Assembly (NCBI GenBank): GCA_963841915.1
Contig: CAWJEN010000006.1
Location: 1,504,001 to 1,568,000 of the forward strand
From: an uncultured Planctomycetota bacterium
GTDB lineage: Bacteria; Planctomycetota; Phycisphaerae; Tepidisphaerales; Tepidisphaeraceae
Reading direction: 5' to 3'
DNA length: 64,000 nucleotides
How positions within the stretch are numbered: position 1 is the first letter of the stretch; every line of letters starts with the position of its first letter. The notes under the pieces are model-generated. The model was not told the DNA's origin, searched no databases, and saw nothing but the letters and a program-made list of their open reading frames with translations. Shown here in pieces: positions 1 through 64,000 of this stretch. A program made the position numbers and the translations under genes.

Positions 1-2
1 AC

Positions 3-707
3 CGCTCGTTCCGACCGAACGTCGGGCGGATTCCGATCAACGGCCCGATCGACGACATCAAAGATCTGGACCAGTGGAAGGCGGCCGTCGATGCCATTGA
101 CGAAGAAGATTGGCCCGCACGCAGCACTGCTGGCGAAGCCTTGCTCCGTGACATCCATGTCGGCCAAATGGCCCGCGACATGACGCTGTACAAGGACGAC
201 GATGGCACGGCCTACCTCATCTACTCCTCGGAAGAGAACTCGACCCTGCAGGTGGCTGAGCTCGACGACACTTACACGGACTTCACCGGGACGTACTCGC
301 GCGTCCTGCCCGGCGGTCAGAACGAAGCCCCGGCCGTCTTCAAGTCAGGCGGTAAGTACTACATGATCGCCAGCGGCCTGACCGGTTGGGCACCCAACCC
401 CGCCCGCAGTCACGTCGCTGACAATCTGCTCGGACCCTGGACGCCGCTCGGCAGCCCGATGCGGGGCGACACCAACCCGCACACCGGCAAGGGCCCGGGC
501 CTGACTTTCGGCGGCCAAAGCACGCACATCCTCCCGAACCCGAAGAACCCGGAGCAGTTCATCGCCATGTTCGATGTCTGGACGCCGAGCGACCTCAACG
601 CAAGCCCCTACATCTGGCTGCCGATCACCTTCGAAGCCGGCAAGCCGGTGATCTACTGGCAAGACGAATGGACGCTCGACGACGGCTGGCGTCGGGCGGA
701 GCCGTAG
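3..707 (+). CDS. Glycoside hydrolase family 43 protein (galactanase/arabinanase-like), 5'-truncated by the window edge
   Basis: Frame is open from position 3. Motifs RDMTLYKDDDGTAYLIYSSEEN, NEAPAVFK..KYYMIASGLTGWAPN, TFGGQST and YIWLPI are typical of GH43 beta-propellers. Confidence 0.85.
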   Translation, partial: RSFRPNVGRIPINGPIDDIKDLDQWKAAVDAIDEEDWPARSTAGEALLRDIHVGQMARDMTLYKDDDGTAYLIYSSEENSTLQVAELDDTYTDFTGTYSRVLPGGQNEAPAVFKSGGKYYMIASGLTGWAPNPARSHVADNLLGPWTPLGSPMRGDTNPHTGKGPGLTFGGQSTHILPNPKNPEQFIAMFDVWTPSDLNASPYIWLPITFEAGKPVIYWQDEWTLDDGWRRAEP

Positions 708-770
708 CCGCTGACTTGTTCTGCTGCTGGACGAGCGTCGTCGCTGACTTTCAACCGGTGTGCGACCATG

Positions 771-1121
771 TCACTCCGACCAGACCGCCATCTCGTTGCC
801 GCTGACGTCCGCGAAGTGGAACCTTCTCCCGCCGGGGAAATCGAAGGTCGGCAGCACGATGGTTCCACCCGCGGCTTCGATCTTCGACTGCGTCGCGGCG
901 AGGTCCGCCGCGTAGAGCACGACCAGCACCGCCCCCTTCTGCGGCATCGTGTCGACCTGCTCCAAGCCGCCGTCGATTCCGGCGGCGTCGCGAGCAAAGC
1001 TGGCGTAGGTCGGGCCATAATCGGTGAACGACCAGCCGAACACCTCGCCGTAGAACCGCTTCGCGGCGGCGAGGTCCGTCACGCTGATCTCGAGGTAGTC
1101 AATCGTCTGATCCTGCGGCAT
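771..1121 (-). CDS. VOC/glyoxalase-bleomycin resistance family protein
   Basis: IDYLEISVTDLAAAKRFYGEVFGW...FDFPGGRRFHFADVSGNEMAVW, 116 aa. Confidence 0.9.
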   Translation of the reverse strand: MPQDQTIDYLEISVTDLAAAKRFYGEVFGWSFTDYGPTYASFARDAAGIDGGLEQVDTMPQKGAVLVVLYAADLAATQSKIEAAGGTIVLPTFDFPGGRRFHFADVSGNEMAVWSE

Positions 1122-1151
1122 GGGCGGCAGCGTACCGCACTATCGTTCTCC

Positions 1152-1802
1152 ATGACGCACCTCCTGCTCGCACTCCTGCTCGCTGCCCCGACGACCGCGC
1201 CCGCCGACGCTGTGACGGCTCAGCAGATCATGGCCGCCCACGGCAGCGATGCGTGGAGCGACATCGAGCAACTTGACTTCACCTTTGTCGTAACGCGGCC
1301 GGACGGCAGCGAGATGCGGCGGTCGCACGCGTGGAACGTGCCCCAGGGCGAATGCACCGTCACGACGCCCGAGGGTGAGATGACCGTGAACGTCGTCGAT
1401 TTTGACTCCGCGAATGCGACCGACGCAGAGAAGGCCGCGTTCGCCGCGTGGACCAACGACAGCTACTGGCTGCTCATGCCGCTCAAGCTCGGCGACCCCG
1501 GCGTGACGGCCACGACGCTCGGCGAGCAGGAAGCCCCCGGCGACCTCGGCACGCTTGATGCCGTCGAGCTCTCGTTCGACAACGTCGGCCTCACGCCGGG
1601 CGACAGCTACGTCGTTTACGCCGACGACGAGGGCGTGGTCCGCGGTTGGACGTTCACGTCAGCACGCGGCAATACATTCACTGTCGCCGCGAGTGAGGTA
1701 GAGGCGATGGGAGGGCTCAACCTCGTGACGAAATATGACCCGGTCGGTGGGCAGGGGCCGTCGGTCCGCTTCGAGGACGTGAAGGTCACCGCTCGCGACT
1801 GA
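1152..1802 (+). CDS. Secreted hypothetical protein
   Basis: Probable start ATG 1152 gives a signal peptide (MTHLLLALLLAAP); motifs AHGSDAW, FAAWTNDSYWLLMPLKL, VGLTPGDSY. Confidence 0.7.
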   Translation: MTHLLLALLLAAPTTAPADAVTAQQIMAAHGSDAWSDIEQLDFTFVVTRPDGSEMRRSHAWNVPQGECTVTTPEGEMTVNVVDFDSANATDAEKAAFAAWTNDSYWLLMPLKLGDPGVTATTLGEQEAPGDLGTLDAVELSFDNVGLTPGDSYVVYADDEGVVRGWTFTSARGNTFTVAASEVEAMGGLNLVTKYDPVGGQGPSVRFEDVKVTARD

Positions 1803-1845
1803 TTGCAAACTTGGCCTCGTCAGAGGGTGCAGTCGCTCGAACGCT

Positions 1846-3234
1846 TCACTTCTGCTTGTGCCAGGTGTCGACCGCCTGGTGCACGACCTCAAACAACGTC
1901 GGGTGGATGAACACCGCGTCGAGGATCGACGCCAGCGGCTGGTCGAGGTGCATGAGCATGATGAACGCGTGGATGAGTTCACCGGCCTGCGGGCCGACGA
2001 TGCACGCGCCGAGCAGCTTGCCGCGAGGGTCGTGCGGGTCGAGGACGAGCTTGACAAGGCCGACGCCTTCGCCGGTGACGCGGGCGCGGTCGTTGGACTT
2101 CATCTTGACCGTGATGATCTTCGCACCGGGGGCGTCTTTCTCTGCCTTACCGACGCGGCCGAGTTCGGGGTCGGTGAAGACCGCCCACGGAACGATGCGC
2201 TGCGGGCGTGACGGGCTGCCGCCTGGATCGCGTTGCTGGCGGAGACGGCCGAGCAGGATGTGATGATCGTCGTGGGCGGTGTGCGTGAAGGCAGGCCCGC
2301 CGCGACAATCACCGACGGCGTAGAGGCCGGGAGCACCGGTGACTTCGCCGTATGCGTCTGTCTCTATGGCCCCTTTGTCTGTCGGGTGGACGCCGACGGT
2401 GTCGAGGCCGAGGTCGGCTGTGTTGGGTTGCCTGCCGGTGGCGGTGAAGATCGTGTCGCACTCGATGGCGTCAGCCTTGTCAAAATGGACGCGGTAGCTG
2501 CCGTCAAGTTGCTCGACGCTCTCTGTCTTGGCTCCCATGACAAAGCGCACGCCTTCGCTCTGGAGCGCAGTCTTGATGAGGTCGACCATGTCCTCGTCTT
2601 CGTGGCCGAGGATGCGGTCGGACTTCTGCACGAGCGTGACATCGTGGCCCATGCGCTGGTAGAACTGGGCCATCTCGACGCCGATGTACCCGCCGCCGAT
2701 CATGACAAGTCGGCGGCCGACATCGTCGCGGTCAAGCCACGATTCGCTCGTGATCGGATCGGCTTCTTTAAGCCCGTTGATCGGCGGCAAATTGGTGCGG
2801 CTGCCGGGATCGAGAACGACGCGGCCGGCAGTGATGCGTTCGCCTGCGACCTCGATGACGTACCCCTTGCCACTGCGTCCGGCGAGCCGCGCGTGACCTT
2901 GACAGATCTTGACGCCGCCCGACTCGAAACTCCGGTGGATGTGGTGCCGGGCCTTGTCCGTCCAGACTCGGGCGCGGGACAGCACGTCTTTAAGTACCGG
3001 CCGCACCTCGCCGATCTCGATGCCCCACTCGCTCCCGCGACGTGCGTGCTCGGCGACGCGGGCACTGGCATGGACAGCCTTGCTCGGCATGCAGCCGAAG
3101 TTCACACACGACCCGCCGAAGTGCTTCCGCTCGGCAATGGCGACGGTCAGGCCATCGCTGCAAAGCTTCGGGGCCAGCGGCACATTGGCTTGGCCCGCAC
3201 CAATCATAAATACATCTACATCGAAGTCGGCCAT
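1846..3234 (-). CDS. FAD-dependent pyridine nucleotide-disulfide oxidoreductase (dihydrolipoamide dehydrogenase/mercuric reductase-like family)
   Basis: IGAGQA FAD site, GGSCVNFGCMPSK redox disulfide, IGGGYIGVE NAD site, C-terminal IHPTLFE. Confidence 0.9.
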   Translation of the reverse strand: MADFDVDVFMIGAGQANVPLAPKLCSDGLTVAIAERKHFGGSCVNFGCMPSKAVHASARVAEHARRGSEWGIEIGEVRPVLKDVLSRARVWTDKARHHIHRSFESGGVKICQGHARLAGRSGKGYVIEVAGERITAGRVVLDPGSRTNLPPINGLKEADPITSESWLDRDDVGRRLVMIGGGYIGVEMAQFYQRMGHDVTLVQKSDRILGHEDEDMVDLIKTALQSEGVRFVMGAKTESVEQLDGSYRVHFDKADAIECDTIFTATGRQPNTADLGLDTVGVHPTDKGAIETDAYGEVTGAPGLYAVGDCRGGPAFTHTAHDDHHILLGRLRQQRDPGGSPSRPQRIVPWAVFTDPELGRVGKAEKDAPGAKIITVKMKSNDRARVTGEGVGLVKLVLDPHDPRGKLLGACIVGPQAGELIHAFIMLMHLDQPLASILDAVFIHPTLFEVVHQAVDTWHKQK

Positions 3235-3274
3235 CAGGATTTGACACTAGCGCAACGGCGGTGGCGAACATCCA

Positions 3275-5266
3275 CTAACGCGGCACGTCGTCCCGCGCGT
3301 CTCGCCACCAAAGCTCCAGCATCATGAGTGCAAACAGCGCGTGGCCGTGGTCTTGGCGACCAGCTTCGTGGTCCTCGATCAACAAGCCGACCGCCGTCGG
3401 GTCGAACCACTCGCTCGCCAGTGAGTCATCGGCCAGTACCAGATCACGCAGCATCGAGCGAAGCGGCCCGCGGAGCCACGCACCAATCGGCACAGCAAAA
3501 CCACGCTTCTTCCGCGAAAAGACGCCCGACGGCAGGCTGTTGGCAAAAGCGTCCCGCAGCAGGCGTTTGCCGCCGCGGGGGCCGATGAGGTCGTTGTCCC
3601 CGAGCGACGCGGCAAACTGGATCAGGTCGCGGTCGACGAACGGTGACCGCACCTCCAGGCCGTGCAGCATCGACGCGCGGTCGACCTTCACCAGAAGATC
3701 GCCAGGCAGATACGTCGCACGGTCGACAGCAGTCGCGGCGGCGGCGACATCGTTGCCGCGAACGAACGCGTCGAACCAGCGTCCACCAACGCGGCCGGCG
3801 GCGTCGCGACTCAACAGCGTCGCAGATAAGCCTCCCATGCCGCCGGGTGTCATCCAGCGCAAACGGCTGTGCGGAAATATCCGCATGTAGCTCGCGTAAC
3901 GCTCGGCAGTACCAAGGGAAACGGACCCTGCCAAACGCATGGCTCGACGGACCGGGTTCTTCTCACCGAGGCGGGAGACGATCGGGTCGAGAAGCGAGGT
4001 GGCTACGGACGCGGCTCGCTTGCCTAGCGGCAGGGCCTCGAGGCGGTTGGCGAGCTGAAGGGCTCGATACCGGTCGTATCCGCCGAACAGTTCATCGCCA
4101 CCGTCACCGCCCAGGGCGACCGTCACGTGCCCGCGCACCTTCTCGGCAAGTACGCGCGTCGGCAGGATGCTCGAGTCGGCGAACGGTTCGCCGAGCGACT
4201 CGATCAATCGTGGCAGGTCACCGGCGGCGTCGAACGTCGCAGGCGAGACGCGGAAGACGTGGTGTCGGCAGTCAAGATGATTGGCCACCTCAGCGGCGTA
4301 GGCCGACTCGTCGTAGCCGGCGCTGCCGACGCCGTCAAACCCGATGGAGAAGGTATCGACGGTTGAGCCGGTCGCCCGCCGCATGTGCAGGGCGACGACG
4401 CTGGAGTCGATCCCGCCGCTGAGCAGGCAGCCGATCGGCACGTCGCTCACGAGACGCTTTTCGACTGCCGCGCCGACGAGGGTGCGGGTGCGGGTGACTG
4501 CCGACGCGTGGCGTCCGACGCCATCGGCCTCGAATCGGCCACCGGCGTCAAAGTAGCGGCGACGGGTCAAACCACCGGCGTCGATCGTCATGCAGCAGCC
4601 GGGCGGCAGCTTTTCGACGCCGCGATGGATCGTCATCTCGCCCGGGATGTAGCCCCAGGCGAGGTACTCCCGCAGGCTGTCGGCATTGATGGACAGGTCG
4701 CACCAGCCGAGCTTGGCCGCCGCCCGGCGCAGTGGTCGAAGCTCACTCGCGAAGAGGGCCGTGCCGTCGCTGACACCGAAGAACAGTGGCTTCTCACCGG
4801 CCGCGTCGCGGGCCAGGAACAGGCTCGGCCGCGATGTGCGGGCGTCGTAGATCGCAAAGGCGAACATGCCGTCAAGCCGGTCGACGCAGCCCTCGCCCCA
4901 GCGCTCGTAGGCGGCGAGCAGGACTTCGGTGTCGCCGTCGGTCTGCCAGTCACCGCCGAGCTCGCTGCGAAGCTGGCGGAAGTTGAAGATCTCACCGTTG
5001 AAGACGACGACGAGGTTGCCACCGGCACCGACGAACGGCTGACCCGACCGCGGTCGGGGGTCTATAACGGCAAGTCGACGATGGGCCAACGCGACGGCCG
5101 GTCGGTTGGCGGCGGGCGAGGCGTCGAGGTGGTCGGTCCACGTCCCTTCGCCATCAGGGCCACGATGCCGCATGCCGTCACAGAACAGCCGCAGCGTCGT
5201 CTCGGCGACGGCGGTCGTTAGCGGACGGTCGGGGTTGTAGCTGATCGCCCCGGCAACGCCGCACAT
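3275..5266 (-). CDS. asnB: Asparagine synthase (glutamine-hydrolysing) family amidotransferase
   Basis: N-terminal MCGVAG (Ntn Cys), HRGPD, HRRLAVID, FNGEIFN, LLSGGIDSS, GDGGDELFGGY, KVDRASM, RKKRGF. Confidence 0.92.
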   Translation of the reverse strand: MCGVAGAISYNPDRPLTTAVAETTLRLFCDGMRHRGPDGEGTWTDHLDASPAANRPAVALAHRRLAVIDPRPRSGQPFVGAGGNLVVVFNGEIFNFRQLRSELGGDWQTDGDTEVLLAAYERWGEGCVDRLDGMFAFAIYDARTSRPSLFLARDAAGEKPLFFGVSDGTALFASELRPLRRAAAKLGWCDLSINADSLREYLAWGYIPGEMTIHRGVEKLPPGCCMTIDAGGLTRRRYFDAGGRFEADGVGRHASAVTRTRTLVGAAVEKRLVSDVPIGCLLSGGIDSSVVALHMRRATGSTVDTFSIGFDGVGSAGYDESAYAAEVANHLDCRHHVFRVSPATFDAAGDLPRLIESLGEPFADSSILPTRVLAEKVRGHVTVALGGDGGDELFGGYDRYRALQLANRLEALPLGKRAASVATSLLDPIVSRLGEKNPVRRAMRLAGSVSLGTAERYASYMRIFPHSRLRWMTPGGMGGLSATLLSRDAAGRVGGRWFDAFVRGNDVAAAATAVDRATYLPGDLLVKVDRASMLHGLEVRSPFVDRDLIQFAASLGDNDLIGPRGGKRLLRDAFANSLPSGVFSRKKRGFAVPIGAWLRGPLRSMLRDLVLADDSLASEWFDPTAVGLLIEDHEAGRQDHGHALFALMMLELWWRDARDDVPR

Positions 5267-5317
5267 GTTGCACTGTATCGGCCCGAAGCGCCACCAGGTG
5301 TTGACCGGGCAGACGCC

Positions 5318-5812
5318 TTAATCGGTCGCTTCGGACTGCACCGTCGTCGCACTCGAATAGCCGTCTCCAGCCTGCAGGACCGGCTGATACTGGTCGCTGT
5401 CCATGATGGCGATGCCGATGAAGATCGTCAGGAACAACAGCGTGCTGACGAGGATGAGCTGATTGAGCTTCGTATCCCAGAACAGGTGCATGAAGAACAT
5501 CGCCACGAGGATCGCTTTGATGAAGGCAAGACCCAGGGCCACGATGATGTTGAACTGGCCCAGATCGACGAAGCGGGCACCGACGGTCGCGACGGTCAGC
5601 AGGACCAGTGCCGCAAACGTGCCGTACATGATGGGCAGCGGGGCGACATGAGGTTCGTCGTGTGGCTCTGCATTAACAGGCACATCAACGCCCCGCAGGC
5701 CGCGTGCGATGCCGCCATCGCGCTCGTCGCTGAGCCGCGAGTCGTCGTCGGTGAGCTCCGCAAGGTTGATGCGGCCTGTGCCGCGGACGCCGCTGTCGTT
5801 CGTGATGGCCAT
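5318..5812 (-). CDS. ctaF: Cytochrome c oxidase subunit IV family protein
   Basis: Three TM helices with KAILVAMFFMHL motif; last gene of the cox operon. Confidence 0.85.
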   Translation of the reverse strand: MAITNDSGVRGTGRINLAELTDDDSRLSDERDGGIARGLRGVDVPVNAEPHDEPHVAPLPIMYGTFAALVLLTVATVGARFVDLGQFNIIVALGLAFIKAILVAMFFMHLFWDTKLNQLILVSTLLFLTIFIGIAIMDSDQYQPVLQAGDGYSSATTVQSEATD

Positions 5813-5815
5813 GAC

Positions 5816-7006
5816 TTAGTGGATGAGATACAGCAGCGGGAAGAGGAAGATCCAGATGAGGTCGACGATGTGCCAGTAGAGGCCGACGAGGTCGACGGGC
5901 GTGAAGTATTTGGGCCCGAAGGTGCCGGCGATGCTCTTGATGAGCACCCAGCCGATGAGGCCCATCCCGACCAGGACGTGCACGCCGTGCAGACCCGTCA
6001 TCATGTAATAGATGCCGAAGAACGCCTTGATGTTCTGTCGGTCCTGGGCGTCGAGGTCGTCGTACTCGATGGTGGCGTGCCCGCCCGCATGCCCGCCGCT
6101 GGCGATGACGCTGGCGGACGTGGGGCTGTTGAACGCCGGCCTATGCAGGGCGGCATCGCTGGTGCCTTGGTGCGGATCGACGTAGCCCGGACCGAGCCGA
6201 GCCAAATCTTCGCTGGTCTGCGTGCCCATCGGGTCGCGCGGCGACTCGGCGTGGTTGTCACCGTGATCGGCTGAATCGATGTCTCGTGGCGCTCCGCTGA
6301 CACCTTCGCTGCCGCCACCACCGGCGGAGGTCAGCGGGTTGCCGTCGTCGACCGGTGCGGGCTCGAGACCGACGGCGTCATCGCTCTCGCCATGATGTGC
6401 CGCGTCGTCGGCGTGACTCTCATCTCCACCGTGATCCGCGGCACTGCCCCCGTGAGCTTCGTCTCCGTGAGCTTCGTCTCCGTGCGACGCCTCGTTGACG
6501 TGAGCCATGTGGGCGGCAAAGCGAGCTTGACTCTCGCTCGTCGACCGGTCGTAGACGCTCCAGCGGCCTGGGAAGTAGCCGTGCTGGAACTTCTCGCTGT
6601 ACTCGATGGTCTTGATGACCATGAAGCCGACGGCCCCGAGGAGCGTCATGACGAGCATGAGCTTGAGGTACGTCTGCTGCCCGAGCTGTGCCGCCCGAAC
6701 GGCCAACGCCATCGTGAGCGAACTGGCGAGCAGGACGATCGTGTTGGTCGCGCCGAGCCACGTGTTGAGGTGGTGCTCGCTGTAGCGAAAGACGTCGGGG
6801 TTGTTGTAGCGGTAGACCGCGTAGGCGCAGAACAGGCCGCCGAACATGAGGATTTCAGTCGCCAGGAACACCCACATGCCGATCTTGGCCGAGTCGTACT
6901 GCTGCTCGGGCGTATCGAAGTGGTGCGCCAGGTGAGGCGGATGGTCGCCGTGGTGGCCATGATCCGCATCGGTGGCGGGGGCGTGTTCAGGGTTGAAGGC
7001 GCTCAT
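5816..7006 (-). CDS. ctaE: Cytochrome c oxidase subunit III with a long His/acidic insertion
   Basis: GMWVFLATEILMFGGLF, NTIVLLASS, MTGLHGVHV, GLYWHIVDLIWIFLFPLLYL. Confidence 0.93.
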   Translation of the reverse strand: MSAFNPEHAPATDADHGHHGDHPPHLAHHFDTPEQQYDSAKIGMWVFLATEILMFGGLFCAYAVYRYNNPDVFRYSEHHLNTWLGATNTIVLLASSLTMALAVRAAQLGQQTYLKLMLVMTLLGAVGFMVIKTIEYSEKFQHGYFPGRWSVYDRSTSESQARFAAHMAHVNEASHGDEAHGDEAHGGSAADHGGDESHADDAAHHGESDDAVGLEPAPVDDGNPLTSAGGGGSEGVSGAPRDIDSADHGDNHAESPRDPMGTQTSEDLARLGPGYVDPHQGTSDAALHRPAFNSPTSASVIASGGHAGGHATIEYDDLDAQDRQNIKAFFGIYYMMTGLHGVHVLVGMGLIGWVLIKSIAGTFGPKYFTPVDLVGLYWHIVDLIWIFLFPLLYLIH

Positions 7007-7073
7007 GCGTCGTCGTTCGTGCGGAGGGGAAGCGTCAGGTCAGGACCGAGCCGGATGGTAGAGCCGTGCCGGG

Positions 7074-8945
<1,872 letters not shown>

Positions 8946-9006
8946 GACGTGGGGTGGTACGGCTGACCTTCAGAAACGATAACCTTCGATGACCGGCAAG
9001 ATTGCT

Positions 9007-10310
9007 TTACTCCGTCTCCAGCGGCGGGGCGGTCTCTTCGCCGTCGACGTCCTTGGGTGCTTCCAAAGCCGCCTTCTCCGCCTCTGACGTGTACTCGCTG
9101 ATCGTCTTCATGTAAGCGATGATGCTCATGACGTCCCGATCGTCGAGGACGCCCAGGTAGCTGGCCATGGCGTTGCCGTAGCCCTGGCGACGATCTTGCG
9201 GGACGGGTAGTAAATGCTCTCGCGGATGTAGTCTTCGTTGACCTCGACGACTTCACCGTCTGCCATGGCGTGATCTGGAGCGTTCCACAGGTTCAACCAC
9301 GACGGGCCGGTGCCGGCCGTGCCGTCGACGCTGTGGCAGCCGATGCAGCCGCGGGCGCTGTACAGATACTCACCGACCTCGGCAGGTGGCTTGGGCTCGC
9401 CGGTCGTCGGATCCTCGTAGGGGTTGCTCATGACGGCGAAAACCTCCTCGAATCGATCCGGCTCGAACACGAAGACCTTGGCACCCATGCGGCTGTGCTT
9501 CTGGCCGCAGTACTCGGTGCAGAAGAGTTCGAAGATGCCGGTTTCGGTCGGTGTGGCCCAGGTCCGGTTGAAGCGACCGGGCACCACGTCCTTCTTCATG
9601 CGGAAGGCCGGGATGTAGATCGAGTGGATGACGTCCTGGCTCTTTAGCGTGAACTCGACCGGACGGTCCTTGGGCAGGTAAAGGTGGTTCGTCTGCGACC
9701 CATCAGGATACTCGAACGTCCAGTACCACGAGGCGGCGATGACGTTGATCTTCAGTGCGTTCGGCGGGGCGATCGTGTCGTTGAGGTAGCCGCGGAAGCC
9801 GAAGACGAACATGACCAGCACGATGCAGGTCGGGATGACGGTCCACGTGATCTCGAGCGTCGTCGAGTGGGTGCTGACGTTGACCGGGTCGGGCTCGTCG
9901 TCGCTGCGGGCGCGGTACTTGATGGCGAACCAGACCATGGCCGCGATGACCAGCACCGTGAAGAAGACGCTGACCCACAGGATGTAGTCGAACATGAAGT
10001 CGACGTCGCTGGCGCGGCTGGCTGCGTCCTGCGGCATCCAGGTCAGCGGGTTCTCGAGGAACCCCGTGTCCTTCTGGGCCGGCAGCTCAGGAGCCAGGCC
10101 GCGAACGGTCGTGACGACGTCGATGACCTTGTCGTCGCCGTCTAGCAGCACACCGGCGGCGTCGTTGACTTCTTTGCGGACGGCGTTCTCGTCCGCCTGC
10201 CGAATGACCGGCCGCACGTCCTCTTCGGCATCTTGCGCCGACGCGGGAGCAACGAGACCGAGAGCCAGGACAAGGAGCAGCAGGCGAGCCATTGTGGGTA
10301 GGGCAGACAT
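9007..10310 (-). CDS. ctaC: Cytochrome c oxidase subunit II with fused C-terminal cytochrome c (caa3 type); frameshift near 9185
   Basis: HSTTLEITWT, DVIHS, CuA motif CTEYCGQKHSRM and heme motif CIGCH. The C-terminus continues in another frame (GYGNAMASYLG...) to TAA at 9007. The ORF is in frame with the upstream SCO ORF. Confidence 0.9.
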
Positions 10311-11327
10311 CGTCAGGGAGTTCACAGGTGGCTTAGCGGTCGGAGAAGCGCCGCCGCGGTCGGCTGGGGGAGCGGGCGCTTCGGAGCGGTCGAGGTAGCC
10401 GAGTTCCTCGGCAGGCGTCCCGGCCATGGGGTGACGGCCGAGCCGGCCTCGTCGTTCGGCGTAGACGAGGAAGCCGATCACGCCGAACAGCGTCAACATG
10501 ACCGCAACGCCGCCGAGCATCATGACGGTCCGCACGCCGGCCGTGTACTTGCCCGTGTGCGGGTCAAAGCTGAAGCAGTAGTAGACGAACGCGTCCTTCA
10601 GGCTCGGCTGCAGCTTACCGTCGCTGGCGTCGACGACGCTGAGCCGGACGGCCTGTGCGTCGAAGTTGGGGCCCTGCAGGTAGCGGCTGACCTTGCCGTC
10701 AGGCGTGAGGATGATGATCGTGCCGGTGTGGCTGTAGGCCTGTGCCTCGGGCACCCAGACGAAGTTGAAGCCGGCAGCCTCGGTCAGACGCTCGATGCTG
10801 AGGTCGGTGCCGACCCAGAAACCCCAGGCGGCGGCGACCTGCTCCTTGTCGAACGTACGGGCCATCACGTCGACGGTCGCGTCCTTGTTCGACTGGGCCA
10901 GTTCTGCCGACTCGCGGGAGTCGAAGCTGACGGTCAGCACGTCAAAGTCGTCGCCGATGGTCAGCTCTTCGGAGAGCTCGCCCATGGCCTTGACCATGCC
11001 GTTCATGACCTCGCCGCAGAGGGCGGGGCAGCGGTAGTAGGCCAATTGCAGGACGACGGGCTTGTCGCCGTCGAAGGCATCGCCGAGGGTGACCTGGTTG
11101 CCGTCTGAGTCGGTGAAGACGGCGTCAAGGGGCAGCTTGTCACCGAGCTTTTCATCAATGCCTGCCCCGGCGCGGGCGTCGTTGAGGACGTTGCTCTCGT
11201 AGGCACCGTCGAGGTCGCCGGCCGTGGGCTGCTGGTACTGGGCCGAGCTGATGGAGGCGGCTCCAAAGACGACGACAGCCGCGGTGGCGGCTGCGGTTCG
11301 GAGGATGCTCAAAGAGGTGGTCACCAC
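10311..11327 (-). CDS. SCO1/SenC family copper chaperone, with no in-frame stop before ctaC
   Basis: Signal peptide, GIDEKLG..LPLD..FTD, YYRCPALC (CxxxC), YSH Cu ligand, LTPDGKVSRYL, CFSFDP..GKY plus TM helix. Confidence 0.85.
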
Positions 11328-11364
11328 GGTTACTTTACGACGTCGACGGTCGTTTCGTTTCAGA

Positions 11365-11928
11365 TCACTCGCCGTCTGTGGCGGATTGTCCCGATGTCTC
11401 GGCGGCTTCGTTGTCGCTCAGCTCCACATACGACTGCGGGTCGCGGAAGACCTCGTTCTTGAGGTGGACGTAGAAGTTGCTGCCGCGATCAAGCTCGGCC
11501 ATTTCTTCGGCCGAAATGGCCGGGCCGCCACGCGCTGCGACGATGGCTGCCATCGCATCATGGATCGGGACAGCCAGCGTCGACCGCTCGTCGTCGATGA
11601 AGCGGTAGCCGTTGTAGTTGACCGGATACTCCACGCCCCGCTCGAGGCGGTTGTTGTCACCTGGACGATTGAAAGTCGTCGGAAACGCGGTGCTGGCGGC
11701 GTAGATGGTGTCGTTGCCGACGCGGTCGCCGATGTTGGCGTACTGCTCGCTCTTGAGACGCCTCCAGTCCTCGTTGTCGTCGGTCGCGTAACGCTCCTGG
11801 AGGATGAGGTCCGTCTCGTAGCCGAACCACGCCTGCACGCCCAAGGCAGAGATCAGCAGGATCATGGCCCCGACCACACCCACGAATGCGACGAGGCCGA
11901 CGTTGACGTCTTGACGGAAGGAAGTCAT
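11365..11928 (-). CDS. Hypothetical single-TM protein of the ACIII-cox operon (ActG-like position)
   Basis: N-terminal TM helix and a YRFID....LAVPIHDAM motif; lies between actF and SCO. Confidence 0.6.
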   Translation of the reverse strand: MTSFRQDVNVGLVAFVGVVGAMILLISALGVQAWFGYETDLILQERYATDDNEDWRRLKSEQYANIGDRVGNDTIYAASTAFPTTFNRPGDNNRLERGVEYPVNYNGYRFIDDERSTLAVPIHDAMAAIVAARGGPAISAEEMAELDRGSNFYVHLKNEVFRDPQSYVELSDNEAAETSGQSATDGE

Positions 11929-11993
11929 GGGGAATCAGGAACGAGCGATGAAAGACGAGGAGCGAAGGGCAGACGGCAAGTCGTTCCTGATCG

Positions 11994-13487
11994 TTAGATG
12001 TTGTGGAACGCCAGCGACTCGACGGCACGCGGGTCTTTGACCGGGCGGAGTTTGACGAGCTTCATCTCGCGTGCGACCCAGGCGACGCTGAGGCCGATGA
12101 CGAGCATGGCACAGCCGAGTTCGACAACCGGCAGCAGTATCCAGCCGCCTTCGAGCATCTCGGGCATGATGAGCCAGTAGAGGTCGACCCAGTGCATGAC
12201 CAGCATCCAGCCGGCCCAGAAGCCCAGAAGTGTCAGGTTCCGCTTGACGTGCCGACTGATGAGGCCGGCGAACGGGATCAGTAGGTGGCCGAACAGCAGC
12301 GTGAGGCTGATAACCGTCCACCAACCGACATTGGCCGGTGAGTCCGGGCCGCCCCACGCGCCCATGCCGAGGTTGCTGGAGACGCTGGTCGCCCCGCGGA
12401 CGCCGAACCAGTAGGTGGTCTCGGGAATGTTGGCGTACCAGATCAGCATGAACTGGCTGAAGGCGACGTAGCCCCAGAAGAACGTGAAGGCGAAGAGGAA
12501 CTTGCCCAGATCGTGGTAGTGCTCGACGGTGACGCTGCGGCCCAGCAGGCCGCCCATCCGCATGAACTGGTACATCAGGATGGTGACGGCAAAGAAGCCG
12601 ACGACGCCACCGCCGAAGATGTAACCGCCGAAGATGGTCGAAAAGAAGTGCGGGTCGAGGCTCATCACCAGGTCGAAGCTGGCGAAGGTGAGCGTCAATG
12701 CGTAGAGGACGAGCCCGCCATAGCTGGCGGCAGTCATCTGCTTCGTGTGCGCCGGATCGCCGTCCGAATCCTGCTTGACGCTGCGGCGGTAGAAGTAGCC
12801 CGCCAAAGCGATCCAGGCGGCGAAGTAGATCACCATCCGAACGGCAAAAAACGGCCGATTCAGGTAGCCGGCCTTGGCCTTCGTGAGCTTGTCGTAGTGG
12901 TATGCGTGGTGCTGGGCACGCTCGACGGTAATGGTCTGGGTCGTCAGAACGTGATCGCCCGCCGAGGCGTCGTCGTAGGCGGGGTTGTCGAGGCCGGTGC
13001 CGGTGGCGAGGTTCTCGGCCCCGGCTTCTGCAGGGGCTTCCTCGTTCTCGTGGTCCTCGCTGTGCTCCTCGCCGTGATGACCATCTTCATCGACAAAAAC
13101 CGCCCACGGGTAAAGCGTGGGGTGCCCTACGTCGCCGGGAATGACGAGGCTCGCCAGGATCGGGATGACCAGCACCGCCAGCAGCGGAAACAGCCGCGTC
13201 AGCAACTCGGGCATCCGCCGGACGTTGACGCTCCAGCCGGCTTTTGTCGCGTGCTGGAGCAGGACGAAGAAGAGCGCGCCGAGCGCGATCGTCAGGACGA
13301 ACATGTAGCTGACGAGGTACGACAGCATCAACCGCCTGAGCCCGCCGAAAAAGAACATGCCGATGACGGCGACGACCAGCCCCGCCACGGCGATGGCGAC
13401 CGAGACGCCGAAAATGCGGTCGGCCTTGGCGGGCGCGATCGTCAGCGGCTCGTCGGCGAAGTCGGCGGTGGTAACGTGGGCGGCCAC
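11994..13487 (-). CDS. actF: Alternative complex III subunit F
   Basis: Polytopic membrane protein with K.GYLNRPFF..R, FDLVMSLDPHFFSTIFG, EHYHDLGKFLFAF, SQFMLIWYANIPE. Confidence 0.9.
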   Translation of the reverse strand: MAAHVTTADFADEPLTIAPAKADRIFGVSVAIAVAGLVVAVIGMFFFGGLRRLMLSYLVSYMFVLTIALGALFFVLLQHATKAGWSVNVRRMPELLTRLFPLLAVLVIPILASLVIPGDVGHPTLYPWAVFVDEDGHHGEEHSEDHENEEAPAEAGAENLATGTGLDNPAYDDASAGDHVLTTQTITVERAQHHAYHYDKLTKAKAGYLNRPFFAVRMVIYFAAWIALAGYFYRRSVKQDSDGDPAHTKQMTAASYGGLVLYALTLTFASFDLVMSLDPHFFSTIFGGYIFGGGVVGFFAVTILMYQFMRMGGLLGRSVTVEHYHDLGKFLFAFTFFWGYVAFSQFMLIWYANIPETTYWFGVRGATSVSSNLGMGAWGGPDSPANVGWWTVISLTLLFGHLLIPFAGLISRHVKRNLTLLGFWAGWMLVMHWVDLYWLIMPEMLEGGWILLPVVELGCAMLVIGLSVAWVAREMKLVKLRPVKDPRAVESLAFHNI

Positions 13488-13549
13488 TGTGGCAGGGTTC
13501 CTTGGGAAAAACAGGCAGGTTCAGGCGTCGGCTCGGTCGCTCTACAGGC

Positions 13550-14428
13550 TCACTCGGACACGGTCTCGTCGGCGTCGATCATCGGGGCCGACTGGTCGGC
13601 ACCGGCGTTGCTCTCTTCTGCCTGGATGATCGCCAGCTTCGCCTGACCGCTCAGCAGCGTCGGCTGAACCGGCACGCCGTCGACGTCGTCGGGCCACAGG
13701 TCCTGCGGGGCGTTCTGGCTCATTTGCAACGCCCGCACGTAGGCGACGATCGCCCAGCGGTCGGCCGGATCGGGGATCGCGTGGCCGTAGCCGGCCATGT
13801 TGCGGATGCCGATGTTGATCGTGTTGTAGAGGTGTCCGTCGGGGCGGCCGACGCGGACCTCGTCGTGCATCGACGAAGGGGCGACCCACTTGGGGTTCTT
13901 GTTGACGTTGCCCGATGCGCGGACGTGGACCGGACCGTTGCCGTACCCGTCGTAGCCGTGGCAGAGGTAGCAGTAGCGGGCCCACAGCTCTTTGCCGGTG
14001 GCCATCAGTTCGGGCGTGACGTCGACCGGAATCTTGTCAGCCCAGATGACCTGGCCGTCCTGCATCTCGAAGCCGGCGACGAGCATGTCATCGGCGTCGA
14101 GCTGGCCCCGGGCGACCGCACCGGCGATCGGCGGGCGGTTGGACATCTCGTTGGCGAAGAACGGGTTCTGGCTCTGGGCCTTGAACTTCGCCTGGTTGTC
14201 CATGTCCTGGAAGATGTGGATCCGCGGCTGCGAGCTTTTGGAGAACTTGGCCCGGACGGCAAACGCCAGCGGGATCCACGACGCGACGACCGCTGCCACG
14301 ACGACGTAGACCAGCCACGCCGGCACGCCGTTGAACCGCAACACGCCACGGGCGGCCATCAGGGTTGCAGGGCTGTTGGCAGACAACGCCTGATCGACCT
14401 GCTTGTTGATGAGATCCTGTGCGGGCAT
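13550..14428 (-). CDS. actE: Alternative complex III monoheme cytochrome c subunit E
   Basis: QDMDNQAKFKAQ..NPFF, CYLCHG heme motif, DRWAIVAYVRALQ; probable start ATG 14428. Confidence 0.88.
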   Translation of the reverse strand: MPAQDLINKQVDQALSANSPATLMAARGVLRFNGVPAWLVYVVVAAVVASWIPLAFAVRAKFSKSSQPRIHIFQDMDNQAKFKAQSQNPFFANEMSNRPPIAGAVARGQLDADDMLVAGFEMQDGQVIWADKIPVDVTPELMATGKELWARYCYLCHGYDGYGNGPVHVRASGNVNKNPKWVAPSSMHDEVRVGRPDGHLYNTINIGIRNMAGYGHAIPDPADRWAIVAYVRALQMSQNAPQDLWPDDVDGVPVQPTLLSGQAKLAIIQAEESNAGADQSAPMIDADETVSE

Positions 14429-14489
14429 GAGGCGGAGTAAGTATCGAGAGACGAGGAACGAGTAACGAGAGCCCGAGGCAGAACCAGCA

Positions 14490-15116
14490 TTAGTCGATGA
14501 CGCGCTCGACGGCGAGCGCGCCCGTCTCATTCAGCAGATTTTCGGTGGCCGACGTGTCGAAGCGCGGGTCGGTGGCGTCGATGACGACGAAGAAGCGGTC
14601 GTCGGTCACCCGGCGGAACCTTTCGCTGCGGAGCAGCGGGTTGTAGAGCATCGGCAGCGCGTTCAGAGCGATCATGCCGAGGCCTGCCGAGAACGCGGCG
14701 AGCAGGATCGTCGTCTCGAAGATCACCGGAATGAACTGAGGCAGCGACCACATCGGCTTACCGCTAATGAGGTATGTGTACCCCTGCAGCCCGCCGGCCC
14801 AGTTGAAGCTGGTGCTCATCGACCAGACCGTTAGGAACAGCCCGCCGGTGAGCCCGGCGAGCCCACCGCCGAGGCAGATCCAGGGGAGGATGGTCGGGCG
14901 GAGGTTCATCGCCTTCTCGATGCCGTGGATCGGGAATGGGCTGTGCACGTCCCACCGCGTGTAGCCGGCGTCACGCACCTTCTCCGCGGCGGCGTAGACG
15001 CTGTCGACGTCCTCGTACTCCGCCAGCACGCCGGCCAGTACCGGCGTCTCGTCCATCGACGTGATGTCCGGGACGCGCTGGTCGTTGGCGAGGGTTGTGT
15101 AGTCGGCGGTGGCCAT
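14490..15116 (-). CDS. actD: Alternative complex III subunit D (DUF3341)
   Basis: DVHSPFPIHG, ISGKPMWSLPQFIPVIFETTIL, TDDRFFV. Confidence 0.9.
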   Translation of the reverse strand: MATADYTTLANDQRVPDITSMDETPVLAGVLAEYEDVDSVYAAAEKVRDAGYTRWDVHSPFPIHGIEKAMNLRPTILPWICLGGGLAGLTGGLFLTVWSMSTSFNWAGGLQGYTYLISGKPMWSLPQFIPVIFETTILLAAFSAGLGMIALNALPMLYNPLLRSERFRRVTDDRFFVVIDATDPRFDTSATENLLNETGALAVERVID

Positions 15117-15167
15117 TCGGCGGAAGGAACGAGAGATAAGGAACGAGGAACGAGAGGCAGACTCAGA

Positions 15168-16748
15168 TCACTGACCGACGGCTTGCTCGGCGTCGGTGCG
15201 GGCCGGACGCATGTCGTTGCTTTCGAGGTGCTCGGCCTGCTCGTGCTTGTTGTGGCCGACGTGCGCCTGCGGCATCACGGTCTTGACCTCGGCCATCGCG
15301 ATGATCGGGCCGAACTTGATGAACAGGAGCATGTTGCTCAGGAAGAACCCGAACGTGCCGAAGAACATCGCCATGTCGATGTACGTCGGGCTGAAGTCGG
15401 CCCAGCTGCTGGGCAGAAAGTCGCGCGTCAGGCTCGTGATAATGATGACGAAGCGCTCGAACCACATGCCGATGTTGGCGCACATGGCGCAGAACATGAC
15501 GACGACGAGGTTCTTCCGCAGCTTCGGGAACCACAGCAGGCTCGGGAAGAAGACGTTGCACGAGAACATCGTCCAGAACGCCCAGGAGAAGTTACCGATC
15601 GGGCGGTTCATGAAGGTGAACTGCTCGTAGGCGACGCCTGAGTACCAGGCGATGAAGAATTCGACGGTGTAGGCGTAGGAGACGATCAGGCCGGTCGCCA
15701 ACATGATTTTGCACATGTTGTCGATGTGCCGAAGCGTGATGAGGCCCTTGAGCCCGAACCATTCGCGGGCCGGGATGGCCAGCGTCAGCACCATCGCAAA
15801 GCCGCCGAACACGGCACCGGCGACGAAGTAGGGCGGGAAGATCGTCGTGTGCCAGCCGGGAAGCTGCGACACTGCAAAGTCGAACGACACGACCGAGTGG
15901 ACCGAAAGCACCAGCGGCGTCGCCAGGGCGGCGAGCAGGAGGTACATCTTCTCAAATCGCCACCAGTGACGTGACGAGCCGGTCCAGCCGAGGCTGAGCG
16001 TGCCGTAGATCGCCTGACCGATCTTGTTCTTGCAGCGGTCGCGGAGCGTCGCCAGGTCCGGCACCATGCCGACGTACCAGAACAGGGCCGACACCGACGC
16101 GTAGGTCGAGACGGCAAAGACGTCCCACATCAGCGGCGACCGGAACTGCGGCCACATGGCCATCTGGTTCGGGTACGGGAACAGCCAGTACGCCAACCAC
16201 GGCCGACCGACGTGCAGGCCCGGATAGATGCCCGCGCAGCCGACGGCGAAGATCGTCATCGCTTCTGCGAAGCGGTTGATTGAGGTGCGCCAATCCTGCC
16301 TGAGCAGGAAGAGGATGGCTGAAATGAGCGTGCCCGCGTGGCCGATGCCGACCCAGAAGACGAAGTTCACGATCGGCCAGCCCCAGGCGACGGTGTTGTT
16401 GTTGCCCCAGACGCCCGGTCCGGTGAGCAGCAGGTACAGGACGCTGCCGCCGAGGAACATCGTGGTGATGCCACCTGCGGTGAGGAACAGGATCAGCCAC
16501 GGCCAGTCGGGGCCGCGGAGGTTGAAGTCGGTGACGGTGTCGGTGACGTCGCGGAACGTCTTGTGGTTGAGGACGAGCGGCTCGCGACGGCCTGGGACGT
16601 CGGCGGTGTTGTCGACCTCGCGATTGCGCTCGCCGAACGACTGGCGTGGCGGCTCGGCGGGGAGCGTGACGGTGTCGTCGCGCGGGTCTCGCGCTTCGGC
16701 AGGGCGGTTGACGCCGAGGAGGTCGGGATGGGTGTCGATCGTCGCCAT
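15168..16748 (-). CDS. actC: Alternative complex III subunit C (NrfD/PsrC family)
   Basis: [73 protein letters not shown]. Confidence 0.95.
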
Positions 16749-16845
16749 AACTCGCTGTGCCGGGTAAGTCGCCCTTGTGTGGGCCAATCGTCTGTCATCC
16801 GCCGCCTGTTGCTGATCACGAGGCCGAATTCATCGGTCGGGTGGC

Positions 16846-19800
16846 TCAGCCGTTGGTCGTCTCTTGGAGTTGCGTCTCGTGATGCTCGCCGTAGTCGTCG
16901 CCTTCTGCGTGAGCCGTCTCCGGCTGGTTACGGAGCTTGGCGAGGTAGCGGGTCCGCGGCCGGGTGTTGAGGTCGTCGAGGACGCCGAACGCGCGCGGCT
17001 GCTTCTGATCTCGGCTGACGCGAGCGGTCTGGTCGTTGAGGTTGCCGAAGACGATGGCCTCGGTCGGGCACGCCTGCTGGCAGGCGGTCTTGATGTCGCC
17101 GTCTTTGACCGTTTCGCCGCGATTCTTGCGGTAGATGGTCTGCGACTTGATGCGTTGGGTGCAGTAGGTGCACTTTTCCATGACGCCCCGCATGCGGACG
17201 GTAACGTCAGGGTTAAAGACCATCTGCTTGACGACATCGATGCCGGCCTGCTGTTGCTGGTCGGGGATGCCGACGAACGTGGCATCGAGCGTGCTGCCCT
17301 TGGGCGTCTTGTAGTGGTAGTCGAGATAGTTGAACCGGCGGACCTTGTACGGGCAGTTGTTGCTGCAGTACCGGGTGCCGATGCACCGGTTGTAGACCAT
17401 CGTGTTGAGGCCTTCGGTGTCGTGCACGGTGGCAGCGACGGGGCAGACCTGCTCACACGGAGCGTTCTCACAGTGGACGCACATCATCGGCTGCCAGACG
17501 ACGTCGGGCGAGGCATCGTTCTGCTTCTCGTCGACAGTCTTGCCGTCACCTTTGAAGTAGCGGTCGATGCGCAGCCAGTGCATCTCGCGGTTGTTGAGGA
17601 CCGACTCTTTACCGACGACTGGGATGTTGTTCTCGCTCTGGCAAGCGACGACGCACGCGCTGCAGCCGGTGCAGGCGTTCATGTCGATCGACATGCCCCA
17701 GGCGTGCGGGTAGTTGAACTCGCTGGGCGGCTGGAAGATCTGCAGCGTGACACCCGCGTAGTCGTAGTGCTCCTTCGTCGGGTGCTTGAGGCCCTTGGGC
17801 TTGGGCTTGCCGGCCAGGTCCGCAACCTGGTTCAGGTAGGCGGCGTGGCGGTCGAAGGTCGTCTCGCGGATGATCTTGCCGTCTTCACCCTTCTTGCCGA
17901 CGCGTTTCTCGCGGCCTTTGTAGCCGGTGTCATCGATGAGGTGGTGGTTCTGCGTCATCGCCAGCACGTACCGATCGCCGGTCTTCTCGACGGCGGCACC
18001 GGTGGCGTAGGCAAGGTTGCCGGTCGTGCGGAGCTGATACGTGTCGAAGCCGCCACCGGTCGATTCGGCGTCTTCGCCGACGACGGCAAGGCTGCCACCG
18101 ACGCGGCGGCCGTAGCCCAGAGGCAAGCCGATGACGCCACGCGGCTGACCGGGCATGACGTAGACGGCGATCGTCAGCTCACGGCCGTTGACGCTGATGG
18201 TGACGAGGTCGTTCGTCCTGATGCCCAGCTCGTCGGCGTCGGCGAGGTTCATCATCGCCGCGTTGTCCCAGCAGAGCTTTGTCAGCGGGTCGGGCAGCTC
18301 CTGCAGCCAGCCGTTGTTGGCAAAGCGGCCGTCGTACACGCTGGCGTCGGGGACGAAGCACAGCTCGAACGTGTCGATCGTGACGACGCCGTCGGGATCA
18401 ACAGCCTGCGTGTCAACGAGCACAAAATCCGGCTTTTCGACCGCGTCATCACCACTTGCGATCGCGGGCTCGACTGCCTCGGCGGCGGAGTCGCCGAGGA
18501 TGCCGTCATGGAGGAACTTGCGGAACGCCTTCTCGTCGAACCCGCCCGTCAGCTCGCCGAAGGTCTCGCGGACGAGCGTGTAGCCGTCAATCGCCTCGAG
18601 CCCGAGCACGCGGGCCAAGAGCTCGATCGGCGAGACGCCGTTGAACAGAGGCAGAATCAGCGGCTGCTGCGGGGCAACGGTGCCGTCGAAGCCGCGGGTA
18701 TCGCCCCAGCACTCGAGGAAGTGAGCCCGCGGGACGTGGCAGGTGACGGCCAGGCCCGTCTCGTTGAGGTCGGGCGACAGGTGGACGCTCGTGTCGACGC
18801 TGCTGATGAGCGTGGCGACGTCGAGGTCGGCCGGTGCGTCGTAGACAGGGTTGCCGCCGAGGATGACCAGGGCGTCGACCTGGCCGCGGCTGAGCTTGTT
18901 TGCGAGTTCAACGATCGTGCCGCCCGCTTCGACGGGGTCGGCGATGTAGGTGACGGTCGTGCCGACGCTGCCGAGCTTGGCGTTGATGGCGTCGGCGAGA
19001 CGCCGAACCGCGGCAGGCGTCTGCGGACCGGCGGCAACGAGCGCTTCACCGCCTGCGGCCTGGAGGTCGGCGGCGACTTCCTTGGCAAAAGCCGTCATCG
19101 CAGGCGTCGCCTCGCCGGCCGTTCCGCCTTCGACACCCAATTCGCCGGCCACGAGAGTGGCAAAGGTCGCCAGATCCGACGGCTTGCACGGCAGGCGACG
19201 GTCGGCACTGGCGCCCGTCAGCGAGTAGCCGCACTCGACCTGGTAGCACCGGCTCATGACCGGGTTGCCTTCGTCGTCGGCCGTGGCGCGGAGGGTCGAC
19301 CAGTCGGCCGAGTAGCGGGTGTGGCCCGGATGGCTGCCGAGATAGTCGCAGTCGAGGCCGAGTACGACGCGGGCCTTGTCGAACTTGAACAACGGCAGCG
19401 TGCCGCCGCTGGTCTGACGCAGCGGCTCCCACGTGTGCCACGCGCCGTCGGGCAACTGCTTGAGCAGCCGTAGGAACGTCGGCGACGCGGTCGCCTCGGC
19501 CAGGACGGCAAGCTTGCCCGCCGCCAATGCGGCCTGCAGTTTGGGCAGCACGGCGGCGTCGAAATAGTCGGCGTCTCGGGCAACCGGACTGCCGCCCGTG
19601 ATATCGAGGACGAAACGGCTTCGCTCAGGGTCGTACAGGCTCAGCGGCTGGGCCTGGGCGTAGGCGTCGGCACTGCCCCAGCCCATCGACGGCTGATCGG
19701 GCGTGACGGCCTCGTCGGCCTTGACGCTGCGGGTGCGATTGTACGGGTGACTGGGGTTGCCCTCAATCTTGATCGGGCGGCCGTCGAAGCTCTCGGCCAG

Positions 19801-20146
19801 CAGGCCACTTCCGACGCCGGCCACCTCCCAGCTCGTCGCATAAAACTCCGGCACGCCCGGCACCAGCTCGTTCGGCTGGTGCGCAGTACGGCGCGATGAC
19901 TTCCTTAGGCCACCGCCGGCAACCGGACAGGCCCACGCCTGCCAACGCCATAGATGCGGCGGCATACTTCAGGAACCGACGCCGACTCAGCGACCGGATC
20001 ACCTCCGGGTCGTACTTCTGGAACTCCTTGTCGAGCGCCTCAGCCACCTCCGGAGAGTCGGCCAAGTGCTCAAAGCTCTGCCAGTACGTCCGGCCGGTCA
20101 AAGCGGACCCAGAGGCGTCGGAAAGTTGGGTGGTGGAGTCGCTCAA
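16846..20146 (-). CDS. actB: Alternative complex III subunit B (Tat-exported molybdopterin-oxidoreductase-like domain plus Fe-S domain); frameshift near 19885
   Basis: ORF 19763-20146 carries YWQSFEHL and the Tat motif SRRRFLK. It joins ORF 16846-19965 (DGRPIKIEGNP, CTGCSACVVAC, CVHCENAPC, CIGTRYCSNNC, EKCTYC) if one base is removed. Confidence 0.93.
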
Positions 20147-20203
20147 GAGTCGGTCGACGTGAAAGGCAGGTGAATCGGTGCGGAACGAAGCGGGGCAGAC
20201 AAC

Positions 20204-20986
20204 CTAGCGGTGGCAGGTGCTGCAAGCCTGCATGTAGGCCTCGTCCTTGATGTTGTACTTTTCCTTAAGGATCCGGCCGACGCGAAGCTGGGCTTGTTCG
20301 ATCGTCTCGTCGCCTTCGGTCTGCAGGTCGCTCGGGCCGTGGCCGAGGTGGTAGGTCATGCTCGTGACCTGATCCTTGGGCCGCAGGTACTTCTCAGGCT
20401 CGCGGTGGCACTGCAGGCACCAACCCATGTTCAGCGGCTGGGCCTGGTAGACCTTTTCCATCTGGTCCATGCGGCCGTGGCACGAGTAGCAACCGACGCC
20501 CGCATTGACGTGGGCCGAGTGATTGAAATAGCTGTAGTCGGCCAGGTCGTGGACCTTGATCCACTCGATCGGCTCGCCCGTCTCCCAGGAGTCGTAGACG
20601 GTCGTCAGCGTCGGGCTGTTCGTCGCCACGTTGCTGTGGCAGTTCATGCACGTCTGCGTCGGTGGCACCGCGGCGAAGGCGGCCTTCTCGACCGTCGTGT
20701 GGCAGTACTTGCAGTCCATGCCGAGCTGGCCGACGTGCAACGCGTGGCTGTAGGCGACCGGCTGCTCGGGCTGATAGCCGACATTGAGCGTGTCGGGGTG
20801 CATCGCCAAGCCCGCAAACGTCGGGGCGTACAACGCGCCGCCGCCTCCGGCGACGACAATGAGGGGCAACAGGAAGTTGACCCACCGCGGGAAGACAAAC
20901 CGCGAGCCACCGCCCGAGGCGTAGGCGACGGTGCCGGCTCGGGTCTCACGGTCTCCGTCTTGCGCTGGCTGCTGGTAATCGCTCAT
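20204..20986 (-). CDS. actA: Alternative complex III pentaheme cytochrome c subunit A
   Basis: TM anchor, GYQPEQPVAYSH and five CxxCH motifs (CKYCH, CMNCH, CYSCH, CLQCH, CSTCH). Confidence 0.95.
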   Translation of the reverse strand: MSDYQQPAQDGDRETRAGTVAYASGGGSRFVFPRWVNFLLPLIVVAGGGGALYAPTFAGLAMHPDTLNVGYQPEQPVAYSHALHVGQLGMDCKYCHTTVEKAAFAAVPPTQTCMNCHSNVATNSPTLTTVYDSWETGEPIEWIKVHDLADYSYFNHSAHVNAGVGCYSCHGRMDQMEKVYQAQPLNMGWCLQCHREPEKYLRPKDQVTSMTYHLGHGPSDLQTEGDETIEQAQLRVGRILKEKYNIKDEAYMQACSTCHR

Positions 20987-21112
20987 GGGGTCAACGTCGC
21001 TGGGTCACCGCGGCCACCTGTGCGGCCGTCGCGTACGGCCGCCTGCAGAGGGTTGGTCATTAGATGCTGTTCATCGACCTGCCGCAACCACCGGCATGCA
21101 CCTTTTGATGCG

Positions 21113-21580
21113 TCACCTCGCCACAGCGGCAATTTCTTTACTTTCAGCGAGTTTTTCATAAGCGCCCACCATGTCGGGGACCGGCTCAATCGCCTCGCCA
21201 CGCCCACCCGCGTCGACGGCCAGCACGCGGGTCACGTTCCGCCGCTGACCGACCCCGCCGATGACGTAGTCGACTCGTGCGATCGTACGGGATTCGTCCG
21301 CCCAGGCATCGCTGACACGGACCCCCGACGCTCCGACATGCGGCAATACATCGGCGGGAACCGTCGGCGGCGGGGCCGGCTTGTACTGATGTGCCTCCAT
21401 CACCGCTCGAAGTCGCTTCTTGTACCGCAGCCGGACGATGCCATACGCCGCCACCACGCCGCCGACGATCAGGACGGCTGCGACCAGCACCCAGATCGGC
21501 GAGACGAGCGGCACGACGCTTGATCTACTTCGGCTCTTCGTAGGTGCCCGGGTCGTCCTGATCACCGACCGGTCGCACAA
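21113..21580 (-). CDS. Hypothetical membrane-anchored protein (start uncertain, probably near 21515)
   Basis: One strong TM helix followed by a soluble domain; co-oriented with its neighbours. Confidence 0.5.
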   Translation of the reverse strand: MCDRSVIRTTRAPTKSRSRSSVVPLVSPIWVLVAAVLIVGGVVAAYGIVRLRYKKRLRAVMEAHQYKPAPPPTVPADVLPHVGASGVRVSDAWADESRTIARVDYVIGGVGQRRNVTRVLAVDAGGRGEAIEPVPDMVGAYEKLAESKEIAAVAR

Positions 21581-22103
21581 GGGCGTGACCGTTGGGCGTC
21601 ATCGACAAGAAGACCATGAACGCCAACAGGCTGGTAAACAGGTTGCCGACCTCGCGGGTCAGGGCCAGCCCGATGAACCCGAGCACGCCACCGATGACGA
21701 GCGGAATCCAGACCGCCATCCAGCCGCGGAGGTAGTTACCCGGCGGCACGACGCCGCCTTCGTAGTAGTTGATCCAAAGCTTGCGCCGGGCGTAGAAGGC
21801 CAGGGGAAGGGCAACCCCCACGAACGTCAGTCCGCCGATGAGGAAGATGATGCCCGGCCAGGTCGAGCCCGCGCCCGCCGTATTTTGGATCACGCGGTCG
21901 TTACCGGTGAAGATCAGGAAGAAGATCGACGCGATCATCGCCGCCGGCGGAATCAGGGCCAGGCCGATGTACGTCACCCACGCCATTCGCAGGGCAAGAC
22001 CCGCTTCGTCGAGCGGGATCACGATCGGCCGCTTATTCGGCCGGCTCACGTCCGGATTGGCGGCGTCGGGAGCGGTCGAGACGGTGGCGGTGGCGGTGGA
22101 CAT
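21525..22103 (-). CDS. Hypothetical integral membrane protein
   Basis: Four hydrophobic segments, 192 aa. Confidence 0.7.
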   Translation of the reverse strand: MSTATATVSTAPDAANPDVSRPNKRPIVIPLDEAGLALRMAWVTYIGLALIPPAAMIASIFFLIFTGNDRVIQNTAGAGSTWPGIIFLIGGLTFVGVALPLAFYARRKLWINYYEGGVVPPGNYLRGWMAVWIPLVIGGVLGFIGLALTREVGNLFTSLLAFMVFLSMTPNGHALVRPVGDQDDPGTYEEPK

Positions 22104-22142
22104 GGAAGACGAACGGTGACGGACAAAGGTAGGACCACGCGG

Positions 22143-22832
22143 CTAGGGCAGTGCCGCCGGTTCTGTAGTTGGTATATCGGCATCGTCACCGCCGGGCAAT
22201 GCCGACAGGTCGATCGCGTCGCTACGCCGCACCTCGTCGCGGTCCCAGCTCAGCGACAGCACGCCTGTTTCGCCGCCCGTTACGCGCACCACTGCCACCC
22301 GCCGCGGCGGGGCGGCGTAGCCCGCAAAGCCCTCCACCGTCGTCAGAGGCGGCCCTTTCTGCAGCTCGCGTCGCACCTCAGTCGGCACGTCCACGACCTC
22401 GACGACCTGAGCCTCGATCGTCTGCCCGCCGAGCGTGCCGGTGATGTTGCTGGCGTCGGGGCCGTCGACGTGCTGCCAGATCAGGACGTACCAGCCGTCT
22501 TTTCCGCGGCCCAGGGCTTCGAGGCGGAAGTCATGACCGATCAGCGGTGACGGTCTGCCACCTGCGCCGCCCAGCCGTTGCGCCGGGCGATCGAGGTGCT
22601 TTTGAGCCATGCCATCAACGAAGCTGACCACCTTCGGCGTCGCCAGCCGGATCGTCTTGCCCGACGCACCGACCGGGTTGAGGTAGACGGTCGCCACCTT
22701 GGCCGTCGGCGGTGAGGCGTTGAGCCCACCTGTGCCGCGCAAAGCTTTGGTCGTCAGGATGATCATGCCCGGTGCCGACAAGGCCAGCAGAACGATCAGG
22801 AAAATCAGGTTGAACCGGGCCTCACGCGTCAC
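22143..22832 (-). CDS. Hypothetical exported or membrane-anchored protein
   Basis: N-terminal hydrophobic helix (RFNLIFLIVLLALSAPG); TACGCT box 6 nt upstream of the GTG. Confidence 0.65.
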   Translation of the reverse strand: MTREARFNLIFLIVLLALSAPGMIILTTKALRGTGGLNASPPTAKVATVYLNPVGASGKTIRLATPKVVSFVDGMAQKHLDRPAQRLGGAGGRPSPLIGHDFRLEALGRGKDGWYVLIWQHVDGPDASNITGTLGGQTIEAQVVEVVDVPTEVRRELQKGPPLTTVEGFAGYAAPPRRVAVVRVTGGETGVLSLSWDRDEVRRSDAIDLSALPGGDDADIPTTEPAALP

Positions 22833-22988
22833 GCCCTTAGCGTACGAGGCGGCAAGCCGACCCGCTTCAACAACGCCGAGTCACTGGTGCCACACCTTCC
22901 CCTTCGAAAGAAGATGTGGCATCGAGCGTCGGATTGATTCTGTCTGGCGACTGGCGAAGACCGGCTGCTCTCTTGTAACCTGCCGGCG

Positions 22989-24254
22989 GTGCCGCGGGAC
23001 AACGACGACGACCTGATTCGTATTCTTGACGATGCCGACGACACGCCCGATCGGCGTGACATCGGCAGCGTCGACTCCTTTGGCAGCGAGTCGCTCGACC
23101 GCCGGGCCCCGGGCGACGAGTATTACGCCGCCGCCGCCGATCCGGAACGGTTGCGGCAGCTCCAGGCGGAGCACCGCAAACGCGTCGAGCGTGAAACGCG
23201 ACTCGCCGACGATGGCAGCTACGACCTGTCGGACGACGAGCCGGCCCCGTCGATGCCCAAGCCGCGGAAGAAGGCGACGCCGGCTGTTGCAGTCGTCCCG
23301 GCCGCCGATGCGGAGTTCATCGAGGATCGGCCGTGCCACAACTGCGGGTACAACCTCATCGGACTGCCTCCCGGGACGCGATGCCCGGAGTGCGGGGCCC
23401 AGCCGCCGATCTCGATGGGGTCGCGGCCGCGGACGAGCGGCCGACTGGTGGCGGCGCCCGATTCTCTGCAGTCGGCCAACCCGCGGTGGCTCGGTCAGTT
23501 GGCGCTGGGACTTCAGTTGATCTTCTGGACCGTTATCGTCAACTTCTGCATCGGGTTTGCCTCCAACTTCATCCCGCTCCCCGCCATCGTCTGGCGGGCC
23601 ATCGAAACGGCCGGCGTGCTGTCGGTCGCGGCCGGGTTTTGGTTGTTGTCGATGCCTGATCCGAGCGGGGTCGACGCCAAGCAAAAGCTGCGTCTGGCCA
23701 TGCGGGTGCTGGCGGTGGCTGGTGTGGCGTCGGCGGGCTTCAACTTCCTGATCGTGCTCCTTGACGCCAACGGTCCAGCCGGTGGTGGTGGTGGCGGTCT
23801 CACCATCACGCCGCTCCTGGCGCTGCAGATGGGGCTCGAGATCGTGTGGCTTGCCGCCACGCCTGTGACGGCCTTTTACCTGCGACACCTGGCGATTCGC
23901 GCCTACACGCCGGAAGTGCAGGCCCGTGCCGAATCGGTCGGCCTCATCCTCAGCTTCTCGCTGGGCCTGCTGGGCCTGGGCGTCCTGCTGCTGATCGCAA
24001 CGATCATGACGACCGGCTCGATCGGCATCACCGGCGCGTTGGGTCTGGGGTGCGCCGGTGTGTTGCTGGGCTTGGTCTTCCTCGCCGGGACGATTATGTA
24101 CGTGCTGCTGCTGGCCGAGGCGTTGCAAATGATCCGCCACGCCGCCAGTCCGTCGTCGAACGGCAACGAGATGTCGCCGGACCAGATGCGGCAGCGTGAA
24201 GCCGAAATCCTGGCGGCTAGACGCCGCAAGCAGACGATTCGCATCGGGCGATAG
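22989..24254 (+). CDS. Zinc-ribbon-containing membrane protein
   Basis: CHNCGYNLIGLPPGTRCPECG followed by about six TM helices. Confidence 0.75.
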   Translation: MPRDNDDDLIRILDDADDTPDRRDIGSVDSFGSESLDRRAPGDEYYAAAADPERLRQLQAEHRKRVERETRLADDGSYDLSDDEPAPSMPKPRKKATPAVAVVPAADAEFIEDRPCHNCGYNLIGLPPGTRCPECGAQPPISMGSRPRTSGRLVAAPDSLQSANPRWLGQLALGLQLIFWTVIVNFCIGFASNFIPLPAIVWRAIETAGVLSVAAGFWLLSMPDPSGVDAKQKLRLAMRVLAVAGVASAGFNFLIVLLDANGPAGGGGGGLTITPLLALQMGLEIVWLAATPVTAFYLRHLAIRAYTPEVQARAESVGLILSFSLGLLGLGVLLLIATIMTTGSIGITGALGLGCAGVLLGLVFLAGTIMYVLLLAEALQMIRHAASPSSNGNEMSPDQMRQREAEILAARRRKQTIRIGR

Positions 24255-24271
24255 GGGTGTAGAACCTTGTC

Positions 24272-24982
24272 ATGCCTGACGCGACGCTCCAGAACCTGCT
24301 CGCCAGCTACCCCCGACCGCGACCGGCGTTACCGGCGAAGCAGGCGGCGATTTACGAAGTCGAATACAAGCGGAACCGTCAGGGCGGTGGGCTGATGAGC
24401 AAGCTGGCACAGGGGGCCGAGGGCTGGATGCACGAATGTGTTGCGGCTGGCGGGCTCGCCGGGCCGGTGCTGGAGTTGGGGGCCGGGACGCTGAACCACG
24501 TGCCGCACGAATCGCCGGGGATCAAGGGCTGGGGCTACGACATTGTCGAGCCGCAACGGCACCTTCACGAGGACAGCGAGCATCGCGAGGTCGTGCGTGA
24601 CGTCTACGCCGACATCAGCGAGGTGCCTGCCGATCGGCAGTACGCGCGGATCATCAGCGTCGCGGTGCTGGAGCATCTGGACGACCTGCCGGGCGTCTTG
24701 GAGCAGTGCAAGAAGCTGCTGGCACCCGGTGGGCTCATGCAGCACGGCATCCCGAGCGAGGGCGGCTTTCTGTGGGGTCTGGGCTGGCGAATGACGACGG
24801 GGTTGGCGTACCGGCTGCGGACGGGGTGCAGCTACAAGACCCTCATGCGGCACGAGCACCTCAGCAACAGCGAGGAGATCATCGCGGTGTTCCGGCACGT
24901 GTTCCCGTCGGCGACGGTGAACCGGTTTCCGACACAGACGCGGCACGGATCGTTGTACGGGTACCTTGAGGCGACGAAGTAG
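24272..24982 (+). CDS. Class I SAM-dependent methyltransferase
   Basis: VLELGAG motif I, YARIISVAVLEHL, LLAPGG. Confidence 0.85.
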   Translation: MPDATLQNLLASYPRPRPALPAKQAAIYEVEYKRNRQGGGLMSKLAQGAEGWMHECVAAGGLAGPVLELGAGTLNHVPHESPGIKGWGYDIVEPQRHLHEDSEHREVVRDVYADISEVPADRQYARIISVAVLEHLDDLPGVLEQCKKLLAPGGLMQHGIPSEGGFLWGLGWRMTTGLAYRLRTGCSYKTLMRHEHLSNSEEIIAVFRHVFPSATVNRFPTQTRHGSLYGYLEATK

Positions 24983-25142
24983 CACGCGCGCAGGCGGCCG
25001 CGGCGGCGCACGGGGTTTGCGCGTCGGCCGTGGCGTACCGCGTTCGTCATGTTCGCAAAACATCAGTCGTTGTTCCGCATCTGCGATGTAATAAATGACG
25101 TAAGGCGGACGACCCGCCGACGCAGTCGAAGCGGTCGGCAGG

Positions 25143-25158
25143 GGTTCCACGTGGAACA
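25143..25158. promoter_or_regulatory. parS site
   Basis: GGTTCCACGTGGAACA; matches the ParB-binding consensus TGTTNCACGTGAAACA. Confidence 0.8.
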
Positions 25159-25211
25159 TCTCAGCCCGCCGCCGCGACTGCAACCGGGCTGGCGGACGAG
25201 AATCGGGGTCG

Positions 25212-25235
25212 CAAATGTTCCACGTGGAACATTTG
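25212..25235. promoter_or_regulatory. parS site inside a 24-bp perfect palindrome
   Basis: CAAATGTTCCACGTGGAACATTTG. Confidence 0.9.
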
Positions 25236-25305
25236 AGCATGGGCCGACCTCGTGAAACCGCAGATGGCCGCCGCCGCGCAGCGCTCAATGGTCGGCCGCG
25301 CGTGC

Positions 25306-25333
25306 AAAAGCCGCGTCGCAAGGCGACGCGGCT
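25306..25333 (-). terminator. Intrinsic terminator for the minus-strand prepilin gene
   Basis: AAAAGCCGCGTCGC-AAG-GCGACGCGGCT: 11-bp stem with a short U-run on the minus strand, ~30 nt after the stop at 25363. Confidence 0.7.
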
Positions 25334-25362
25334 CCGGAGGAAGCAGAGGCTTGTGGTGAGAC

Positions 25363-26309
25363 TTAGCGGTTGAGCAGGACTACTCGACGGCTCAGGCCGG
25401 TGTCGAGGTAGTTGGGGAACCCTTGCAATTCACCAACCGAGGTCTGTGTTTCGACGTGCCCGTCGGCATAGAGGATGTTGGAGGCTGAGCCCTTGAAGTC
25501 ACCCTCGGCACCGCCGCGGCCGTGGCGGAAGCGAATGTTGCCGAAGTCGAAGCTGCCTGAGTTGGCAACGTCGCGATTAATCGAGCCGGCCAGATTACGG
25601 TCGTAGAAGCCGGCGATGCCGTCTGCGAGAGGTTCGAGCATGTATGGGCCGCCTGCGTTGAACAGGCCGTAGTGCGTCGGCTCGGTCCAGTCGAGCCGGT
25701 ACATGGTCGCGGCTGCGGTGTTCTGGGCGTCGATGTTGTCGGCGGCGAGGGTTGCGTCTGCCGCTACGAGCGTTTCCGTCGGATCGCCGATCTGAGCCAG
25801 CTTGTATGGCTCATAGAAATTGTTCGGCATCGGCTTCTGCGGGTTGCGGTCGTCGAGGTTGGGCATCAACCGCGGGTGGACCGAGTACTGGCCAAAGCCA
25901 TCGACCGGCGCGGCGCAGTCGGGCAGTTGAAGGCTTGTCTCGTCAGGACGTCGGCCCCTGCGCTTGCGGCGGCGTAGTTGTCCGCACCCGACTCATCGAG
26001 GTAGGCCAGCGTCAGCAGCGTCCAGGCCGTCTGCTCGCCAGGAATGATGTTGTTGATGCCGTCCTGGGCACCGTCGGTGTAGCCGTAGGGCAGGGTGTTG
26101 CCTTTGCTGCTTTCGGTGTAGAGCAGCAGACCAGTACCGACCTGACGCAGGTTGCTGAGGCAGGCGACGTTCTGGGCAGAGCTGCGGGCGCTGTTGAGCG
26201 TGGGCAGCAGGATAGAGATCAGCAGTGCGATGATGCCGATGACGACGAGCAGCTCCACGAGGGTGAAGCCGAGGCGGCCCTGATGCGGGCGGCGGGGCGG
26301 GTTGAACAT
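25363..26309 (-). CDS. Prepilin-type N-methylation / H-X9-DG domain protein (DUF1559-like), frameshifted near 25870-25900
   Basis: ORF 25866-26309 has GFTLVELLVVIGIIALLISILLPTL..AR...CLSNLRQVG; ORF 25363-25869 has RFRH...SNILYADGHVE. Confidence 0.85.
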
Positions 26310-26348
26310 GACGGGCTCCTCTTTTGGTTGAGACTAACGGCAACGCCC

Positions 26349-26364
26349 GGTTCCACGTGGAACG
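26349..26364. promoter_or_regulatory. parS site
   Basis: GGTTCCACGTGGAACG, intergenic. Confidence 0.75.
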
Positions 26365-26425
26365 CCGCCGGGATTCGGCCGAACTGCCGGTAGGCAGAAC
26401 GGCCGGGTGGGGGGAAGAAGGTGAC

Positions 26426-27064
26426 TCAGGCGCGGCGACGACGACGCAGCGCGGCAAGGCCGGCGACACCCAACAGGCCGGCGGTCGTCGGCTCGGGGAC
26501 GTTGATGAACAGGAAGGCGTCGTCGTAGAAAGGCGCGCCTCCACCGGTGACGACCTGGTCGCCGTTGCGGTCTTCAAACGAGCCGGTCACGAGTACGAAG
26601 CGGACGCTGACCGCACCATCGGGTGCGACGGCGGAGACGGTGCCGGGCACGAAAACGCTGTCCGCTGGGCTAGTGGCGTCAAGGACGATGTTGCTGATGA
26701 TGCCGTCGATGAGGTCACCGGCTGCGTTGCGGAACTCGAGGTTGATGGCCGCGATCTGGTCGTTGGCCATGGCGTCGAAGGACGGGTTGGCGACAACAGC
26801 GCCGCCGTCGACCCGATCACCGGGAATAACCGGGAAGTCCTGGAACGCGCCGGCGACGCCGCCGAACATCTTCAGGCCGTTGGCACCGCTGTTGGCCAGC
26901 GCCTGGTTGGTGAAGACGCCGTTGAAGGTGGTCCAGCCAAGAGCGCTGGGCGTTTCCATTGTGGTGTCATCGAGCTCGAAGCCCGGGTTGACGAGCAGGT
27001 CAGCCGACGCGGTGGTGGCGACGGCGAGCGAGGCCGCGAGGGCCAGGGGGGTGCAAAGTTTCAT
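26426..27064 (-). CDS. PEP-CTERM sorting domain protein
   Basis: GGAGGAG RBS, signal peptide, LLVNPGFE, C-terminal VPEPTTAGLLGVAGLAALRRRRA. Confidence 0.92.
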   Translation of the reverse strand: MKLCTPLALAASLAVATTASADLLVNPGFELDDTTMETPSALGWTTFNGVFTNQALANSGANGLKMFGGVAGAFQDFPVIPGDRVDGGAVVANPSFDAMANDQIAAINLEFRNAAGDLIDGIISNIVLDATSPADSVFVPGTVSAVAPDGAVSVRFVLVTGSFEDRNGDQVVTGGGAPFYDDAFLFINVPEPTTAGLLGVAGLAALRRRRRA

Positions 27065-27072
27065 ATCTCCTC

Positions 27073-28167
27073 CTAGGAAGACTGAGGGTGGGGTGGGGGT
27101 ACAAACGGCCCGGCGGTCGCGCCAGGCTCGAAAACGGTGGGGAGCGATCGACGCACGGGCGCAGGCTGGGCGGCATCGGTGTCGTCGCGATGACGGACGG
27201 TGCCGGCCATCAAGACGCGAAGCGCGTCGACCGCAGCACCGCCAATAGCGCGAGCATCTTGCGAAACGCAAGCGATCGGCGGGAAGGTCAGACGCCGCAT
27301 GAGGCCGTCGCTGAAGCCGACGATGCTCAGATCACGGGGGATTTTGATCCCTTGATCGTGCGCCGCGTGCAACAATGCGATCGTCGGCATGGGGTCGGCG
27401 ATGTAGATCGCCGATGGCCGCAGGTGGACGGGCGTGGCCAGCCAGCGGTCGATGATCGCCTGGCCCGTCTCAAAGATTGCCCGCTCTCTCAGAACGGCAG
27501 GGAACGCCTCCGGCTCGTCGTGGGTCGGCAGACCTGCCGTCGTCATGGCGTCACGCCAGCCATTGATGCGGTCGCGGTGGTCGGTGTCGTCGCGGACGTT
27601 GGCCACGACGCTGATGCGGCGGTGGCCGAGCTCGATCAGGTGCTCGATGGCGATGAACGAGCCGCCGTAGCTCTCGCCGTCGATCCAGCTGATGGACGGC
27701 TCGTCGTCGAGACGAGCACCAACCAGGACGAACGGAAAGCGCTCGCGTGCGAGCTGTCGACACAGGTCAAAGCCGTCGTCGGTCGAACGCAGAATGGCCC
27801 CCTTGATGCCTTTTCTACGGAAAAGAGCCGAGGGTGACTCGTCGGGGCGGAGCGCCCGCTTGAGGTTGATGATGAGCAGGTCATTACCGAAGTCCTCACC
27901 GGCCGACTCGTCGGCGACGCTGAGACCGATGCCTGAAAGAAGTCCTTGATCGTAAGGCGTCGCGATGGTGCCAGGACCGGCGTAGGCCAGTGCAATGCCC
28001 TCGGCAACGGCGCGACGTCCGACCCGGCGGACGTAGCCAACATCGTTGACGACGCCGAGTACGCGCTGACGGGTCTCGTCATTGACGCGGCCGGTTTCGT
28101 TCAGCACACGACTCACCGTCGCGATGCTGACCTGCGCCCTTTTTGCGATTTCGCGGACACTTCCCAT
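27073..28167 (-). CDS. LacI family transcriptional regulator
   Basis: SVREIAKRAQVSIATVSRVLN HTH, HLIELGHRRI, IPRDLSIVGF. Confidence 0.93.
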   Translation of the reverse strand: MGSVREIAKRAQVSIATVSRVLNETGRVNDETRQRVLGVVNDVGYVRRVGRRAVAEGIALAYAGPGTIATPYDQGLLSGIGLSVADESAGEDFGNDLLIINLKRALRPDESPSALFRRKGIKGAILRSTDDGFDLCRQLARERFPFVLVGARLDDEPSISWIDGESYGGSFIAIEHLIELGHRRISVVANVRDDTDHRDRINGWRDAMTTAGLPTHDEPEAFPAVLRERAIFETGQAIIDRWLATPVHLRPSAIYIADPMPTIALLHAAHDQGIKIPRDLSIVGFSDGLMRRLTFPPIACVSQDARAIGGAAVDALRVLMAGTVRHRDDTDAAQPAPVRRSLPTVFEPGATAGPFVPPPHPQSS

Positions 28168-28470
28168 CAGGCCCTCCTCGGCACGACGTGAAACAGTTAC
28201 GATGGCAGCCTAACCCAATCTTCACATGACGTCAAGAAACATTTTCTCACCACCGGCCAATCTGGCCTTCTCTTTCTGGCGATCGTGCCTGCCGCCTCCC
28301 GGATCAGGCTTCCGCGGGGTGCGAGAAGTCGGGCCCGACCTTCCACAACGAACGCACATGGGTTGACAAGCGTGGTAAGCCTTCCCGATCCTGCCGATCC
28401 TGCGGCATCGTCCTGATGTCGCTCCACCTGCGGCTTGTCCGCCCCGCCTGAAGTTGCTCAACCCGTCCGT

Positions 28471-31400
28471 ATGAATCGTGCCCACGCACCCGAGCGTTTA
28501 GAAGCCCGTCGTCTGCTCTCTGCTGTCGCTGACGTTGATTTTGCCCTTCAAGACCATGGAGGTCACGAGCACGGCGGTGCCTGTGCCTGCGGTTGCTGCG
28601 GCGGGTCAGCGTTATCGGCTGAGCTGGAGCTTGCCGAGCTGCCTTCGTCGTTGCTCGAACGAGCGACACGTGCCGATGGCGACTTCATCGGCGACGGGCA
28701 CGACCACGGCCCGATGCTGAGCGACGAGTTCGGCACCTTCTACTTCGACCCGGCTCCGCTGGCTTATGTCGATGAAGAGCCTGCCGCGGCTGCGTTGGCG
28801 ATGCCGGTCGCTGCCGTGTCGTCGCTGCCTGTGCAGCCCGGATTCTCATCGAACCCGTCGTCGCCCAAGAAGATCTTCCTTGATTTCGATGGCCACGTCG
28901 TCAGCAACACCGCCTGGAACAACCTCAACAACGGCAACCCAATCCGCGCTCAGCCGTTCGACAACGACGGCAACCTCTTCTCGTTCTCGAACAGCGAGCA
29001 GTCGTTCATCCGCGAAACCTTTGCCGCGGTCGCCGAGGACTTCGCGCCGTTCAACGTGGACGTGACGACGATCGACCCAGGTGCGTCAGCATTCGCGGGC
29101 AACCGGAATGCCGTTCGGGTCCTCATCAGCACCGACCGCGACTCGACCGCACTGGGTGGTACGGGAAATCAGTGGTTCTCCAACGCCGGTGGCGTGGCCT
29201 ACGTCAACTCGTGGCGGTTCAATGGTGACACACCCGTTTGGGTCTTCGAGAACAACCTCGCCAACAACGCCAAGTGGATCGGCGAGGCGGTCAGTCACGA
29301 AGTCGGGCACGCCTTCGGGCTCCGCCACGACGGTGGCGGCGGTGACGGTGAGTACTTCCGTGGGCACGGCAACTGGGCACCCATCATGGGTGTCGGCTAT
29401 TACCGCTCCGTCACCCAATGGAGTCGCGGCGAGTACAGCGGTGCCAACAACCTTGAAGACGACATCGCCATCATCGCCGGTTCGACCAACGGCGTCGGGT
29501 ACCGCACGGACGATCACGGCGACTTCATCTCGGGCGCTTCGCCTGTTGTCGTGCAAAGCAACAGCAGCACGTCGCAAGTGCTCTCTGCTGACGGCATCAT
29601 CAGCCGCAGAAGCGACGTCGACGTGTTCCGCCTCGACCTCACGGCCGGTTCCGGCCGCGTCACCGGGCGCATCACTGCCGACGGTCTTGGTGCTCAGAAC
29701 GAGCCCTCGGATGCCAATCTGAATGTCAAGGCGGCGCTCTATACCGCTTCCGGTGCCCTTGTTTCCTCCTCGTTTGACGCTGCAGGCGTGCCGCCGTTGA
29801 GCGACTACCTCGATTCGGGTCAACTCGACGCAGGTATCTACTACCTCGCCGTCGATGGCTTCGGGGACGGCAACCCGGCCACGACCGGTTACAGCGACTA
29901 CGGCAGCCTCGGTGAGTTCCGCTTCAATCTGACCTACAGCTTCCAACCTGACCAGCAGGGCGAACTCGACGTCCAGGTGAACGGTCAGACGCGCTCCGCA
30001 GACCTCAGTGGTCTCCAGTCGACTTTCAGCCAAGACAATGGCTCTTTCGAGGGCACCACGGACGGGTCCGGCCTCACACTCGTCGGCAACGCGTGGAAGC
30101 ATCTGTTGTTCGACTACGACGTCACGGCCAACACCGTCTTGTCGTTCGACGTGACGACCACCAGCGGGGCCGAGATCGTCGCCATCGGCTTCGACGAGAA
30201 CCGGACGTTTAACGATCGCGCCCGCGTCTTCCAGGTCGCCGGCAGTCAGACCTTCGGCCAGGCGGCCGACGTGATCGCGAATCAGCCGACGGGCACCACG
30301 CGTTCCTACACCGTTCGCGTCGGTGACTACTACCAAGGCAGTATGAACTACCTGTCGTTCGTCAGCGACGACGACGCCAACAGCGGGGCACGGACAACCT
30401 TCCGCAACCTGCGGATCAATGAAGCCGCGGCCCCGCCACCGGTCACGCCGTTTGCAGAGTCGAACGGCCTTGCAGTCGTCGAAGCCGCCCAGCCGACCGG
30501 TAGAGGCAACAGCGCCGGTCACGAGTGGGTCACCCGCTCAGGCAACGGCTCATCCAACGGCTACCTTTCGGCAGAGCCCAACACCGGCTTCAACAGCGGT
30601 GACAGCCTCAGCGGCCGACGCGCTGACTACGCCATCGACTTCAACACCACCGGCACGTACTACGTCTGGCTCCGCATGGCCGGTGACAGCTTCCGCGACG
30701 ACTCTGTCCATGTCGGCCTCGACGGCAACGTCGCCACGATCGGCGGATTCGGCATGTCGCCGCCGGCAGGTGCGGACGCCAGCTTCCAGTGGGTTAACGC
30801 TCCGGCAGAGCTCGGGCGACGCGTCACCGTTAACGTCACCACGCCCGGCGTCCACACGCTCAACGTCTGGGTGCGAGAAGACGGCGTCCGTGTCGACGAC
30901 ATCCGCCTGGCCAAAAATGCAAGTTACAACCCGGCCGGCCCGACCACGCCGCCTCCGCCGCCCGGGCAGCCACGTTTCGTCGTGCAGAACGGCCTCGTCG
31001 CAATGCAGGCTGAGGACTTCACCGGCGGCAGCGGTTCACGCGGCGGCGACACGTGGGTCGAGGCCCGCTACGGCAACCGCGACGTCATGGTCGCCGGGCC
31101 CGACGACGGCTCGAACGCCAAGGACACCACCAACGGCCCACGGCTCGACTACGCGATCGAGTTCGATCAGCCCGGCACCTACTACGCCTGGGTTCGACTC
31201 GCCGACGCCAGCGGGAATCAGCGGAGTGACTCGGTTCACGTCGGGCTCAACGGCACCGCTGCCACCTTCGGGAATTGGGGCCTGGAAAATCCCTTGTCTT
31301 CGCTCGAATGGTCCAACAGCGGTCGCGGCATCGGCCGGGTGACGGTCAACGTGCCCTCAGCAGGCATTCACACGTTCAACCTGTGGATGCGCGAAGACGG

Positions 31401-31572
31401 CACGCCGGTTGACAAGCTCGTGCTTACCCGCGACTCGGGTTACGTCCCGACCGGTCTCGGCCCGAACAGTGACGCACCGACGAGTGGTGCTGCTGTTATC
31501 GTAAGTCGACAGATCTCGATCTTCGGCGACGACGAAGAAGCGCCGTCCCGGATCGCGGTGGACACGTTGTAA
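28471..31572 (+). CDS. Secreted modular zinc metalloprotease (metzincin) with a PPC-like domain and repeated beta-sandwich/CBM-like domains
   Basis: ERLEARRLLS planctomycete extracellular motif, KIFLDFDGH, HEVGHAFGLRH (HExxHxxGxxH) plus WAPIMG Met-turn, DVDVF...GIYYLAVDG, and two GTYY.W.R...DSVHVG...GxHTxNxWxREDG modules. Confidence 0.85.
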   Translation: MNRAHAPERLEARRLLSAVADVDFALQDHGGHEHGGACACGCCGGSALSAELELAELPSSLLERATRADGDFIGDGHDHGPMLSDEFGTFYFDPAPLAYVDEEPAAAALAMPVAAVSSLPVQPGFSSNPSSPKKIFLDFDGHVVSNTAWNNLNNGNPIRAQPFDNDGNLFSFSNSEQSFIRETFAAVAEDFAPFNVDVTTIDPGASAFAGNRNAVRVLISTDRDSTALGGTGNQWFSNAGGVAYVNSWRFNGDTPVWVFENNLANNAKWIGEAVSHEVGHAFGLRHDGGGGDGEYFRGHGNWAPIMGVGYYRSVTQWSRGEYSGANNLEDDIAIIAGSTNGVGYRTDDHGDFISGASPVVVQSNSSTSQVLSADGIISRRSDVDVFRLDLTAGSGRVTGRITADGLGAQNEPSDANLNVKAALYTASGALVSSSFDAAGVPPLSDYLDSGQLDAGIYYLAVDGFGDGNPATTGYSDYGSLGEFRFNLTYSFQPDQQGELDVQVNGQTRSADLSGLQSTFSQDNGSFEGTTDGSGLTLVGNAWKHLLFDYDVTANTVLSFDVTTTSGAEIVAIGFDENRTFNDRARVFQVAGSQTFGQAADVIANQPTGTTRSYTVRVGDYYQGSMNYLSFVSDDDANSGARTTFRNLRINEAAAPPPVTPFAESNGLAVVEAAQPTGRGNSAGHEWVTRSGNGSSNGYLSAEPNTGFNSGDSLSGRRADYAIDFNTTGTYYVWLRMAGDSFRDDSVHVGLDGNVATIGGFGMSPPAGADASFQWVNAPAELGRRVTVNVTTPGVHTLNVWVREDGVRVDDIRLAKNASYNPAGPTTPPPPPGQPRFVVQNGLVAMQAEDFTGGSGSRGGDTWVEARYGNRDVMVAGPDDGSNAKDTTNGPRLDYAIEFDQPGTYYAWVRLADASGNQRSDSVHVGLNGTAATFGNWGLENPLSSLEWSNSGRGIGRVTVNVPSAGIHTFNLWMREDGTPVDKLVLTRDSGYVPTGLGPNSDAPTSGAAVIVSRQISIFGDDEEAPSRIAVDTL

Positions 31573-31644
31573 AGTGCGTGCAACGGCGTCACCCGCCGCG
31601 ACCGCCGGTCGCGTGGGAGGTGCCTGCCCACCTGCCCGTTCAAT

Positions 31645-32913
31645 ATGCCGGTATACGTCTACGAAGCGATGAGCCCCAGCGGCTCGGAGGTCAAGGAAGA
31701 ACTCGAAGCCGCAAGCAACGCGGAAGCGATTGCAAAGATTCGCGCAAAAGGCTATTTCCCGACCAAGATCAAGGAAAAGCAGGCCAAGAAGGCCGTCAAG
31801 AAGGGCAAGGGTGGCAAGGAGCCTGAGCTCCAGCCGCTGTCGCCGAAGAGGAAACTGCCGCTGTCGATCGGCGGTGTGCCGCGCAAGCAGCTCGTCAACT
31901 TCACCCGCCAGCTCTCGACGCTTCAGGATGCGGGCCTGCCGATTCTGCGGTCGTTGCAGATCCTGGAACAACAGCAAAAACCCGGCCTCCTCAAGGCCGT
32001 CATCGGTGGCGTGGCCGACGAAGTCGAGAGTGGTTCGTCGCTCTCAGAGGCGATGGCCAACTATCCCAAGGCCTTCGACAAGCTGTACGTCAACATGATC
32101 AACGCCGGTGAGGCCGGCGGTGTGCTCGACATCATCCTGGCCCGCCTGGCCGACTTCATGGAGAAGGCCGCCCGGCTCAAGAAGAAGGTCATCGGTGCGA
32201 TGATCTACCCGGCGGCGGTTATTACCATCGCCGTCGCGATCGTGACGGGCATCATGATCTTCGTGATCCCGGCGTTCAAGGACATCTTCAACGACTTCGG
32301 CGTGGAACTGCCCGCCGCGACACAGTTCCTGATCTCCACCGCCGACTTCCTGGCACCGCCCAACAACGGCTGGATCTACATCGTCCTGTCGCCCGTCGCG
32401 TTCCTGCTCTTCTGGAAGCTCGTCCGCATGAGCAAGGGCGGTCGCTACGCCACCGACCTGTTCAAGCTCAAGATTCCGATCCTGGGCCAGATCGTCGGCA
32501 AGGGCACCATCGCCCGTTTCACCCGGACGCTCGGCACGCTCATCAGCGCCGGCGTGCCCATCCTCGACGCCATCAACATCACCAAAGAGACGTGCGGCAA
32601 CGAGGTCTTCGAGCGGGCACTCGTCAAGGTCCACGACGCGATCCGTGAAGGTGAATCCATGGCCGATCCGCTGCGGGCGACCCGCATCGTCGACACGATC
32701 GTCGTCAACATGGTCGACGTCGGCGAAGAGACCGGCGACCTCGACAAGATGCTCGTGAAGGTGGCCGACAACTACGACAACGACGTCGACGTGCTGGTCA
32801 GCTCGCTCGTGAGCATCCTGGAGCCGGTGATGGTTGTGGTGCTGGGTGCGATTGTCGGCTTCATCGTCGTGGCCTTGTTCATGCCGATGATTTCGCTGGT
32901 CCAGTCGCTGTAA
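31645..32913 (+). CDS. pilC: Type IV pilus/T2SS inner-membrane platform protein (PilC/GspF)
   Basis: FTRQLSTLQDAGLPILRSL, AGEAGGVLD, AMIYPA, VGEETGDLDKML, ILEPVMVV. Confidence 0.95.
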   Translation: MPVYVYEAMSPSGSEVKEELEAASNAEAIAKIRAKGYFPTKIKEKQAKKAVKKGKGGKEPELQPLSPKRKLPLSIGGVPRKQLVNFTRQLSTLQDAGLPILRSLQILEQQQKPGLLKAVIGGVADEVESGSSLSEAMANYPKAFDKLYVNMINAGEAGGVLDIILARLADFMEKAARLKKKVIGAMIYPAAVITIAVAIVTGIMIFVIPAFKDIFNDFGVELPAATQFLISTADFLAPPNNGWIYIVLSPVAFLLFWKLVRMSKGGRYATDLFKLKIPILGQIVGKGTIARFTRTLGTLISAGVPILDAINITKETCGNEVFERALVKVHDAIREGESMADPLRATRIVDTIVVNMVDVGEETGDLDKMLVKVADNYDNDVDVLVSSLVSILEPVMVVVLGAIVGFIVVALFMPMISLVQSL

Positions 32914-32933
32914 CGTTCGCCCAGGAGATTGTC

Positions 32934-33968
32934 ATGACCCATCGCCCCCGATTTGCCATCGCCCCCGTCCGCCGCGGCTTCACGCTCATAGAGCTGTTGG
33001 TGGTGATCGGGATCATCGCGTTGCTGGTGGGCATCCTGGTCCCGGTGGCTGCGACGATCCGCACCCGCGCCATGGGAGCCGACACGAAGGCGCTCATCCG
33101 AGCAATGAGCGACGCAGCGGATGCGTACTACACGGACTTCGAGGCGTATCCGGGCATCCTGCCGGATTCGGCGCTTGGGCCTCCTCCGGTTCCTAATCCA
33201 ATCGCGTTTGACATCGATGCCAGCTCCGGCACGTATGCCGGTAACGGCGGTGACCTGCTCGCGGGTAACGCCACAGGCGGCATCACCGGAGCAGAGAACT
33301 TCGTTTTGAGCATGATGGGCGGACTTCGGTACAACGGACCTGACATTGTCTTTGATCCGACCCGCGTCGGTAGCGGGGCGGTCGACCTTGCACCAGGCGG
33401 TCAGGGTCAGCGGTTCGGTCCCTACCTCGACATCGCACGCTCGCGCCTCTCGTTCGGCGGTGACGGCGACATCACCGGCCGCTTCAGTGACGACAACGGC
33501 GTCGCCCGCGACAGTGAGATTCCCGAAGTCGTCGACGCGTACAACAACCCGCTGCCGATCCTCTACATGCGGGTCAACAAGCGGACCAACAACAGCTCGG
33601 CCGTCAGCGACCTCACCGGTCGGCCCAGCTTCTTGCTGGGTCAGGTCACCGGCTACACCGGCCCGATCAGTGGCGCGCCCGGTCCGACCGGCGTCTATCT
33701 CGGCGTCGGTCGAGATGAAGTCAACAATTTCCACTCGATTAACGGTCAGTTTCACGGCCTACAAGCCGGTGGCGACGGCACCGACACCAACGGCTTCAAC
33801 GCCGCCAGTCCTGATGGCCCGTACGACGGCAACTTCTACCTGACGCGAGGCGGATCCGGCCAGCTCGCAGACGTCGTCAAGGACTCCTTCGTCCTCATCA
33901 GTGCCGGCCCCGACCGCGTCTACGGCACCCGCGACGACATCACCAACTTCGGCACCCCGCTCGAATGA
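32934..33968 (+). CDS. Type IV pilin/pseudopilin-like protein
   Basis: RRGFTLIELLVVIGIIALL class III signal; C-terminal LISAGPDRVYGTRDDI. Confidence 0.9.
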   Translation: MTHRPRFAIAPVRRGFTLIELLVVIGIIALLVGILVPVAATIRTRAMGADTKALIRAMSDAADAYYTDFEAYPGILPDSALGPPPVPNPIAFDIDASSGTYAGNGGDLLAGNATGGITGAENFVLSMMGGLRYNGPDIVFDPTRVGSGAVDLAPGGQGQRFGPYLDIARSRLSFGGDGDITGRFSDDNGVARDSEIPEVVDAYNNPLPILYMRVNKRTNNSSAVSDLTGRPSFLLGQVTGYTGPISGAPGPTGVYLGVGRDEVNNFHSINGQFHGLQAGGDGTDTNGFNAASPDGPYDGNFYLTRGGSGQLADVVKDSFVLISAGPDRVYGTRDDITNFGTPLE

Positions 33969-35050
33969 TGCCCCTCCCGACGACGCCCGTTCTGCCTCGC
34001 GACCGCCGACGCTCCGCCGTGTCGCGACGCGCCCGTGCGTTCACGCTCGTCGAGCTGCTGGCCGTCATCGGCATCATCGCCTTGCTCGTCGGCATCCTCG
34101 TGCCGACCATCAGCGGCATCGTCCGAAGCGGACGCGACTCCGCACAGCGTCAAGCGCTCAACTCGCTCGCCCGGGCGCTCGACGCCTACCGCGGCGATCA
34201 CAACGACATTCCCCGCTTCAGCGACGATGGGGGCAACTTCAATCGCGCAGACGTGACGCCCGATCGGGGCGCGAGACTACTCGCTCGTGCTCTTTTCGCT
34301 CCGGCGCCGAAGACCGATTCTGCTGTCACCCCGGCAGGTTGGCAGGGTGATTCGACAGCTCAAAGGGCAGCTCGAGCGGACGCTTTTCAGGACGGTTTCG
34401 AGGGGCCAGGCTTCAAGTCACAACGGCAGGTCGTACCCAACGGAAGCTCGGGACTGACGTTCTACCTGCCCGGCGAGACCTACGGCCCCTACCTGCCGCC
34501 GGACCGGTGGAACCTGCAGACGTTCAACGGCGACGTGACGCCTGAAGCCGTTATCCTCGACGCCAACGGCCTGCCGATCTTGTACTACCCGGCCCGCCGC
34601 ACGACGCCACCCCTGGGTGACGCCGCCGCCGATGGTGGATCGTACGCGTCTCCGATCACTTCCAACGGCAATGGCATAGCCGCTGCCAACCCGCCGGCGC
34701 TCTATAACGAAGCTGACAACGCCATGTTCATGGCGTCGGAGGCGGTCGCCACGTCGGCTGCAAATCTGCCGACGGGTTATTCTGCCGCCGACGCCGCAGA
34801 GCTCACCTTCTTCCGCCAGCTCATCGGCGACACGAATGCCAACGGCATCATCGATGATGCCGAGAAGCCGATCGTCAAGCCGTACCTGCTCATCGCCAGT
34901 GGTGCCAACGCAGCCGACCGTGGTGCTCTCAACGCACCGACGGACAACATGGCTGCGGGCTTTGCCACCGATTACGCCAATTTCCTCAAAGCCGCCGGCT
35001 GGGAGATTGCCCGCAGCCCCATCACCAGCTTCGACGCCGAACGCGAGTAG
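33965..35050 (+). CDS. Type IV pilin/pseudopilin-like protein
   Basis: RAFTLVELLAVIGIIALL; DANGLPILYY; YLLIASG. Confidence 0.88.
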   Translation: MMPLPTTPVLPRDRRRSAVSRRARAFTLVELLAVIGIIALLVGILVPTISGIVRSGRDSAQRQALNSLARALDAYRGDHNDIPRFSDDGGNFNRADVTPDRGARLLARALFAPAPKTDSAVTPAGWQGDSTAQRAARADAFQDGFEGPGFKSQRQVVPNGSSGLTFYLPGETYGPYLPPDRWNLQTFNGDVTPEAVILDANGLPILYYPARRTTPPLGDAAADGGSYASPITSNGNGIAAANPPALYNEADNAMFMASEAVATSAANLPTGYSAADAAELTFFRQLIGDTNANGIIDDAEKPIVKPYLLIASGANAADRGALNAPTDNMAAGFATDYANFLKAAGWEIARSPITSFDAERE

Positions 35051-35800
35051 GTGGCGTCGATGCAGCGTGTCCAGCAGTCCGAGTCCAAGGACGCAGCTCC
35101 ACCAGCCGCAAGGCGTCGGGTTGCGTCTTGCCGCTACGCGACGGCACTGGTTCGTCGTGGGCTTGTTTTTTCCGAGCTGTTGCTTCTGATTCTCGTCCTG
35201 CTGGTCGTCTTCGGCCTGATCGTCAACCTCGCCCGGCGGGTCCGCCGCGAGAGCAACCATCAGCTTGCCGCCCGCGTGCTTGTCGAGCTCGAGGCGGCCC
35301 TGGCCGGTTACCGCGATGAGACAGGCGAAGCTCCTGCCGTCATTCCTTCACTGCTGCCCGCCGAGTACGACGCCGGCCGCCTGACGGACATTGATCTGGC
35401 GGCTTTTGGCGAGGCCGTCCTGAACCTCGACGAGCGAGCCCTGGCCAACAACCGGGCGTCGCTCCGTCTGCTCGCCTTCGGCTTTCGACGCGCTGGCGAA
35501 GACGCCGACGCAGCATCAGCAAGTAGCCTGCTGGTCGGCACGCTCGGTGACGCCTTGTTCGACGGCGGCACGCTCCGTGACCCGTGGGGCTCGCCGTTCG
35601 CCTACATGGCAGGCGGCTCACCGCTCATCGGCACCGCGGCGGGGAATCGCCCGTACTTCTTCAGCGCCGGCCCCGACGGCTTGTACCTCACCCGCGGCGA
35701 CAACCTGTATGGCTACGAGCTGACTGGTGGCGACCTGCCTTTGTCTGATTTGGCGTCGCTGGTGGACGATTCAGGCGATCCACCGGTGGACACGCCGTAA
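35051..35800 (+). CDS. Pilin-like protein with a degenerate N-methylation motif
   Basis: RRGLVFSELLLLILVLL; DPWGSPFAY...FFSAGPDG...DNLY. Confidence 0.75.
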   Translation: MASMQRVQQSESKDAAPPAARRRVASCRYATALVRRGLVFSELLLLILVLLVVFGLIVNLARRVRRESNHQLAARVLVELEAALAGYRDETGEAPAVIPSLLPAEYDAGRLTDIDLAAFGEAVLNLDERALANNRASLRLLAFGFRRAGEDADAASASSLLVGTLGDALFDGGTLRDPWGSPFAYMAGGSPLIGTAAGNRPYFFSAGPDGLYLTRGDNLYGYELTGGDLPLSDLASLVDDSGDPPVDTP

Positions 35801-35845
35801 TCTTCTGCAGCGTTTAAGCCCTTCGAAGCCTCCGACGCGCCCGCT

Positions 35846-36688
35846 ATGACCACGACCGCCACGATCTATCGCCCGTCCGCCGGTCGGCGACGCGCTGTCG
35901 CACCGGGTTTTACGCTCATCGAGCTGCTCGTCGTGCTCCTGATCCTGTCCATCATCTCGGCCATGGTCGTCGTCGGGCTATCGAGCGTGCTGGGCAGCAA
36001 CGAGCGGCGCGTGACGGAGGGCCGCCTGGCCCTGCTCGAGACGATGGTCGAGAACTACCGCCAGCAAACCACCACCGGCAGCGGCCAGGGACTTACGTCA
36101 AACTCACGGTCGCTGCCGGCGGCGAGTGAGCCCGCCCACGACTTTCCGATCGGCGATAGAGCTAGCCTCTCGCAGGCTGCAAAAGCGTTACTTGATGCCA
36201 CGCCCGCCGAGCCTGACAATGTGCTGTCGGACACGCAGCTCGTCATGCGACAGTTGCTCGCCGTTCCCGCCAATCGCGAGCTTGCCGCCGATCAGCCGGC
36301 GGACTTCCTGCAGGAGTCGTTCCGCTGGCCCACCGCAGATCGCGACTCAGAAACAGACGGTGTGGGTGACGATACGGGTCTCCGCCTGAATGACTTCACC
36401 GCAGCCGAGCCGACGCTGACGACGGCTGTTCCGACTGACGCGCAGGACAATGTGATTCTGTTCGCATCGAGCAACGGGCTCATCGTCGACGGGGATGGCC
36501 TGATTCGACCAGATGGACCCTGGTGGAACGCGCCGAGTCGCTCGACCAGCATCTCCGTCGTCGCTCGCGATGGCCGGCCGTTCTTCTTCTCCGCCGGTGC
36601 CGACGGCAACCCGAAGACGCACGAGGACAACGTCTACTCCCGTCCCGTCGTCGGCTTCGACGTCGGCAACAACGTCTACAGCGAGTGA
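35846..36688 (+). CDS. Type IV pilin/pseudopilin-like protein
   Basis: PGFTLIELLVVLLIL; RPFFFSAGADG...DNVYS. Confidence 0.88.
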   Translation: MTTTATIYRPSAGRRRAVAPGFTLIELLVVLLILSIISAMVVVGLSSVLGSNERRVTEGRLALLETMVENYRQQTTTGSGQGLTSNSRSLPAASEPAHDFPIGDRASLSQAAKALLDATPAEPDNVLSDTQLVMRQLLAVPANRELAADQPADFLQESFRWPTADRDSETDGVGDDTGLRLNDFTAAEPTLTTAVPTDAQDNVILFASSNGLIVDGDGLIRPDGPWWNAPSRSTSISVVARDGRPFFFSAGADGNPKTHEDNVYSRPVVGFDVGNNVYSE

Positions 36689-36732
36689 CTCGCGTCCAAC
36701 ACTCTGCTTCACACCCCGACTTCCGCCACGTC

Positions 36733-38073
36733 ATGCTCCTGACCCGCACCCATGCCGCCCGACGCCTCGTCCGCGGCTTCACCTTGGTGGAGATGCTGGT
36801 GGTGCTTGGGATCATCTTCCTGATCCTGGCCATCGCGGTGCCGAGCTTTAGCGCGTTGTCGGGCAGCCGCAGCGTCGAGGCCGGCGAGAACGTCGCCGCC
36901 GCCGCCATCAGCCGAGCCCGCGCCGAGGCCATCCGCCGCGGCGTCACGGTTGGCGCGCTCTTCTACCCCGACGTCGAAGGCCGAACGGCCATCGCCTTCG
37001 TCGCCATCGGCGAAGCCACAGGCGATGACGATCCGTACAGCGAGTACGCCTCGCTCGTGACCAACCCAGACGCCGACTACGGCGGCTTCCTGCTCAATCC
37101 GCCGGGCGCCAACACCGTCATGCTGGCCGACACGTTCAAGGCGCTGGCCAGCGACGAGAACCCCATCGCCTACTCCGGCAACTTAATCGGCTTCGCCGGC
37201 CGTCCGATCGTGATGACGTACAGCGTCCGCAGCGAAGGCGACGCCCTGACATCGCCCGGTCTCGAAGACGTAGGCCCGTCGGTGAACGTCAACGATTCCG
37301 GCTTCGTCGACGTCATCGGCAACACGAACAACCCGTCGACCTATGCCGACGTCGGGCCCAACAGCATCATCTCGCCCGGCCGCACGCCATCGAACGAGCT
37401 CGTCCTGCTGAGCGATGTCGCCGGTGACCGCCTGCCGGTAGGGGTCGGCGTTCAGATCATCACGGGCCAGGCGCTTGAAGCCGGCGCTGCCAACAGCGGC
37501 AGAGACGGTGCGATGGTCGTCGACGCTGCGACCGCTTTCGGCGGGACGGCAGCCGGTTATGAAGAAAGCTTCATCGACCGTTACGTCCGGTTCGGCATGA
37601 TTGCCTTTGATTCTGATGGCCGCTTGGCGACTCCGTCGTTCAACATTCGGCCCAACGACGCTCTTGCGACGCTGCTCGGCCTCAACGCGGCTGCCTCACA
37701 GACTTCGCTCGCCAACAGCAGCCTCAACGTCGCTGGCAGCTTCCCCGCCTTCACGGCCGGCGTCGGCGTGATCGTCTACCGCAATGAAGCCTTCGAACGA
37801 GCTCCGGCCGACGAAACCGCAACGGAGTGGCAGGGCAGCTTTTTCTCGAGCGTCGATGCACCCTCCATCTCCTGGGTCGCTTCGACCGAGAGTGATCCGT
37901 CGAGTTACTTCCCAGATTTTGACGTGCAGGCCGCAGGTGACCCGTTCGTCAACACGGGTGAACTGCTCGACAACGAGTATGCCGAGGAACGCTGGCTCGA
38001 CGCCAACACGACGCCGTTGCTGGTGAACCGGTACAGCGGCACGTTGTCGAGCAACCTGGGCGAGCAGCCTTAA
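36733..38073 (+). CDS. Minor pilin, FimT/GspH-like
   Basis: Start ATG 36733; RGFTLVEMLVVLGII...AAISRARAEAI; C-terminal LLVNRYSG. Confidence 0.82.
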   Translation: MLLTRTHAARRLVRGFTLVEMLVVLGIIFLILAIAVPSFSALSGSRSVEAGENVAAAAISRARAEAIRRGVTVGALFYPDVEGRTAIAFVAIGEATGDDDPYSEYASLVTNPDADYGGFLLNPPGANTVMLADTFKALASDENPIAYSGNLIGFAGRPIVMTYSVRSEGDALTSPGLEDVGPSVNVNDSGFVDVIGNTNNPSTYADVGPNSIISPGRTPSNELVLLSDVAGDRLPVGVGVQIITGQALEAGAANSGRDGAMVVDAATAFGGTAAGYEESFIDRYVRFGMIAFDSDGRLATPSFNIRPNDALATLLGLNAAASQTSLANSSLNVAGSFPAFTAGVGVIVYRNEAFERAPADETATEWQGSFFSSVDAPSISWVASTESDPSSYFPDFDVQAAGDPFVNTGELLDNEYAEERWLDANTTPLLVNRYSGTLSSNLGEQP

Positions 38074-38129
38074 TCGCTGCCGCGACATCGACCCGCTACT
38101 GCCGTACTGACTGACTTTTGCCCCCGATC

Positions 38130-39312
38130 ATGACCGTTACCGCCACGAGTATCGCCCGCCACACTGCCGCCCGTCGGCGGGGCGTTCGCGGCGGGTTCAC
38201 GTTCATCGAGGTGATGTTCGCCGTCCTGACGTTGTCCGCGGGCGTCATCATGATCGCCACGCTGCTGCCTGCTGCGCTGCGGACGGCCCAGGAGACACGC
38301 GAGAACGCGCTCGGCCTGGCCACGCTCGAGGGCGGGTACCACACTTTTCGCGCGACGCTGCCTGAAGATGCCGGGGAGATACCGGTCAGCGTCGACGCTG
38401 GCATGCTCGGCCGCGTGATGACGTGGCCCGCCGCCGACGAGGCTGCTTTGCCCAATGATGTCATTAATCTCTGGTGGCGCACCCTCGGCAACCGTGTTTC
38501 CTCAGCCGATCCGGAACAGATGTGGATTCCGTTCTTCTACCGGCCCAGTGTGTCGGCCGCCGCTCAGGTAGCGATGGTCTCCACTCGGTCCCGTGCCGAA
38601 ATTAGCTATCCTGCCGGTCCATCTTCGCCGGGGTACAACGCCTTTTTCGAGGTGGACCTGAGCGGTGGCGCACCCGTGGCCGGGCCGCTGGTGCTGGAGG
38701 ACAATCATCCGCTTCCAATCAGCGTTGCCACGCTCGGCGGCGCGGGCGTTTTGGTGGCTGGCGAGCCGGCGATTCAGACGCAGACCGACATCGTGCGCAT
38801 CTTCCCACGGTTGCAGCCCGACGGAACGCCTGGCACTGGTAGCCTGGGCGTCGAGCAGATCGCCGAAGCCGCCGTCGAGGGGGCGGCCATCGTGCTCGTC
38901 GACAACCTGGGCCGCCTCCGCGTCTACCGGCTCGGTGAACGCATCGGTTACAATGGACCCTCGGCACCGGGACCAGACTTCATCACCTACTCGCTTCAGC
39001 CCGGTAGTCTCGACACAAGCAAGTTCTTCAACGGAGGCAACGACGCTAACCCGGATAACGACGGCTTCCTCGATGCCACCGCTAGCACGCGACGGCTTCA
39101 CGCTCGGTGATTGGGAAGATGTCTCTGGTACGGACAGTCCACCTACGCCATTCGGCGACGGTGCAAGCGATCTTGATCCCGTGCCCGCTTATCTTGTCGG
39201 TCGCATGCTTGACGATCCCACCGGTGACAGCGGCCCCTGGGACGAGAACGACAACCCCCACGTCGGCCCGTCGCAGGTCATCAGTGTGCTGCAAGGCCAG
39301 ACGGTCAGGTGA
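38130..39312 (+). CDS. Minor pilin, PilV/GspI-like; probable frameshift near 39080
   Basis: GGFTFIEVMFAVLTLSAGVIMIATLLP; a protein-like C-terminus (AYLVGRML...GPSQVISV) continues in the frame of ORF 38665-39312. Confidence 0.78.
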
Positions 39313-39484
39313 ATTCGTTAAGCCGGATAACGTCGAACGCCTCGGAGGGCAGAGTGGCCAAGGCGCTTGAGTGCATCGGTCCGGTGTGCTGTTCCGCGAC
39401 GGGTTGCGTCCTGCTCGCCTCAAACCACTGAAGTGGCATGGCCGGGGGTTTCCCGCCGTCGCCGGACGTTGCGAAGAGTGGGGC

Positions 39485-41407
39485 GTGACCCGCCTGCCTC
39501 TTCGATCCCGCCGTGCCGTCGGCATGAGCCGCGGCTTTACGCTGACGGAGCTGATGATCAGCGTTGTCCTCGTGCTGGTGCTGACGCTGGCAATCGCGTT
39601 GATTTTCGACACGACCAGCCGCGTGATCTCCAAGGCGACAGCCGTCCAGGTCGCCACCCGGAATCTCGACGCCGTCCGCACGACGTTGGCCCAGGATTTC
39701 ACCGGCAACGACGGGATCGACAGCGACATCTTCGTCGACACCGCCGGAGTCCTGCCGCTGAGTGAGCAGGCGATGATCGTGCTCAGCAGCGGCTACACCG
39801 CGACATGGCGAAACGAAGAAGACGCTGACAGCGACCTCAACGATTGGAGACTCATTTCAGACACCGGCACCATTGGCGATTGGATTGATGCGGCGCTGAG
39901 TGCAGATGTAGCCGGCGACGGAACGGAAGTAACCATCAATCCGCTCGCTTTCGGGTTGAGGTCGTTTCGCGTCGATCAATTCTCAATGTTTGCCAGCGGT
40001 GGCTTCGAGAGCGAGGTTGCGGTCGGAGCGGCAACGCCTTACCAAGCGGACAACGCACTGATTTATTACGGTCACCTGCGCGTGTTCAACAATGACTATG
40101 GCCAGGCTGCTGGCCTGCAGGATCCTGCTGCTTTCGGCGTTCCGGGTGTTCCTTACGCAGGCAATCCGGGCGGGACCGTCGGGCAGGAAAACGTAAACAA
40201 TCGCTTTGCCGACCAGTTCATGCTGGGCCGTGTGGCATTGCTTGCAGCGGCTCCCAATGCGTCTGATCCGACCGCGAGCGCAGATCTGTACGACCAAGAC
40301 TACTACACCTCGCCGGACGGCACGGCGTATCCGTTCGTGCGGCGGAACTGGAACTTCGTTCGAGAGAACAACCGAGCCTTCGGACCGCTTGCCAGCACGT
40401 CGCCGGTTCGCATCTATGACGGCACCTCGCTCGTCCCCGTGGTCGATGTCAACAGCACCAACATCGCCCTTCAGGCGGGAGTTGCAGACATCTTGGGCGC
40501 GTCCGTCTCGGAACTCCGCGAACGTTTCGACTTCATCATCGAGACCGACCCGATGGTGACCGGCGAAACAACGAAGCAGTATCCGTATACCACCGGTGAT
40601 GGAGGATTCGATCGTCTTCCGCGAGGCGGCGGCGCGAGCCAAGGCGGCAATACAGGCGGCGACTATTTCTCCTCGTGGTTCTGGAATGATGTGAACCGGT
40701 TTTGGATCAACCCGTTCGGCCAACAGCCGTCGACGGCACAAGGCGACGCACAGCGGTCACAGCTTCTTCTGCCCGGAGCGAGCAACTTCATTGTTGAATA
40801 TGCCGGCGACTACTTCGAGCAGAACCCGCTGACCGGGGAGATTGCCGACCAGGACGGCGACGGCGTTTTCGTCGGCCCCGACGGCGTGATTGACTTTATC
40901 GTGACGCCCTCCAACGCACGGGTCATCCGCTTCTATGGCTTCCCTCGTGACGTCGACGGGAACGGCTTCGCCGAGCTGTACTTTGATGGAATGATCACAA
41001 TGCCCGGAGCTTACACGTCGACCGACGTCTTGCCGTTAAAGGACATGGTCGGATTCACCGGCGTCACGCTCGGCGTGACAGAGTTCGGTGCACCGCTCAT
41101 CTTCCCGCACGAGAAGCGGGTCCCGATCGACGGACGTCTCGCAACGTACGGCGACTCGTTCGCGACAACCCCCGCGCCGTACGTGACGACCGGCCAGCCT
41201 TACCTGTGCGCGTGGTCGCCTGCGGAGATCAACGGCAAGATCCAATTCGACGGTTTCTCCGGCGGCGCTGCGGGCACACCGGACGTCTCCTTCGACTTCC
41301 CCCTCGGCCCAAAGCTCATCCGCTTCGTCGTCACCGCCACCGATCCCGAAGGGCGGCTCGAGACGCCGATCACCTCAGAGTTCGTCTTCGAGATCCCGGA
41401 CAACTAG
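39485..41407 (+). CDS. Minor pilin, PilW/GspJ-like (~640 aa)
   Basis: RGFTLTELMISVVLVL...IALIF; FIVEYAGDY; C-terminal PKLIRFVVTATDPEGRLE...EFVF. Confidence 0.82.
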   Translation: MTRLPLRSRRAVGMSRGFTLTELMISVVLVLVLTLAIALIFDTTSRVISKATAVQVATRNLDAVRTTLAQDFTGNDGIDSDIFVDTAGVLPLSEQAMIVLSSGYTATWRNEEDADSDLNDWRLISDTGTIGDWIDAALSADVAGDGTEVTINPLAFGLRSFRVDQFSMFASGGFESEVAVGAATPYQADNALIYYGHLRVFNNDYGQAAGLQDPAAFGVPGVPYAGNPGGTVGQENVNNRFADQFMLGRVALLAAAPNASDPTASADLYDQDYYTSPDGTAYPFVRRNWNFVRENNRAFGPLASTSPVRIYDGTSLVPVVDVNSTNIALQAGVADILGASVSELRERFDFIIETDPMVTGETTKQYPYTTGDGGFDRLPRGGGASQGGNTGGDYFSSWFWNDVNRFWINPFGQQPSTAQGDAQRSQLLLPGASNFIVEYAGDYFEQNPLTGEIADQDGDGVFVGPDGVIDFIVTPSNARVIRFYGFPRDVDGNGFAELYFDGMITMPGAYTSTDVLPLKDMVGFTGVTLGVTEFGAPLIFPHEKRVPIDGRLATYGDSFATTPAPYVTTGQPYLCAWSPAEINGKIQFDGFSGGAAGTPDVSFDFPLGPKLIRFVVTATDPEGRLETPITSEFVFEIPDN

Positions 41408-41654
41408 TCGTCGCGCGGCGGCAAACGGCGGCTCATGGTATTGACTCGTCAGCATCCGCTTAGGCTGCCTGATCGCATTAGGGGACAGCCGCTGCGGAGC
41501 CGGGCATAGCGGCAGTGCCGGCGACGTCGAGTCGGCCTCATGAGTCGGGTGTGGCTTCGCGACACGTCGTGCAAGACGATGATGTCGCAGGCGGTATGGC
41601 GCACTGACTTTGCATTGCCCACTGGTTCATGGCGGCAATGCCATTGAGGCGCGG

Positions 41655-41885
41655 GCGGAGCCGAACGCTGCTACTTCGGTGCCGATCCATCTGCCTTCGG
41701 TTCCGAGTCCATGTCGGGCGGCTCCTCAGTGGCACGGAGCGGAACCGGCGGTTCAGGCTGCGGCATCGAGAGACTCCCGCTTGATGCCGCAACCGTTCAT
41801 GTCGGTGCCGACGCCGCCTTGGTTTGTGTCGACGCGGCCGTGCTCGGTGCCGCGGCGGGTCGTTGCGGAGCCGGCGACGGGCGAT
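41655..41885. repeat. Degenerate tandem array with 21-bp period: 9-nt motif plus 12-nt unique spacer, 11 units
   Basis: Motif starts at 41655, 41676, 41697, 41718, 41739, 41760, 41781, 41802, 41823, 41844, 41865 (gcggagccg, tcggtgccg, tcggttccg, gcggctcct, gcggaaccg, gcggcatcg, ttgatgccg, tcggtgccg, tttgtgtcg, tcggtgccg, gcggagccg). Confidence 0.85.
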
Positions 41886-42075
41886 AACGCGGAGACTGTG
41901 AGGTCGAACCTTCACCGCGACCGATGTCTGAGCAGCCGCAGGGCAGATCGAGACCTTTGCCGAGCGGGGGTAGTGCTCGTCCCGGCCGCGTCAGCCGACG
42001 CCCGCAGCGGCGTCGAGCAGTTGCCGCTCGTTCGCGTCCTGCTTCCTTGCGTCCACCATCCCTAAACGGTTCATT

Positions 42076-42786
42076 ATGGCCGATGACTACCTGCCACGTC
42101 GGGAACTCTTGTTGAAAGCGTGGGCGATCAACTTTCGCAACACGATTTCGCAGTCGTATGTGTCGCTGGGTCTGACGACCGACGATGCGACACAGCTTCG
42201 CGAGCGGGTCGACGCGTTCGTCGCGGCCCTACTTGTGTCCGGTCAGCCTTCGACGCGGACAACTGTGACCGTTGCGGACAAGCGAGATGCGTCTGCTGCT
42301 ATGCGGGACCTGATCCGACGGCTGGTTCGACGCATTCAGAGCCTTCCCCATCTGACGAACGTGGAGCGGGAGAAGCTCGGGATCACGCTCCCGCACAAGC
42401 CGAAGCGGGTCGCGTCTCACAGCTCCAAGCCGCCGCTGGAGGTGCCGTTCGTGCACCTTGCGGCGATTCGGGACAGGCAGCTTCAGGTTCAGCTCGTCGG
42501 TGACAACGGCACCGGCCGCAAGCCAGACGGCGTCATCGGAGCCGTCTTGTACTGGAAGCTCGACGGCCAGATCAATGCGCCGTGGCATATGAGCGAGCTG
42601 ACGTCGCAGCGGACGGTCGTCATGGAGGTGCCTCAAAGCGTTCCCGGCGGCAGCGGCGTTTGGATCTCGGCCTGCTGGCTTAATCGCCGTCTCGAACGCG
42701 GACCGGCCGCAAGACCGGAACTGGCGTTCGTCAGTGACCCGCACTACGCGTCGCCTGCCTCGACCATGCCGCAGTTGGCTGCGTGA
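42076..42786 (+). CDS. Uncharacterised protein: helical N-terminal domain plus predicted FnIII/Ig-like beta-sandwich
   Basis: DYLP...W..NF...LGLT...PSTRT...K..A...IR...IQ...LGIT, then KPDGVIG and W...WLNRRLERGP. I recognise this pattern from hypothetical proteins of Phycisphaerae; the fold is inferred. Confidence 0.75.
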   Translation: MADDYLPRRELLLKAWAINFRNTISQSYVSLGLTTDDATQLRERVDAFVAALLVSGQPSTRTTVTVADKRDASAAMRDLIRRLVRRIQSLPHLTNVEREKLGITLPHKPKRVASHSSKPPLEVPFVHLAAIRDRQLQVQLVGDNGTGRKPDGVIGAVLYWKLDGQINAPWHMSELTSQRTVVMEVPQSVPGGSGVWISACWLNRRLERGPAARPELAFVSDPHYASPASTMPQLAA

Positions 42787-42840
42787 CGCGGGTGGTCGAT
42801 CGGTTTCCGCAGCCGATCGGACAGAGCGAAGAGTGCGGGC

Positions 42841-45800
42841 GTGAAGAACCGCTTTTCAGAAGGTCACAACCGGTCCGTCCGCCGCGGGTCGGCTCTGGTG
42901 GTGCAGACCCGCCGCCTGGGGCGATCGGGTGGTAGAAGGCGGCGAGGCGTGGTGCTGTTGTTCGTGGTGGTTTTGCTGACCTTGCTGGCGATCGTCGCCA
43001 GTGCGTTCCTGATCAGCACACGGTTGGCGAGTGGCCAAAGCGGCGTCGACGCGCGTGGCGGTCAGGTGTTCCAGGACGGCGTCGACGCCGAGGGCCAGAT
43101 CGTCGCGGTACGGGACCGGGCGATTGAGCAGCGTGCAGTTGCAAATCGCGTTGGATGTCTTCGAGACGGTCCGGGATAATCCAGCTGGCAACACCACGGC
43201 CGCCCGCACGATCGACTTCGCCAATGATCTTGCTGTGGCGGCCGACGCGTGCGACGGCCAACACGGGCTTTTACGGCAACAACAACGTTCCACCCAACCC
43301 CGCTGCGGCCGCAGGACCTGAACGTTTTGCGCCGATGCAGACGTACGTTGCTGTGGCTTATCCCGGCACCACGTTTCCGGCGCGGGAAACGCTGTCAACG
43401 CCGCGGCGGCGGTCGATGGGCGAGCGACTGGTTACCCCAACGGCGACCCGGCCTACGCCACGCCGGCGACGGCGTTGCGGTCTCCGTATTTTCCGCTCGA
43501 CGCACTTGGCGACACCGACCCGCACCTGGCCTCGGCCCGTCCAACGCCGACGGCCGGCATCGAGTTCGACGGTGCCACGCTCACGTTGCCCGGCGACTTG
43601 ACGGGCGACTACCTGTGGGAGCGGATCTCCGCTCCACCCGTCGGGCTGCCGGGGCTGAGCGATCGACAACGTTTTCGTCAATCCATTTGCGGCAGGCAGC
43701 TTTGCCGACCTCGACACAGCGGCGGATCGGCTGCTCTTGACGGAGCGATGCCGACGGTCATCCGGCAGTCTACCGGCGACGCCTTTGTCGAGTATGAGGG
43801 TGATGCCGCGGCCGAGTACGTCAACGACCGTATCCGCGTTTTCCCGGCTTGTTGTACGACGCTCGACGGCGGGCAACGCCTGCGAACGTCGATCCGGCAC
43901 CGTCAGGTGCCGACCTGATCTCTGCCCGCCGGTGACGCCGACGGTGACGGCGTCGCCGACGCGGGGCTTGTCCCGATCGTCTTCAATGAAAACGCATCCG
44001 TCGGCAACCCCAACCGCTACCTCGATCCGGCGACGAATCTGAGCTACACGCTCAGCTACCGTGTCGTCGACAACAACGCCAGCGTCAACGTCAACACAGC
44101 TCTGACGAGTCAGGGTGATTTGGCGATCCCGGCTGGCGTCGGCGCTGGCGTTGACGTGACGACGAATACCCTCGCCACACCGCAGACGCTCTACGAAGGG
44201 TTTGCCGGTCCGAATCGAGGCATCTGGCCGAGCAACGTCGGCGCCTATCAGTTGCAGCCGTTCCGGATCGGCGGGACGACGCTTGCCGACGATCAGTTCG
44301 GCGGCACGGCCGGTGAAGAACTCGGTGCTGACCAGATGGCTGACATCATGACCGAGCTGACCGGCGTCACCGCAAGTCAGCTCGACGACGACTCGCTCGC
44401 CGAGGTGCTTCTGCGCTTCAGGTGCGCCGGCTGCCACTCCCGATGTTGAGACAGCGACTGTGGGTGAACTGCTGGGGCTTGGCCTGACGACGCGACTCGG
44501 CCATCCCGCTCCTTTGTCGAGCGACGAGAATCCGACAATCAACGACCGGCGCTACGACGTTGGACGTCCATTTACCGACGCAGGTGCGACCAGAATCGCT
44601 GCTTCATCGTGGCGGCGGATACATTGATCAGTCGGCCGACAAGTCGCGGCTTGAGCGAGTTGCCAGCGACTCGCTGTGGATCGGCGCGGGGAACTACGTT
44701 GCCAACCCGCAGTTGAGCTTCGGTTCGTTCGTGCTGAATGATCCGATGGGAGTTGCCGCAACGGAGCAGCAGCGTCGGGCGTTATGGGCCGAGATGTTCA
44801 TGACGGCCGACCCAGACAACGCAGACTACGTCTACGACCGCGCCGACGCTGCTGGGTGGCGGCATCAGCTGTGCCGCTACCCGATCAGTCCGCGGAGCGG
44901 TCTCGTCGCCGAGAACGGCGTGAGCATGGCGTTCAGCCCGCTGCTGCTGGACCCGGCGGCGGCGTTCACGCACGGCGAGGCAAGGTGTCCGGCCGGCATG
45001 CCGCCGTACGCGTTGACGGCCGCTGATCCGCAGATTGCGACGGTGCGTCCGCCGGTAAAGGCGGGCCTGAACTCCGGCCGGCTTCGGCGAGTTGTGGCGT
45101 GCGTACTGGAACATCATGGCCGACCCGTCGGGCCCGGTCGCTGCCGCCGACTTTGCAGTGCCCGGCGACATCGACGACGCGACGACCCCCAACCCGAATG
45201 CGGAGTTCGAGCCGAATGTTCTTGTGACCGGCCTGCCAGCGATGATGAGCGACGAGCAACTGCTCCTGCTCCGCGCCGCCATCGCGGCGGTCAACACGAT
45301 GGACATTCGTGATCTCGAGCAAGCGATGGATATGGACGGCGCGTCGATGTCGACTTGGACAACGGCGATGCGACGATCGACGTCCGCCGCAGAATGGCGA
45401 TGCGGACATTACCGTGGCAGAGATCGATCTCGGCACTTTCGGCGGCGGGCACCGCTCAAGGCCCGCGTCTACGGCACCGAGGCTCAGCCGTTCATCGCGG
45501 AGTACGTCGTCGACTTCGACGTGCTCGGCACGGCGGTCGAGTACTGCGGCGGTCGAGCTGTTGAACCCGTACCCGTTCCCGATCAGATGGAGGCTGGTAC
45601 TCGTGGCGACCGATTCCGGCGGCGGGTGGAGATCCCGTATTTTTGCCGACTCTCGAGCGAGCAACCAACGGCCGGTCGCAGACACTCGATTGTCATGCCT
45701 GCGGCAACGGGCGGTACGATGGTGGAACGCTTGTCGTGACAAGCAGTGCGGCGCCGATCCTGCCGGTGTGACGCCGCCCGTCGCGTGATGTCGATGAGGC

Positions 45801-47535
45801 CGGGACGTCGACGGAGCGCCGACTGCGACCGCCGCGATGGACACTGCGACGTCGCGGTGATTGCCTCGCCCGCGGCGGCTGCCGGGTTCTTCGGTGAGGC
45901 GGTCTGTGCCATCGGCCGGCCAATGCGGCCGCTCCGCTCGCCCGAAGACCTGGTACCACTCGACATGGTCGACATCACAGGTACGGTGCCGGCTGAGCGA
46001 CGCCACCGGTTCCGCTATGCCCGCGATGATTCGCACGCGGTGGCAACGACGCCTCGCGGGACTGGAACGTTCAGTCTTCGTGGCGGATTACGACGCAGCG
46101 GCTGCCGGTCGTCGCACTTGATCCCGATACGACGCCGGTGCTCGACCAACTTCAGTGGTCACCCGAGTCGATCCCGCAAATCCGCATGCCAGGCGACAGC
46201 GGTTGACGCGGTGACCGATCTTGGTGCTCCGAATACGACTTCATGACGCCGCTTTCCCACGGCGGACTTCCCGTCGGTCCCGTGCTTCCGGGCCAATTGC
46301 CGCAACTGGTGCAACTGCTCCAACGTGGCCGTACGGCGGCTTTGCCCGGGCGGCGATGCGCTGACCGTGCCGATCGTCGGCAGCTACAGTTGTCACCAGT
46401 GCCGGTGGCTTCAGCTGGCTGTTCGGCCGGTCAGATCAACGCCATCTCGGACCAGCAGACGTCGAAACGGCTCAGCCAGGTGGAGACGGTGTGACTAAGG
46501 CGCAAGACTGCCTCTCGCTTTCGATGAGACAGGTGTGCCCGTCTACGACTGGGCCGCGGACGCGCTGAATTACCTCACGGCCCTCGACAACTTCGGCGAC
46601 GACACGTTCCCGAATGCAGACCTGCGCTTTGCCGGGATCGACTACACACTCGACACGATGGATACGACGCCCGGCTTCGGAGCGGACGACGGACTGCCGG
46701 ACGCGTTCCTGACGCAGTTCAACAGTGCCGCCTCGCCGTTCTTGCTGACGCCGTCTTTCGCGACGCCGGTGGGTGGCACCGACACGACGGTCCTTGGTCC
46801 GATCGATAACGACGGCAACGGCCGATACGGGCTGAGTGTGCCGCAGGTCTTCGGCTCGCTTGCCACCGACTTGGAGGCTGTGACCGAGCGGTATCGCGAG
46901 GCGTTCCTGCCGGCCCAGGGCAAGATCAACCTGCTCGACCACGGGTGCCGGCATTCTCAAGACGTTGCCGCTCGTCTCCTCAGCAGCCGGTGGCGTTGAC
47001 GCGACAAACGCCGTCGCGGCTGACGCATTCGTTCTGAATGTGTTCGACGCCGGATTGGATACCGACGCCAGCGGCACGATCGATGTCGGTGAGGCGCTGG
47101 TGGGCTTGTCTTCGTTGTCACCGTTCTACATCGCCAACAGCGTCACGACGGCGACCAACAGCGGCGACCTGAGTGGCCTGATCGCCGGGTACAACACGGC
47201 TGGTGTTGATGCCGACGCGACCGACTACTACGACGTGACCGACGGCACTGCCGGCGATGTCGATGCCGCCATTGTCGACGTCGCCCGCCTCAGCAACCTC
47301 ACCACGCTCCAGAGCGACAGCTACACCGTCTACCTCATCGTTCAGGCGTGGGACGGCTTCGGCACGCCTCAGGCTCGTATCGTCAATCAGGAGCGTGTCG
47401 CATTCATCGTCGATCGCAGCGGCATCTATCCGGCAGGGCACGGGATTCCCGGGCTGCCGGGCGAAGTCGGTTATGCCGACGCCGATGAGTTGCTCGACGC
47501 GCTCGAAGATCACGCCGATCACGCCGGGTAACTGA
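42841..47535 (+). pseudogene. Giant PilX/GspK-like minor pilin or adhesin (~1500 aa) broken by about 10 or more frameshifts
   Basis: N-terminus RRRRGVVLLFVVVLLTLLAIVASAF; internal GDADGDGVAD and RVVDNNASVNVNTA; C-terminus LSNLTTLQSDSYTVYLIVQAW...AFIVDRS. Protein-like segments alternate between frames. Confidence 0.78.
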
Positions 47536-47768
47536 CGGTTGTGAGGGCGGATCAGATCATGCCGCAGTGGGTCGTGTCGCGACCGGCTGCGGCATTTTTG
47601 CGTTTTGGCGTGAAGTGGCAGGTGCGGCCGTAGACTTTGGGTCCAACCGCCGGGCGATGCTTACCACGTTGCCCGACGGCCGTGCCGACACGGTCGGCCG
47701 GCCATTCATCCCAAACCTTTTTCGTCGCGTCCTGACGACCGCCCGGGACGCGCAGCGAGGACTTGTGC

Positions 47769-50700
47769 ATGCCCCAGACGCCCGCGACCCCGTTCGATAA
47801 GCCGCACGTCGGCCACGCCGCCGCCTGGCCGGCCGAGGGCCTCTACGACCCCCGCTTCGAGCACGACAACTGCGGCTTCGGCTTCGTCGCCCACATCAAG
47901 GGCAGGCCGTCGCACACGCTACTGGGTCGGGCGTTGGAGATGCTGACGAACATGGAGCATCGCGGCGGCTGCGGGTGTGACCCGGGCAGCGGTGACGGTG
48001 CGGGCGTTCTCGTCGGCACGCCCGACGCGTTTCTGCGTCGCGTCGCCGGCGAGGCCAAGTTCGAACTGCCGGCGTTCGGCGAGTACGCGGTGGGCATGAT
48101 GTTCCTGCCCAAGGAGACGGTGCTGCGGCGTAAGTGCGAGCGGCTCTTCGAGCGGGTGCTGGCGGACTACGACATGCACGTCATCGGCTGGCGTGACGTG
48201 CCGGTCGACCCGACGGGCCTGGGCAGCGACTCGATCAAGGCCGAGCCGATGGTGCGGCAGGCGTTCGTGGGCATGAAGCGGTCGTTCTTCGACCGAGGCG
48301 ACTTCAACAGGCGGTTGTACCTTGTCCGCCAGCGGGTCGAAAACACGGTCGAGTTCGGCGAAGAGCGTGATTGGCCCAAGGCGGCCAAGGATGCGTTCTA
48401 CATCTGCACGCTCAGCACGAACCGCCTCGTCTACAAGGGCATGCTGACGGCCCCGCAGCTGGGCACGTATTACCTCGACCTGCAGGCGGAAGATTTTCAG
48501 ACGCACTTTGCTGTCGTCCACAGCCGCTTCAGCACGAACACGTTCCCGTCGTGGCGGCTGGCCCACCCGTATCGCTACCTCGCCCACAACGGCGAAATCA
48601 ACACCATTCGCGGCAACCGCAACTGGATGAAGGCCCGCACGGGCAGCCTCGAATCCAAGAAGTTCGGCACCGAGCTCGACAAGCTCTTCCCGCTGCTGAG
48701 CGGCTCGACCAGCGACTCGGCCACGCTCGACAACGCGCTTCAGTTCCTGACCGTCAACGGCCGCGAGCTGGCGCACTCGATGCTGATGCTGATTCCCGAG
48801 GCGTGGCAGAACGACCCGCGGATGGACCCGGACCTGCGGGCATTTTACGAGTACCACGCGTGTCTCATGGAGCCGTGGGACGGCCCGGCGGGCGTGGCGT
48901 TCACGAACGGCAGGCAGCTCGGCGCGACGCTCGACCGCAACGGTCTGCGGCCCGCGCGGTACTACGTGACGCACGACGACCTGCTGGTGATGGGCAGCGA
49001 GGCCGGCTCGATCGAGCTGCCGCCCGAAGAGATCAAGCAGAAATGGCGGCTCCAGCCTGGCAAGGTGTTGCTCGCCGACTTTGACGAAGGGCGGATCGTC
49101 GACGACGCCGAGGTGAAGGGCGATCTGGTCGACATGCGGCCGTGGACGCGTTGGGTGCGTGAGAACCTTGTGGTGCTCGACGACCTGCCGGATGTCAGTC
49201 AGGCCGAGAAGAAGGAGCCGATGGTCGGCACGTTCGACCCGGCGATGCTGGCAGACGCATCGAGCGGCGACGACGACGAAGAGGCAGGTCTCGTCAAAGA
49301 TTTTGACGGCCTGGCGACGCTGACGCTGGCCGGTCAGCGACTTCCCCGCGAGGTCGACGGCGGGCCGAACGAACGGTTGCTCAAGACACAGCGGGCGTTC
49401 GGGTACACGAACGAGGACCTGCGGATGCTGGTCTACCCGATGGCCGCCGCGGGTGCCGAGGCGGTCGGTTCGATGGGTGCCGACACGCCGCTGGCGTGCC
49501 TGAGCGACAAGCCGCAACCGCTGTTCAACTACTTCAAGCAGCTGTTCGCCCAGGTGACGAACCCGCCGCTTGATGCCATTCGTGAGGAAATGGTCACGAG
49601 CCTGATCACCTACCTCGGCCACGAGCGCAACCTGCTCGACGAAACGCCGATGCATGCCCGCCTGCTGAAGCTGCGTGGCCCGGTGATTACGAGCGAAGAG
49701 CTTGCCAAGATTCGTGCGTTGGGTACGCGAGAAGAAGACTTTCGCTGCGCGACGATCAGCGCACTTTTCGACGCCACCGCTGAAGAGCCGGGCGAGGCAC
49801 TGCAGGAGGCCGTCGATCAGATGTGTCACGAGGTCAGCGAGGCGATCCACGACGGGGCCAGCCTCATCGTGATCAGCGACCGCGGCGTCACGGACAAACT
49901 CGTACCGATCCCGTCGCTGCTGGCCACGGCAGCGGTGCATCACCACCTCATTCGGGATGGCACGCGCAACCAGGCCGGCCTCATCGTCGAGACGGGTGAA
50001 GCCCGGGAAGGGCACCACTACTGCTGCCTGCTCGGCTACGGCGCCGGTGCGATCAACCCGTACCTGGCACTCGACACCATCAATGACCTGCACGCCGACC
50101 AGCTGTTGCCGGGTGACATGACGGCCGTCGAAGCGCGGAAGAATTACGTCAAGGCTGCGCACAAGGCGATCCTCAAGGTCGCCAGCAAGATGGGCATCAG
50201 CACCGTGCAAAGTTACCGCGGCGCACAGATCTTCGAGGCATTGGGCATCGGCAGCGAGCTCATCGACCGGTACTTCGTGGACACGCCGTCTCGGATCGGC
50301 GGCGTCGGTCTGTCGGAAATCGCGCTCGAGGCGCTGATGAAGCACCGCCGGGCGTTTCCGCGTGTGGACGCCGAACGCAGCCTCGTGCTCGACGCCGGCG
50401 GGTATTACCAATGGCGTCGCGACGGTGAATTCCACCAGTGGAATCCCGGCACGGTTGCCAAGCTGCAGCACGCCGTCCGCGTCGACAGCGAAAAGGCGTT
50501 CCGCGACTACAGCAAGCTCGTCGACGACGACGCCCGTGCCCGCAGCACGCTGCGTGGCCTGATGGAGATCAAGCAGGCCAAGGAGCCGGTACCGCTCGAT
50601 GAAGTCGAGTCGGCCAAAGAAATCGTCAAACGGTTCGTCACCGGTGCGATGAGTCTCGGCTCGATCAGCACCGAAGCGCACGAAACGCTGGCATTGGCGA

Positions 50701-52550
50701 TGAACGAAATCGGTGGCAAGAGCAACAGCGGCGAGGGCGGCGAGTCGCCCGAGCGATACGTGCCGTTGGGCGTCAACGGCCAGACCACCCGCAATCCACG
50801 CCGCAGCGCCATCAAGCAGGTCGCCAGCGGCCGATTCGGCGTGCACGGTGACTACCTGCGCAACAGTGACCAGATTCAGATCAAGGTCGCCCAGGGTGCC
50901 AAGCCCGGTGAAGGCGGGGCGTTGAGTGGGCAGAAGGTCAACGAGTTCATCGCCAAGGTGCGTCACAGCACGCCGGGCGTCGGCCTCATCTCGCCGCCGC
51001 CACACCACGACATCTACTCGATCGAGGATCTGGCACAGCTGATCCACGACCTGAAGAACACCAATCCCAGGGCCGACGTGAGCGTCAAGCTCGTCAGCGA
51101 GGTCGGCGTCGGCACGGTTGCGGCGGGCGTTGCCAAGGCCAAGGCCGACCACATCGTCATCGCCGGCTTCGACGGCGGCACGGGTAACGCGGCGTTGTCA
51201 TCCATCAAGCACTGCGGCCTGCCGTGGGAGCTGGGATTGGCCGAAACACAGCAAACGCTCTTGAAAAACGGCCTGCGTGGCCGCGTGCGGCTTCAGGCAG
51301 ACGGCGGCATGAAGACCGGCCGAGACGTTGTCATCGCCGCGTTGCTCGGCGCCGAAGAAGTCGGCTTCAGCACCGCGCCGCTCATCGCGCTCGGCTGCAT
51401 CATGATGCGGGTCTGCCACCTCAACACGTGTCCCGTCGGCATCGCCACGCAGGATCCGGAGCTGCGTAAAAAGTTCATCGGCCAGCCCGAGCATGTCATC
51501 AACTACATGTTCTTCGTCGCCAACGAAGTCCGCGAGCACATGGCAAGCCTCGGCTTCCGCACCTTCGACGAGATGGTCGGCCGCTGCGACATGCTCGGCT
51601 TCGTCGACCTCAGCGCCCACCCGAAGCAAAGCCTGCTCGACCTGTCACCGATTCTCAAGAAGATGAAGCCCCGCAAGGGCGACACCACCTTCAAGACAGT
51701 CGAACAGGATCACGAAATCGACCGTGCCCTCGACAACCGCCTCATCGAGCTGGCAATGCCGGCGATCGAGCGGGGCGAGACGGTCCACGCCGAGGTGCCG
51801 GTCCGCAACGTCAACCGCACGTGCGGAACGATGCTCTCGGGCCGAGTCAACGAAAAGTACGGTCTCGACGGCCTGCCGACCGACACGATCCGCTTCAAGT
51901 TCGGCGGCACGGCCGGCCAGAGCTTTGGGGCGTTCTTGGCCGCCGGTGTCACGCTCGAGCTCGAAGGCGACGCCAACGACTACGTCGGCAAAGGGTTGTC
52001 GGGCGGCAGGATCATCGTCTACCCGCCCAGGAACAGCACGTTCGAAGCGTCGAAGAACATTATCGCCGGCAACGTCATCGCGTATGGCGCGATTGCCGGG
52101 GAGATGTACCTCAGCGGCGTCGTGGGCGAACGGTTCTGCGTGCGGAACAGCGGTGCCAACGCCGTCGCCGAAGGGTGCGGCGATCACGGCTGCGAATACA
52201 TGACCGGCGGGCGTGTGCTGATTCTGGGCAAGACCGGCCGCAACTTCGCGGCCGGCATGTCGGGCGGCATTGCCTACGTCTACGACCCGGACAACGACTT
52301 CTCAGCCCGGTGCAACACGGAGATGGTCGAACTGGGTCCCGTCGACGAAGACGACGACATGGCCACCGTCCGGTCGTTGATGGAGCGGCACGCCGAGTTG
52401 ACCGGCAGCACCGTCGCCAAGGGCATGCTCGAGCACTTCGACAGTGCCGTCACGTTCTTCACGCGGGTGATGCCGACCGACTACCGCCGCGTGATGGAAA
52501 GCCGCAAAGCCGGCAGCCGCAGAGCGGGCGACGTGGTGACGGCAGGCTAG
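47769..52550 (+). CDS. gltB: Glutamate synthase large subunit
   Basis: EHDNCGFGFVA, HSRFSTNTFPSW, EPWDGPA, KQVASGRFGV, QGAKPGEGG, CIMMRVCHLNTCPVG, EGCGDHGCEYMTGG. Confidence 0.97.
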   Translation: MPQTPATPFDKPHVGHAAAWPAEGLYDPRFEHDNCGFGFVAHIKGRPSHTLLGRALEMLTNMEHRGGCGCDPGSGDGAGVLVGTPDAFLRRVAGEAKFELPAFGEYAVGMMFLPKETVLRRKCERLFERVLADYDMHVIGWRDVPVDPTGLGSDSIKAEPMVRQAFVGMKRSFFDRGDFNRRLYLVRQRVENTVEFGEERDWPKAAKDAFYICTLSTNRLVYKGMLTAPQLGTYYLDLQAEDFQTHFAVVHSRFSTNTFPSWRLAHPYRYLAHNGEINTIRGNRNWMKARTGSLESKKFGTELDKLFPLLSGSTSDSATLDNALQFLTVNGRELAHSMLMLIPEAWQNDPRMDPDLRAFYEYHACLMEPWDGPAGVAFTNGRQLGATLDRNGLRPARYYVTHDDLLVMGSEAGSIELPPEEIKQKWRLQPGKVLLADFDEGRIVDDAEVKGDLVDMRPWTRWVRENLVVLDDLPDVSQAEKKEPMVGTFDPAMLADASSGDDDEEAGLVKDFDGLATLTLAGQRLPREVDGGPNERLLKTQRAFGYTNEDLRMLVYPMAAAGAEAVGSMGADTPLACLSDKPQPLFNYFKQLFAQVTNPPLDAIREEMVTSLITYLGHERNLLDETPMHARLLKLRGPVITSEELAKIRALGTREEDFRCATISALFDATAEEPGEALQEAVDQMCHEVSEAIHDGASLIVISDRGVTDKLVPIPSLLATAAVHHHLIRDGTRNQAGLIVETGEAREGHHYCCLLGYGAGAINPYLALDTINDLHADQLLPGDMTAVEARKNYVKAAHKAILKVASKMGISTVQSYRGAQIFEALGIGSELIDRYFVDTPSRIGGVGLSEIALEALMKHRRAFPRVDAERSLVLDAGGYYQWRRDGEFHQWNPGTVAKLQHAVRVDSEKAFRDYSKLVDDDARARSTLRGLMEIKQAKEPVPLDEVESAKEIVKRFVTGAMSLGSISTEAHETLALAMNEIGGKSNSGEGGESPERYVPLGVNGQTTRNPRRSAIKQVASGRFGVHGDYLRNSDQIQIKVAQGAKPGEGGALSGQKVNEFIAKVRHSTPGVGLISPPPHHDIYSIEDLAQLIHDLKNTNPRADVSVKLVSEVGVGTVAAGVAKAKADHIVIAGFDGGTGNAALSSIKHCGLPWELGLAETQQTLLKNGLRGRVRLQADGGMKTGRDVVIAALLGAEEVGFSTAPLIALGCIMMRVCHLNTCPVGIATQDPELRKKFIGQPEHVINYMFFVANEVREHMASLGFRTFDEMVGRCDMLGFVDLSAHPKQSLLDLSPILKKMKPRKGDTTFKTVEQDHEIDRALDNRLIELAMPAIERGETVHAEVPVRNVNRTCGTMLSGRVNEKYGLDGLPTDTIRFKFGGTAGQSFGAFLAAGVTLELEGDANDYVGKGLSGGRIIVYPPRNSTFEASKNIIAGNVIAYGAIAGEMYLSGVVGERFCVRNSGANAVAEGCGDHGCEYMTGGRVLILGKTGRNFAAGMSGGIAYVYDPDNDFSARCNTEMVELGPVDEDDDMATVRSLMERHAELTGSTVAKGMLEHFDSAVTFFTRVMPTDYRRVMESRKAGSRRAGDVVTAG

Positions 52551-52561
52551 TTGTACCCACC

Positions 52562-52584
52562 GTTGTTGCCTGGGAGGCAACAAC
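52562..52584 (+). terminator. Hairpin downstream of gltB (possible terminator)
   Basis: GTTGTTGCCT-GGG-AGGCAACAAC, perfect 10-bp stem, no clear U-tract. Confidence 0.45.
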
Positions 52585-52603
52585 AAGGTAAGATAGAGCC
52601 GTC

Positions 52604-52864
52604 ATGGACGACAAGATGTCCGTCACGGATCTGTACTTCAATGCCAGGCAACTTCTGGCGGCGACGAGATCTCTTCGGCACCGCCGCGACGAACTGCGAT
52701 GGACGTGCGAGGATCTCGAGGATGCCCTCCTCGACCTGAAACTCGCCTACATCGGCAGTGACACGCCCCTTGCCGACGACTTCGCGCAGGAGTGCATCGA
52801 GTTCATGGAACAGATTTCAAGCCTCGTTGGACAACTACCCGACGAAGAACCCGACGCCTTCTAA
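52604..52864 (+). CDS. Small acidic helical hypothetical protein
   Basis: 86-aa ORF with ATG start, ending 10 nt before the HTH gene. Confidence 0.6.
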   Translation: MDDKMSVTDLYFNARQLLAATRSLRHRRDELRWTCEDLEDALLDLKLAYIGSDTPLADDFAQECIEFMEQISSLVGQLPDEEPDAF

Positions 52865-52874
52865 TCGTATTGCT

Positions 52875-53231
52875 ATGCGTAGAACATCACTTACCGCTCA
52901 AGCCGCCCGGGTGGTCCATCATCTCACCGAGAAGCTCGGCATGACGCAGTCGGAGATTGCGGAGATCATCGGCGTTCACCGTTCCTTTGTGACGCGGTGC
53001 AAGAACGCCGAGCGTGAATTCGGACCCGGGCACATCAACGCGATCGCTGAACACCTCGGTTTGCCGATGGGGGCGTTTTTGATGGCCGTCTCGCCGGCTG
53101 ATTTGGAGCACCCGAATCCGAAGGTCCGCGAAGTGCAGCGGCTTGCGGCGGAGTTGATGACGCAGCTCGACGAGTTCAGAAAGTCCCGGAAGCAGGCAAG
53201 TGCCGATGTCGAGCCGGCGACCGCCGCCTGA
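52875..53231 (+). CDS. XRE-family helix-turn-helix protein
   Basis: GMTQSEIAEIIGVHRSFVTRCKNAER...IAEHLG; start ATG 52875. Confidence 0.8.
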   Translation: MRRTSLTAQAARVVHHLTEKLGMTQSEIAEIIGVHRSFVTRCKNAEREFGPGHINAIAEHLGLPMGAFLMAVSPADLEHPNPKVREVQRLAAELMTQLDEFRKSRKQASADVEPATAA

Positions 53232-53371
53232 GTCGCAGCGACGGCTTCCTCGGCGTGATTCTGCGCGAGTCGGTTGCATCCGCCGGCTCGGGCCGCACAA
53301 TGGTCATCCCACTGCCGCGGATTGGCCCGCGGCACGAGTGACCCTTCAGAAACCTAGAGAAACCACCGCAC

Positions 53372-53722
53372 ATGTCTGACGAATCCAAGCCCGAACAACA
53401 GCAGCCCAAGGGCCCGCAGGTCATCATCGACGAGCGCGAGCTGCAGTACGTCTACGCCAACGCCTACCGCGTCCACGCCGCCGATGAGGTCGTCCTCGAC
53501 TTGGGCTACAACATGCCCAACCCGAACCCCAACCCACAGGCCCAGCAGGGTGTCCAGCAGGTTCTGTACCGCGGCAGCCACCGCGTCATCATGACCTACG
53601 CCAACGCCAAGCGGCTTGCCGGCAGCCTCGTTCAGCTCGTCAAGCGCTACGAGCAGCAGTTCGGTGAAATCAAGCTGCCCCAGGCCCAGCCCGCCCCGGG
53701 CCAGGGCGAGCCGGTGCAGTGA
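53372..53722 (+). CDS. DUF3467 family protein
   Basis: YVYANAYRV....EVVLDLG...HRVIMTYANAKRL...L...VKRYEQQFGEI. Confidence 0.85.
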   Translation: MSDESKPEQQQPKGPQVIIDERELQYVYANAYRVHAADEVVLDLGYNMPNPNPNPQAQQGVQQVLYRGSHRVIMTYANAKRLAGSLVQLVKRYEQQFGEIKLPQAQPAPGQGEPVQ

Positions 53723-53749
53723 TCCGATCGAGATCCTGAAAAACTACAC

Positions 53750-53781
53750 GAGCCGCAGCTTCGGTTGCGGCTCTTGTTTTT
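53750..53781 (+). terminator. Intrinsic terminator, probably bidirectional
   Basis: GAGCCGCAGC-TTCG-GTTGCGGCTC-TTGTTTTT with an A-run upstream; lies between convergent genes. Confidence 0.85.
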
Positions 53782-53786
53782 GTGCG

Positions 53787-54386
53787 TCATGAACCATCCG
53801 ATCGCGCGGCGGTAGACGCCGGTGGTTCGTCCAGAACTCGAATGCCTCGACGACCGGGTCGAACCGCCAGCACAACGGCATCGCCGACGTTGTGGCGGTG
53901 GTAATGCTTGCTGGAGACGCCACATCGGTGCAGGTGCTTCTTGCCCTCAAGAACGTAGCGGAACCTCATCTGGCCGCCGTTGTTCGCGAGGTTGAAGCCC
54001 ATGACCGCCCGAGTTTTGTCGACAACGACGGCCCTGACACCCACTTCACCGGGCTTGAGGTGGTAGGTTTGAGCCTTGCGTCGTGCCGACCAGAGGGCAA
54101 TGTCGGCCGAGTAGTACCAACACAATCCTGAGATTCCGACGATGAGCAACATGATTGCCAAGCTCGGCACGACCTCGAGAGGGATGGCCTGCCAAGGCGG
54201 TACGCCGGTAGCGACGCCTCGAAGCAGCACCATCGCCGTCGCAATGCCCAGGTAGAGCGCCAAACCGACGAAGCAGCCGCGGTTGAGCCACAACGCGTTC
54301 TTTGTCTCCTGCGGAACTACCGGCACGATCTCGTACGCGAGCGGCTGTGTCTTTGCCGGTTCGTCCTTCGCCACCGTCGGCATCAT
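53787..54386 (-). CDS. Hypothetical membrane protein (two TM helices plus a beta-rich C-terminus)
   Basis: Probable start ATG 54386; two hydrophobic helices. Confidence 0.6.
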
Positions 54387-54396
54387 ACGGTCGCGT

Positions 54397-55080
54397 ATGT
54401 CCGCCACCGCTGCGATCGTCCTGCTCTCCGGTGGCCTCGACAGCGCCACGACGCTCGCCGTTGCGACGAAGCAAGACGGCCTCGCCTGCCACTGCCTCAG
54501 CGTCGACTACGGCCAACGGCACAAGGCAGAGCTCGACGCAGCCGCACGGGTTGCCGCGTCCCTCGACGCCGTCGCGCACAAGGTCGTCCGCGTCGACCTG
54601 TCCGCCTTCGGTGGCAGCGCGCTCACCGACGACATCGACGTGCCCAAATCCGGCCCGACCGACGGCATTCCCGTCACCTACGTGCCGGCCCGCAACACGG
54701 TGCTGCTGGCACTGGCCCTGGCGTATGCCGAGACCGTCGACACCGGCCTCATCTACTGCGGCGTCAACGCTGTCGACTACAGCGGCTACCCGGACTGTCG
54801 TCCCGAGTTCATCGCCGCCTTCGAGCGGACGGCCAACCTGGCCACGAAAGCTGCCGTCGAAGGGCGGCAGTGGGTCGAGGTGCGGGCCCCGCTGATCCAG
54901 CTGACGAAGGCCGACATCGTCAAGCTCGGCACCTCTCTCGGCGTCGACTATTCGGCGACTGTCACGTGCTACGACCCGGACGACGCCGGCCATGCGTGCG
55001 GAACGTGCGATGCGTGCCGACTGCGGCGGATCGGTTTTGAGGAGGCCGGGCTTGATGATCCGACGCGGTACATCGGGTAG
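54397..55080 (+). CDS. queC: 7-cyano-7-deazaguanine synthase
   Basis: [36 protein letters not shown]...[10 protein letters not shown]. Confidence 0.96.
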
Positions 55081-55121
55081 TGGTTGACATTTTTGCAAAG
55101 CCACTGAATTGGCTTTGCCAG

Positions 55122-56072
55122 TCAGTCACTTCCTTTCCATTGATCGACAAGGTTGTCTGCTGCTTTGGCCCAATCGTCGAAGGCGAACTCGAAGCCGGCG
55201 TCTAGCAGTCGGCCCGGCACGACGCGGCGGCTCTTGAGGACGAGCTCGCTCTCCGTCCGCAGCACGCGGGTGCCGATCTCGATCATCAGCGGCGTCGCCG
55301 GCAGGCCGATCGGGACGCCGGCAGCCTGTCGCAGGGTCTTCATGAAGGCGGCGTAACGCACCGGCGTCGGTGAGCAGACGTTGATCGGCCCGGCCAGATC
55401 GTCCCGCTCGATGAGCAGGTCCATCACGCGGCAGAAGTCGTCGCCGTGGATCCAGCTCACGACCGGCTTTCGCCCGAGGATCGGCCCGCCGAGCCCGCGA
55501 CGGCAAAGCCAGAGCAGCGTGTCGAAGATGCCGCCGCGATCCGGCGTCATCACCATCGCCGACCGAAGGGCCAGCTTGCGCGTGTGAGGCACGTCGGCGT
55601 CGTCGAGTGCCTTCTCCCAGGCTCTCGCCACGTCGTAGCTGAAGTGCCACGTGTCGGGCTGATCCGGCTCGACGCCGAGTGTGCCGGTGGCCTCGTCCTG
55701 ATCGCGGTCCAGGCTGTGGGCGTAGATGGTAGCGGTCGCCATCTGCAGCCAGACGGACGGCGGTCGCTCGGCTTGGCGGATCGCGTCGGTGACGGCCCGC
55801 ACAGAGTCGACGCGGCTGTCGACAATGAGTTTGCGGTTGGTCGCGTTGTAGCGGCAGTTGACGCTGCGCCCGGCGAGGTTCAGCACCACATCGGCACCGT
55901 CAAGCTCAGCCACCCAGTCACCAGTCGTCTTGCCGTCCCAAACGACTTGCCGCCACGGCGCGTCGTTCGTCGGCGAGCGGGTCAGCACGACCACATCGTC
56001 GCCGCGAGCGTGGGCGTGTCGGGCGTAGCAGGTGCCGACCTGCCCGCTGCCGCCTGGGAGGACGAGCTTCAT
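55122..56072 (-). CDS. TIGR01777-family NAD(P)-binding epimerase/oxidoreductase (YfcH-like)
   Basis: GGSGQVG, VLNLAGRSVNCRY, SWIHGDD, ELVLKSRRVVP.RLL. Confidence 0.88.
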   Translation of the reverse strand: MKLVLPGGSGQVGTCYARHAHARGDDVVVLTRSPTNDAPWRQVVWDGKTTGDWVAELDGADVVLNLAGRSVNCRYNATNRKLIVDSRVDSVRAVTDAIRQAERPPSVWLQMATATIYAHSLDRDQDEATGTLGVEPDQPDTWHFSYDVARAWEKALDDADVPHTRKLALRSAMVMTPDRGGIFDTLLWLCRRGLGGPILGRKPVVSWIHGDDFCRVMDLLIERDDLAGPINVCSPTPVRYAAFMKTLRQAAGVPIGLPATPLMIEIGTRVLRTESELVLKSRRVVPGRLLDAGFEFAFDDWAKAADNLVDQWKGSD

Positions 56073-56147
56073 TGGCCAAGTTTATGACAGGTACCGAATC
56101 CTCCGTTCAAGTTTGGCGAGTGTGTTACATGTTCTAACGTACGACCT

Positions 56148-56876
56148 ATGGCCTCTCCGATCACGTCGTTGCCGAAGATGAAGCGTTTCTTGTGCGTCGC
56201 GCCGCATCCGGATGACGCGGAGCTGGGCATGGGCGGCACGCTGATCACGCTGGCCAAGGCGGGACACCACGTCACGATCTGCGACCTTACCAACGGCGAG
56301 CCGACGCCCAACGGCAGTGCTGAGATTCGTGAGAAGGAGTGGACCGAGGCGACGAAGCGGATGAACGATGGGCTTGCCCCCCACAGCCAGATCGAGCGTC
56401 GCAATCTGTACCTCAAGAACCGCGAGCTTCAGCACACGATCGCCAACCGCCACGCCCTGGCTGCCGTCATTCGCGAGGTAAAGCCGGATGTGGTCTTCTA
56501 CCCGTACTATCCCGACGCTCACCCGGACCATATTGCTGCGCACAAGATTGCCATTGACGCCCGCTTCGACGCCAAGCTGACGAAGTCTGACATTCCGGGC
56601 GAGCCGCACCACCCCAAGCGGATCATTCAGTATTTCTGCACCCATTTGCGGACCGACATCGTGCCGACGTTCTGCATCGACGTGAGCGACGTCTTCGAGC
56701 AGAAGCTGCACGTCTGCCGTGCGTACGCGAGCCAAGGCCTGGCCGACGACGAGGGGCTGCTCGACTTTGTCGACACGATGCACAAGTACCACGGCGGCCG
56801 CTGCGGGGTGAGGTACGCCGAGCCGTTCTACAGCGACGAGGTGATCGGATTCAGTGGGCTCGACGAACTGGTGTGA
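56148..56876 (+). CDS. bshB1: PIG-L/LmbE family deacetylase, bacillithiol BshB1-like
   Basis: APHPDDAELGMGG, DLTNGEPTP.GS...R..E, DAHPDH, YAEPF. Confidence 0.8.
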   Translation: MASPITSLPKMKRFLCVAPHPDDAELGMGGTLITLAKAGHHVTICDLTNGEPTPNGSAEIREKEWTEATKRMNDGLAPHSQIERRNLYLKNRELQHTIANRHALAAVIREVKPDVVFYPYYPDAHPDHIAAHKIAIDARFDAKLTKSDIPGEPHHPKRIIQYFCTHLRTDIVPTFCIDVSDVFEQKLHVCRAYASQGLADDEGLLDFVDTMHKYHGGRCGVRYAEPFYSDEVIGFSGLDELV

Positions 56877-56946
56877 CAGGACGGACTGCGGGTTGCATAT
56901 CCGCAGCTACCGCGTGGTGCGACGCATCTTCCAGCTTCATATCGTT

Positions 56947-57516
56947 GTGCACTTGAAGCAGGTTACTCTCGATGTTCTTGACGCTGCCGTGTCGGGCAGT
57001 TCGCTGGCCGAGCCGCTGACGCTGCGTGGTCAGCTGTCGCCGACGCGGACGACGTTGCTCGTTTTCCTGCGGCACTTCGGTTGTTGCTTCTGCCGGGAAA
57101 TGGTCAAGGACATTCGCATCGCCAGCGAGGCGGCAGACGGGCCGGGGGGCGAGCGGCGGTACCCGAAGGTCGTCTTCGTTCACATGGCCTCGCCGGAGCA
57201 GGGCGGCGAATTCTTTGGAAGCTACTGGCCGGCGAGCCCGGCGATCAGCGACCCGGACAAGCGGCTCTACGACGCATTCGGTCTCGGCCGCGGCAGCTTT
57301 GGGCAGATGTTCAAGCCGGCCGTCTGGGCGTGCGGCGTCCGGGCCCTTCGTAAAGGTCACGGCGTCGGCCGACCGGTGGGCGACCCGTGGGAGATGCCGG
57401 GCCTGTTCCTGCTCGAGCCCGATGGCAGCATCGTGTGGTCGCACGACTTCCGCCACGCGGGCGATCACCCGGACTTCCACGCCATCGCCTCCAGAACGTT
57501 TGGTGCCACGGTTTGA
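56947..57516 (+). CDS. Peroxiredoxin-like AhpC/TSA-2 (SelL-related) redoxin
   Basis: LVFLRHFGCCFCRE, ISDPDKRLYDAFGL, GDPWEMPGLF, HAGDHPD; start uncertain. Confidence 0.8.
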   Translation: MHLKQVTLDVLDAAVSGSSLAEPLTLRGQLSPTRTTLLVFLRHFGCCFCREMVKDIRIASEAADGPGGERRYPKVVFVHMASPEQGGEFFGSYWPASPAISDPDKRLYDAFGLGRGSFGQMFKPAVWACGVRALRKGHGVGRPVGDPWEMPGLFLLEPDGSIVWSHDFRHAGDHPDFHAIASRTFGATV

Positions 57517-57642
57517 GCCACCGTCTGCGGTGGGCAAACCGTGCCGGTGACGCGTCAAGATCGGACACTGTTTGCCCGCATCGGAATGCGGCTCAAACAG
57601 TGGCACCGGGCGGTCTTCCGAACGTCGCGAACATCTTCGGCG

Positions 57643-57915
57643 TCACCAGCGAAGCTTGCGGATGACCTGAAAGAGAATGAAGCCGCCGCCGACTACAGCA
57701 GCGACGGCTGTTGCCGAGGAAGCGAGATGTAGGAGGCCGGCCATCATCGTGCGCGGCTGGTAGGCAACGAGTGCCAACGGAATGAGCTGTAGCAGGGCGT
57801 ACAACCCGATGATTAACAACGCAAACCCCGTCGAAAGCGGTAGGAGAATCGGCACGAGCGTTGGAGCATCCGTGGCAGGCGTCGCGTAGTCGACAGTGTC
57901 GGGCTGCTCGCTCAT
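57643..57915 (-). CDS. Small membrane protein
   Basis: DTVDYATP leader plus two TM helices; overlaps the stop of the ABC ATPase gene. Confidence 0.6.
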   Translation of the reverse strand: MSEQPDTVDYATPATDAPTLVPILLPLSTGFALLIIGLYALLQLIPLALVAYQPRTMMAGLLHLASSATAVAAVVGGGFILFQVIRKLRW

Positions 57916-58850
57916 TGCACAATGCCCTTCGTCAGCCGCATGAAGGCGGTCTCGAGGTTAACTTCTTCTTCGCGGAACAAGGTCAGCTTGTAGCCGCCTT
58001 GGACGAGGCGGCCGGCGAGGAAGGTGTAGTCGGTGACGCCATCTTTCAGCAGGACTTCGAGGTGGTCGCCCTTGTTGTCGACTTTGGCCACGTTGGGATC
58101 TTCGGCCAAAATGTTGGCCGCTGCGACGGCGTTGCTGGCGACGCCGATCTGAATCACCGTGCCACGCTTGGCCTTCTTGACGATGTCCGTCCACGGCCCG
58201 CTGTAGAGCAGCTCGCCGCGTTCGATGATGCCGACGGTGTTACACAAATCCTGCAGTTCCGGCAGAATGTGCGACGAAATGATGATCGTCTTGCCCATCG
58301 TTCGGAGCGTCTTGAGCAGCTCGCGCAGCTCGACGCGGGCACGCGGGTCGAGGTTGCCTGCCGGTTCGTCAAGGAGCAACACCTTCGGGTCGTGCAGCAA
58401 TACGCGGGCGATGCTCAGCCGCTGCTTCATGCCGCGGCTCAGGCCGTCGACGGGGGCGTCGTGCTTGTACGTCAGGTCCGTCAGCTCCAGCACGTCACCG
58501 ACGACCTTGACGCGTTCGCTGCCGTTGATGTCGTACGCGGCGGCGAAGAACTCGAGGTACTCCTGAACGACCATGTCCTCGTATGCCCCGAAGTAGTCGG
58601 GCACATAGCCGAGTAGCGGGCGAATCTGACGCGACTGGTAACCGACGACGAGGCCACAGACACGTGCCTCGCCCCAGGTCGGCTGGAGCAGGGTGCCGAG
58701 GATCTTCATCGTCGTGGTCTTGCCCGCACCGTTGGGGCCGATGAAGCCGAAGCAATCGCCCTCGGCGATTTCGAGGTTGAGGTTCGACAGCGCCACGAGC
58801 TGGCCGTAACGCTTGGTCAGGTTGACCGTCTTGATGACCGGCTCGCTCAT
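57912..58850 (-). CDS. ABC transporter ATP-binding protein (ABC-2/export type)
   Basis: GPNGAGKTT Walker A, LSRGMKQR signature, LLLDEP, SSHIL. Confidence 0.95.
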   Translation of the reverse strand: MSEPVIKTVNLTKRYGQLVALSNLNLEIAEGDCFGFIGPNGAGKTTTMKILGTLLQPTWGEARVCGLVVGYQSRQIRPLLGYVPDYFGAYEDMVVQEYLEFFAAAYDINGSERVKVVGDVLELTDLTYKHDAPVDGLSRGMKQRLSIARVLLHDPKVLLLDEPAGNLDPRARVELRELLKTLRTMGKTIIISSHILPELQDLCNTVGIIERGELLYSGPWTDIVKKAKRGTVIQIGVASNAVAAANILAEDPNVAKVDNKGDHLEVLLKDGVTDYTFLAGRLVQGGYKLTLFREEEVNLETAFMRLTKGIVQ

Positions 58851-61333
58851 GATGTTGCCTCTGGTGCTTCTTCCTCGACGTCCTCTTGGCCGTCTTCGTC
58901 GGTGGTCTGTTCCTCGACAATCAATCCGCTGCGGTCGATTGGCAGCACGAACTGCGCCACAACGGTTCCCGTGCCGCCAAGCTTCGCGCCGTCCACCGTC
59001 AGCGGAATAGGTGTTTCGACCTCATCGGCTTCGGCAATGACAACAAAGTTCCCGGCCGACAAGGCAGCGGTGATGTCCCACTCGCTCGCGCCGCGGTTCA
59101 CCGGCACCACCGCATCGGATGTGCCTTGCTGATTCGTCATCGGCGGTAGCATTTCGAACAGCGACAGCACCGCAGGCGTCACGCGATAGTCACTGGCCCA
59201 GTCGTCGAACACGCTTTGCTGCCCCGTCGACAGCGACAGCCGAACGCCGTTGATCGCGTACCAGTACTGCGGTGCCCAGTCGATGCGGAGCGTGCCCGTC
59301 ACCGGCCTGTTCCGCGGCGGCTGCAACGCGCTGCCGCTGGCGCGATACGACACCGTCGCCACGCGACCGTCGTCGTCTTGCATCACGTCCTTAAGCGACC
59401 GGATCGAACGGCCGTTGTCCCAGCTCGGCAGGTAGAGCACGACCGTCTCAGACCGTGCCCCGCGAGGCCGCTTGTAAGCGATGTGGACATTGCGCAGGTC
59501 AAGGCCACTGGTGTTGACGAGCGAGCCGACCGGGAAACGCTCACCGCCGACAAGGGCAACGCTTCCCTCGATGCCCAGTCGCCTCGGGCCGCCACTGACA
59601 GCCTCGAACTTCTTGAGCGTGCTGCGGTAGGGCACGTCGATTACGCTCGCGTCGCTCAAGTCGACCACGTACGTCACCGGGCTCGCCCGCGAGCCTGTCA
59701 TGACATCGCGATCGCTTGGGGGAATGAGCGCTGTGACAACGCTTTCGACCGCATCGCCGGGGGCGTCTTCCTGCGCGACGCTGATCGTCTGCACGCCGTC
59801 CCGCGGGACGTAGATGCCCAGGTCAGCTGCAATGTGCGACGGTGCGACGCTGCCGCCCCGCAGCAGGCTGACATGCCGTAACTTCGCGGGTCCGCGCAGG
59901 ACAAGGCCGGTCACGAGCACCGTCAACGCCGCCGCCCCGGCCGCGGCAAGGCCGAACGCGTACCAGCTCAAATGCGTCCGCTTCGTCCGCAACAACCAGA
60001 AGTAAACACCTGGCCCGGCCAGCAGCCAGTAGGCGATGAAGAAGACGATCACGAGCGTCACCAGCGTCGAGCTGCGACCGGCCAATCGAATGCCCGCCTG
60101 CGGCGAGTTGCCGAAGTCGCGATAGCCGTTGGTGCGGTACCTCGCCACGTCCGAGTCTCTGTCGGCAAGTTGAGGTTCGTCCCCGACGTCGAGCAGGCTC
60201 GCCCAGATGGCTGTCCATCCGCCGGTGGGCGAGGCACGGTCACCGAGCAGGTTGCGGTTGGAGACATCGGTGGCGAGCCACGTCACGCAGCCAAAGCCAT
60301 AGCCGGTGCGGGCCATCAGCGGAAAGCGACCGTCGGGTGAGACGTCGCTGAGCGCATCGGCCTGGTCCTTGGCGGTGCCCTCGAAGTCGTCGGGCTCCAG
60401 CCACGCCTCGACGATCGAGTCGCTCTTGGGAAGTCCGAGCACGAAGCGGACCGGCCCGGGCACCCCTTCGTACGGCTCGGCCTGCCGCGCCAGCAGGCGA
60501 TCCGACACGCGCGGCAGCGGGGCGGCGTTGTCTAAGTCGACGGCCGCGGCGGGTGTGACCGGTAGCAGGTCGAAGATGGGCTCGAGTGCTTGCCAATCGC
60601 TCTGGTGCGTGACAATCAGCCGGCCACCCGAGCGGACGTAACTGCGAAGGGCCGACATCTGCTCGCCGCCTCCGTCGAGCAGGTCACCGGGGTCTGCGTT
60701 CTGCCACACGACGGCGTCGACCATGTCGTACCCGATCGCACGATCAGGCAGATCCTGCGTCCGAAGACTTGCCGGCCGGTTGGTCTTGATGATGCCGATG
60801 AGGTTCGGATCGCTCAGCTCGCCCAGCCCGTTGTAGAACCCGCCGGCCTCACCACCGACGAGCAGCAGCAGCCGGCCGGGCTTGGCCTGCGGGCCTTGAG
60901 CGTGGATCGACTCGGGCGGACGCGCTTCCACCGGCAAACGGGCCAGCTCGCGGCCCTCGCTGTCGGCCAGCACCACCCGCAGATCACGCTGCGGATCAAA
61001 CCCGCCGCGACCAGGGGCGATCTTGAAGTACGACCAAAACGTCTGGCTGCCACCTCCGGCAAGCGTGACGGCACGGTCGAAGTAAACGCGGTCACCGTCG
61101 AGATCCTGCTGGACGACTCGCAGGATGTAAGACCCCGGCTCCCCGGCAGGTGGCTGGAGACTGACCCGCATCGGCACCCAGCCCAGCGGGTCGTAGAACC
61201 CGCCGAGCCCGACCTCGGTCACGCTGCCGACGGTGTTTCCCGGCACCTGCGCACGAACGCTCGACGCGCTCAGAAGCAACGCCCCCAGCGCCACCAGAAT
61301 AAAGACGAGCTTGACGCGCGGCGACATCGACAT
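58847..61333 (-). CDS. Large exported/membrane protein associated with the ABC ATPase (glutamine amidotransferase-like fold inferred)
   Basis: Signal peptide, GWVPMRV, LPDRAIGYDMVDAVVW, YVRSGGRLIV, internal TM pair (FFIAYWLLAGP). Confidence 0.7.
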   Translation of the reverse strand: MSMSPRVKLVFILVALGALLLSASSVRAQVPGNTVGSVTEVGLGGFYDPLGWVPMRVSLQPPAGEPGSYILRVVQQDLDGDRVYFDRAVTLAGGGSQTFWSYFKIAPGRGGFDPQRDLRVVLADSEGRELARLPVEARPPESIHAQGPQAKPGRLLLLVGGEAGGFYNGLGELSDPNLIGIIKTNRPASLRTQDLPDRAIGYDMVDAVVWQNADPGDLLDGGGEQMSALRSYVRSGGRLIVTHQSDWQALEPIFDLLPVTPAAAVDLDNAAPLPRVSDRLLARQAEPYEGVPGPVRFVLGLPKSDSIVEAWLEPDDFEGTAKDQADALSDVSPDGRFPLMARTGYGFGCVTWLATDVSNRNLLGDRASPTGGWTAIWASLLDVGDEPQLADRDSDVARYRTNGYRDFGNSPQAGIRLAGRSSTLVTLVIVFFIAYWLLAGPGVYFWLLRTKRTHLSWYAFGLAAAGAAALTVLVTGLVLRGPAKLRHVSLLRGGSVAPSHIAADLGIYVPRDGVQTISVAQEDAPGDAVESVVTALIPPSDRDVMTGSRASPVTYVVDLSDASVIDVPYRSTLKKFEAVSGGPRRLGIEGSVALVGGERFPVGSLVNTSGLDLRNVHIAYKRPRGARSETVVLYLPSWDNGRSIRSLKDVMQDDDGRVATVSYRASGSALQPPRNRPVTGTLRIDWAPQYWYAINGVRLSLSTGQQSVFDDWASDYRVTPAVLSLFEMLPPMTNQQGTSDAVVPVNRGASEWDITAALSAGNFVVIAEADEVETPIPLTVDGAKLGGTGTVVAQFVLPIDRSGLIVEEQTTDEDGQEDVEEEAPEATS

Positions 61334-61598
61334 CGGCACCTGCGACGCTAACCGCCCGCGTCTGCCGGGGCAACAGCGACGCGACCTCCATCTACATCGC
61401 CCGCACAAAAGCGTGCCGCGACACCAGAAGCGGTCGCAAGGGTGCCACACCCTCTCGCGAAGCAAAAGTTGTGTCTGCGCCGCTGCTCCAGGAATCCTGA
61501 CACACTTTCCCCTGCGGGAGAAGGCGTGGCACCAACGCTTCGTTTTGGGGAAGCTGTGGCATCGACGCGGTGGGCGATCCCGCCCCTACATTCGCTCC

Positions 61599-63584
61599 AT
61601 GAGCACGAACCTTCATTGGGGCATTCTCGCCACCGGGCGCATCGCTAAAGCATTTGCGGGTGATTTGGAGAAGACGGATCGCGGCACCTTTGCCGCGGTG
61701 GCGAGCCGGTCGCTCGAGAAGGCCAAAGCCTTTGCAGAACCGTTTTCCGGCGTCAAAGCCCTCGGCAGTTACGAAGAACTCGTCGCTGCTGACGATATTG
61801 ATGCGGTCTACATCGCCACGCCGCACCCGCAGCACGCGCAGTGGGCGATCAAGCTGCTTCGCGCCGGTAAGCACGTTCTGTGCGAGAAGCCGATTTGCGT
61901 CAACGCCGCCGACGCCGAGGCCGTCGTCGAAGCCGCCCGTGTCAGCGGCAAGGTGCTCATGGAGGCCTACATGTACCGCTGCCACCCGGTCATGTCGAAG
62001 CTCGTCGAGCTCATCAAGGACGGGGCGATCGGAGACGTGCAGCACATCGACTCGGCCTTCAGCTTCCGCGCCGGTGACGACCCCGACGGCCGCCTCATGA
62101 ATGCCGACCTGGCCGGTGGTGGCATTCTTGACGTCGGTGGATACGCGGTCAGTCTCGCCCGGCTCGTCGCCGGTGCGGCCAACGGTCAGCCGCTTGCCGA
62201 GCCGACCGCGTTTAAAGCCGTCGGCCACATCGGTAAGACCGGCATCGACGAATGGACGTCAGCCGTCTGCACGTTTGCGGGTGGCATCGTCGCCAGCCTG
62301 CGCACCGGCGTGCGACTCAACGCCGACAACGGCCTGCGCGTCTTCGGCACCGAGGGCAACCTCCGCATCGACCAGCCGTTCATCCCTGCCCGCGACGGTG
62401 GCACGGTCGACATCGTCATCACCAAGGGCGGCAACACGGAGTCGATCGCGGTTGAGACAACCACGCCGCTCTACGCCCTTGAGGCCGAGACCTTTGCCAA
62501 GGCCGTCGAGACCGGTACGACGCCTTACCCGGCCATGTCGATGGACGACACGCTGGCGAACATGAAGGTGCTCGACACGTGGCGGAACGAGATCAAGCTG
62601 CTGTACCCCTTTGAGACCGAGGCCGGCTACCGCACGACGACCGTCGCCGAAGAGCCGCTGGCACGCAAGCCCGACGCCACCATGCCGACGGCCACGATCG
62701 ACGGCATCGGCTTTGAGGTCTCCAAGTTCTTCATGGGCTGTGACAACCAGGCGTTGCTCCGCGACGCCGCACCGCTGTACGACGCGTTCTTCGAGGCGGG
62801 CGGTAACGGGTTCGACACCGCCAGCGTCTACGGCCGCTCGCGGTCGGTCGTGCTGGGCGAGTGGATGAAGGTGCGAGGCGTTCGGGACCAGATCGCCGTC
62901 ATCTGCAAGGGTGCTCACACGCCCCATTGCCGGCCCGAGGTCATTGGTCAAGAGCTCGACAAGCAGCTCGATTGGCTGCAAACGACTCATTGTGAGTTCT
63001 ACTTCATGCACCGCGATGACCCGTCGGTGCCGGTCGGGGAGTTCGTGGACGCGATGAACGAAGAGGCCGACGCCGGTCGTATCCGCGGCATGTTCGGTGG
63101 CAGCAACTGGACGCTGGAGCGTGTGAAGGAGGCAAACGCCTACGCCGAGGCCAACGGCAAGCGCGGGTTCGGGGCGATCAGCCAGAACCTGTCACTGGCC
63201 GAACTGGTGTCGCCCGTCTGGGACGGTTGCGTGTGTGCCCACACGCAAGAATGGCTCGACTTCCTGGCCCAGACGAACACGGCCAACTTTGCCTGGAGCA
63301 GCCAGGCCCGCGGGTTCTTCGTGCCTGATCGCGACCTTGGCGAAGAGGAGCTGCAGCGGTGCTGGGTCAGCGACGACAACCTCAAGCGTCGCGAGCGGGC
63401 GGTGGAGCTGGCGGAGAAGAAGGGCGTCGAGCCCGTTGCCATCGCGGCGGCGTGGGTGCTGAAGCAGGCGTTCCCGAGCTTTGCGCTGATCGGCCCGCGG
63501 AGCATGAGCGAGCTGCGGACGTCACTCGCAGGTTTGGGCGTCGAGCTGACGGACGAAGAGCACGCGTGGCTCGACCTGAAGTAA
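61599..63584 (+). CDS. Fusion of Gfo/Idh/MocA oxidoreductase and aldo/keto reductase
   Basis: N-half: WGILATGRIA, YIATPHPQH, KHVLCEKP, GGGILDVG. C-half: FDTASVYG, KGAH, MHRDDP, GGSNW, AWSSQARGF. Confidence 0.9.
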   Translation: MSTNLHWGILATGRIAKAFAGDLEKTDRGTFAAVASRSLEKAKAFAEPFSGVKALGSYEELVAADDIDAVYIATPHPQHAQWAIKLLRAGKHVLCEKPICVNAADAEAVVEAARVSGKVLMEAYMYRCHPVMSKLVELIKDGAIGDVQHIDSAFSFRAGDDPDGRLMNADLAGGGILDVGGYAVSLARLVAGAANGQPLAEPTAFKAVGHIGKTGIDEWTSAVCTFAGGIVASLRTGVRLNADNGLRVFGTEGNLRIDQPFIPARDGGTVDIVITKGGNTESIAVETTTPLYALEAETFAKAVETGTTPYPAMSMDDTLANMKVLDTWRNEIKLLYPFETEAGYRTTTVAEEPLARKPDATMPTATIDGIGFEVSKFFMGCDNQALLRDAAPLYDAFFEAGGNGFDTASVYGRSRSVVLGEWMKVRGVRDQIAVICKGAHTPHCRPEVIGQELDKQLDWLQTTHCEFYFMHRDDPSVPVGEFVDAMNEEADAGRIRGMFGGSNWTLERVKEANAYAEANGKRGFGAISQNLSLAELVSPVWDGCVCAHTQEWLDFLAQTNTANFAWSSQARGFFVPDRDLGEEELQRCWVSDDNLKRRERAVELAEKKGVEPVAIAAAWVLKQAFPSFALIGPRSMSELRTSLAGLGVELTDEEHAWLDLK

Positions 63585-63738
63585 GCGCAAAGGCGGCCGC
63601 CGCGGCGCAACGGTCAGAATGCTCGAAATGCCCTGACGCGGATTGCGAGATGCGTCAAACGTCATATGCGGCCGACGTAAAGCGTGCACGGCCGTGTCGC
63701 ATGGCGGACGACCCGCCGACGCAGTCGATGGGCGCGAT

Positions 63739-63754
63739 TGTTCCACGTGGAACA
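63739..63754. promoter_or_regulatory. parS site
   Basis: TGTTCCACGTGGAACA, perfect palindrome. Confidence 0.88.
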
Positions 63755-63805
63755 TTGGCGGTGTGCGTGGACCCCTCGCCAGGCGACGCCAGCGGGGTCG
63801 GCGGA

Positions 63806-63821
63806 TGTTCCACGTGGAACA
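63806..63821. promoter_or_regulatory. parS site
   Basis: TGTTCCACGTGGAACA, perfect palindrome. Confidence 0.88.
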
Positions 63822-63905
63822 ATCGACCCGCCGCACCCCATGGCCGCCGTCCCGGCCTCGATTCGGCCGCCGCGGCGCAACAGATCGGCGGCCGTAAGGT
63901 CGCCC

Positions 63906-64000
63906 ATGGAGCAGTTCGAAGCCGACGGAATCGAGCAGGTCGACGGGCAAGGCGGACTGCCGATGATCCGCGTGCGGACGGCCGTGGCCGAGGCCGACAT
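63906..64000 (+). CDS. Probable D-hexose-6-phosphate mutarotase (YeaD-like), 3'-truncated by the window edge
   Basis: MEQFEADGIEQVDGQGGLPMIRVRTAVAEAD resembles the G.GGLP N-terminus of this family; only 31 codons are visible. Confidence 0.5.
   Translation, partial: MEQFEADGIEQVDGQGGLPMIRVRTAVAEAD

Follow-up and report, generated by a model that had tools for sequence, protein, structure and literature searches.

A recurring array of 21-bp dyad units beside an unnamed multicopy gene family in Planctomycetota

An insert in a pilin cluster carries a phased array and a 236-aa gene

The window (the whole 64,000-nucleotide stretch of Planctomycetota DNA analysed here, from genome G000) contains an insert with a GC content of 0.61-0.67, located within a pilin cluster on a 1.7-Mb contig. 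Upstream of it lies a pilin-like (PilW/PulJ-like) gene of 678 aa (39371-41407, + strand), which we take to be PilW; its N_methyl match (E 3e-4) is weak and narrowly misses the cut-off, and orthologues are present in 4/4 congeners. Downstream lies a pilX-like gene (42841-47531, + strand), presumably PilX, which is spread over several reading frames whose pieces match a single 1540-aa open frame in the congener G002. Both flanking genes are outside the module. The broken frames suggest assembly indel errors or decay; several paralogues of the gene family described below are also frame-broken in the source genome. The insert begins with a non-coding left part (41408-41654, no strand assigned), continues with a 21-bp array (41655-41885, no strand assigned) and a candidate promoter (41898-41927, + strand), and closes with a 236-aa gene (42076-42786, + strand). 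As originally predicted, this gene starts 190 nt 3' of the array and has a gene-like GC content by codon position (0.66/0.48/0.77).

The original prediction had envisaged an empty site in relatives, and the pilW-like and pilX-like genes are indeed adjacent in 3/4 congeners (G001, G002 and G003). At this position G004 has a family gene only 26% identical to that of the window, together with a promoter match and an array whose motif is different. Because the site is empty in three congeners and occupied in the fourth, a module must have been gained or lost here. The window and G004 proteins are not sisters in a tree of 43 proteins from G000-G004, although a shared clade was not rejected (AU p 0.153), and no recurring recombinase neighbour was found within 1.5 kb of the family genes. 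Paralogues are found in unrelated surroundings, so that the position within the pilin operon is incidental.

The window array is an old member of its class

The array consists of 11 units with a 9-10 bp dyad core, KCGGWGCCGA, at the exact 21-bp spacing that had been proposed from the letters. Its summed column information is 12.95 bits, compared with 4.97 +/- 0.78 and a maximum of 8.0 among 2000 dinucleotide shuffles, and its lag-21 identity is 0.49, where the best lag of any shuffle reached 0.42; the periodicity is thus significant against these shuffles. The 12-nt stretches between the cores are identical to those first listed, and the CGG-NN-CCG core is perfect in 7/11 units (dyad p 0.003). 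Unit columns 2-4 and 7-9 are almost invariant, columns 11-20 are near random, and conservation is symmetric around the dyad with r 0.88, a value that is partly circular because the axis was chosen from the data. Tandem Repeats Finder, run at score 30, did not detect this array. The in-phase lattice ends abruptly on both left and right, with all in-phase positions of the left part scoring below -10 with the array's own matrix. Degenerate off-phase copies had also been proposed on both sides, and this part of the prediction did not hold: the same matrix gives 9.6 at 41494, 5.6 at 41512, -2.2 at 41612, -4.6 at 41635 and 2.5 at 41889, so that three of the five named sites score below 5, and the number of off-phase sites scoring at least 5 is near chance (five in ~440 flanking positions, with ~3 expected from a window background of 0.7% per position).

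No second phased array with the window motif was found in the genome, where the window array scores 61.7 and the next best stretch 28.2. The mean unit identity of the window array is 0.44, and the 5th percentile of 84 homologous arrays is 0.50. It is an old, degenerate member of the class, among the most decayed, in which the dyad core was retained and the remainder decayed. Its 12-nt 'spacers' resemble what decay would leave between the cores of an ageing tandem array. When the whole window was scanned, positions 32073-32800 showed a codon-type periodicity (12, 15 and 18 nt) stronger than that of the array; this is probably a low-complexity coding stretch.

The gene belongs to a patchily distributed family with a predicted bundle-FN3 fold

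The 236-aa protein belongs to an unnamed family with 1646 cluster representatives at E <= 0.001. This number comes from a full HMMER scan, which we used to define the family; a word-index search returned the query alone and a profile search returned five proteins. Pfam, NCBIfam and PHROGs gave no family common to more than 3/130 members. Homologues in Planctomycetota fall in Phycisphaerales, Tepidisphaerales and Pirellulaceae, and Atlas clusters come from Planctomycetota and Bacteroidota; the DNA-level locus analysis covered Planctomycetota. The source genome has 15 family matches, and up to 22 occur in one genome. Family members are present in 26/61 related genomes, with 1-20 matches each, and in 10/251 genomes across the phylum. 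The family is therefore both multicopy and patchily distributed. Searches of plasmids and phages with two queries each, and two scans of viral contigs with close relatives, found no family match.

AlphaFold2, run with 130 sequences, predicted the structure with a pLDDT of 91.8, placing helices at residues 10-101 and a beta sandwich at residues 125-218. The second half (42421-42741, + strand, residues 116-222), which includes an RRxKP loop, is predicted to adopt a fibronectin type III (FN3) fold: the model forms a seven-stranded beta sandwich of ~95 residues and superimposes on 4yfd_A with Z 13.2 and rmsd 1.8 over 94 aligned residues (Foldseek E 7e-6). In a neighbouring Atlas cluster, 18% of members carry PF00041. 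The N-terminal half (42103-42378, + strand, residues 10-101) is modelled as a helical bundle, for which Foldseek found no match at E <= 0.001 and VIA-align returned generic bundles only, the best with Z 9.7 and rmsd 4.0 over 95 aligned residues. Nop, winged-helix or HTH entries were not prominent among these matches. The homodimer prediction scored 0.23 against a mark of 0.42 and was counted for neither side. Lysine or arginine occupies positions 61, 69, 73, 81 and 98 of the bundle in 88-97% of 130 rows and positions 147, 149, 178 and 205 in 81-92%, and the family has a median net charge of +7.5. The window protein itself has S, G and Q at the basic consensus positions 73, 147 and 178.

Arrays of the same period lie upstream of homologous genes

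The original prediction treated array and gene as one module. The gene was located in 125 of 138 loci, and 111 of these had an almost complete start as well as no less than 500 nt of upstream sequence. Of the 111, 60 reached a lag-21 identity of 0.55 or higher upstream of the gene; the figure was 2 for the downstream side and 0 for the gene itself. The genomes compared are related and the locus counts are not independent. The upstream linkage stood; it is not an obligatory one, as 56/142 loci carry no array. In the census of these 142 loci, 82 arrays have a period of 21, two of 20 (L034 and L060), one of 20.5 (L046, a 20+21 array) and one of 24, so that the period is 20-21 in 85/86 periodic loci; the position relative to the gene is unchanged in the arrays of period 20 and 20+21. 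An apparent period of 32 at L040 was rejected, since it stems from a separate repeat farther upstream and the gene-proximal array has a period of 21. Arrays comprise 6-15 units. The period recurs in the homologues' flanks as had been expected, whereas the motif differs at each locus and many arrays have no variable spacers.

A second subfamily gives the same picture. Of its 17 metagenome loci, three were too short, and 12/14 usable ones carry an array; the two that failed reach 0.53 at lag 21 and 0.63 at lag 42. Two of three loci in named genomes also pass. These arrays stop immediately 5' of the start codon.

Within the source genome, 7/14 family positions have an array, each with a distinct motif. 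A genome-wide scan returned 36 stretches at period 21, 1-2 at each of 19, 20, 22 and 23, and 5-9 at 18 and 24; several of the period-21 matches are coding, and the window array itself failed the filter. Five of the 36 stretches lie within 1.3 kb of a family gene. Arrays were also found away from any family gene, beside a GNAT gene or a gene remnant. Of the orphan non-coding arrays inspected, three precede a GNAT gene. Another three (C5:867150, C6:1572326 and C5:10740) are followed by a short remnant with a KLAA or RIAA ending, and in two of these a strong promoter match lies between array and remnant. We read the orphan arrays as decayed modules, of which those with a remnant have probably lost most of the gene.

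A GNAT gene was also the only frequent neighbour within 1.5 kb of the family gene, lying 3' of it in 26/148 loci. This multicopy GNAT-family gene (Acetyltransf_7/1, phrog_1249) occurs in the source genome at C5:1125661 (+), C6:31616 (-), C6:1303942 (-), C5:261243, C6:142743 and C5:223815, and also at L032:2220-3362. Six of the seven distinct copies in the source genome adjoin an array or a family gene; the seventh, C5:1138867, fell outside the check.

A promoter-like motif and an Ala-Ala tail accompany many family genes

Between array and gene, family loci share the motif YTSAAG-N15-GCCGATR. At a score of at least 12 it was found in 60/99 loci of the training set, compared with 0/99 on the reverse strand and 10/99 inside the gene. 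In a held-out test it was present in 24/49 loci, against 1/49 on the reverse strand and 1/46 farther upstream, and a fixed promoter pattern gave 21/99 versus 1/99. The accessible text of PMC12784957 gives the sigma-28 elements as TCTAAAG and GCCGATAA. The family motif has a TAAAG-like -35 element and a GCCGATAA-like -10 element at matching spacing, so that, as far as the motif can tell, it resembles a sigma-28-type promoter. The window copy, GTGAGG-N16-ACCGATGT, which lies 12 nt 3' of the array, is a weak match: it scores 6.9, and a threshold of 10 was attained by 76/99 family loci. The source genome encodes a FliA/WhiG sigma above cut-off, and the motif also occurs 5' of a chemoreceptor gene; a second gene checked had no Pfam match. 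The promoter was found in 38/46 loci without an array and 38/53 with one, and the array-promoter distance ranged from -26 to 857 nt around a median of ~123 (n=38). No sigma-70 promoter was found, and the single terminator match was at chance level.

At the other end of the gene, a C-terminal Ala-Ala tail (42778-42783, + strand) is a candidate ClpXP degradation signal. The ending occurs in 124/152 stored homologues and 97/111 locus proteins, compared with 108/1803 long ORFs of the source genome. According to the accessible text of PMC7142297, a C-terminal Ala-Ala is a known ClpXP signal, and judging by this ending the family protein is probably short-lived. The second subfamily has the tail in 0/9 proteins. 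Because that subfamily is tail-less and its arrays abut the start codon, we regard promoter and tail as features of a lineage, and array and gene as the core.

The arrays behave as double-stranded DNA

Three readings of the array had been put forward from its letters: a phased protein-binding lattice, a small-RNA array of constant repeats and variable spacers, and a heptad-repeat coding sequence. Dyad symmetry is significant (p <= 0.05) in 54/84 arrays (40/64 in a smaller set), where ~5% would be expected; 30/84 have no significant dyad. Conservation is symmetric around the dyad, with r 0.31 compared with 0.01 around other axes, a comparison that is partly circular because the axis was chosen from the data. 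In 40 significant arrays, mismatches of the G.T kind (334) and the A.C kind (318) are about equally frequent, and the folding excess is -11.6 versus -11.2 kcal/mol on the two strands (p 0.83). The arrays fold more stably than column-permuted versions in 69/84 cases, and this excess is independent of unit order (p 0.44). Selection for long hairpins was ruled out in general by the unit-order shuffles. At two loci, L116 and L137, unit order does affect folding, by about -8 to -9 kcal/mol, and at L116 the two dyad halves are divided between the 5' units and the 3' units, in the manner of a long hairpin; other arrays do not generally behave in this way.

In many homologous arrays the units are almost perfect tandem copies with no variable part, and the class as a whole is therefore not characterised by variable spacers. 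Neighbouring units are more similar than distant ones (0.69 versus 0.63). The motifs change quickly: among pairs of proteins less than 60% identical, none has a common motif (0/3471, at similarity > 0.65 among 84 arrays), at 60-80% identity the motif is common in 4/14 pairs, and proteins 65-74% identical can have unrelated motifs. Taken together, the occurrence of periods other than 21 (20 and 20.5), the equivalence of the two strands and the arrays that have no spacers favour a lattice of double-stranded DNA over a guide RNA or a peptide. The protein-binding lattice is the best reading of the three.

A proposed mechanism and its rivals

Computation shows that the arrays are tied to the gene, have a period of 20-21 bp and dyad symmetry, and favour neither strand; it also shows the promoter motif, the Ala-Ala tail, the predicted fold and the conserved basic positions. 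From these we infer protein binding, the identity of the binder and an effect on transcription. On balance we lean towards a one-faced dyad lattice coated by an oligomeric reader, likely the family protein, which tunes a sigma-28 promoter and is cleared by proteolysis. The insert would then be a self-contained expression unit of lattice, sigma-28-type promoter and gene. The array would work as double-stranded DNA offering 6-15 dyad sites, one per two helical turns, and because the pitch equals two helical turns all sites would lie on one face of the helix. An oligomeric protein could coat this lattice cooperatively and either set the activity of the adjacent promoter or be stored there. The likeliest reader would be the encoded bundle-FN3 protein or a paralogue, whose conserved basic residues would grip the DNA backbone, and Clp proteolysis may clear it by way of the Ala-Ala tail. 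Selection would hold spacing and symmetry, and repeat expansion and homogenisation would renew the letters, which is why each locus could come to have its own motif.

Motifs that evolve faster than the protein are hard to reconcile with a strict cognate lock. Either a few fast-changing residues set the specificity, or the reader senses pitch and symmetry over letters. Against a cognate reader stand the arrays that outlive the gene. Against the mechanism as a whole count the 56/142 loci with no array, the variable distance to the promoter and its equal frequency where no array is present, the arrays with no significant dyad, the tail-less second subfamily, the weak promoter and replaced basic positions of the window copy, and a weak coding-like excess. 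A bolder version, which we put forward only tentatively and think rather unlikely, is that the bundle-FN3 paralogues, at up to ~20 per genome, polymerise on private, re-written lattices and form degradable sigma-28 switches, some of them driving a GNAT partner. To our knowledge there is no precedent for a bacterial DNA reader of Ig/FN3 fold with a quickly re-writable target.

The proposed reader could also be dispensed with. A hairpin-prone tandem repeat with rapid turnover might tune or insulate the promoter through DNA shape or length, or aid the rearrangement and spread of the cassette, and its palindromes would then come from template switching with no dedicated reader; we judge this minisatellite explanation unlikely. 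It would accommodate close proteins with unrelated motifs, arrays that span perfect tandem copies down to 44% identity, the greater likeness of adjacent units, orphan arrays that survive gene loss, and the patchy distribution of the gene over 26 of the 61 related genomes. It would be hard to see, however, why a neutral repeat should hold to 20-21 bp in one place beside one gene family, which 85 of the 86 periodic loci do, or should peak at 21 in the genome scan (36 stretches, several of them coding, against 1-2 at neighbouring periods), and the window array has kept its dyad core despite decay elsewhere.

The heptad reading of the original prediction is distinctly less probable. In it, the majority of arrays would be translated into a small peptide built from 7-residue repeats, either a leader or an antisense product, that acts with the FN3 protein. 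Besides the period of exactly 21 in 82/86 periodic loci, a weak excess of open frames speaks for it: against a dinucleotide-aware null, open frames average 3.54 per array versus 3.26 +/- 0.10, the best synonymous share 0.501 versus 0.479 +/- 0.011, and the a/d hydrophobic pattern is present in 35/84 arrays versus 28.7 +/- 3.5. At L052, 11/12 single changes are synonymous in one frame, and the window array is crossed by two frames, one of 151 codons (41610-42065) and an antisense one of 125 codons. These two frames, however, have a codon GC that is not gene-like (0.72/0.59/0.72 and 0.66/0.65/0.66) and no Pfam match. Arrays of period 20 (L034, L060) and 20+21 (L046), which are not divisible by 3, stand in the equivalent position; variability has no codon-position bias (0.53 versus 0.57 +/- 0.035), neither a peptide nor a strand is common across arrays, and a peptide has no need of DNA palindromy. 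The heptad reading is thus disfavoured.

A transcript cut into 21-nt-based RNAs or folded as dsRNA, with the protein binding guides or decoys, is very improbable: it would fit the stability of the arrays relative to column-permuted ones, the second-subfamily arrays that probably lie within the 5' leader, the hairpin-like L116 and L137, and the 4/11 variable 12-mers that have 7-13 exact genome matches versus 1.6-3.3 when shuffled (a weak control for GC-rich words), but not the absence of G.U bias, strand preference and unit-order dependence, the lack of any motif common to all loci, the variable spacers that are often missing, the main promoter 3' of the array, or the best Rfam score of 20.8 bits, where the gathering score is 40.

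Comparison with known systems

Plasmid iterons, as in P1, F, R6K and RK2, are tandem Rep-initiator sites that recur about every two helical turns, and the units described here likewise repeat about two turns apart beside the gene of the likely binder. They differ in being chromosomal, in having dyad units with a locus-specific motif and up to 22 family matches in a genome, and in the bundle-plus-FN3 protein. Iteron origins use a winged-helix Rep initiator; unlike such an origin, the insert, with its GC-rich composition and its place on a large contig, has no AT-rich unwinding region on a plasmid-type replicon. In parC/ParR and tubC/TubR, centromere repeats are accompanied by a partner NTPase gene in the operon. 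There too the array lies 5' of the gene, and a filament-like coating with autoregulation resembles what we propose, but no recurring NTPase neighbour was found within 1.5 kb at 148 loci, and a chromosome here carries many unrelated copies. LytTR-type direct repeats and NtrC-type enhancers are phased regulator sites at promoters, and share with the present arrays helically phased sites 5' of an alternative-sigma promoter. The arrays differ from them in having 6-15 sites versus 2-3, no common motif, a variable promoter distance and an adjacent gene with no known DNA-binding domain. CRISPR arrays combine near-identical repeats of ~23-55 nt with unique spacers of ~21-72 nt; these also lie beside one small gene in the way seen here, whereas our units have a core of 9-10 nt and a variable part of 11-12 nt that is often absent in homologous arrays.

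In TIGR-Tas, as the accessible text of PMC12045711 has it, units of 36 nt, in which edge and loop repeats alternate and box C/D motifs occur, accompany a Nop-domain protein. The likeness is again an array beside one small gene; measured against that text, the period of 20-21 and a consensus that differs per locus set our arrays apart. The family promoter is similar to sigma-28 promoters in its -35 and -10 elements (TCTAAAG and GCCGATAA in the latter), and the promoter described in the accessible text of PMC12784957 does not include an upstream lattice. By these comparisons the unit lacks the repeat marks of CRISPR and TIGR, the NTPase partner of partition systems and the AT-rich mark of iteron origins, and would seem to work most like phased operator arrays. 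A literature search that left most subscription journals and bioRxiv supplements outside its scope found no description of the module, and a word search of the accessible text of the TIGR survey preprint (10.64898/2026.09.09.750476) gave no match for it. The pairing of array and gene is recurring and apparently undescribed; the novelty lies in the pairing, and the mechanism is a proposal.

The unit is common and multicopy, yet was missed here by Tandem Repeats Finder, Pfam, NCBIfam, PHROGs and Rfam. Its geometric rule, a pitch of 20-21 bp and a dyad, is constant and its letters vary by locus, unlike those of an iteron, a centromere, CRISPR or TIGR. A family protein that did read its lattice would represent a new bacterial DNA-binding fold with dozens of natural protein-site pairs for the study and engineering of specificity. 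If none does, some general factor would have to select two-turn lattices at alternative-sigma promoters.

Additional observations on gene neighbourhoods

In the 43-protein tree, two array-less clades near the G000 proteins p1314 and p1339 are found in 3-4 congeners, mostly on short branches, and many array-bearing copies sit on long branches; truncated contigs confound these labels. Three families of small uncharacterised ORFs occur 3' of the family gene, in 5, 4 and 3 of 148 loci (L027, L056, L060 and others). One of these families ends in MKAA, and they may be further operon members. Contig C2 of the source genome (39.6 kb) repeats part of C6 (1304000-1340200) with different genes between, among them, by eye, restriction-modification-like and nuclease-like ORFs. 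The region would be a variable island or a strain variant, and two family genes that have no array are located in it along with two orphan arrays.
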